From Hahella sp. KA22 (GTDB lineage Bacteria; Pseudomonadota; Gammaproteobacteria; Pseudomonadales; Oleiphilaceae): a DNA stretch of 24,000 bases. Positions 1 to 24,000 of this stretch are shown here, piece by piece. The translations under genes were made by a program, and so were the position numbers. Numbering within the stretch: position 1 is the stretch's first letter; each line of letters starts with the position of its first letter. Location of the stretch: positions 3,925,644-3,949,643 of the forward strand of contig NZ_CP035490.1 in assembly GCF_004135205.1 (NCBI RefSeq). Reading direction: 5' to 3'. The notes beneath the pieces were generated by a model. It saw only the letters and a program-made list of their open reading frames with translations, was not told the DNA's origin and did not search any database.

Positions 1-20
1 ATGAAATAGGAATTTCGCTG

Positions 21-1139
21 ATGGCTTCCGTTACATTGCAAAACCTGGGCAAGCAATACAAAAAACAGACCGTGCTGCGGGATATCCACTTACAGGTCAG
101 AGACGGCGAGTTTCTGGTATTGGTGGGGCCTTCTGGCTGTGGCAAATCCACACTGCTGCGCATGATCGCCGGGCTGGAAACTGTTTCCGGCGGCGATATC
201 CGTATCGGCGAGCGCTTGGTGAATCAGCTGGACCCGGTGGACCGGGGCATCGCCATGGTGTTCCAGTCCTATGCGTTGTATCCCCACATGACCGTGTGGG
301 ACAACATGGCGTTTGGCCTGAAAATGGCCGGCGTCGCCAAACCGGAGCGGGAGCGGCGCATTCAACAGGCGGTGGAATTGCTGCAACTGCAACCGCTGGT
401 CCAGCGCAAACCGGCGGAGCTGTCCGGCGGTCAGCGTCAGCGCGTGGCCATTGGGCGTGCGATCGTGCGCAAGCCGGAGGTATTTCTGTTTGATGAGCCG
501 CTTTCCAACCTCGACGCCAAACTGCGGGATCAGATGCGGGTGCAACTGTCCGAACTGCATCAGCGCCTGGGGGCCACCATGATTTACGTCACCCATGACC
601 AGAAAGAAGCCATGACCATGGCGGACCGCATCGTGGTGATGCGCAATGGCGTTATCGAGCAAGTGGGTACGCCCCTGGAGTTATATCATCAGCCCGCCAA
701 CCGCTTTGTCGCCGGTTTTATCGGCTCACCCGCCATGAACTTTCTGCCCGTGCGCATGAGGGCGCTGACTGCCCGTGATGTTTCTCTGGAGCTGCCGTGG
801 GGGCAGGCGATTCAGGTCGACGCGTCCAGATTTAACTTGAATGCGGGGGGAGCAGGCCTGAAAGCTGGCGTGCAACTGGAGCTGGGCATACGCGCTCAGG
901 GGCTCGTCATCGACGACAGCAGCGACCTGCGCATGCAGGTTGACGTGGTGGAGGAGCTGGGCAATATCGCCTATGTGCATGGACGTATTCAAACGCATCG
1001 TCTGATCATGGAGACAACTACCCGAGCGCCTCGCGCCGGAACCGAGGTGGGCGTCAGATTAAAGCCGGACATGCTGCATCTGTTTGACGAGCATGCGATG
1101 AGTCTGGCCTCGCAGATGGAGCGCGCCCATGCTGCTTGA
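21..1139 (+). CDS. Sugar-type ABC transporter ATP-binding subunit (MalK/UgpC/MsmK-like)
   Basis: 372-aa ORF with Walker [13 protein letters not shown] signature LSGGQRQR, Walker B FLFDEPLS and H-loop YVTHD. The C-terminal ~130 aa resemble the MalK-type regulatory/TOBE extension. ATG at 21 is preceded by AGGAA. Confidence 0.93.
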
Positions 1140-1941
1140 GATTATTGGAACCGGCGAAGCCTACGACCGTTATCGGGTGAACGCCGCGGTACTGGTGCAG
1201 GAACAGGACTTCCGCCTGCTGATCGATTGCGGACCAACAGTGCCCCAGGCGCTGTGGCGGCGTCAGTTGGCGGCGGACGCTATCGACGCGATCTATCTGA
1301 CCCACATTCATCCGGATCACGCCTCCGGCTTGACCGCGCTGTTGAACCAGTGGGGCTCCGCCGGGCGGCGTCAGCCTTTGCAGATTCTTTGTCAGCCCGG
1401 TCAGCAGGCGCACCTGGAGTGGATGTCCACTTATGCGGCCTGGCCTGAACAGTTGCCCTTCGCTATTCAGTGGCGCGACGCCAGCCTGACCACGGAAATC
1501 GGCCCCTGGACGCTGCAAACGGCGCCGACCCAGCACAGCGTTAGCAATCTGGCGTTGCGCCTGGAGCAAAAAGGGCCCGTTTCCCATCCTACGGGCTCTC
1601 TGTTTTACAGCGGAGACGGTCGTCCGACCGCCGCAAGCGCCAGCTTGATGAGGGGATGCGTGATGGCCATGCAGGAGTGTTTTTCTCCTATGGAGCAGGG
1701 CGAGGGCAGCCATCATGGCGACTTGCCCGGCTGCCTGCGCCAATTGCAAAGCGCCCGTCCTCGTCATTTATTGCTGTATCACATTGAAGACGGCCAGCAT
1801 ACCGCTGTGGCCGAGTCCATCCGATCTCGCGTCGATGTGTCGGTGGCGGAGGATGGGGAGCGCTGGTGTTGCATCACCGGCGCGCCACTGAACGCGCGAT
1901 TAGATCAGCAAGGAGAACGCTATGCAGCGGGAGCAGGCTGA
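1129..1941 (+). CDS. MBL-fold metallo-hydrolase (RNase Z / beta-lactamase-fold family)
   Basis: 270-aa ORF with the HxHxDH metal motif ([10 protein letters not shown]). The start overlaps the upstream stop by 11 nt, which suggests an operon. GC3-rich codon usage like its neighbours. Confidence 0.8.
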
Positions 1942-2710
1942 AGCGATTCTGCGGGAAGCCGGCGAACTGGCGCTGAGTTATTTCAGTCAGCGCGCTTCCT
2001 TGCGAGTGGAGCGAAAGGCCCGCCAGGATCTGGTCAGTGAGGCGGATCGGAACGTGGAGAGCCTGATACGGCGGCGCATTCAGGCGCTTTGTCCCGATGA
2101 CGGCCTGTTTGGCGAAGAGTTTGGCTTAGCGGCGACTTCCCGCTCGCATGGCGGCGCAGCATGTGTCTGGGTGATAGACCCCATCGACGGCACTACCAAT
2201 TTTCTGCGCGGCATTCCAGAGTTCGCTATCACTCTGTGTCGGGTGACCGACGGCGGGCCTGATATGGGACTGATCTATCATCCCCTTAGGCGGGAGATGC
2301 TATTCGCCGCCAAAGGCCAGGGCGCCTGCCGCAACGGCGTACGTTATCAGATTGAGTCGACGCCAGTGACGGCGGATAACGCTGTGTTGGGTCTGGGCTA
2401 TAACCTGAAGTCGGACAATGCGCAGCGGGCCATCTCTATCATGGGCCGTTGGACCGAGGCGGGCTGTGTGACCCGGCAGACAGGGTCGGCGGCGGTGGGA
2501 CTCAGTCAGGCGATTATCGGTCTGACCGACGGTTTCTACGAGCCTCAGCTGAACAGTTGGGACGCCCTGGCGGGACAGTTGATCGCAACCGAGGCGGGCT
2601 TACGCAGTTCCACGTTTCTGTGCGGAGAGCGTTTGACCCGGGGCGGACCAGTATGGATCGCCCGACCGGAACTGTTTGATCTGGTCAGGGAAGAGGAGAC
2701 CGCCTGGTGA
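1922..2710 (+). CDS. Inositol monophosphatase family protein (SuhB/IMPase-like)
   Basis: 262-aa ORF with IMPase signatures WVIDPIDGTTNF and WDALAG. Strong SD AAGGAGAA lies upstream of the ATG at 1922. It overlaps the upstream gene. Confidence 0.88.
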   Translation: MQREQAEAILREAGELALSYFSQRASLRVERKARQDLVSEADRNVESLIRRRIQALCPDDGLFGEEFGLAATSRSHGGAACVWVIDPIDGTTNFLRGIPEFAITLCRVTDGGPDMGLIYHPLRREMLFAAKGQGACRNGVRYQIESTPVTADNAVLGLGYNLKSDNAQRAISIMGRWTEAGCVTRQTGSAAVGLSQAIIGLTDGFYEPQLNSWDALAGQLIATEAGLRSSTFLCGERLTRGGPVWIARPELFDLVREEETAW

Positions 2711-3717
2711 TGCAGGACAAACGCATTACATCCGATGATGTGGCGAGATTGGCGGGGGTGTCACGCTCCGCCGTTTCCCGCACCTTTACTCCTGGCGCCA
2801 GCGTGTCGGAATCGACGCGCAACAGTGTCATCGCCGCCGCCAGAAAACTCGGGTACCGTCCCAACGCCCTGGCGCGCTCACTTACGGGACAACAGAGCGG
2901 TCTGGTGGCGGTGGTGATGGCGGAATTCGCCAATCCCTACGAATCCCAAGTGTTTTACGCGCTGACTCAGGCGCTGCAGAAGCTGGATAAGGTTTCCATG
3001 CTGGTGACGCCGGATGAATCCGGCGACATCAATAACTCATTGCAGCTGGTGGGCGCCTATCAGGTGGACAGCGCGATTATCGCCGCCGGTTCGTTGTCGC
3101 TGCAGGCGACGCAGATCTGTTTGACCATGGGAATTCCCTCTGTGTTGATGGGCCGCGACGACCCTTTCGGCAAAATCTGCTCGGTGCAGACCGATAACCG
3201 CATGGCTGGACGCCTGGCGGCGGAGCATCTGGTGAATTCCGGCGCCCAGCGACCTGCTTATATCGGCGGCCGTCCCGACGGACAGGCTTCTCAGGAGCGC
3301 AAGCAAGGTTTCTTAGACAGTCTGCGGGACCAGGGCGTCGAACCGCTGGGCCATTGCGACAACCCGGATTACAGCTATCAAAGCGGTTATCAAAGCGCCC
3401 TGGAATTACTGCAACGTCGTCCGGAAATCGACAGCCTCTTTTGCGCCTGCGACGCGCTCGCCTTCGGGGCCATGGACGCGATACGTCAACAACTGGGCCG
3501 AAAGACGCCGCAAGATATTCAGTTTGTCGGCGCGGACAACGTGCCCATGGCTGAATGGCCGGGTTATCAGCTGACCACCATCAGCCAGCCCGTGGAGCTG
3601 TTGGCGCAGGCGGTCATGGAAAATCTGGAGATCATTCTGACCCAGGGCCAGGCCATGGCCCGTTCCCGCCGCGTCGCCCCCTGGCTGGTGTCGCGGGCGA
3701 CCACTCGTAATTCTTGA
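2710..3717 (+). CDS. LacI family transcriptional regulator
   Basis: N-terminal HTH (ITSDDVARLAGVSRSAVSRTF...NSVIAAARKLGYRPNALARSL) followed by a periplasmic-binding-protein-like sugar-binding fold. ATG at 2710 overlaps the upstream TGA (TGATG). The ORF track's 2707 is a GTG one codon upstream. Confidence 0.9.
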   Translation: MQDKRITSDDVARLAGVSRSAVSRTFTPGASVSESTRNSVIAAARKLGYRPNALARSLTGQQSGLVAVVMAEFANPYESQVFYALTQALQKLDKVSMLVTPDESGDINNSLQLVGAYQVDSAIIAAGSLSLQATQICLTMGIPSVLMGRDDPFGKICSVQTDNRMAGRLAAEHLVNSGAQRPAYIGGRPDGQASQERKQGFLDSLRDQGVEPLGHCDNPDYSYQSGYQSALELLQRRPEIDSLFCACDALAFGAMDAIRQQLGRKTPQDIQFVGADNVPMAEWPGYQLTTISQPVELLAQAVMENLEIILTQGQAMARSRRVAPWLVSRATTRNS

Positions 3718-3733
3718 TGGCTTGTGGCGGTTT

Positions 3734-3768
3734 AAAAGCCCCCCTGAAACGGTTCAGAAGGGCTTTTT
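3734..3768. terminator. Bidirectional rho-independent terminator between convergent genes
   Basis: Imperfect hairpin AAAAGCCCCCCTGAA-ACGG-TTCAGAAGGGCTTTTT, with T-runs on both strands. It sits in the 66-nt gap between the LacI stop and the stop of the minus-strand lectin gene. Confidence 0.6.
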
Positions 3769-3783
3769 CGCAGTCATTTAGGG

Positions 3784-5268
3784 CTAAAAAGACGTCTGCG
3801 GCCAGTCCGACACGGATTCCAGATAGAATTTCTGGTTGTCGCCGCCGCTGCAGCGCCAGATTTGCCATTGTTCGGAGGATTCCGCAGTTCCGCCGGGGAT
3901 ATCCATGCAATGGCTGCCGTTGTTGTCCAGGTTCTGGAACTCGCCGGCCTCGGTGATGCGCCATTTCTCGGAACTTCCGCCGTCGCAATCCCACAAGTGC
4001 ATTTTGTCGCCGTTGTCCGCGGAGCCGGTACTGAAGTCAGCGCAGTAGCGGTTATCGCCTTTGGGGCGTAACTGGCCTTCCGCGGTATACACGAACTGCT
4101 GATTATCCCCGCCGCCGCAGGCCCAGGACAGCAGGTCGCCGCCATTGCCGTACTGCGCCTTATCCACATCCAGGCAGTACTCCGGTCTCACCTTGGGTTT
4201 GATTTTGAAGTACCCCGGTAAGCCCCGGCGCTGGCCAACCAGGGGAATGGAGCTGGCGGTCCAGCCAGGCGTGGAGGAGGGCGCGTCCAGATTCCAGCTG
4301 ATCACGGAGACGCCGTGGGCCACCGCCAGCCAGGCGCTCTCGTAGGAAGTGTTGGCGAAATCTCCGGCGGCGCCCCACAGGTGCATGATCTGTTTATATT
4401 GAGCCGCGCGGTTGGCGGTGAGCTGATAATGGTCGCCGGCTTTCACGTTGCCGCAGAAAAAGTAGGTGGAATGTTCGGCGGACATGGAGTCGATGGCGCC
4501 AGAGAATTCGTCCGCGTCGGCGGTGTCGATGTCTGGACACAGAAAAGTGGACTGAGCGCCGAAACGATTCATCAGCGCCGTCTCCATACGTCCGTTAACG
4601 TCGCCGATAAAGCCCCCGGTCAACACCACGATCAGTTTGCCTTTCAGCTCCGAGACCTTCGGCCAGCCCACGTTTTTCAAGGTGTTGCGATAGTTGGACT
4701 GGAAATGTGGATTAAGGCGGTTGATCAGGTCCTGATACTGATAGAACCGGTTGCCGAGGCGGCTGTTCAGGTAATTGCCGATAAACTCATCCAGCTGCTC
4801 CACTTCCGAGGCATACCAGGCGTTCAACGGGTCCCAACTGGCTTTCATGTCGACGAACAGAACCAGCGGCATGGCGTTGGGGTGACCGTTCATCCAGCTC
4901 ACTACGTCGTCCAGGCAATGACCAAGCTGGTCGTCGCTGCCTGCGCTGCAGTTCTGATTTCCGGGGGAGGCGCTGTGGGAGACGTAGGGGCCTTTATCCC
5001 AGCTTTCCCAGTCGCCGCGGTCGATGACATCCAGCTCCAGGGTGCGATAACCGCGCTCAAGCCACTCGCTCAAACGACTTCCATGTTCAAAGCTGTTGTG
5101 AGGTTGCGCGTAGTACAACTCGTCAAAACGATGATTGTCATTGGCGGCTTTGGCCTGGAACGGCGGATAGAACGTTTCACCCGCGTTGGCGCCTGTGCTG
5201 AATCCCAATGAGAATGCGACGGAGCAAACGGCGGCCAGGACGGCGGGCGTTTTCCATTTGAATAACAT
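3784..5268 (-). CDS. Secreted PLC-like phosphodiesterase (PI-PLC X-like) fused to a C-terminal ricin-B (beta-trefoil) lectin domain
   Basis: Signal peptide MLFKWKTPAVLAAVCSVAFSLGFSTGANA from the ATG at 5268 (the track start at 5280 is a TTG). The N-terminal region PHNSFEH...GYRTLELDVID resembles the PI-PLC X-box/TIM-barrel phosphodiesterase. The C-terminal ~130 aa have three Cys-rich Q-x-W-like repeats (DNQQFVY, SSEKWRI, SSEQWQIW/DNQKFYL) typical of ricin B lectins. Confidence 0.8.
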   Translation of the reverse strand: MLFKWKTPAVLAAVCSVAFSLGFSTGANAGETFYPPFQAKAANDNHRFDELYYAQPHNSFEHGSRLSEWLERGYRTLELDVIDRGDWESWDKGPYVSHSASPGNQNCSAGSDDQLGHCLDDVVSWMNGHPNAMPLVLFVDMKASWDPLNAWYASEVEQLDEFIGNYLNSRLGNRFYQYQDLINRLNPHFQSNYRNTLKNVGWPKVSELKGKLIVVLTGGFIGDVNGRMETALMNRFGAQSTFLCPDIDTADADEFSGAIDSMSAEHSTYFFCGNVKAGDHYQLTANRAAQYKQIMHLWGAAGDFANTSYESAWLAVAHGVSVISWNLDAPSSTPGWTASSIPLVGQRRGLPGYFKIKPKVRPEYCLDVDKAQYGNGGDLLSWACGGGDNQQFVYTAEGQLRPKGDNRYCADFSTGSADNGDKMHLWDCDGGSSEKWRITEAGEFQNLDNNGSHCMDIPGGTAESSEQWQIWRCSGGDNQKFYLESVSDWPQTSF

Positions 5269-5612
5269 GCGATATCTCAACTCTGCTCAATTTCCGGCCA
5301 AACGCCACCCGTGCTTGCAGCAGAATCGCTGAAAACCTCAGGCGCGTTTAACGCGAAAGATGTGTGATATCCAGAGCCGAGAAACAGATGCGCCTCTCGG
5401 CCCCGGCGTTTGCAGTGGCCGCCACGATGTCATCTTGAAAAAAACAAATGACAGCGCAGTGAAGCGGAGTTGAAGGTTATTCGTGCATGGCCGTGCAACG
5501 GGATGGCTGGCGACGCCGCCGGGATCGCTATGCGGCGGCGCGATCTCTTTCCTGACGGCGACGCAGATCGGCCTTGAAACGGCGGGCGCTACAACAGCGG
5601 CCGGAATTAACA

Positions 5613-5750
5613 GCAGGTCGAAAAAGCGCAGCGCCTTTCGAGGTTTAGCGCTATGTCTACGTAGGATTAATGCATTCAAATACAGTTGGTTGTAAGATAT
5701 TTTTAATGCTGATTGTTGGATGGCGCTGCGTTTATCCAACCTACGTTTAT
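5613..5750. repeat. Composite REP/BIME-like element, copy 1 (left hairpin + AT-rich linker + right hairpin)
   Basis: Left arm GCAGGTCGAAAAAGCGCAGCGCCTTTCGAGG. Right arm GTTGGATGGCGCTGCGTTTATCCAACCTACGTTTAT (5715..5750). Same architecture as copies at 6596..6726, 6819..6950 and 22187..22307. Confidence 0.75.
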
Positions 5751-5780
5751 CACTGCATGCGCTGATTTGCGGGTGTGAAA

Positions 5781-6599
5781 ATGGATAGAACCGACGTTTG
5801 CTGGGACATGCTCTACATCGGCTGGGATGTGGGCGGCTGGAACTGCGATAGCAACAGTAAAAGCCGTGACGCCTTGGCGGTGTTGGATAATCAGCGCAAC
5901 CTGCTGGGCAAGCCCTGGCGAGGGAATTTGCGGACAGTTATCAATCAGGCCGCCACCACGGCGGAATGGATTCAGGCGCTGCTTGATTGCTGCGAGGTCA
6001 AATGGGCACTTCCTGCTGTGACCCTAGCAATCGATACGCCTTTGGGCTTCTCCCTGGCGTTGCAGCAACTGATCACTGGTGGAGCTCCAGTCGACCGGCT
6101 GGATGAGTCCGCCGCCAACCCTTATCTGTTCCGTTTCACTGAGCGTTTTTTATTCCAACATGGCTTGACGCCACTGTCTGTGGTCAAAGATATGATCGGC
6201 AGTCAGGCCACGAAAGGCATGCATGCGCTCGCAAAATTCGCGTCTCGGCGAAAATCCGTGGGTGTTTGGGAAGGGGATGGTCAGCTTCAGGCAATCGAAG
6301 CCTATCCGTCGTCCTGCAAACACTCCGACCTTATGGCGACGCTGCTGGAGCCATTTTGCTCTGAGCGGCGCAGCGACAAGCAGCCCATACGTGATCACTG
6401 GCGAGACGCCGCATTTATAGCGAACATCGACCATGACGACAAACGGGACGCACTGATCTGCGCCTTGATCGCCTGGCTGTTCGTGAACCAGCCCGAACAG
6501 CTCCAACAGCCTGAACCCGGTACCCCTTTGTCGGAAGGCTGGATCTTCGTCCCCAGAGATGGATTGGATGTAAAGATGAAAAGCTACAAAACCAAGTAG
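5781..6599 (+). CDS. Hypothetical protein, DUF429-like / RNase-H-fold predicted nuclease
   Basis: About 272-aa ORF. The N-terminus IGWDVGGWNCD...DALAVLD, the mid AIEAYPSS and the C-terminal DHDDKRDALICALIAWLF resemble the DUF429 pattern (GIDxxxxGW ... E.HP ... DALDAL.CA). Start is uncertain (GTG 5775, ATG 5781, ATG 5808). The stop TAG lies inside repeat copy 2. Confidence 0.6.
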   Translation: MDRTDVCWDMLYIGWDVGGWNCDSNSKSRDALAVLDNQRNLLGKPWRGNLRTVINQAATTAEWIQALLDCCEVKWALPAVTLAIDTPLGFSLALQQLITGGAPVDRLDESAANPYLFRFTERFLFQHGLTPLSVVKDMIGSQATKGMHALAKFASRRKSVGVWEGDGQLQAIEAYPSSCKHSDLMATLLEPFCSERRSDKQPIRDHWRDAAFIANIDHDDKRDALICALIAWLFVNQPEQLQQPEPGTPLSEGWIFVPRDGLDVKMKSYKTK

Positions 6600-6726
6600 G
6601 TCGGAAAAGTGCAGCGCCTTCCGACGCTATGTTTTCATGTGAGTAAATGCAATTAATTTAATGGATTGAGATTGTTTGTTAAATCCGTTTGTTGGATGGC
6701 GCTTTGCTTATCCAACCTACGTTTAT
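6596..6726. repeat. Composite REP/BIME-like element, copy 2
   Basis: Left arm GTAGGTCGGAAAAGTGCAGCGCCTTCCGACGCTATGTT, a ~57-nt AT-rich linker, and right arm GTTGGATGGCGCTTTGCTTATCCAACCTACGTTTAT (6691..6726). The reverse complement of the right arm (GTAGGTTGGATAAGCAAAGCGCCATCCAAC) is homologous to the left arm, so the arms act as terminal inverted repeats. Confidence 0.8.
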
Positions 6727-6741
6727 GAGTTGGAAGATGTC

Positions 6742-6772
6742 GGGGAAGTGCGGGCGGGCCGCCCGCGCTCCC
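6742..6772. repeat. 31-bp GC-rich palindromic repeat, left copy (flanks the DarT-DarT-DarG insert)
   Basis: GGGGAAGTGCGGGCGGGCCGCCCGCGCTCCC is identical to 9407..9437 in direct orientation. It contains the near-perfect palindrome GCGGGCGG-G-CCGCCCGC. Confidence 0.85.
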
Positions 6773-6818
6773 AGGACAGTCAGGGCTTGAGCAGGCTTTG
6801 TGTTTCGTCGCGAGTTGG

Positions 6819-6950
6819 GTAGGCCGGAAAAGCGAAGCGCCTTCCGACGCTGTGTTGCTCTCTTTTTAATGTCATTAATATCAATAAGTTGAATGGTTTT
6901 GTTAAGCCAAATAGTTGGATGTGTCAGATTGACGCGGCAATGGCGCTGGG
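6819..6950. repeat. Composite REP/BIME-like element, copy 3 (right arm degenerate or interrupted)
   Basis: Left arm GTAGGCCGGAAAAGCGAAGCGCCTTCCGACGCTGTGTT, then an AT-rich linker homologous to copy 2. The right arm begins AGTTGGATG but diverges (GTGTCAGATTGACGCGGCAATGGCGCTGG). Confidence 0.6.
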
Positions 6951-6985
6951 AGTGCATCAGGCCGCCTTAATGCTACCCAGCCTAA

Positions 6986-7014
6986 TTGCAGGATTACTGT
7001 GCGGTGATTTAAAT
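6986..7014 (+). promoter_or_regulatory. Candidate sigma70-type promoter for the DarT-DarT-DarG operon
   Basis: TTGCAG, a 17-nt spacer, then TTAAAT, about 75 nt upstream of the first DarT-like ATG. The match to consensus is weak. A GAGGA SD lies 8 nt before the ATG at 7088. Confidence 0.25.
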
Positions 7015-7087
7015 GAGCTAGATTTTATTATGTGCCGCCAGACTCAGTCGTAGCACAGGAACTGTTGAAGGAAATGAGGATAATGCA

Positions 7088-7687
7088 ATGCCGAGGGATA
7101 TTAAAAATAAAATGCTGGTTTACCATCTGACTGCGCTGGAGAACCTGCCATCTATTCTTGCTAATGGGCTAATGGCGCGTGCTGAGCTGCAGGCAAATTC
7201 CTTCGAGGATATTGCTGATTCTGAGATAATTCGATCCCGTGCCGAGCAAAGTTTAGATAGTTATGTACCCTTTCATTTTTTTTCTAGAACACCTTTTGAC
7301 TACGCAGCTCAGCGTGGGAATATAGACGTTCCTTTTATTTTGATTGCGGTACGAAGATCTCATGCAAAAGCAAGGTCTTGGAAAATTATTCCAAGACACC
7401 CCTTATCTCTTAACAATGGCGAAAAAGTCGTAATTATGGAGTATGACCAGGGAATTGAAGCAATTAATTGGGCGCTGATGGAAAGCACCGATCACTGCTA
7501 CGGTGCAGACTCTGATTATAAACAGGCATGTATGGCGGAGTGTTTATCGCCAACAGCCGTGAGTGCTGCCAATTTCCATTCAATATTTGTGAAAACAGAC
7601 GAAGATAAGTCTATCGTACTTGGCCTGCTAAAGGAGGCTGGCATTGACCTACATGTCAACCTAGTTCCGACTATGTTTGTTAATTAA
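7088..7687 (+). CDS. DarT-like DNA ADP-ribosyltransferase (DUF4433 family), divergent copy A
   Basis: 199-aa ORF in the AT-rich insert. It has the DUF4433 N-terminal motif LVYHLTALENLPSILANGL, SYVPFHFF, and an ARTT-like Glu in KQACMAECLS. It is colinear with the downstream paralog across its whole length. SD GAGGA is present. Confidence 0.8.
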   Translation: MPRDIKNKMLVYHLTALENLPSILANGLMARAELQANSFEDIADSEIIRSRAEQSLDSYVPFHFFSRTPFDYAAQRGNIDVPFILIAVRRSHAKARSWKIIPRHPLSLNNGEKVVIMEYDQGIEAINWALMESTDHCYGADSDYKQACMAECLSPTAVSAANFHSIFVKTDEDKSIVLGLLKEAGIDLHVNLVPTMFVN

Positions 7688-7691
7688 TACA

Positions 7692-8336
7692 ATGATCTAT
7701 ACCAGTTTGAACCCACAGAAAGCGCTCATCTGGCGCATTGTTCATCGTGAAAATGTTCCTTGGATTCTAGACCACGGTTTGCACTGTGGAAACAGTCCAG
7801 TTAGCTCGTCTAATTGGGTGAGTATTGGTAATCCTGAGTTAACTGACAAACGCGCGACGCATGCAGTTCCCGTGGGGCCAAAAGGATACTTGAATGACTA
7901 TGTGCCTTTCTATTTCACTCCGTTCTCCCCAATGATGAAAAATATTCACAGCGGATGGGGAGGAATTAAACAGCGGCCGAATGAGGAGATTGTAATTCTC
8001 GTTTCCGACTTGTACCGTGTCAGCGAAATGGGGCTACCCTTTGTTTTTACCAATGGGCATGCATATTACGCTTGGACCGACTTCTTCACTGACCTAGACG
8101 ACCTAGAAAATATTGATTGGACTATTATCCAGTCCAGAGATTTCAAGCGAGACCCTAATGACCCAGCCAAATTCGAGCGATATCAGGCTGAGGCACTGAT
8201 ACATCAATCTTGTCCAGTCGATGCCTTAAAGGGCATGGTTTGTTACACTGAAAACACAAAAAAACGATTGGATGGTTGGTTGCACGAGCGACAAATGGCC
8301 ATGCCAGTTCATGCGCGGCCAAGGTGGTATTTCTAA
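7692..8336 (+). CDS. darT: DarT-like DNA ADP-ribosyltransferase (DUF4433 family), canonical-looking copy B
   Basis: About 214 aa from the ATG at 7692 (an alternative TTG at 7677 overlaps copy A). Motifs are [45 protein letters not shown] and [10 protein letters not shown] (catalytic-Glu motif QAE.L), which closely resemble characterised DarT. The stop overlaps the darG start (TAATG). Confidence 0.85.
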
Positions 8337-9403
8337 TGATTTCGTATGCACAAGGTAATTTACTTGAGGCGGAAGTGGAAGCGCTGGTGAATACCGTAAA
8401 TACCGTTGGAGTGATGGGAAAGGGCATTGCTCTGATGTTTAAAGAGCGCTTTCCGCAAAATATGCAGGCTTATGTCAGGGCCTGTAGAACAGGAGATGTG
8501 GTCACAGGGAAGATGTTCATCACTAAAACAGACGAGCTGATGGGGCCGAAGTGGATTGTTAATTTCCCAACGAAGCAGCATTGGCGCGCAAAGTCCAAAA
8601 TGGAGTGGATTGATGAGGGGCTTGTGGATTTGCGTCGATTTATTACAGAACACCATGTAAAGTCAATTGCAATCCCCCCGTTAGGTGCCGGTAATGGTGG
8701 TTTAAGCTGGCAGGACGTGAAGCGCCGCATTGAAAAAGCCCTTACTGATATTGAGGGCGTCGATATTCGGGTTTATGAACCCACAGCAAAATATCAAAAC
8801 GTTTCAAAAAAGGCGGGTGTAAGCGAGCTTACCACTTCACGAGCAATGGTCGCTGAACTTGTGCGTCGCTATTGGATACTCGGTATGGAGTGCAGCTTAC
8901 TCGAAATTCAAAAGCTTGCTTGGTTTTTACAGCGAGTAATTGATGCGCAAGGTTTAAAAAATGACTTGGAGCTTCATTTTGAAGCCAATTACTACGGGCC
9001 TTACGCTAATAACTTAACTCATTTATTGAATGCTCTAGATGGTAGCTACCTTAAGTCTGATAAGCGCATTCCTGACAGTGACCCTCTGGACGTCATCGCT
9101 TTTAACGATACCAAAAGAGAATACGTTGAAACTTATTTGAATACTGAGGGGCAGGATTATTTGCCTGCATTAGAAAAAGCCAGCGAGATAATTAGTGGCT
9201 TTGAATCGCCCTTTGGGATGGAGTTGCTTGCCACTGTTGACTGGTTGCTAACAAGAGAAGGGTGCGAACCTACTTTGGAGTCCATTAAGGGCGGTATTGC
9301 TCATTGGCCATCAGGAAAGAAATGGGCTGAGCGCAAGCTTGCTTTATTTGATGACAGAAGCTTGCAATTCGCAATAGATCGAATGAAGACGGCTTCAATT
9401 TAA
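8336..9403 (+). CDS. darG: DarG-like antitoxin: N-terminal macrodomain (ADP-ribosyl-DNA glycohydrolase) plus C-terminal DarT-binding domain
   Basis: 355 aa from the ATG at 8336 ([40 protein letters not shown]). It has the macrodomain phosphate loops GVMGKGIA and [10 protein letters not shown] and the catalytic-Lys motif [17 protein letters not shown]. The ~190-aa C-terminal domain (..[23 protein letters not shown]..) has DarG-like length. The track's 8276 start is an unsupported N-terminal extension. Confidence 0.9.
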
Positions 9404-9406
9404 AGA

Positions 9407-9437
9407 GGGGAAGTGCGGGCGGGCCGCCCGCGCTCCC
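9407..9437. repeat. 31-bp GC-rich palindromic repeat, right copy
   Basis: Identical to 6742..6772. It starts 4 nt after the darG stop and ends 9 nt before the convergent TPR gene stop. Confidence 0.85.
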
Positions 9438-9445
9438 GGATCGGG

Positions 9446-11263
9446 TTAGTTCTGCAGTTGTTTTTCTGCGTCGGTTTTCCAGGGGGAGGCCAGGCCCAGT
9501 CTGAGGGAGGATTTGAACAGGCTTTGCGCTTCCGCCGTCTGGCCGCTTTTCTGTTTCACTTTGGCGTAATGGTAGTTGATGGTCGGGTTATTGGCGGCCA
9601 GTTGGTAGGCTTTGCCGATGTTGGTTTCCGCATCGTCAACTTTGCCCAGACGGAATTGTATCCAGCCCAGCGTGTCGAGAACGGTGGGGTTGATGGGGGC
9701 GAGTTTTGCGGCTTGCAGGGCCAGTTTCTCCGCTTCCTTGAGTTTGTCCGTCTCGCCCAGCAGGTACGCCAGATTATTCAACGCGCCCAGGTGGGAGTCG
9801 TTCAGATGCAGGACGCGGCGATAGGCGTCTATGGCCTGATCGGTTTTCTTGCCTTCCTCATACAGAGAGCCTAACAGGAACAATCCTTCGTGAGATTCCG
9901 GATTATTTTTGACCAGAGTTTCCATTTCCTGCTGGGCTTTATCCAGCTCGCCCAGTTGTTTCAGAGCGACGGCTTTGGCCATGCGCAGGGAGCCGGAGTC
10001 CGGCGCCCGTTGCAACCCTTTATCAAACAGGTCCGCGGCGGCGGCGTAGTCACGGGTGAAGGCGTGAAAGGAGCCTGCGTACAGATAACTCTGTGGGTTG
10101 TCCGGGTAAGTCTTTAACAGGTCGCTGTATACCGCTTTCGCCTTAACCGGGTCGTTCTGCAGCTGATACAGGCTGCCCAGACGCTGATAGTACGGGAAAG
10201 GCGTCTTGGACCGCTTGATCAGGTCTTTATAGACTTTCTCCGCCAGCTCATGTTTGCCGGATTGCGCGAAGTAATCGCCGGCCTGCACCGCCAGATTTTC
10301 CGGCAGCGCTTTGTCTTGCAGCGCTTTTTGGTAGTCGCTGACGGCTTTATCGTGATCGTCTTTCTTGGTGTAGGTCAGCGCGCGCTGGAAATAGCCCAGC
10401 CCCCAATCTGACTTTAATTTGAGCAATTGGTTGAAGCTGTTGAGTGAGTTATCCAGCTGACCCGCGTCGCGCTGGGCGATGCCCAGAGAAAGCAGGGGCG
10501 CAGGTTGTTTCGGCGACAATTTCAGCGCTTTCTGGAACAGGGGAATTGCCGCCTCAGGGCTTTGGTTGGCGACGTACGCGTTGGCGAGCAGCACCAGGGC
10601 GACGGCGTTGTCGCTGGTGGCGTCAATAATCGGGGAGAGCAGTTTGATGGCTTTGCCTGATTCGCCATTTTTGACGTACTGCTCCGCCAGATTAAGTTTG
10701 ACGCCCACATAACCCTCTGGCGTGTTGGCCAGACCTTTCTCCAGGTGCTCAATAGATTTGGCGACCTCGCCTTGTTCCTGATAGATCAAGCCCAGCCGTT
10801 GATGCGCGCGCGCATCGTTGTCGTTGTAGCCGACGGCGGTTTTGTAAGCGTTAAACGCCTTCTTGGGTTCTTTCAGGGCGGTGTGAACGTCGCCTTGTTT
10901 GGTCCAGGCGGAGCTTTGCGTTGGCGCCAATTGCGTGGCTTTTTGTAGCTGCTTGAGCCCTTCCTTGAGTTTTCCCTGCAACGCCAGCACCGTGCCTTTC
11001 AGCTCCAGCGCCAGTGAGTTATTCGGCTCTTTGGCGAGAATATCATCCAGCAGCTTCTGGCTTTGCATAAACTTTTGCTGCCGAATCAGGTCCAGCGCGG
11101 TGGCGAGATCCTGATTGGCGGGCTGCAGCTCGCCGCCGGCGGGAGGCGCGTCAAGAAAGAAAAGGCTGCTGTCGGACTGAGCGGAGCTGGGTTGCGTAAT
11201 GGCGGCGTGACTGCCGCCAACGGCGAAAAAAATCGCCAGCGCTAAAGAGAGGCGTTTGTTCAT
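9446..11263 (-). CDS. Secreted tetratricopeptide-repeat (TPR) protein
   Basis: Signal peptide MNKRLSLALAIFFAVGGSHA from the ATG at 11263; the track's 11302 start adds 13 implausible residues. About 14-16 consecutive 34-aa TPR-like units follow (e.g. ALELKGTVLALQGKLKEGLKQLQKATQLAP, AHQRLGLIYQEQGEVAKSIEHLEKGL). Confidence 0.85.
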   Translation of the reverse strand: MNKRLSLALAIFFAVGGSHAAITQPSSAQSDSSLFFLDAPPAGGELQPANQDLATALDLIRQQKFMQSQKLLDDILAKEPNNSLALELKGTVLALQGKLKEGLKQLQKATQLAPTQSSAWTKQGDVHTALKEPKKAFNAYKTAVGYNDNDARAHQRLGLIYQEQGEVAKSIEHLEKGLANTPEGYVGVKLNLAEQYVKNGESGKAIKLLSPIIDATSDNAVALVLLANAYVANQSPEAAIPLFQKALKLSPKQPAPLLSLGIAQRDAGQLDNSLNSFNQLLKLKSDWGLGYFQRALTYTKKDDHDKAVSDYQKALQDKALPENLAVQAGDYFAQSGKHELAEKVYKDLIKRSKTPFPYYQRLGSLYQLQNDPVKAKAVYSDLLKTYPDNPQSYLYAGSFHAFTRDYAAAADLFDKGLQRAPDSGSLRMAKAVALKQLGELDKAQQEMETLVKNNPESHEGLFLLGSLYEEGKKTDQAIDAYRRVLHLNDSHLGALNNLAYLLGETDKLKEAEKLALQAAKLAPINPTVLDTLGWIQFRLGKVDDAETNIGKAYQLAANNPTINYHYAKVKQKSGQTAEAQSLFKSSLRLGLASPWKTDAEKQLQN

Positions 11264-11332
11264 CGATAGGGACCTTATAATTCTCAGACAAATTAGCATC
11301 ATGCTTTTGTGAGAGTGTAATCCAATATGCGG

Positions 11333-11366
11333 GATAAAAAAAAAGGGCGTTAAACAACGCCCTTTA
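11333..11366 (-). terminator. Rho-independent terminator after the VWA/PEP-CTERM gene
   Basis: On the minus strand: AAGGGCGTT-GTTT-AACGCCCTT followed by TTTTTTTTT, 16 nt downstream of the stop at 11382. Confidence 0.8.
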
Positions 11367-11381
11367 TTTGTAGCGGATTAC

Positions 11382-12413
11382 TTAGCTTTTTCTGCGACGA
11401 GCCAGCAAGCCAACCAGACCCAGACCCATCAACGCCAGGCTGGCGGGTTCTGGAACAGTTGCGCCGACAACGATGTGGTCGCGCTCGGTAGCGACTCTGC
11501 CGCCGTCAACAGTGGCGTAGATGTCGAAGTCGTAGGTGCCGGGAGTAGTGCCGGTGAAGGTGACTTCGAAATCATAGGTCGCAGCGCTGTCGCGGGTGAA
11601 AGAGCCGTTATAAGACGCAGGAGACACGGAAACCATGCCGGGAGGCGCGCCAGAGATATCGAGCGCCACTTCAGTATAAGAAGAAATAGCGGTCGAAATG
11701 GCGTCATTGATAGTGTCTACCAATGTGGTGGTGTCGATGCCTGCGTGATAGGTGCCGCCAGTCGCATTGGTGATGCGAGTAGCTTGACCGGTGCCGTCTA
11801 AGCAGAAGCCGAAAGTGCAGTTAGCGACGTCAATCGCTTCAACCTGGATGCTGGCTGCCTGCAAAGCGGCGGTAGCGCTGGCTTCAGTTGAGCCCAAAGA
11901 GGGGTCATGGCCCGTTGCGTCGCCGAACCACAGCAGGATGCGCTCTGCGTCCGGACGCCAGGAAATGGTGGTGGCGACCTGTTCCAACGCGTAGATATTC
12001 GCTTCGGGGAAATCGCCGCCGCCACCGGCGGTCCAGGTGTTGATCGCCGCTTGGGCCGCTGAGGTGTCGCTGGTCATATCGGTCAGGGTGCGATAAGCGA
12101 AGAAATCGCTGGCGTCACGATAGCCGCCGACCCCGAAGTTAATGTCGCCAAAGCCCGCTGCTGTGCCCAGTATAGAGCTGGCGGCGGCTTTAACCGCTGC
12201 AATCTCTCCACTCATGCTACCGGTTTCATCCATTAGGAAGAATACGTCTACCTTGGATGTGCTCGCTTCAGCGTCAACGGTGACTGTCTTGGTGATGGTC
12301 ACGCTTTCGCCGACATCAAGCGTCGCGGAGTAAGTAGTGGGAGAGATAGAGTCCGCCATCGCTGTAAACGGCAGAAACGCGGTTAGTGCGAGTGAGCACG
12401 CTAATCTTTTCAT
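11382..12413 (-). CDS. VWA-domain protein with C-terminal PEP-CTERM sorting signal
   Basis: ATG at 12413 is preceded by a perfect SD AGGAGG; the track's 12698 start is an upstream extension through AT-rich non-coding-looking sequence. Signal peptide MKRLACSLALTAFLPFTAMA. VWA MIDAS motif VDVFFLMDETGSMSG. The C-terminus VPEPASLALMGLGLVGLLARRRKS is the PEP motif plus TM helix plus basic tail. Confidence 0.88.
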   Translation of the reverse strand: MKRLACSLALTAFLPFTAMADSISPTTYSATLDVGESVTITKTVTVDAEASTSKVDVFFLMDETGSMSGEIAAVKAAASSILGTAAGFGDINFGVGGYRDASDFFAYRTLTDMTSDTSAAQAAINTWTAGGGGDFPEANIYALEQVATTISWRPDAERILLWFGDATGHDPSLGSTEASATAALQAASIQVEAIDVANCTFGFCLDGTGQATRITNATGGTYHAGIDTTTLVDTINDAISTAISSYTEVALDISGAPPGMVSVSPASYNGSFTRDSAATYDFEVTFTGTTPGTYDFDIYATVDGGRVATERDHIVVGATVPEPASLALMGLGLVGLLARRRKS

Positions 12414-12842
12414 TGTTACCTCCTGGTGTGGGTTGTAGTTAGATTTAGTACTGCAATGAAAAATTTCTTGAGATTGCTCAGGGAACCTATAAGGCACAAA
12501 ACAGGCCAATCTCTTTAGAACCCCGCTTATTGGGGTGTTTCTTAACTCTTTCAGGAAGTGGCCATCCGGGAACTGTAAATTCGTTATATAAGCATTTCCA
12601 CTAAAGGCCAAAAGGCTTATTCCATTAAGGATAATTTCGCAAAAATCGAGGATTATGTATACAAAGCTAAGCGTCTGTTTTGTATCGTTTTTGTGCAATC
12701 TAACGATAGGCCTAAACGCCCCTGGCGCGGGGGTTAGATTGAATTTTAAACAAGCTGAAAATTAAGAAGGTGTAAATTCTTTGAACGCTGTCGAGGGACT
12801 CACAGGAAACGCAGGTGTGGCGTTAACTGTTTGTGTGGAGAA

Positions 12843-12881
12843 TGAAAAAATAGCGCTGACGGCTTGGTCGCTATCAGCGCT
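12843..12881 (-). terminator. Probable rho-independent terminator after the COG4315-family gene
   Basis: On the minus strand: AGCGCTGA-(14-nt loop)-TCAGCGCT followed by ATTTTTTTC, about 45 nt downstream of the stop at 12926. Confidence 0.5.
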
Positions 12882-12925
12882 CAATATGGCTATTTAACCA
12901 GCAAAGGAAGAGGCTTGGTGAATGA

Positions 12926-13459
12926 TTAAGGCTGAGCGGCGTACCACACGTCGCCTACGCCATGACCCGTCGCGTCGCCTTGCTGACGGTCGCCGACCCA
13001 AAGATACAGAGGCTGGTTTTTGTAAGCCCACTGATAGGTTCCGTCTTTGCGAGCGACAACGGTGAAGTCGCCCCAGGTTTTAGCGTCTTTCTTGGCGAAA
13101 AACGGAGGCCAGCTGTCTGCGCAGGAGTCGTAGCAGACGGATGCGCCGTTACTGTCCTTGGTGAAGGTGTAAAGGGTCATGCCTTGCGCGTTGGCGAATA
13201 CTTCACCGACAGAGGTGGTGACTTTGGTGACGACCTTAGAGGAGCTGGCGCTGGCTGAAGAAGTTTTCAGCAGGCCGCCGGCGTTGTCGTAGGAATTGCC
13301 GTAGCTGTCAGCGCTGGCGTAACTATTGGCGCTGTAGCTCTTGCTGGAGCTGGAATATTTCTCATCGCAATAACGATCCGCTTTGCCTTCGGCGAATACT
13401 GAGGAAGTGAAACCAGCGGTGGCGATCATCAGAGTGGTCAGCGCGGCGAACTTTTTCAT
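12926..13459 (-). CDS. Secreted protein of the COG4315 family (lipoprotein with Yx(FWY)xxD motif)
   Basis: Signal peptide MKKFAALTTLMIATAGFTSSVFA, then a Ser-rich low-complexity linker. Two family motifs are present: LYTFTKD...CYDSCADSWPPF and LYLWVGD...GDVWY. SD AAGGA lies upstream. Confidence 0.8.
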   Translation of the reverse strand: MKKFAALTTLMIATAGFTSSVFAEGKADRYCDEKYSSSSKSYSANSYASADSYGNSYDNAGGLLKTSSASASSSKVVTKVTTSVGEVFANAQGMTLYTFTKDSNGASVCYDSCADSWPPFFAKKDAKTWGDFTVVARKDGTYQWAYKNQPLYLWVGDRQQGDATGHGVGDVWYAAQP

Positions 13460-13472
13460 CTTTCTATCCTTT

Positions 13473-13499
13473 ATCTATCTAAGTGTGATCTATCTAAGT
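13473..13499. repeat. Tandem 12-bp direct repeat in the 5' leader/promoter of the COG4315-family gene
   Basis: ATCTATCTAAGT (13473..13484), GTG, ATCTATCTAAGT (13488..13499), lying 14-40 nt upstream of the start codon at 13459 on the minus strand. Confidence 0.5.
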
Positions 13500-13680
13500 A
13501 TGGCTAGCGGGTCTCGGACCCTGAATTTGAAACTCGTAGATAAAGACGACACGGACGCGGCATTTGGATGCAAAGAAAATAAAAAAATTTCTGATTTCTG
13601 AATTTCACTTTAAAAACAACTCTTAAGGTTCCTAAGAATGCGCCGTTAATCTGCGTACGTGAAACAAGGAGAACGGCTGG

Positions 13681-14115
13681 TTGCCGAGAAACCGTCAGCA
13701 CTACGATAGAGAGGCGGAGCATTGGGTAGGCGGGGTGTTCAAAGCGTTCACCACGGAACAGATGGCGGGCGACTTACGTGAGGAAGGTCTGCCCCTGAAC
13801 TTCATCGATGTGCACGTACTGGCCTGCGGCGGCGGATACGCCGGCGCGCTGTCGCCCTGGGTGGAGCGCTTCTGCACCAAACTTTCCAGAACCCATGTCT
13901 TTGTTGAGGTCACCGGATATCAAGGGTTCGTGCATATCTCCTCCGGCTCCATCCGCGTCGAAGACCGCAACGAACGCGGCGCCCGCAGCTTCTACAGCCT
14001 GGAGGAAAAAGCCGTCGTGTACCGCTCAGGCTATGCGGAAATGACCGCCGGCCGCGGCAGATCCTCCTTCGCCCGTCCCATTAATACGCGGGACCGGTCG
14101 CATCATAATATGTAA
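13681..14115 (+). CDS. Hypothetical protein (144 aa)
   Basis: TTG start is preceded by SD AAGGAG with a 9-nt spacer. GC3-rich codon usage is consistent with host genes. No motif recognised. Convergent with the histidine phosphatase gene. Confidence 0.5.
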   Translation: MPRNRQHYDREAEHWVGGVFKAFTTEQMAGDLREEGLPLNFIDVHVLACGGGYAGALSPWVERFCTKLSRTHVFVEVTGYQGFVHISSGSIRVEDRNERGARSFYSLEEKAVVYRSGYAEMTAGRGRSSFARPINTRDRSHHNM

Positions 14116-14143
14116 GGAGGGGATGCAAAGGGCGCCTGTTTTC

Positions 14144-14758
14144 TCACAACACCCCAATAAGATGCGAAGCCTTGCCCCAAAAAGACACTGTCCATTCATT
14201 GTTCGAATACGTGATTTCGGAATAGGCGCAATTGAAGTGGGTGTACTGGCTGGCGCTGGCCTGGTCTTGGGCATGTATCCACCAGATTAGCGCCTTTAAG
14301 AAATTACCGTGAGTGAGGACCAGTATCGTCTCGTTGTGACGATGGTTGCTTGAAACCATGTCTAGAAACCGGTTTGCTCTGTGAGCGACTTGCAACAGGC
14401 TTTCGGCATTCCGGCAGGCTTTTGCGGACGGATGTTCTCCCCGGATAATGGCCCTGGCGGAAGGGTCTCTTCGGTCTATGTCATGCAGGGACAGGCCTTC
14501 ATAGGAGCCAAAGTTCTGTTCTTGCAGCAAATCGTTTATTTCAAAATCAGGCGAAATAACCTTGCATGTCTCCATACAACGTATGGCGGGTGAAGAATAG
14601 ACCTTGGCGAAGCGGTATTGCTTCACTTCCGTCGCCAGCCTGTCTGCTTGCGCTTTGCCCTGGTCCGTCAGGTCGGAGTTGAGGCGGCCTTGCAGGCGAC
14701 CTTGTTGATTCCAGACCGTCTGGCCGTGCCGCGCCAGGATGACTTTCATGCTATCCAT
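14144..14758 (-). CDS. Histidine phosphatase family protein (phosphoglycerate-mutase-like)
   Basis: Catalytic RHG motif (VILARHGQTVWN) and a second His motif (LVLTHGNFLKAL). Start is ambiguous: GTG 14773, ATG 14758 or ATG 14749. Confidence 0.85.
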   Translation of the reverse strand: MDSMKVILARHGQTVWNQQGRLQGRLNSDLTDQGKAQADRLATEVKQYRFAKVYSSPAIRCMETCKVISPDFEINDLLQEQNFGSYEGLSLHDIDRRDPSARAIIRGEHPSAKACRNAESLLQVAHRANRFLDMVSSNHRHNETILVLTHGNFLKALIWWIHAQDQASASQYTHFNCAYSEITYSNNEWTVSFWGKASHLIGVL

Positions 14759-14884
14759 TTCGTTCCATTCCACTACTTCACTGATTCTCTATTCTGAACG
14801 ACCGAAAGATTGGCACTGTAGGGCTAACCTGGATTATTGTCGAGGGTAAGCAATTTCTTATTTCTTTTTGGGGGGAGAAAGAAA

Positions 14885-15208
14885 ATGAACTTCGACAAGT
14901 TTAAAGAAGAGACGTTAAAAGGCCTGCGCGCCTCGGCGGAATCTTATGCGGAGATGATTCTGTCCGAACCGGAAACCATGGCGGAATTAACCGACGCCAG
15001 CGATGAGGCCACACGGGAGGAACTCATTGACGAAATCGTCGACACCGCTTGGGAGCGCAACGGCGAAGCCTGGTTCGAACGCTTTGTCATCGAGCCGGGA
15101 CTACCCGACGACATTGAGCCAGGCGATTTAATGAAAATGCTGAGGCCCAGCGCCAAATACCGGGAATGGGTGCAGGCGGTGATTGAGGAGAGGGTTTCGA
15201 AGAGTTGA
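14885..15208 (+). CDS. Small acidic hypothetical protein (107 aa)
   Basis: ATG at 14885 is preceded by GGGGGGAGAAAG (SD). It begins MNFDKFKEETLKG and is highly acidic. The track's 14837 start lacks an RBS. No recognised domain. Confidence 0.6.
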   Translation: MNFDKFKEETLKGLRASAESYAEMILSEPETMAELTDASDEATREELIDEIVDTAWERNGEAWFERFVIEPGLPDDIEPGDLMKMLRPSAKYREWVQAVIEERVSKS

Positions 15209-15316
15209 ATGTGGTAGAGTCCGCCCCCGAAATTTGTAGTGGTTAATTAAACAACACATGCTAGTAGCAATATTAAAAGGTGCTCTCTTTTAGGTATTTT
15301 CCTAAAGGAGAGAAGA

Positions 15317-15532
15317 GTGAAGAAAAGAGAAGTTCGTCTTATCAGGGCGTTTGGGAGCAATGAAGCAGGGCTGGCGGATTTACCTAAGAAGGTGTCCGGC
15401 ACAATGGTTTCGAGAGTGGTTCTGGGGGAAGAGTCCGGCTGCTCGCGCTGCTTTCCCCACGGTTTTGAAACCGTCAACGCCACAAGGCCTCAGCGCAGTT
15501 GGAAGACGAATCGTAAAACCAGATGGAAATAA
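15317..15532 (+). CDS. Small basic hypothetical protein with CxxC...PHG motif (71 aa)
   Basis: GTG start is preceded by SD AAGGAGAG. It has the motif GCSRCFPHGFETVN and a basic tail RSWKTNRKTRWK. A strong terminator follows about 50 nt downstream. Confidence 0.5.
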   Translation: MKKREVRLIRAFGSNEAGLADLPKKVSGTMVSRVVLGEESGCSRCFPHGFETVNATRPQRSWKTNRKTRWK

Positions 15533-15582
15533 ACGGTGAGAAGAGCGCCGATGTGCGTTTAACATCGCTGTTTCCAAAAGAG

Positions 15583-15607
15583 AACGGGGCTTTACGCCCC
15601 GTTTTTT
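15583..15607. terminator. Rho-independent terminator (strong on +, weaker on -) between convergent genes
   Basis: AACGGGGC-TTTAC-GCCCCGTT followed by TTTTTT on the + strand. The T-tract overlaps the stop codon of the minus-strand SIP gene. Confidence 0.75.
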
Positions 15608-16337
15608 AATTCAACGCCGCCTTCAGCACTTTGTGTTCATCTTCGCTGACGCCGAGTTTCCAGTAGCTGGAGATGTACAGGTCGCTTTTTTCCAGTCCTT
15701 CCTGGGCGCGGAAGTGGTCCCGCAACTGGCGCATGCTGTTTAGTTCGCAGGCGCACCAGACGGAAGGACGTCCTTGCAGCCAGGGCAGGTCGCGGACTTT
15801 GTTCAGCAGCAGGTTGCTGTCGACGCCGGGATGGGGATTAATCAGCCAGTGCACGTCGAGGTTGGCGGGGGTCTTGAGGGGCTGGATATCCGCCTCGCTG
15901 ATCACCTCAATCACTGCATAGCCCCTCGCATTGGAGGGAAGCTGTTCCAGGTTGACGCTGATGGCGGGCAGGGCGGTCATGTCGCCGATCACCAGAAACC
16001 AGTCCGCTTCCACATCCACCAGTTTTTTCGGACCAGGGCCGCCGATCAGGATCTGCGAGCCGATTTCCGCCTGAATCGCCCAAGTGGAGGCGGGGCCGCC
16101 GTCTTCGTGAATGACGAAATCTATGTCGATCTCATCTTCTCTTTGCGCGCGCACGGTGTAAGTGCGCATCAGCGGGCGCTGTTCGCCGTCGCGGGGAAAC
16201 ATCAGTTTGACGTAGGCGCTTTCCTGGTCGGCAGGAAAGCTGTGGATGCCGTCGCCGCCCAGGGTGACGCGCAGCATGTTGGGAGTAATTGATTGTCTGC
16301 GAACCAGGGTCAGTTCGCGTGGCGCAGGTCTGCTCAT
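15606..16337 (-). CDS. Siderophore-interacting protein / ferric-reductase-like flavoprotein (ViuB/YqjH SIP family)
   Basis: 243 aa. The N-terminal FAD-binding beta-barrel carries the RTYTVR motif (RxYT). The C-terminal half is a SIP/NAD(P)-binding-like domain. SD GAGGA is present. It lies 59 nt downstream of a MarR gene, a typical pairing. Confidence 0.88.
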   Translation of the reverse strand: MSRPAPRELTLVRRQSITPNMLRVTLGGDGIHSFPADQESAYVKLMFPRDGEQRPLMRTYTVRAQREDEIDIDFVIHEDGGPASTWAIQAEIGSQILIGGPGPKKLVDVEADWFLVIGDMTALPAISVNLEQLPSNARGYAVIEVISEADIQPLKTPANLDVHWLINPHPGVDSNLLLNKVRDLPWLQGRPSVWCACELNSMRQLRDHFRAQEGLEKSDLYISSYWKLGVSEDEHKVLKAALN

Positions 16338-16396
16338 TATATCCTCACAAAATCAATAAAACGGATAGCGCTCCCGTAGCTCAAGAGCGGTTGTAT

Positions 16397-16849
16397 TCAG
16401 TGTTTGAGGTTTTCCGCCATCGCATTCGCGAGTTTGACGAACTCCCTGATCTCATCAGCATTGAGGCCTTGCGCCATGCGGGTTCCCGCCAGCGCTTCCA
16501 CCTCTTTTATTGTCTTGTACGCATCGACGCCTTTCTGAGTTAATAGCAGTAGCTGGCTGCGACGGTCTTCAGGGTTGTCCCGTTTTTCGATCAGCCCTTC
16601 CTCAAGCAGATCTTTCACGACGCGCGTAATCTGGGCCTTGTCCCGCTGCAGGCGCTCTGCAATCACCTGGGCGGTACAGATAGTGTTCTTTTCACGGGCG
16701 TGGTTGATCACTTTCAACGAGCGTATGTGGGAGACCGCCAGGGTCAGATTGACCTCCTGATAGGCCTGACGCATCGCGCGTTTATAGGCATGGAGCAGGC
16801 GGTGCAGGGACTCGCCGACGCTGGTTTCCGGGACATGGGTTTCGGACAT
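16397..16849 (-). CDS. MarR family transcriptional regulator
   Basis: 150 aa with a winged-HTH core (..TAQVIAERLQRDKAQITRVVKDLLEEGLIEKRDNPEDRRSQLLLLTQKG..), typical MarR length and DxR wing motif. Confidence 0.9.
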   Translation of the reverse strand: MSETHVPETSVGESLHRLLHAYKRAMRQAYQEVNLTLAVSHIRSLKVINHAREKNTICTAQVIAERLQRDKAQITRVVKDLLEEGLIEKRDNPEDRRSQLLLLTQKGVDAYKTIKEVEALAGTRMAQGLNADEIREFVKLANAMAENLKH

Positions 16850-16860
16850 GATTCACAGAT

Positions 16861-16915
16861 TTAGTTAGTTGACTGTGTCAACCATAATGGCATTGGTTGA
16901 TACTGTCAACTAATA
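16861..16915. promoter_or_regulatory. Twin palindromic operator candidates upstream of marR
   Basis: GTTGAC-TGT-GTCAAC (16868..16882) and GTTGAT-ACT-GTCAAC (16896..16910), embedded in the larger inverted repeat TTAGTTAGTTGAC...GTCAACTAATAA. They begin 12 nt upstream of the MarR start codon. Confidence 0.55.
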
Positions 16916-16951
16916 AGTGTTCGATTTATGGATGAGTTGGCAGCTGATGAG

Positions 16952-18835
16952 TTAGGAGATGTGCTTCAATAACAATTCCGTCAAATCCGCATGGGGCATG
17001 GGCCGATAGAAATAGAACCCCTGCACCAGCGCACAGTTGTCCGTTTTCCCTCTGACGAACTCCAGCGTCTCCGCGTCCTCAATCCCTTCCGCCACCAGCG
17101 CCAGATTCAGGTTTTTGCCGATATCGATAATGGTTTGCGCAATGGCGGACTTCTTCGCATCCTGAAGGACGCCGATTAAGAATGATCGGTCAATCTTAAG
17201 GTAGGAGAAGGGAAGTTCCTGCAAATAGCTGAGGGAGGAGTAGCCCGTGCCAAAGTCGTCCAGGGCGAATTTGATTCCCTGACTTTCCAGTTGCAGCATA
17301 GCGTTTCTCACCAAGTCTTTATTCGCCATGAACAGTGACTCCGTGACCTCCAGAATCAGCCTGGAGGGCGACACATTAAAGCGCTCAAGTTCGCCGATAA
17401 TGTCGCCGACCAAAGCGCCATCATTAAAGTCGGCGATAGAAAGGTTGACGGAGATGGTCGTCTCCGTGATGCCGAGGCGCTCCCAGTTCGCCAGAATCTT
17501 GCAGGCTTCATGCACCACCAGCCGGCCAATGTCCCGTATCATGCCGGTATTCTCTGCGATAGGGATGAAAACGCCGGGAGGGATGATGCTTCCATCCGGC
17601 TTTACCCAGCGAATCAGTCCTTCTGACCCTTTAATTGCGCCGGATTTAAGATCTACTTTGGGCTGTAGATAGAGCGTTAGTTCAAGATTCTCGATCGCCT
17701 TGCGCAACTGGCTTTCTACCGTTTGCCTGCGCATTTCCTCCTCAGCGATGCTGAAGCTGAAGAACTGTATGGCGACGTCATGGTTAAAGCCATGGTATTT
17801 GGCCAGATCTGCGCGCCGGACCAGATCGCCCACGGCTTCGCCATCTTCCGGGTAAATGCTCACGCCAATGTGGCAAGAGATAAAGTAAAGGTGATTGCTG
17901 AACTCTATCGGTTGGCTAATGTCTCTCTCAATATTTTTGCAGACGGACATAACCCAGTCGTTACTGGGGATATCCCGCAGGATAGCGATTAAATCATCGC
18001 CGCCGAAACGAGCGATGATGTCCTTATCCCGCAAGCGCAGCATGATGCGGTGCACGGAGTCGATCAGTATGGCGTCGCCGACTTCAAAGCCTTGAGTGTC
18101 ATTAATTTTCTTGAGGCCGGAAAGGTCGATGAAAAGAACCGCCAGTTTCATCAGGTGGAAATTGTGAAAGCGCAGCTGCTTTTCCAGAAGCTGGTTCAGA
18201 CAGTTGCGATTGGGAAGCCCCGTCAGGCTGTCATGCAATGCTTGAAAACGGATGATGTCATCGGTGATTTTCTGCGAGCTAACATCCTTGAAGCTCCAGA
18301 CGCGGCCCTGCAGTTGGCCGTCCACCACTTTCGGGGATGAGTAAAACTCATAATAGCGCCGACGTTTGAATTCAATGAGTCCATTCACGTTGATAAAAGG
18401 GTCTTTGCGTATGGCCTCAAAGGTCTCTTCAAGTTCCGTGGGGTTCTTGCATATCAGAAGCAGCTGCTCCTCAAATATCATGTCCGCCTGCAACTGGCTG
18501 ATGAAGTTCTTGCCCTGCCGATTCAGGAGGGACAGCTCGCCGTTACAGTCGAAGGAAATAATGGCTTCTCCCGTGGCGTCCAGAATCGCGGTTAGTTCGG
18601 CCTCGGAGCGGCTTATCTGCGCATTTGCCTGGCTCAACTCGTGAACCTGCCGCGAAAGCAGCGCATTTTGCTCGTTTAACTCATTGGATACGACGAACAG
18701 GGAGTGCTCGATGAAGCGTATCTCATCCTCATGCTGGGTATAGGCGTCTGAAACGCTCTCCAAAAAACGCGGGTGCGCTTCCAGCAGATCGGACAAAGCA
18801 CTTCGCTTCAGTTGTCGTAATAACAGCTTGTGCAT
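16952..18835 (-). CDS. PAS-GGDEF-EAL signalling protein (c-di-GMP phosphodiesterase with degenerate cyclase domain)
   Basis: 627 aa with an N-terminal coiled-coil and a PAS-like segment (ILDATGEAIISFDCNGELSLLN). The GGDEF domain has GGDDL in place of GGDEF but retains RDKD (RxxD) five residues upstream. The EAL domain keeps its catalytic signatures (EGLIRW, SVNLS, LEVTES, DDFGTGYSSLSYL, KIDRSF, AEGIED, QGFYF). Confidence 0.92.
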   Translation of the reverse strand: MHKLLLRQLKRSALSDLLEAHPRFLESVSDAYTQHEDEIRFIEHSLFVVSNELNEQNALLSRQVHELSQANAQISRSEAELTAILDATGEAIISFDCNGELSLLNRQGKNFISQLQADMIFEEQLLLICKNPTELEETFEAIRKDPFINVNGLIEFKRRRYYEFYSSPKVVDGQLQGRVWSFKDVSSQKITDDIIRFQALHDSLTGLPNRNCLNQLLEKQLRFHNFHLMKLAVLFIDLSGLKKINDTQGFEVGDAILIDSVHRIMLRLRDKDIIARFGGDDLIAILRDIPSNDWVMSVCKNIERDISQPIEFSNHLYFISCHIGVSIYPEDGEAVGDLVRRADLAKYHGFNHDVAIQFFSFSIAEEEMRRQTVESQLRKAIENLELTLYLQPKVDLKSGAIKGSEGLIRWVKPDGSIIPPGVFIPIAENTGMIRDIGRLVVHEACKILANWERLGITETTISVNLSIADFNDGALVGDIIGELERFNVSPSRLILEVTESLFMANKDLVRNAMLQLESQGIKFALDDFGTGYSSLSYLQELPFSYLKIDRSFLIGVLQDAKKSAIAQTIIDIGKNLNLALVAEGIEDAETLEFVRGKTDNCALVQGFYFYRPMPHADLTELLLKHIS

Positions 18836-19974
18836 TATCCAGCCTCTTCGAACAGCGTCACCGTCATCGTCTGGTTCAGCAAGCCGCAGCGTCCGTCGCT
18901 ACAGATCACTGAGGAAATCTCGCCGTAAGAATAAAATCCCGCCATATGACATCCCTCGGATATCATCTCTTTGACCTCTTCCAATTCTTCCTCCGTTCTG
19001 ACGCCCAACACCATCCGCCGCCCGACGCAGCTGACCAGGATCGCCAGTTGCGAAGGCGCGCCTTCTATGTCGCTGATGGCTTTCTCCGTGGCGTAGCCCG
19101 CGCCCGATATCAGGTTTTCATAGTTGGCGTGCATAATCTGACAACTGGCGCCCTCGGGCACGTTGCCGGCGAACACCATACTTTGGTCTTCTTCATTGAT
19201 GGAGAGAATGGTGCGAACAACCAATTCCGTGGCGGTGGAGTGCTTCAAGCCGATTGGGAAGCGCAGGGCGGACGCCGGCAGCTCATTGGCGTACTCGCCC
19301 AGATAGGTCTTGTAGATTTCCAGGGCGGGTTTGTTATCCAGCTCATACAGTACATTTTTATTCGATCTGGTGACCTTTCTAAAGGGGCCAAACGGCTTCC
19401 AGCCGCCGAAATTGCCCTTGCCGATTCGGAGATTCGCTCCATAGAAACAGATAAGCGCGACCTGTCCGCTGTTGTACTGATCGTTCAACCAGACCTTGGT
19501 TTCCTTGAATTCCGTACCGTCTCCCGCCAGACCGCCCGTCATGTAGATAGTGTCCGGCAACTTCTTACATATGGCGCGAATCAGGTCGGAACCGTTAACG
19601 ACATGCCCATCCGATATGACAAAAATGTGTACGAGCCCTTCGGCGTTCAATTGTTCCGCTAAATGCGCGCCCAAAGCGCCGCTGTCTCCAAAGTCATGGA
19701 AGTCGGCGGACAGGGCCTCTATCCGAGAGGAAGCAAAGGTCGCTGCGGTCAGGCAGATACAGCTGTCGAATAGCTTGGCTCCTTCAATCGCCCCGCTGGT
19801 GGTGCAGCCAGTAATCTGCGCCTGAGGGAAAGCCCGTCGGACCTGCTCGCGGATGTCGGGATCGTCCATGATGTCCTTGGAGCCAAAAGCGATGACCCAT
19901 TGCGCGCTGCTGGCTGAGGGCAGGGGCTGGCTCCAGGCGCCATTCTGGTATGTCGACTGATAAATCTCCGCCAT
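18835..19974 (-). CDS. FIST-domain sensory protein (FIST_N + FIST_C)
   Basis: ATG at 19974 is preceded by SD GGGAGG; the track's 20004 start is an extension. FIST-type motifs are TGCTTSGAIEG and the C-terminal AGFYSYGEIS. Its stop overlaps the start of the GGDEF-EAL gene (TAATG). Confidence 0.88.
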   Translation of the reverse strand: MAEIYQSTYQNGAWSQPLPSASSAQWVIAFGSKDIMDDPDIREQVRRAFPQAQITGCTTSGAIEGAKLFDSCICLTAATFASSRIEALSADFHDFGDSGALGAHLAEQLNAEGLVHIFVISDGHVVNGSDLIRAICKKLPDTIYMTGGLAGDGTEFKETKVWLNDQYNSGQVALICFYGANLRIGKGNFGGWKPFGPFRKVTRSNKNVLYELDNKPALEIYKTYLGEYANELPASALRFPIGLKHSTATELVVRTILSINEEDQSMVFAGNVPEGASCQIMHANYENLISGAGYATEKAISDIEGAPSQLAILVSCVGRRMVLGVRTEEELEEVKEMISEGCHMAGFYSYGEISSVICSDGRCGLLNQTMTVTLFEEAG

Positions 19975-20196
19975 CGCAACCTCCCTTTTTGCCCGTCTTT
20001 TCAATATCCTCCCTCAAAGAATAGACCGAGATCCGCGATACGCATTGCTAACAGGCGGAATTAGCGTGTTTAAGGCGGTCGCTATCGCGGAGCCAAAAAA
20101 GGAAACGACAGGGCTGACGTTAGGTCTGCGGTTTTATGGCTATACTTCACTGCAAAGCGGCGCGAAGATTTGAAGCCCTGAGCGAGGCATGAAGTA

Positions 20197-20988
20197 ATGG
20201 TGTGGCTGCGCAGAATGTTCTTTTCCTGCATCCTGATTAGCATCATGGCGACCCTGCATGCCCGCGCCGAAGACAAAGTATGGCTGTCCATCGGCGAATT
20301 CCCGCCATTCTTCTCCTCGACGCTGAGCCACTATGGCGTGTTCCCTCATATTGTCGAAGAAGCTTTCGCTGCCGAGCACATCAAGGTCGAGTATGTTTTT
20401 CTGCCCTGGAACCGAGCGTTGCGCATGGCCGCCGAAGGAGATTACGACGGCACGCCGGGCTGGGTCTACTCAAAGGAGCGGGCTCAGCAGTTCTCTTACA
20501 GCGATCCTGTCCTTATCGAAACCAAAGTGTTCTTCCATCTGAAAAGCCTGAACTTTGACTGGAGCAGCATTGAAGACCTCAAACCCTACAAAATTGGACT
20601 GACGCTGGGTTATTTCTATGGTCCGACCCTCGCCAGGGCGGAGGTGCGCGATGGTTTTGTATTTGAGCGAGTGTCCACGGACCTATTGAATATGAGGAAG
20701 CTGGCGGCGGGAAGAATTCAGTTGTTTGCGGTCAATCGCGAGGTCGGGCTGCAGATCGCCCGCAGCGAAATTTCCGCCCAGGACGCGGCCAATATCACCT
20801 ATCACCCCAAGCCGATCTCCGTGGATGCCCAGCACCTGCTGATTTCCAGAAACATCGATCCTGTCCGCGCCCGGTTTCTGCTGGATTCATTCAACCGGGG
20901 ACTGCGAAAACTGAGGGACAGCGGTCGCTACGAGACGCTATGGAAAGAGGATATTGGCGTCCCGTTCACTCCGCCTCCAAATCCATGA
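20197..20988 (+). CDS. Periplasmic solute-binding protein, family 3-like (orphan; no cognate permease or ATPase in the window)
   Basis: Signal peptide MVWLRRMFFSCILISIMATLHARA and the family-3 SBP-like N-terminal motif (WLSIGEFPPFFS). It is a paralog of the convergent gene at 21171..21983. Confidence 0.8.
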   Translation: MVWLRRMFFSCILISIMATLHARAEDKVWLSIGEFPPFFSSTLSHYGVFPHIVEEAFAAEHIKVEYVFLPWNRALRMAAEGDYDGTPGWVYSKERAQQFSYSDPVLIETKVFFHLKSLNFDWSSIEDLKPYKIGLTLGYFYGPTLARAEVRDGFVFERVSTDLLNMRKLAAGRIQLFAVNREVGLQIARSEISAQDAANITYHPKPISVDAQHLLISRNIDPVRARFLLDSFNRGLRKLRDSGRYETLWKEDIGVPFTPPPNP

Positions 20989-21065
20989 GACGGGTCTTCA
21001 GCCTCTCAGTCAGTTGTTATGCCTGAGCTAAACTCGATAGAACGCCCAGCGCACAGGAGGCTCTG

Positions 21066-21140
21066 ATGAAACACCTGCTGATGACCGTCGCTGGCGGCAT
21101 CATCTGGAAGGCATCGTGGAAGGCCATTACCGCAGATTAG
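21066..21140 (+). CDS. Candidate small ORF (24 aa, hydrophobic) with consensus SD
   Basis: AGGAGG, 5 nt, ATG. It encodes MKHLLMTVAGGIIWKASWKAITAD*. It is too short for the ORF track and lies between convergent SBP genes. No homology evidence is available. Confidence 0.3.
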   Translation: MKHLLMTVAGGIIWKASWKAITAD

Positions 21141-21170
21141 CGGATTGAGGGTAAGTATTGAGGTAGGAGG

Positions 21171-21983
21171 TCAGTGCGCCGAGACGCTGGCGGGACTGAG
21201 GCTGGGATCTATTTGCAGATTGCTCAGTCTGCCGGAGTCAATCAGCTGTTGCATGCCTTTATCAAACTGCGCTTTCAACCAGGCATGCCGTGGCGATTTC
21301 TTCGAAAATATCAGATACAGTTTTGCGGTATACAATTGCTCCGGCAGATACCTGATTTGCTGACGCTCCCCCGCGTCAAAGTGCTTTCTTAAGACTTCCA
21401 GCCCCACTACCAGATCACTGGGAAACAGGTCTATATGACCTTTGATCAGTTGCCTGAAGTTGGTGGCTTCCGAGTCGCTGCGGCGCACCGTAAACAATCC
21501 CGTCCGCTCCGCTTCATCCAGCTTGCTCCCGTAGTTGTAGCCCAGTATGGCGCCGACACGCAGTTTTTGAGCGTCTTCCGGCGGAGACCAGATTTCCTCC
21601 CATGACAAGGTACGATGCTTCGAGTAGAAGAACACGGTGCGTTCAATGATGATCGGCATCTCGCTGAATACAAAATCCTGCTCCCGCTCAGAGGTCTTTT
21701 CCCAGGCAATAGTGGCGTCCAGGTCTCCTTGCTGACACAGAAAGAAGCTGCGATTCCAGGGGTGGAAATCGTACGTCACATCAATATTCACCAGCGCAAA
21801 CGCCTCGGAAACAATTTGCGAGGTGGGACCAAAATTGGGCGCATCTTCGGAAATATAAGGCGGCCATTCGCCGCTGCCGATATGAATCACCTCCTGCGCG
21901 AACAATGAAACGCTCCATAGCAACCCCAGACACAGGAAAAGTCGAACCGGAAACATCTGTAAACGCCAGCGGCGCGTCATCAT
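21171..21983 (-). CDS. Periplasmic solute-binding protein, family 3-like (paralog of 20197..20988)
   Basis: Start chosen at ATG 21983 (SD AGGTGA 8 nt upstream), giving the signal peptide MMTRRWRLQMFPVRLFLCLGLLWSVSLFA. Motif IHIGSGEWPPYIS. Colinear similarity to the other SBP (e.g. HPWNRSF vs LPWNRAL, LGYNYG vs LGYFYG). Confidence 0.8.
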   Translation of the reverse strand: MMTRRWRLQMFPVRLFLCLGLLWSVSLFAQEVIHIGSGEWPPYISEDAPNFGPTSQIVSEAFALVNIDVTYDFHPWNRSFFLCQQGDLDATIAWEKTSEREQDFVFSEMPIIIERTVFFYSKHRTLSWEEIWSPPEDAQKLRVGAILGYNYGSKLDEAERTGLFTVRRSDSEATNFRQLIKGHIDLFPSDLVVGLEVLRKHFDAGERQQIRYLPEQLYTAKLYLIFSKKSPRHAWLKAQFDKGMQQLIDSGRLSNLQIDPSLSPASVSAH

Positions 21984-22104
21984 CACGGTCATCACCTAAA
22001 GTCATCATGCATAGCTTCTAAAAGCGTAGCAGATTGGCCAGTTTGGCGACGCCAAGCCTGAGGTTGTTACTTTTTTTGACAGATTGCGTTTAACTATTAA
22101 TCAG

Positions 22105-22206
22105 GCAGTCAAATAGCTTCCTTCTATTTGACTGCAACGACAGGGCCTGCACAGGTCAGGCCCTGTCTCCCGCGGCTAGCCGCCGCGCAGGCGCATCCAT
22201 GCGCCT
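22105..22206. other. Cluster of four consecutive perfect stem-loops/palindromes
   Basis: GCAGTCAAATAG-cttcctt-CTATTTGACTGC (22105..22135). ACAGGGCCTG-cacaggt-CAGGCCCTGT (22140..22166). GCGGCTAGCCGC (22172..22183). AGGCGCAT-cc-ATGCGCCT (22189..22206). None is followed by a T-run on either strand. Confidence 0.6.
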
Positions 22207-22307
22207 AGTTATTAACATGCCAATATCATTGCCATATTAATAATAATTAGAGTGCAAAGTCTCTGAGCGATGCGTTGGATGGCGCTTTGCTTATCCAACC
22301 TACATTT
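22187..22307. repeat. Composite REP/BIME-like element, copy 4 (variant left hairpin)
   Basis: The right arm GTTGGATGGCGCTTTGCTTATCCAACCTACATTT (22274..22307) is near-identical to 6691..6724. It is preceded by a ~65-nt AT-rich linker and a palindromic left arm (AGGCGCATCCATGCGCCT). Confidence 0.65.
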
Positions 22308-22403
22308 CCAACCTGCATTTATCTGGCCCGCATTTATCGGTTATGCATTCTTTTGGTTCAGATTATTCCAATGCTCAATTATCTTTCTGTTCACTGCATC
22401 GGG

Positions 22404-24000
22404 TTACTTGCTAAGACGCAGATAAACCAGCAGGTTAAGCAGAGCGGGGGGATTGATTGCTGCGGCGTCGTCACGCCAGTCAATGGCGGCGGACAGGATT
22501 CGATTCAGCCTGTGCAGTCCTATGGCTTCGCATTGTTGCGTTAATTCTCGCCACCGGGATTGAGCATTGGGCGCCGCCTGTCTAATCCCTGTGATTAGCA
22601 GGTCGCAGAGTAATTGGTCCAGCTCCTCCAATAGCCGAGACAAGGTTGACTGCTCCAGGGCAAGGCGATTTTCCGCAGGTAGCGTATGGGCGGCAGGTAT
22701 ACCGGGCAAGCTGGCGTCGACATAGGGTTGCAGCATCATGGCTTGTTGGCTCACGGAGTACACGACACTGATGGGCTCGATCATCAACCCGTGCGTGTGT
22801 TCCGTGACCGAACCGGCGACGTAGTTGATGTGCGAGCCATGCATTCGCAGTAGTTGCAACAGTACTTCAGCGCCTCCCGCCCCGCGCGTTGAGTAGGGAA
22901 ACGCAAGCGCGATACTGGCGCCTTTGGCGTCCACAAGGTCGGCTTTGACGCACTGGGAGGCGGCGTCGAAACGGGGATTGGCGACGCCACTCACTTTGAT
23001 CGCATAAAAATTTTCATTGGCCTTAAGAGACCGAAACGGCCCCGCCAGGCGAGTGGCCAGACGCCTGCGGAGTTCATCAAAGTCCTCCATTAGCAGGTTC
23101 TGACGCAGTGTCGACCATTGATAGGATTGTGGATTAACCGCGGTCTGGCGACCAAACGTCATGCGATTATCCAAGGATAGTTTGGCGCCGGAGGTTAACA
23201 CCTGCCCCTTGCCGTAGTCCTGGATAGAGTGCTGCAGCACATACATGCGTTGGGTGATCTGATAATAGGAGTGGGGAGCGTCTTCCGCCTTCGAGGTTTT
23301 TTGACGTTTCTCCAGAATCACCAGTCCGCCAGTGTCGACGCTCTGTAGAAACACCTCTGCGAAGACGCCGCCATGCTCCTCCCGCATGCGGCAACCCAGG
23401 CCTATATAGCGCGACTTGCCGGTTCGCTCCCTGACCCTTTTTGGTCCTCCGCCTCTAATTACGACTTCCGGCGCAGGCAGCGTCGGCGAGGCGAGGGCGC
23501 GTTGCCGACAGAGGAACTCGCCCATGTGGCGGATCGCCTGAGAAGGGGAAAAGGAGCCGTCTCGGCGGTGATAGCGGTCGATCTGCTCCACCAGACGCTC
23601 ACAGTGGCTGGCCGGCCACAGCCAGTCATGAGCCTGCATACGCCGGGCGGCGCGGCGGAGCTTATCCCGCATTCCTGGCTCCAGTTGAGAGAGTCCGCCC
23701 TGCAGCAGGCGAACAAACAGGCCGCCGACGGACCGCAACGCTTCCGGTTCGGCAGGGGGCGGTGGGCAGGTGCTGACATAACCGGCCGTCTGGCCCTGCG
23801 GGAGCCGCCTGAACGCCAGTATGGCGATAATCGCCGCCACCGCCGTCAGTTCCTCATCGCCATCGGACTGCACATAGCGCGGATCGCCCGGAGCTAAAAA
23901 GCGGACCGCCACACCGATCGTCTCAATAATCGCCAGCGGCTTCTCGCTGAGGGCCAACTCCGCCAGTACGCCTTCCTGAAACCACTTCTTCGCTTTACGG
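22404..24000 (-). CDS. Large uncharacterised protein, 5'-truncated by the window edge
   Basis: The reading frame stays open from 22404 to position 23999 (upstream codons read ..RKAKKWFQEGVLAELALSEKP..), so the track's TTG at 23957 is probably internal. At least 532 aa are visible. GC3-rich codon usage. No motif I can confidently assign. Confidence 0.7.
   Translation of the reverse strand, partial: RKAKKWFQEGVLAELALSEKPLAIIETIGVAVRFLAPGDPRYVQSDGDEELTAVAAIIAILAFRRLPQGQTAGYVSTCPPPPAEPEALRSVGGLFVRLLQGGLSQLEPGMRDKLRRAARRMQAHDWLWPASHCERLVEQIDRYHRRDGSFSPSQAIRHMGEFLCRQRALASPTLPAPEVVIRGGGPKRVRERTGKSRYIGLGCRMREEHGGVFAEVFLQSVDTGGLVILEKRQKTSKAEDAPHSYYQITQRMYVLQHSIQDYGKGQVLTSGAKLSLDNRMTFGRQTAVNPQSYQWSTLRQNLLMEDFDELRRRLATRLAGPFRSLKANENFYAIKVSGVANPRFDAASQCVKADLVDAKGASIALAFPYSTRGAGGAEVLLQLLRMHGSHINYVAGSVTEHTHGLMIEPISVVYSVSQQAMMLQPYVDASLPGIPAAHTLPAENRLALEQSTLSRLLEELDQLLCDLLITGIRQAAPNAQSRWRELTQQCEAIGLHRLNRILSAAIDWRDDAAAINPPALLNLLVYLRLSK

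Follow-up and report, generated by a model that had tools for sequence, protein, structure and literature searches.

In E. coli, BIMEs are polymorphic in copy number, and insertion sequences (IS) are found inserted into REP hairpins. BIMEs and REPINs are mosaic arrays of inverted REP sequences (Bertels and Rainey 2011, PMC3116915). The window, a stretch of 24,000 nt from Hahella sp. KA22, contains an array of this kind next to a three-gene DarT-DarT-DarG cassette. Its REPs are ~30 nt long, end with ...CCTAC, and form inverted doublets which fold into one long hairpin. As in BIMEs and REPINs, conserved linkers alternate with the doublets, the number of units differs among close species, and foreign DNA appears to be joined within a REP hairpin. 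Unlike them, the Hahella family is of very low copy number (about 28 REPs) and lies far from Y1-transposase genes, the hairpin-bearing linker is limited to this locus, and what has been inserted is a gene cassette instead of an IS.

The genes of the cassette resemble DarTG2-type systems, such as Thermus DarT-DarG, M. tuberculosis DarTG, and E. coli DarTG2. Both darT-B and darG score above the NCBIfam equivalog cut-offs, the DarG of the window has a macrodomain and a C-terminal DarT-binding domain, and the genes overlap in an operon-like manner. The difference is the extra, divergent darT-A ahead of the canonical pair. The locus is also comparable to integrase-less defence-gene hot spots, where close relatives differ in whether a small module lies between the conserved anchors. 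Atypical composition, the lack of a recombinase, and an adjoining second candidate defence gene (PDC-S44) are common to both. The Hahella site differs from those hot spots in being built of REP doublets and a hairpin array, with both cassettes between the units.

Two perfect copies of a 31-nt hairpin bracket the cassette (Table 1). Comparison with related genomes indicates that a foreign cassette was probably joined to a pre-existing BIME-like array, and that the 31-mers are repeats of this array and neither a target duplication nor an att site.

Table 1. Features of the locus, with positions counted from the first nucleotide of the window.
Feature	Position	Strand	Description
REP doublet upstream of the DUF429-like gene	5613..5746	+	REPIN-like; REP1 5616, REP2 5716
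DUF429-like gene	5781..6599	+	Candidate defence gene (PADLOC PDC-S44); REP doublets on both sides
Array unit 1	6596..6720	+	REP1 6596–6628, AT-rich spacer, inverted REP2 6692–6720
Left 31-nt hairpin	6742..6772	+	GC-rich; 13-bp stem, 3-nt loop
Array linker	6773..6818	+	Native; two occurrences in G004; identical to the G004 linkers
Array unit 2', truncated	6819..6921	+	REP1, spacer, and a REP2 reduced to its 5' arm (GTTGGATG)
Foreign AT-rich cassette	6922..9406	+	160-nt leader and three genes; ~2.48 kb
darT-A	7088..7687	+	Divergent DarT ADP-ribosyltransferase, 199 aa; Pfam DarT 2e-26; PADLOC DarT 2e-38
darT-B	7692..8336	+	Canonical thymidine-type DarT (DarT2-like), 214 aa; NCBIfam toxin_DarT 261 bits (cut-off 150)
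darG	8336..9403	+	Antitoxin, 355 aa; N-terminal macrodomain and C-terminal DarT-binding domain
Right 31-nt hairpin	9407..9437	+	Between the convergent darG and TPR stops
TPR-repeat gene	9446..11302	-	Conserved right anchor; Pfam TPR families

The DarT-DarT-DarG cassette

Pfam, PADLOC, and NCBIfam assignments bear out the three-gene operon proposed between the repeats in the preliminary description of this DNA, and all three genes are intact. The combination expected of a DarTG system is present: a DarT-family enzyme with catalytic residues, and an adjacent DarG with a macrodomain and a toxin-binding domain. DarT-B matches PDB 7omv at 2e-24, and in the alignment the Glu of its YQAEAL falls on the catalytic position that is mutated in 7omv. 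The start of darG overlaps the stop of darT-B by 1 nt. DarG is recognized by NCBIfam antitoxin_DarG at 440 bits (cut-off 250), and the long ORF of darG matches PDB 5m31 at residues 21–170 (4e-56) and 7yk3_B at residues 200–370 (7e-16). DarT-A reaches 68 bits against NCBIfam toxin_DarT, which is under the cut-off of 150. In its family Y12, H13, R51, and E151 are invariant across 45 homologs. Its AF2 model (pLDDT 91.8) is aligned to Thermus DarT with TM 0.78–0.80 and to E. coli DarT1 with TM 0.70; as judged from the predicted structure, DarT-A is a protein with the DarT fold. Following the function described for DarTG in the literature (PMC11543638), the cassette is predicted to be a toxin-antitoxin/abortive-infection module. 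The two DarT enzymes would ADP-ribosylate single-stranded DNA, the macrodomain of DarG would reverse the modification, and its C-terminal domain would sequester the toxin.

The GC content is 0.42–0.47 over ~6.9–9.4 kb and 0.55–0.60 in the flanks. The discontinuity noted by eye is thus real, although the estimate of about 40% for the insert was slightly low: the measured value for 6922–9406 is 0.447 against the genome mean of 0.539 (z = -2.2), and only 3.2% of the 2.5-kb windows of the genome have a GC content as low. GC3 is 0.385, 0.479, and 0.444 in the three cassette genes, and 0.60–0.75 in the neighbouring genes. The breakpoints were derived from the alignment with the array of a related genome, G004, and are slightly ambiguous, lying at 6922–6926 inside a REP hairpin on the left and at 9403–9406, directly before the right hairpin, on the right. 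The foreign DNA therefore covers ~2.48 kb, less than the 2,634 bp first supposed from the distance between the repeat copies. The left junction can be read in two ways, either as a break of REP2 with 43 nt lost, or as a deletion of 38 nt that came first, with the insertion then placed immediately 5' of the hairpin. A second assembly, CP034836.1, matches 6.6 kb of this DNA with 100% identity, and the structure is therefore no assembly artefact. Gene searches agree with the first inspection in finding no integrase, transposase, or tRNA in the window. Promoter and terminator scans gave scores no better than those of shuffled sequence.

The DarT-A/DarT-B/DarG layout is seen in at least seven other genomes (Halopseudomonas pelagia, Yersinia ruckeri, Pseudomonas, Ideonella, Methylomarinum, Vibrio, and G359). 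The homologous cassettes are located in type I R-M and defence islands. The triad of Halopseudomonas pelagia has a GC content of 0.463 versus 0.55 in its flanks, and no empty site for it was found among 20 relatives. In Klebsiella aerogenes, darT-A-type genes are paired alone with a macrodomain gene. No non-coding termini are shared among the Halopseudomonas, Yersinia, and Pseudomonas loci compared, and the homologous cassettes do not have the repeat ends seen in the window. Searches for a close donor returned only darT-B plus darG with at most 68% identity in plasmids, nothing relevant in phages, and only two loci, with 53% identity, in a scan of genome contigs. The literature searched contained neither a description of the three-gene layout nor a mention of accession CP034836. 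The cassette is thus a further example of a recurrent, apparently undescribed layout.

Is the cassette ancestral in Hahella? It could have been present in the common ancestor, with intrinsic AT-richness, and a deletion between the 31-nt repeats could have removed it from the relatives, since recombination between these repeats would restore exactly the single-hairpin state of two relatives, G001 and G003. This history is very improbable. No part of 6922–9406 has a match in any of the seven other Hahella species searched, and GC3 is 15–30 points under that of the neighbouring genes. The distribution of the triad is sporadic, with a single further genome in a sample of 400 from the class, and the nearest homologs of the cassette are only 57–78% identical (57% for DarT-A) and belong to distant genera. 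The low GC and GC3 and the absence from the other Hahella genomes uphold the earlier proposal of a self-contained, horizontally acquired darT-darT-darG unit.

REP doublets and hairpins in related genomes

The 31-bp perfect direct repeat reported in the preliminary description is present as two exact copies on the same strand, where none are expected by chance. The right copy lies, as described there, inside the 42-nt gap between the darG stop (9401–9403) and the TPR stop (9446–9448). The genome of 6,960,771 bp contains only these two copies when up to two mismatches are allowed. The 31-mer is thus not an abundant REP, and by itself lacks the multiple intergenic copies that define one. Only the ~24-nt hairpin core recurs, on the opposite strand, at an unrelated intergenic site near 4.40 Mb. 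The composite elements flanking the 31-mer do have the properties of REP/REPIN/BIME: inverted doublets, a long-hairpin fold, and a family of ~28 copies in the genome, most of which are at 3.56–4.44 Mb. Unit 1 folds into one long hairpin at -46 kcal/mol (z = -5.0). Rfam yielded no match over 5200–9700. The genome has four Y1_Tnp genes, and no REP of the array family is within about 0.4 Mb of any of them.

In G001 and G003 the corresponding region consists of the DUF429-like gene, a REP doublet, one hairpin, and the TPR gene, which is the empty site predicted beforehand. These sites retain the hairpin at an unchanged distance to the TPR stop, and the right hairpin of the window is at the equivalent position. 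An IS200/IS605-like or PATE element, with subterminal hairpins in the same orientation, is rejected, as such hairpins would be missing from the empty sites, where the hairpin is retained. The TPR gene is 89–91% identical in G001, G003, and G004. If G001 and G003 were the only genomes compared, the window would look as if a single block had been inserted at the hairpin.

In G004, REP doublet, hairpin, and linker are repeated as three tandem units; the linker is the same and the cassette is absent, so the hairpin number of the array varies from one (G001, G003) to three among species. The sequence 6596–6921 of the window is aligned to the G004 array; the homology ends after GTTGGATG at 6921 and restarts at 9407. 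Because the 149 nt following the left 31-mer (6773–6921) are common to the G004 array, they are native and not foreign. The identity to G004 is 100/100 over 6696–6795, and about 90% in the flanks of this segment; at its right edge it changes from 50/50 over 6746–6795 to 46/50 over 6796–6845.

The spacer of unit 1 is 96% identical to that of the last G004 unit and 79–81% to those of the G001 and G003 units. Based on sequence, unit 1 is the orthologue of the TPR-proximal REP doublet of the relatives. REP1 of unit 2' is 89% identical to that of unit 1, and the homology of unit 2' to full units stops at 6921. Its spacer is only 62–71% identical to that of any other unit, and for this reason no cassette-free orthologue of exactly unit 2' was found. 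The linker is weakly similar to 9496–9535 of the window, and 2 of 1000 shuffles score equally well. It may derive by decay from the 3' end of the TPR gene, although the similarity is only suggestive.

Origin of the flanking repeat

The preliminary description took the 31-bp repeat to mark the ends of the insert, and considered that it could be a product of the insertion. The nativeness of 6773–6921 and the tandem hairpins of G004 contradict this reading, and these two facts indicate that the repeat is part of the BIME-like array. The perfect direct repeat, and its single copy in the empty sites of G001 and G003, would fit a target-site duplication or an attL/attR pair, left by a mobile element integrated at the hairpin via a trans-acting recombinase, with the 31-bp site at both ends. 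Such an origin is strongly disfavoured and has very little chance of being correct. It requires all DNA between the repeats to be foreign, yet 6773–6921 is shared with the G004 array. It requires the repeat to be single-copy wherever the cassette is absent, yet G004 has three hairpins in tandem. The same type of cassette is present in other genomes without such ends or conserved termini, and the window contains no recombinase, be it an integrase or a transposase. An integron gene cassette is also rejected: the 31-mer has no GTT core of an attC site, where GTTRRRY R/L boxes and a nearby IntI are required, and an integrase is missing from the window.

The joining of a foreign cassette to an existing array, which is the probable origin, can be envisaged as follows. 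The region 3' of the TPR gene in this Hahella lineage is a BIME-like array, in which inverted REP doublets alternate with the 31-nt-hairpin segment, and the lineage of the window probably had at least two units before the cassette arrived. The foreign segment of ~2.48 kb (leader, darT-A, darT-B, and darG) was then presumably added to this array. Its left end would have broken the last unit within the REP2 hairpin, at 6921–6926; on the right, the segment abuts the TPR-proximal hairpin at 9406/9407, with about 43 nt of the unit apparently missing. The two 31-mers would be neighbouring repeats, which by chance bracket the cassette and 149 nt of native DNA. The integration was probably independent of a recombinase, and a likely route is recombination, illegitimate or by short homology, at REP and hairpin structures once foreign DNA had been taken up. 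Homologous exchange between Hahella strains possibly came next. The 31-nt repeat could permit precise loss of the cassette through repeat-mediated deletion.

Exchange between strains may also be given a larger role. Suppose that 6773–9406, from the linker through the truncated REP doublet to the cassette, and one hairpin came as a block from another Hahella strain, and recombined, by a homologous or site-specific process, at a resident single hairpin, which would create the direct repeat. Unit 1 of the window is orthologous to the TPR-proximal unit of three relatives (spacer identity of 96%, 81%, and 79%), and therefore the difference from G001 and G003 is exactly one block and a second hairpin. 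Both 31-mers are 100% identical while the rest of their two units is diverged, a possible sign of gene conversion or recent recombination at this hairpin. The TPR-proximal 31-mer of the window is the ...GCTCCC variant, which is otherwise found in the internal copies of G004, and the perfect identity of 6696–6795 to G004 between flanks of about 90% suggests a recent exchange at the locus. Import of a block is nevertheless doubtful. Arrays without any cassette exist, as in G004, 31 bp is short for RecA-dependent recombination, and neither a recombinase nor a donor was found. The donor array would still need an earlier foreign insertion with junctions at 6922–6926 and 9403–9406, and therefore even then the repeat would not be the primary scar of insertion.

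The perfect repeat around an island of foreign composition, together with single-copy empty sites, mimics an integration scar and calls for caution in similar cases. Here, it is the third relative, G004, that exposes the repeat as part of a pre-existing REP/hairpin array with variable copy number.

The DUF429-like gene and the site as a whole

The gene on the left of the array matches PADLOC PDC-S44 at 5.9e-113. Its earlier label of DUF429 agrees with the NCBI names of its orthologues, which are 86% (Hahella aquimaris) and 82% (Hahella sp. CR1) identical, although Pfam DUF429 reaches only 13 bits against a cut-off of 23. G001 and G003 also have the gene, and G004 lacks it at this locus. A small chromosomal hot spot of Hahella with two defence-type genes between REP doublets is thereby documented. 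The case is fairly ordinary, and the current understanding of DarTG and of REP elements is unchanged by it.

Because both the PDC-S44/DUF429-like gene and the DarT-DarT-DarG cassette are located between units, it can be speculated, with small expectation, that the array serves Hahella specifically as a landing pad for small defence cassettes that lack a recombinase. The capture would occur at REP hairpins through a structure-directed, single-stranded DNA mechanism, either RAYT-like or linked to replication, and with the 31-nt hairpin repeat the cell would be able to discard the cassette in a precise manner. A separate speculation, equally tentative, is that the triad is an uncharacterised two-toxin variant of DarTG, in which two DNA specificities may be combined under one antitoxin. 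The REP doublet upstream of the DUF429-like gene is found in the same arrangement in G001 and G003.

The hairpin repeat in relatives and in the genome

Two exact copies of the 31-mer GGGGAAGTGCGGGCGGGCCGCCCGCGCTCCC are present in the same orientation, where the chance expectation is zero matches. Both strands of the sequence fold into a hairpin, the name used for it here, whose GC-rich stem has 13 bp and whose loop has 3 nt. The right copy lies in the 42-nt gap between the stops of darG and the convergent TPR gene. Exact matching bears out the preliminary description on this perfect repeat, and the genome-wide count (6,960,771 bp, GC 0.539) gives only these two copies at up to two mismatches. 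Near 4.40 Mb, an unrelated intergenic site has just the hairpin core of ~24 nt in common with the 31-mer, on the opposite strand.

Coordinates of features at the cassette locus
Feature	Position	Strand	Remark
DUF429-like gene	5781-6599		left neighbour
Unit 1	6596-6720		REP doublet
Left hairpin	6742-6772		31-mer
Linker	6773-6818
Unit 2'	6819-6921		truncated unit: REP1, spacer, GTTGGATG arm of REP2
darT-A (DarT)	7088-7687	+	divergent DarT
darT-B (DarT)	7692-8336	+	second DarT, canonical
darG (macrodomain DarG)	8336-9403	+	antitoxin, canonical
Right hairpin	9407-9437		31-mer
TPR gene	9446-11302	-	right anchor

The locus was compared with three complete same-genus genomes (G001, G003, and G004), whose TPR genes are 89-91% identical. 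In G001 and G003, the order is the DUF429-like gene, REP doublet(s), 21 nt, one hairpin, and the TPR stop. This is the empty site that had been predicted, with a single 31-bp element between the two genes. G004 lacks the cassette and, at this locus, the DUF429-like gene; its array has three tandem units, each ~224 nt long. Within a unit, REP1 comes first, then an AT-rich spacer, REP2 in inverted orientation, 21 nt, the hairpin, and a 46-nt linker; the linker follows the first two hairpins, and the third hairpin abuts the TPR gene. Judging from the alignments, G004 is the relative that decides the interpretation of the repeats.

REP1 (GTAGGTCGGAAAAG...) and REP2 (...CTTATCCAACCTAC) are inverted and form one long hairpin (-46 kcal/mol, z = -5.0). 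This composite element is of the REPIN/BIME type (PMC3116915); Rfam gave no match for the locus. The genome contains ~28 REPs, mostly doublets and mostly within 3.56-4.44 Mb (~0.9 Mb), and five of them are within a 1.3-kb stretch at the cassette locus. The hairpin is seen once in G001, once in G003, twice in the window, and three times in G004. In this respect, the hairpin with its linker resembles the inter-REP motif of a BIME, variable in unit number. The linker is weakly similar to the 3' end of the TPR gene at 9496-9535 (2 of 1000 shuffles score equally), which would fit an old segmental tandem duplication taking in the gene end, although the likeness is only suggestive.

The left neighbour matches the PADLOC defence candidate PDC-S44 (6e-113), and its nearest homologs are from H. 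aquimaris (86% identity) and Hahella sp. CR1 (82%). The gene is itself bracketed by REP doublets, and in G001 and G003 it has different left neighbours. Because this REP-flanked gene is present or absent among relatives, the region from the PLC/ricin gene to the TPR gene looks like a small, REP-based hot spot of variation.

Boundaries and origin of the foreign DNA

Window positions 6596-6940 and 9391-9500 were aligned to the G004 array. Unit 1, the left hairpin, and the linker are homologous to the array along their entire length. Unit 2' is the start of another unit. The homology ends after 6921 and restarts exactly at the right hairpin. By this alignment, the left repeat is followed by 149 nt of native sequence, and the suspected role of the repeat as the ends of the insert or a product of insertion is not supported. 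A true target-site duplication or att site is unlikely despite the two perfect copies. From the alignment, the foreign DNA would be ~2.48 kb, from 6922-6926 to 9403-9406, and ~43 nt of the array unit, the remainder of REP2 and the 21 nt, are missing. Alternatively, 38 nt between two GTTGGA motifs may have been deleted first, and the foreign DNA may then have entered exactly 5' of the hairpin; these two possibilities for the left junction are only 4 nt apart.

Probably, an array already existed, and the foreign DNA was inserted into its last unit. It would have broken the REP hairpin on the left and would abut the hairpin on the right. The joining might have occurred by recombinase-independent illegitimate or short-homology recombination at the structured REP/hairpin DNA. 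As initially reported, no tRNA, integrase, or transposase was found within the window. Four Y1-transposase (RAYT/IS200-like) genes are in the genome, at 4.89 and 5.93 Mb, none of them close to REPs of this family. No conserved cassette termini were found, and both an IS200/IS605-like element and an integron cassette are unlikely.

Spacer comparison with the TPR-proximal units of the relatives (96%, 81%, and 79% identity) shows unit 1 to be their orthologue. The spacer of unit 2' is 62-71% identical to every other unit. The tract of REP2, 21 nt, hairpin, and linker (6696-6795) is identical to G004 at 100 of 100 positions, while identity in the flanking genes is 82-95% per 100 nt. This points either to gene conversion or exchange that involved the array recently, or to strong constraint on it. 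The main alternative to insertion at this site is that another Hahella strain supplied the linker, the truncated unit, and the cassette to this lineage as one piece, through recombination at the hairpin. In its favor are unit 1 as an orthologue, the two 31-mers being perfectly identical, and the identical tract common to the window and G004. It would still need the foreign DNA to have been inserted earlier, with these foreign/native junctions, and such an import is rather improbable.

Insertion of foreign DNA is in line with composition. GC is 0.42-0.47 across about 6.9-9.4 kb versus 0.55-0.60 on either side. The segment 6922-9406 has a GC of 0.447 (z = -2.2 against all 2.5-kb windows, 3.2% of which are as low), and no part of it matches anywhere in seven other same-genus genomes. 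GC3 of darT-A, darT-B, and darG is 0.385, 0.479, and 0.444, versus 0.60-0.75 in neighbouring genes. These data support the GC discontinuity and the horizontal acquisition of a self-contained cassette proposed in the preliminary description; an ancestral cassette lost from the relatives is unlikely. In the second assembly, CP034836.1, 6.6 kb at the locus are 100% identical, which indicates that the arrangement is not an assembly artefact. Further AT-rich dips are seen at 12400-12800 (GC 0.40; the 5' end and upstream of a VWA/PEP-CTERM gene) and 22000-22600 (GC 0.46; near a solitary REP at 22275).

The DarT-DarT-DarG cassette and its recurrence

The three DarTG-like genes of the preliminary description are confirmed. 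By profile and structure matches, darT-B and darG are canonical. The product of darT-B scores 261 bits with NCBIfam toxin_DarT (cut-off 150) and matches Thermus DarT (7omv, 2e-24) with the catalytic Glu conserved. That of darG scores 440 bits with antitoxin_DarG (cut-off 250), and has matches to two structures, 5m31 for the DarG macrodomain (4e-56) and 7yk3_B for the C-terminal domain of M. tuberculosis DarG (7e-16). DarT-A is divergent, with 68 bits for toxin_DarT, under the cut-off of 150. Its family contains at least 190 proteins, in which Y12, H13, R51, and E151 are invariant. The AlphaFold model of DarT-A (pLDDT 91.8) superposes on DarT of Thermus (TM 0.78-0.80), Thermosipho DarTG (0.75), M. 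tuberculosis DarT (0.73-0.76), and E. coli DarT1 (0.70). The module's most likely role, judged from characterised DarTG systems (PMC11543638), is toxin-antitoxin/abortive-infection defence: both DarTs would modify ssDNA by ADP-ribosylation, and DarG would undo this and sequester the toxins. The locus is a DarTG cassette within a REP/BIME-type hot spot, both of already known kinds.

The same triad, in which the canonical DarT2-DarG pair is preceded by a divergent DarT, is seen in at least seven other genomes of several genera (L012, L015, L016, L026, L028, L029, and L030): Halopseudomonas pelagia (L012; 53%, 73%, and 71% identity for the three proteins), Yersinia ruckeri, a Pseudomonas, Ideonella alba, Methylomarinum, Vibrio atlanticus, and the genome G359. 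These cassettes are often inside type I R-M or defence islands, and that of H. pelagia has a GC of 0.463 versus 0.55 in its flanks. Unlike the triad, darT-A of Klebsiella aerogenes (L027) has a macrodomain gene as its sole partner. The searched literature gave no description of the triad, and no donor closer than 57-78% protein identity was found. Members of the DarT-A family occur sporadically: of 400 genomes sampled in the class, one other has the family. Divergence is faster in DarT-A (41-57% identity) than in DarT-B (57-76%) and DarG (38-78%).

In a genome of another genus in the same family (G018, L005), positions 1329-2573 contain an intact darG behind a darT-B remnant of only 31 aa; from its sequence, this darG is read as an orphaned antitoxin whose toxin gene has decayed. 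The contig PAQK01000084.1 (L011), labelled as a Gemmatimonadetes MAG, is 97.7% identical to the H. pelagia locus over 12.5 kb, and is probably a mis-binned Halopseudomonas contig.

Follow-up and report, generated by a model that had tools for sequence, protein, structure and literature searches.

In the window analyzed here, a 24,000-nucleotide stretch of the Hahella sp. KA22 chromosome, the open reading frames at 7088-9403 correspond to three closely packed genes in the order A-B-G: two DarT-family genes, A and B, followed by a gene for a DarG antitoxin. The features of the locus are listed below.

6742..6772, + strand: 31-nt direct repeat, left copy; the repeat is perfect, forms a GC-rich palindrome, and flanks the low-GC cassette on both sides
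7076..7080, + strand: Shine-Dalgarno-like GAGGA, 7 nt 5' of the gene A ATG, read from the sequence
7088..7687, + strand: darT-A, 199 aa, DarT-family ADP-ribosyltransferase of a distinct, uncharacterized subfamily
7692..8336, + strand: darT-B, 214 aa, canonical DarT2 (thymidine-type) of the EPEC lineage
8321-8327: Shine-Dalgarno AAGGTGG for darG
8336..9403, + strand: darG, 355-aa antitoxin with an N-terminal macrodomain and a C-terminal DarG domain
9407..9437, + strand: 31-nt direct repeat, right copy; 4 nt past the darG stop codon and 9 nt before the stop codon of a convergent TPR gene

The initial annotation had described the locus as a three-gene DarT-DarT-DarG module with tight junctions. 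The ORFs are as described, and all three products are matched by Pfam and NCBIfam profiles. The junctions were also read correctly: the A stop codon and the B start codon are separated by a gap of 4 nt, and the darG ATG overlaps the TAA of B in a TAATG. The B start codon is the ATG at 7692, a position supported by the B-family consensus MxYxxLNPxKALIW, and gene B is without a Shine-Dalgarno motif of its own. The spacing of the genes suggests that A, B, and G form a single operon. A promoter scan found no consensus sigma-70 promoter on the + strand upstream of A, and a terminator scan found no canonical terminator after darG. The right copy of the 31-nt repeat is possibly a bidirectional terminator hairpin, an insertion-site duplication, or both; no T-run follows it, so a terminator role can only be suggested. 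Exactly two copies of the repeat are present in the 24 kb, where none would be expected by chance, and the GC content is 44-47% in 1-kb windows over about 6500-9500 compared to 51-62% in the other scanned windows. An integron attC interpretation of the flanking palindromes was rejected, as RYYYAAC/GTTRRRY core sites were absent when the palindromes were inspected by eye. The reading frame of a 54-codon ORF at 6889-7053 is full of stop codons, and a PDC-S44-like gene is found directly upstream of the cassette.

The B protein scores 187 bits against the Pfam DarT profile and 261 bits against NCBIfam toxin_DarT, which is over the cut-off of 150. It is 67% identical to the characterized EPEC-type DarT2 and matches the Thermus DarT2 7omv with an E value of 2e-24. 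By alignment only, the DarT2-site positions in B are R15, N21, R54, Y74, H123, and E167, and the R15 position is also matched in the EPEC-type DarT2 (IWRIVHRDN). The DarG protein scores 440 bits against NCBIfam antitoxin_DarG (cut-off 250) over residues 2-350 of 355, 416 bits against PADLOC DarG, and 83 bits against Pfam Macro; its catalytic lysine, counted from the translation, is K80 in the motif NFPTKQHW. It is 69% identical to E. coli WP_000634203.1, the EPEC DarG2, which is the same accession as the DarG of the E. coli locus with the EPEC-type DarT. The 67-69% identity to the EPEC system suggests that B would modify thymidine in ssDNA, that G would reverse the modification, and that the pair would provide toxicity with rescue as well as phage defense.

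The A protein was confirmed as a member of the DarT/ART fold, as had been proposed for it. It scores 93 bits (E 2e-26) against Pfam DarT (PF14487/DUF4433), whose gathering score of 22.5 is passed by both A and B, and 130 bits against PADLOC DarT. Against NCBIfam toxin_DarT, it reaches only 68 bits, and because this is under the cut-off of 150, A is a family member by Pfam that falls outside the curated equivalog. The AlphaFold (AF2) model of A has a pLDDT of 91.8 and gives Foldseek TM scores of 0.82 to the Thermus DarT2 (7OMY), 0.78 to the Mtb DarT (7yk3), 0.75 to the Thermosipho africanus protein, and 0.70 to DarT1 (8BAQ). For the A-family profile, the best solved relative is the T. africanus DarT-DarG fusion 7OMU (E 4.8e-15). 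In the phylogenetic tree of DarT proteins, A forms a deep, separate clade; DarT1, with an alignment of only 43 residues to 8BAQ, was compared by structure instead of by its place in the tree. A and B are colinear, with 21% identity and a profile-profile probability of 98.4%, and they diverged anciently, in agreement with the earlier view that they are not a recent duplication. A-like domains are found elsewhere fused to helicase and phosphoesterase modules.

The active site of A departs from the H-Y-E triad, which is replaced by H13/H63/E151, accompanied by R51 and H104. In a profile alignment, H13, T15, N19, R51, and E151 of A match H13, T15, N19, R51, and E160 of the Thermus DarT2 (residue numbering from the review PMC9967889). 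The DarT2 catalytic positions are thus occupied in A, by alignment only, and H13, T15, N19, R51, H104, and E151 are all invariant or nearly so. The nicotinamide-stacking Tyr71 of DarT2 aligns with the invariant H63. Among the 66 intact copies from three-gene loci, which have a mean pairwise identity of 52%, residues Y12, H13, N19, R51, H63, H104, and E151 are the same in every copy, and five invariant A residues align with N21, R54, Y74, H123, and E167 of B. The difference at the N-terminal motif that had been pointed out between the two proteins is real: A has Y-H-x-T as in the Thermus DarT, and B has W-R-x-V as in the EPEC-type DarT2. The F-T-x-G-H-A segment of B, which A had been said to lack, does have a counterpart in A, the invariant I-P-R-H-P-L, in which His104 matches the invariant His123 of B. 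A has fewer residues than B in the ARTT region, the stretch between H104 and E151.

The best 80 species-level loci encoding an A relative were taken as the survey set. In 70 of these, from Gamma- and Betaproteobacteria, A, B, and G are colinear with overlapping stop and start codons, and the arrangement is present also in Yersinia ruckeri. The A-B-G arrangement is widespread and not peculiar to this genome; a tandem DarT architecture is undescribed in the searchable literature, as had been suspected. At the three-gene loci, the A/B junctions are mostly -4 or -1 nt, and the B/G junction is -4 or -1 nt at 68 of the 74 loci scored. A macrodomain DarG adjoins A in 80/80 genome loci and in 17/17 viral loci. 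At three loci (L012, L018, and L051), A is found in other orientations with a different DarT lineage and one DarG. The three genes stay together while the flanking genes change from locus to locus: the upstream neighbor of three-gene loci encodes Mrr at 10/62 and HsdS (hsdS) at 9/62, the remainder being diverse, and no conserved fourth gene or regulator was found among the neighbors.

The dN/dS values are 0.106 for A, 0.086 for B, and 0.044 for G. A is therefore under purifying selection and does not appear to be decaying. The possibility that it is a decaying duplicate is contradicted by this value, by the retention of the catalytic-site residues in all 66 intact copies, and by the confident DarT fold. 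A evolves faster than its partners, with a mean identity of 52% compared to 65-68% for B and G. A frameshift was found in A at one locus (L056) and in B at another (L061), and A is frameshifted or truncated at L056 and L075. No disrupted DarG was seen at any locus, and its sole short copies (L048 and L052) end at contig ends. Correlations between the distance matrices are 0.79 for A-B, 0.81 for A-G, and 0.91 for B-G.

A is also found without B. At six genome loci, on 16 IMG/VR contigs, and on Cytobacillus plasmids, it lies directly before a DarG-like gene of its own. These two-gene modules, found in Proteus, Serratia, Nostoc, Paenibacillus, Cytobacillus plasmids, and IMG/VR contigs, encode the same A subfamily and have overlapping or closely spaced toxin-then-DarG genes, as here, but they are without B, and their DarG proteins are divergent, scoring 128-172 bits against the window DarG, whereas the DarGs of three-gene loci score 440-640 bits. 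B-G modules without A are common as well. Of 73 metagenomic loci encoding close B relatives, 27 have A upstream and 46 do not have it, and A is absent from the 249 E. coli genomes that carry the B-G module among 5,426 searched. One locus without A (L102) and one with A (L074) share 96% nucleotide identity over B-G and 98% identity between their B proteins, and L102 keeps the last ~9 codons of A. Since near-identical B-G pairs exist with and without it, A is a facultative add-on that is dispensable for B-G. DarGs of the same lineage are paired with B alone at some loci and with both A and B at others, and the near identity of B-G in L102 and L074, combined with the exclusive macrodomain linkage of A, makes a shared antitoxin plausible.

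We consider it probable that the locus represents a three-gene variant of DarTG2, the macrodomain-type toxin-antitoxin system that acts by abortive infection, in which two active ssDNA ADP-ribosyltransferase toxins would be held in check by one shared DarG macrodomain. One operon would provide two different DarT ADP-ribosyltransferases and one DarG. B would act like the ordinary DarT2 of EPEC, with thymidines in ssDNA as the target of ADP-ribosylation; A, too, most likely ADP-ribosylates ssDNA bases, forming a macrodomain-reversible (thymine-type) adduct, and its target sequence motif probably differs from that of B. In uninfected cells, the single DarG would neutralize both toxins, the macrodomain acting in trans on the adducts of A and B and the C-terminal domain probably sequestering at least B. 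Phage infection would free both toxins to modify the replicating DNA. Two divergent toxins would give denser or broader targeting, and if one of them were defeated by a phage inhibitor or by an escape mutation, the other would remain as a back-up.

The initial annotation raised three options. That of two toxins controlled by one DarG has the strongest support, from the pairing of A-type proteins with DarG, the 80/80 and 17/17 linkage, and the shared DarG lineage; nothing was found in support of the other two, a sensor or adaptor role for A and a heteromeric toxin. A is predicted from its sequence to be enzymatically active and toxic, and the presence of an adjacent DarG-like gene at 80 genome and 17 viral loci suggests that it behaves as a DarG-dependent toxin. 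A likely makes a macrodomain-reversible adduct, because it is linked exclusively to a macrodomain, which cannot remove guanine-ADPr. The base and motif specificity of A, its neutralization by DarG, and any benefit to defense are likewise predictions from sequence comparison. The DarG proteins of three-gene loci have no obvious adaptation to A, and so physical sequestration of A, if it is needed, is unexplained.

We entertain more tentatively a bolder form of this interpretation: A may be a third functional class of DarT, with an H-H-E site, a motif or target preference of its own, and a macrodomain-reversible adduct, and its stacking before DarT2-DarG2 may be a selected anti-counter-defense design. 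If this were true, one promiscuous DarG would silence two non-redundant toxins and a phage would have to defeat both, where a single toxin could be beaten by a toxin-specific inhibitor, by a genome depleted of the target motif, or by an escape mutation in the polymerase. In that case, the locus would be a naturally occurring toxin-antitoxin design of the type "two effectors, one antidote."

It is unlikely, in our estimation, that A is instead a non-toxic sensor, regulator, or decoy, whose DarT fold would tune the release of B by binding NAD+, ssDNA, DarG, or an anti-DarTG protein of a phage. The invariance of the ARTT glutamate, R51, and the base-contacting histidine in 66/66 copies is hard to explain without catalysis, and A-type proteins are the sole DarT beside DarG in gene pairs typical of toxin-antitoxin systems. 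Such a role would nevertheless be consistent with the facultative occurrence of A beside B-G, with its encoding first in the operon, with H63 in place of the triad tyrosine, and with its faster evolution (52% versus 65-68% mean identity), which fits a sensor or decoy under arms-race pressure. The DarHTG system provides a precedent, having acquired an essential accessory gene, the helicase (PMC13069673).

We give similarly little credence to the proposal that A is an active ADP-ribosyltransferase acting on a class of substrate unlike that of B, such as another base, RNA, or a protein (for example, B or DarG), so that two chemistries are combined. DarT subfamilies do vary in base specificity (PMC11543638), A belongs to a deep, separate clade and is only 21% identical to B, its ARTT region is shorter, and A-like domains occur elsewhere in fusions with helicase or phosphoesterase modules. 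However, H104 of A aligns with the invariant B histidine and with the R-H of the Thermus DarT2, a thymine-contacting position, and the model of A is nearer to DarT2 than to DarT1 (TM 0.82 versus 0.70). A also lacks both Ser63 of DarT1 and a conserved acid at the D54 position, and it is never linked to NADAR, its partner in every case being a macrodomain, which has no activity on guanine-ADPr.

An obligate heteromeric toxin formed by A and B is very unlikely: B-G works without A, as in the EPEC defense system, 46/73 related loci are without A, and A is found with DarG but without B. Although A and B have a tight translational coupling and correlated distance matrices (r = 0.79), this correlation is below that of B-G and is explained by co-inheritance. 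Chance juxtaposition, or a remnant of two adjacent DarTG systems in a defense island with A as a decaying orphan, would fit the clustering of defense genes, the PDC-S44-like gene directly upstream, and the frameshifted or truncated A at a few loci (L056 and L075), but is effectively refuted by the same order and overlapping codons in 70/80 loci across Gamma- and Betaproteobacteria, the dN/dS of 0.106 with 100% conserved catalytic residues, and the persistence of the trio among varying flanking genes.

DarTG serves as a model of reversible DNA ADP-ribosylation, of toxin-antitoxin abortive infection and, more recently, of genome editing based on DarT2. All systems in the searchable literature have a single DarT, whereas a second, uncharacterized DarT is found under the same antitoxin in about a third of the close EPEC-type DarTG2 relatives in metagenomes and in no fewer than 70 bacterial species. 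PADLOC and NCBI label A merely as DarT-family, and the distinct architecture is hidden by current annotation. The A proteins provide a new DarT subfamily for biochemistry, possibly with a new sequence specificity that would be useful in editing tools. The locus is also a clean natural experiment on two questions: whether a single enzymatic antitoxin can police multiple toxins, and whether redundant toxins counter phage anti-DarTG factors.

The DarTG systems described in the searchable literature are DarTG1 and DarTG2, each with two genes, and DarHTG, which includes a helicase; no tandem DarT was found there, although a mention in LeRoux 2022 or Schuller 2021 is possible. DarHTG consists of a UvrD-like helicase, DarT, and an ARH-type DarG3 (NAR 2026, PMC13069673). 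Like the window locus, it is a DarTG variant with three genes, one of them an addition to the toxin-antitoxin pair. The extra gene of DarHTG is a helicase and its antitoxin has another fold, whereas the cassette described here has no helicase, its extra gene is a second DarT, and its antitoxin is an ordinary macrodomain DarG.

DarTG1 comprises DarT1 and NADAR and is guanine-specific; DarT subfamilies differ in base specificity, and the DarG macrodomain removes thymine-ADPr and not guanine-ADPr, while NADAR does the reverse (PMC11543638). The window locus shares with DarTG1 the DarT fold (TM 0.70 to 8BAQ) and the logic of reversible DNA ADP-ribosylation, but a NADAR gene is absent and the sole partner is a Macro/DarG protein. 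The A profile matches DarT1 8BAQ only over residues 5-45, the N-terminal ~40 residues. DarT1 has S63 in place of the tyrosine and an R52-D54 pair, whereas A has the invariant H63 and no conserved acid two positions past R51. Assignment of A as a guanine-type DarT1 was rejected on the absence of NADAR, the absence of the DarT1 signature, and the N-terminal-only profile similarity. The T. africanus DarT-DarG fusion (7OMU) is similar to A in having a MAECL-like active-site strand and a DarT linked to a macrodomain. It differs in being one fused polypeptide without a second DarT, is only ~23% identical to A, and has neither of the A-family motifs PFHF and PRHPL.

The closest known system is DarTG2 of EPEC E2348/69, a functional defense system composed of DarT2 and the macrodomain DarG2 within a type I R-M island (PMC12255303). 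B and G are 67% and 69% identical to their EPEC counterparts, the toxin gene precedes the antitoxin gene with overlapping codons in both, and G likewise joins a K80-containing macrodomain to a C-terminal DarG domain. In the tree, the E. coli DarT is nested within the clade of B proteins from three-gene loci. Unlike EPEC DarTG2, the window cassette is outside any type I R-M operon. In the two-gene EPEC system, darT comes with a Shine-Dalgarno and an ATG of its own; in the window, an extra DarT gene comes first and B is without a Shine-Dalgarno. The locus has what defines DarTG2, a DarT gene with a macrodomain DarG containing the catalytic lysine and a C-terminal domain encoded directly downstream, and departs from its two-gene organization in having three genes and two DarTs, of which B is within the NCBIfam toxin_DarT equivalog (261 bits) and A is not (68 bits), an organization kept in 70/80 loci.

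The three open reading frames at window positions 7088-9403, read in the initial annotation as a three-gene DarT-DarT-DarG module, were confirmed as such by their coordinates, their family scores and a survey of related loci. We refer to them as A (darT-A, a divergent DarT-family gene), B (darT-B, DarT2) and G (darG, the macrodomain antitoxin).

Features of the A-B-G cassette and its surroundings in the window
5617-5642, 6600-6625 and 6823-6848: three copies of a 26-nt REP-like imperfect palindrome (GTCGGAAAAG..CTTCCGAC)
5775-6599, + strand: PDC-S44-like candidate defence gene (PADLOC, 375 bits; 274 aa), directly upstream of the DarTG cassette
6742-6772 and 9407-9437: perfect 31-nt direct repeat GGGGAAGTGCGGGCGGGCCGCCCGCGCTCCC, a GC-rich palindrome, on either side of the low-GC cassette
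7076-7080: Shine-Dalgarno-like GAGGA before A
7088-7687, same strand as B and G: A, ORF of 199 aa
7692-8336, same strand as A and G: B, ORF of 214 aa
8321-8327: Shine-Dalgarno-like AAGGTGG before G
8336-9403, same strand as A and B: G, ORF of 355 aa

The junctions are as originally described: 4 nt separate the A TAA from the B ATG, and the G ATG overlaps the B TAA (TAATG). In the window sequence, unlike A and G, B has no Shine-Dalgarno-like motif of its own, which is consistent with translational coupling of B to A. B scored 261 bits against NCBIfam toxin_DarT (cut-off 150) and 187 bits against Pfam DarT, and matched the Thermus DarT2 (7OMV) at 2e-24. G scored 440 bits over its full length against NCBIfam antitoxin_DarG, and its NFPTKQHW lysine is residue 80 (counted on the translation), the same number as the characterised catalytic lysine of DarG. 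As judged from their sequences, B is a canonical DarT2 and G a canonical DarG. An E. coli darT-darG pair exhibits 67% identity to B and 69% to G, and its DarG (WP_000634203.1) is the same protein as in the EPEC DarTG2 defence island that has been studied experimentally.

The window is from the Hahella sp. KA22 chromosome, and an annotated protein of that strain is 100% identical to protein A. A 1-kb composition scan gave 44-47% GC over about 6500-9500 versus 51-62% in the remaining 1-kb segments; because of this low GC and the flanking 31-nt repeats, the cassette appears to have been acquired horizontally, as an insert among housekeeping genes. Perfect direct repeats of 27, 27 and 54 nt also flank loci L022, L059 and L067, each locus having its own, unrelated sequence. 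The repeats at the four loci suggest an insertion that duplicates target sequence; no integrase was found near the window cassette. Two copies of the 26-nt palindrome, in which no integron attC core sites were seen by eye, exactly bracket the PDC-S44-like gene, and the third follows the left 31-nt repeat, ahead of A. The 274-aa PDC-S44-like protein has no Pfam or NCBIfam match; its gene and the DarTG cassette make up a mini defence islet amid housekeeping genes. Elsewhere in the window, a metallo-beta-lactamase-fold protein (1129-1941, + strand) within a sugar ABC-transporter/LacI operon has precomputed Pfam matches to Anti-Pycsar_Apyc1 (PF23023) and Lactamase_B, and is most likely merely a generic MBL hydrolase.

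Protein A scored 93 bits against Pfam DarT (E 2e-26), 130 bits against PADLOC DarT and 68 bits against the NCBI toxin_DarT equivalog, under its cut-off of 150. It is 21% identical to B over the whole length, and alignment of the A-family and B-family profiles gave 98.4% probability. AlphaFold2, given 30 homologues, modelled A confidently (pLDDT 91.8, pTM 0.88), and the strong PDB matches of the model were DarT structures only.

TM-scores of the A model against DarT structures
Thermus DarT2 with NAD analogue and ssDNA: 0.82
M. tuberculosis DarT: 0.78
Thermosipho africanus DarT-DarG fusion: 0.75
E. coli C7 DarT1: 0.70

The A-family profile has its nearest solved relative in the T. africanus fusion (DarT domain, 4.8e-15), and its match to DarT1 is confined to about 40 N-terminal residues. 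Mean column identity among the 30 homologues is 52%, with Y12, H13, N19, R51, P61-F62-H63, H104, W128 and C148-M149-A150-E151-C152 invariant; conservation of these residues is likewise 100% among the 66 intact A genes of three-gene loci. Equivalences were taken from alignments to Thermus DarT2 (numbering from the review PMC9967889) and to the B profile.

Equivalent residues in A, Thermus DarT2 and B
A H13 / T15 / N19; Thermus DarT2 H13 / T15 / N19 (NAD ribose contacts); B R15 / V17 / N21
A R51; Thermus DarT2 R51; B R54
A H63; Thermus DarT2 Y71 (nicotinamide stacking); B Y74
A H104; Thermus DarT2 His of F-T-D-R-H; B H123
A E151; Thermus DarT2 E160; B E167

Protein A had initially been described as lacking the F-T-x-G-H-A segment, but a counterpart, I-P-R-H-P-L, is present in the A alignment. 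In DarT2 the ARTT-loop histidine contacts thymine (PMC11543638), and we infer that H104 of A is its counterpart. From these equivalences, including H63 and I-P-R-H-P-L, A is predicted to be an 'H-H-E' DarT with the remaining catalytic elements all intact. The DarT1 signature, a serine at the tyrosine position plus an R52-D54 pair (PMC11543638), is not present in the A homologue alignment, which has H63 instead and no conserved acid after R51.

To survey A, a motif-seeded scan was made of one genome per species across 185,579 species, and 141 genomes were found to encode a relative. The best 80 loci were fetched and their six-frame ORFs searched with A, B and G. The three genes are colinear in 70 of these 80 loci and all intact in 67 of the 70, the exceptions being L056 (A frameshifted), L075 (A truncated) and L061 (B frameshifted). 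The A/B junction is -4 nt in 32 loci, -1 nt in 16 and 0 to +4 nt in 20, and the B/G junction is -4 nt in 44 and -1 nt in 24. The cassette, in which two DarT genes of ancient divergence are tightly coupled to one DarG, is conserved and occurs in Gammaproteobacteria (Pseudomonas, Marinomonas, Dickeya, Providencia, Yersinia, Idiomarina, Marinobacter, and others) and Betaproteobacteria (Massilia, Nitrosospira, Snodgrassella, Rhodoferax, Ideonella, and others). Yersinia ruckeri likewise has these three genes called, encoding two DarTs (191 and 218 aa) and a 355-aa Macro protein. One contig binned as a 'Gemmatimonadetes' MAG (L006) carries A, B and G matching those of Halopseudomonas pelagia (L007) in lengths, junctions and bit scores, and is on that basis probably misbinned rather than evidence of the cassette in another phylum.

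A macrodomain DarG lies beside A in all 80 best loci, including the ten outside the 70 A-B-G loci. In six (L023, L035, L036, L073, L076, L077), A is followed, without B, by a divergent but bona fide DarG (DarG'), five of which were scanned against NCBIfam DarG and scored 211-335 bits. In Vibrio splendidus (L054), A is convergent with DarG; directly upstream of that DarG, a 529-aa protein (L054:6835-8424, - strand), HD-domain-like by eye, may be the product of a further defence gene at that locus. In Vibrio tapetis (L012), Psychromonas (L018) and Kistimonas (L051), A occurs in other orientations with one DarG and a DarT of a different, Thermus-like lineage, either as A (+) facing DarT'-DarG' (-) or as DarT'-DarG'-A, so the combination of A, another DarT and one DarG arose more than once. 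Among IMG/VR viral contigs, A-DarG' pairs were found in 16 of 17 A-type loci and B in none of the 17. Two-gene A-DarG' modules, with a DarG' of 321-350 aa, are present on viral or proviral contigs (L168-L183), Bacillota megaplasmids, including those of Cytobacillus (NZ_CP097350.1, L185), and in Nostoc and Paenibacillus. The pair looks like a separate DarTG subtype, as yet uncharacterised. A-like DarT domains also form the C-terminus of large proteins, joined to an SF1/UvrD-like helicase (P0251, 1274 aa), which recalls the DarHTG system, to a calcineurin-like phosphoesterase (P0266), to DUF6273 (P0246), or following a weak, below-cut-off DUF3584 match (P0232).

In a reciprocal survey of the best 80 metagenomic loci with close B relatives (57-73% identity), A is immediately upstream of B in 27 of the 73 classifiable loci and absent from 46. 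The B-G module is present in 249 of 5,426 complete E. coli genomes (about 81% nucleotide identity to Phytobacter B-G). In each of the 250 matching E. coli records the best match starts after the A position and has no alignment to A, and two inspected loci have B and G as a simple pair flanked by hsdS and hsdR. In E. coli, darT starts at an ATG of its own, with its own Shine-Dalgarno motif, and no A remnant was found upstream of it. By neighbour-joining, A and B are two deep clades, and the E. coli/EPEC two-gene DarT falls within the B proteins of three-gene loci. Metagenomic locus L102, without A, is 96% identical in B-G nucleotide sequence (98% in B protein) to the A-B-G locus L074, and the last ~9 codons of A persist directly before its darT-B (L102:2974-3000 versus L074:1900-1926). 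This remnant is a deletion scar, and A was therefore lost from a three-gene ancestor.

Pairwise Nei-Gojobori dN/dS over 69 comparable pairs was 0.106 for A, 0.086 for B and 0.044 for G. A evolves fastest (mean identity 52%, versus 65% for B and 68% for G). The distance matrices correlate (A-B 0.79, A-G 0.81, B-G 0.91), and the genes mostly co-travel. Upstream neighbours of 62 loci are variable (Mrr in 10, hsdS in 9, many others), with no conserved fourth gene. A is a modular, dispensable yet selected add-on to B-G. DarT is disrupted and DarG intact in L056, L061 and E. coli STEC2017-197 (NZ_CP075663.1, L086, darT annotated as frameshifted), and no disrupted DarG was found among the surveyed loci, the pattern expected of an essential antitoxin.

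DarT2 is known to attach ADP-ribose to thymidine within short ssDNA motifs. Thymine-ADPr, but not guanine-ADPr, can be removed by the DarG macrodomain, NADAR doing the opposite (PMC11543638); DarG2 also sequesters DarT, and DarTG defence is by abortive infection. Among the three options initially put forward, two toxins held by one DarG is favoured, as a function predicted from sequence. A would be a second active toxin with a macrodomain-reversible adduct, for which H104 and the linkage to a macrodomain make thymine the most likely base. A single DarG would be enough for both, since the hydrolase works in trans on the product and not on a specific toxin, and two divergent toxins could provide broader or denser DNA targeting and redundancy against phage countermeasures. 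An active, DarG-controlled toxin is a fairly probable role for A; for a motif specificity unlike that of B, our confidence is considerably lower.

Linkage of A-type DarTs to a macrodomain DarG is without exception, and some elements pair a DarG with an A-type DarT as its only toxin partner. That A is a non-toxic sensor or decoy is unlikely, and that it acts on a different substrate class equally so. One DarG lineage serves B alone or A and B together, and an obligate A-B heteromer is very doubtful. Purifying selection acts on A, whose catalytic site is intact; chance adjacency or decay of A is scarcely credible.

DarTG types described in the searchable literature are DarTG1 (NADAR antitoxin), DarTG2 (macrodomain antitoxin) and DarHTG (2026), with a helicase and an ARH-type DarG3 (PMC13069673), and canonical DarTG systems are stated to be two-component (PMC13069673). 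Tandem DarTs are not mentioned in the consulted passages on a tree of ~5,000 DarT sequences (PMC11481870). Queries for a tandem, second or paralogous DarT, DarTG3 and DUF4433 returned nothing relevant in the searchable literature, outside which key DarT work partly lies. The A-B-G arrangement is a robust, widespread and apparently undescribed feature, directly testable with standard DarTG assays. By its B-G core the window cassette belongs to DarTG2, but it has three genes rather than two, the extra putative toxin A representing, by sequence, an uncharacterised DarT subfamily; it is an elaboration of a known system and not a new principle.
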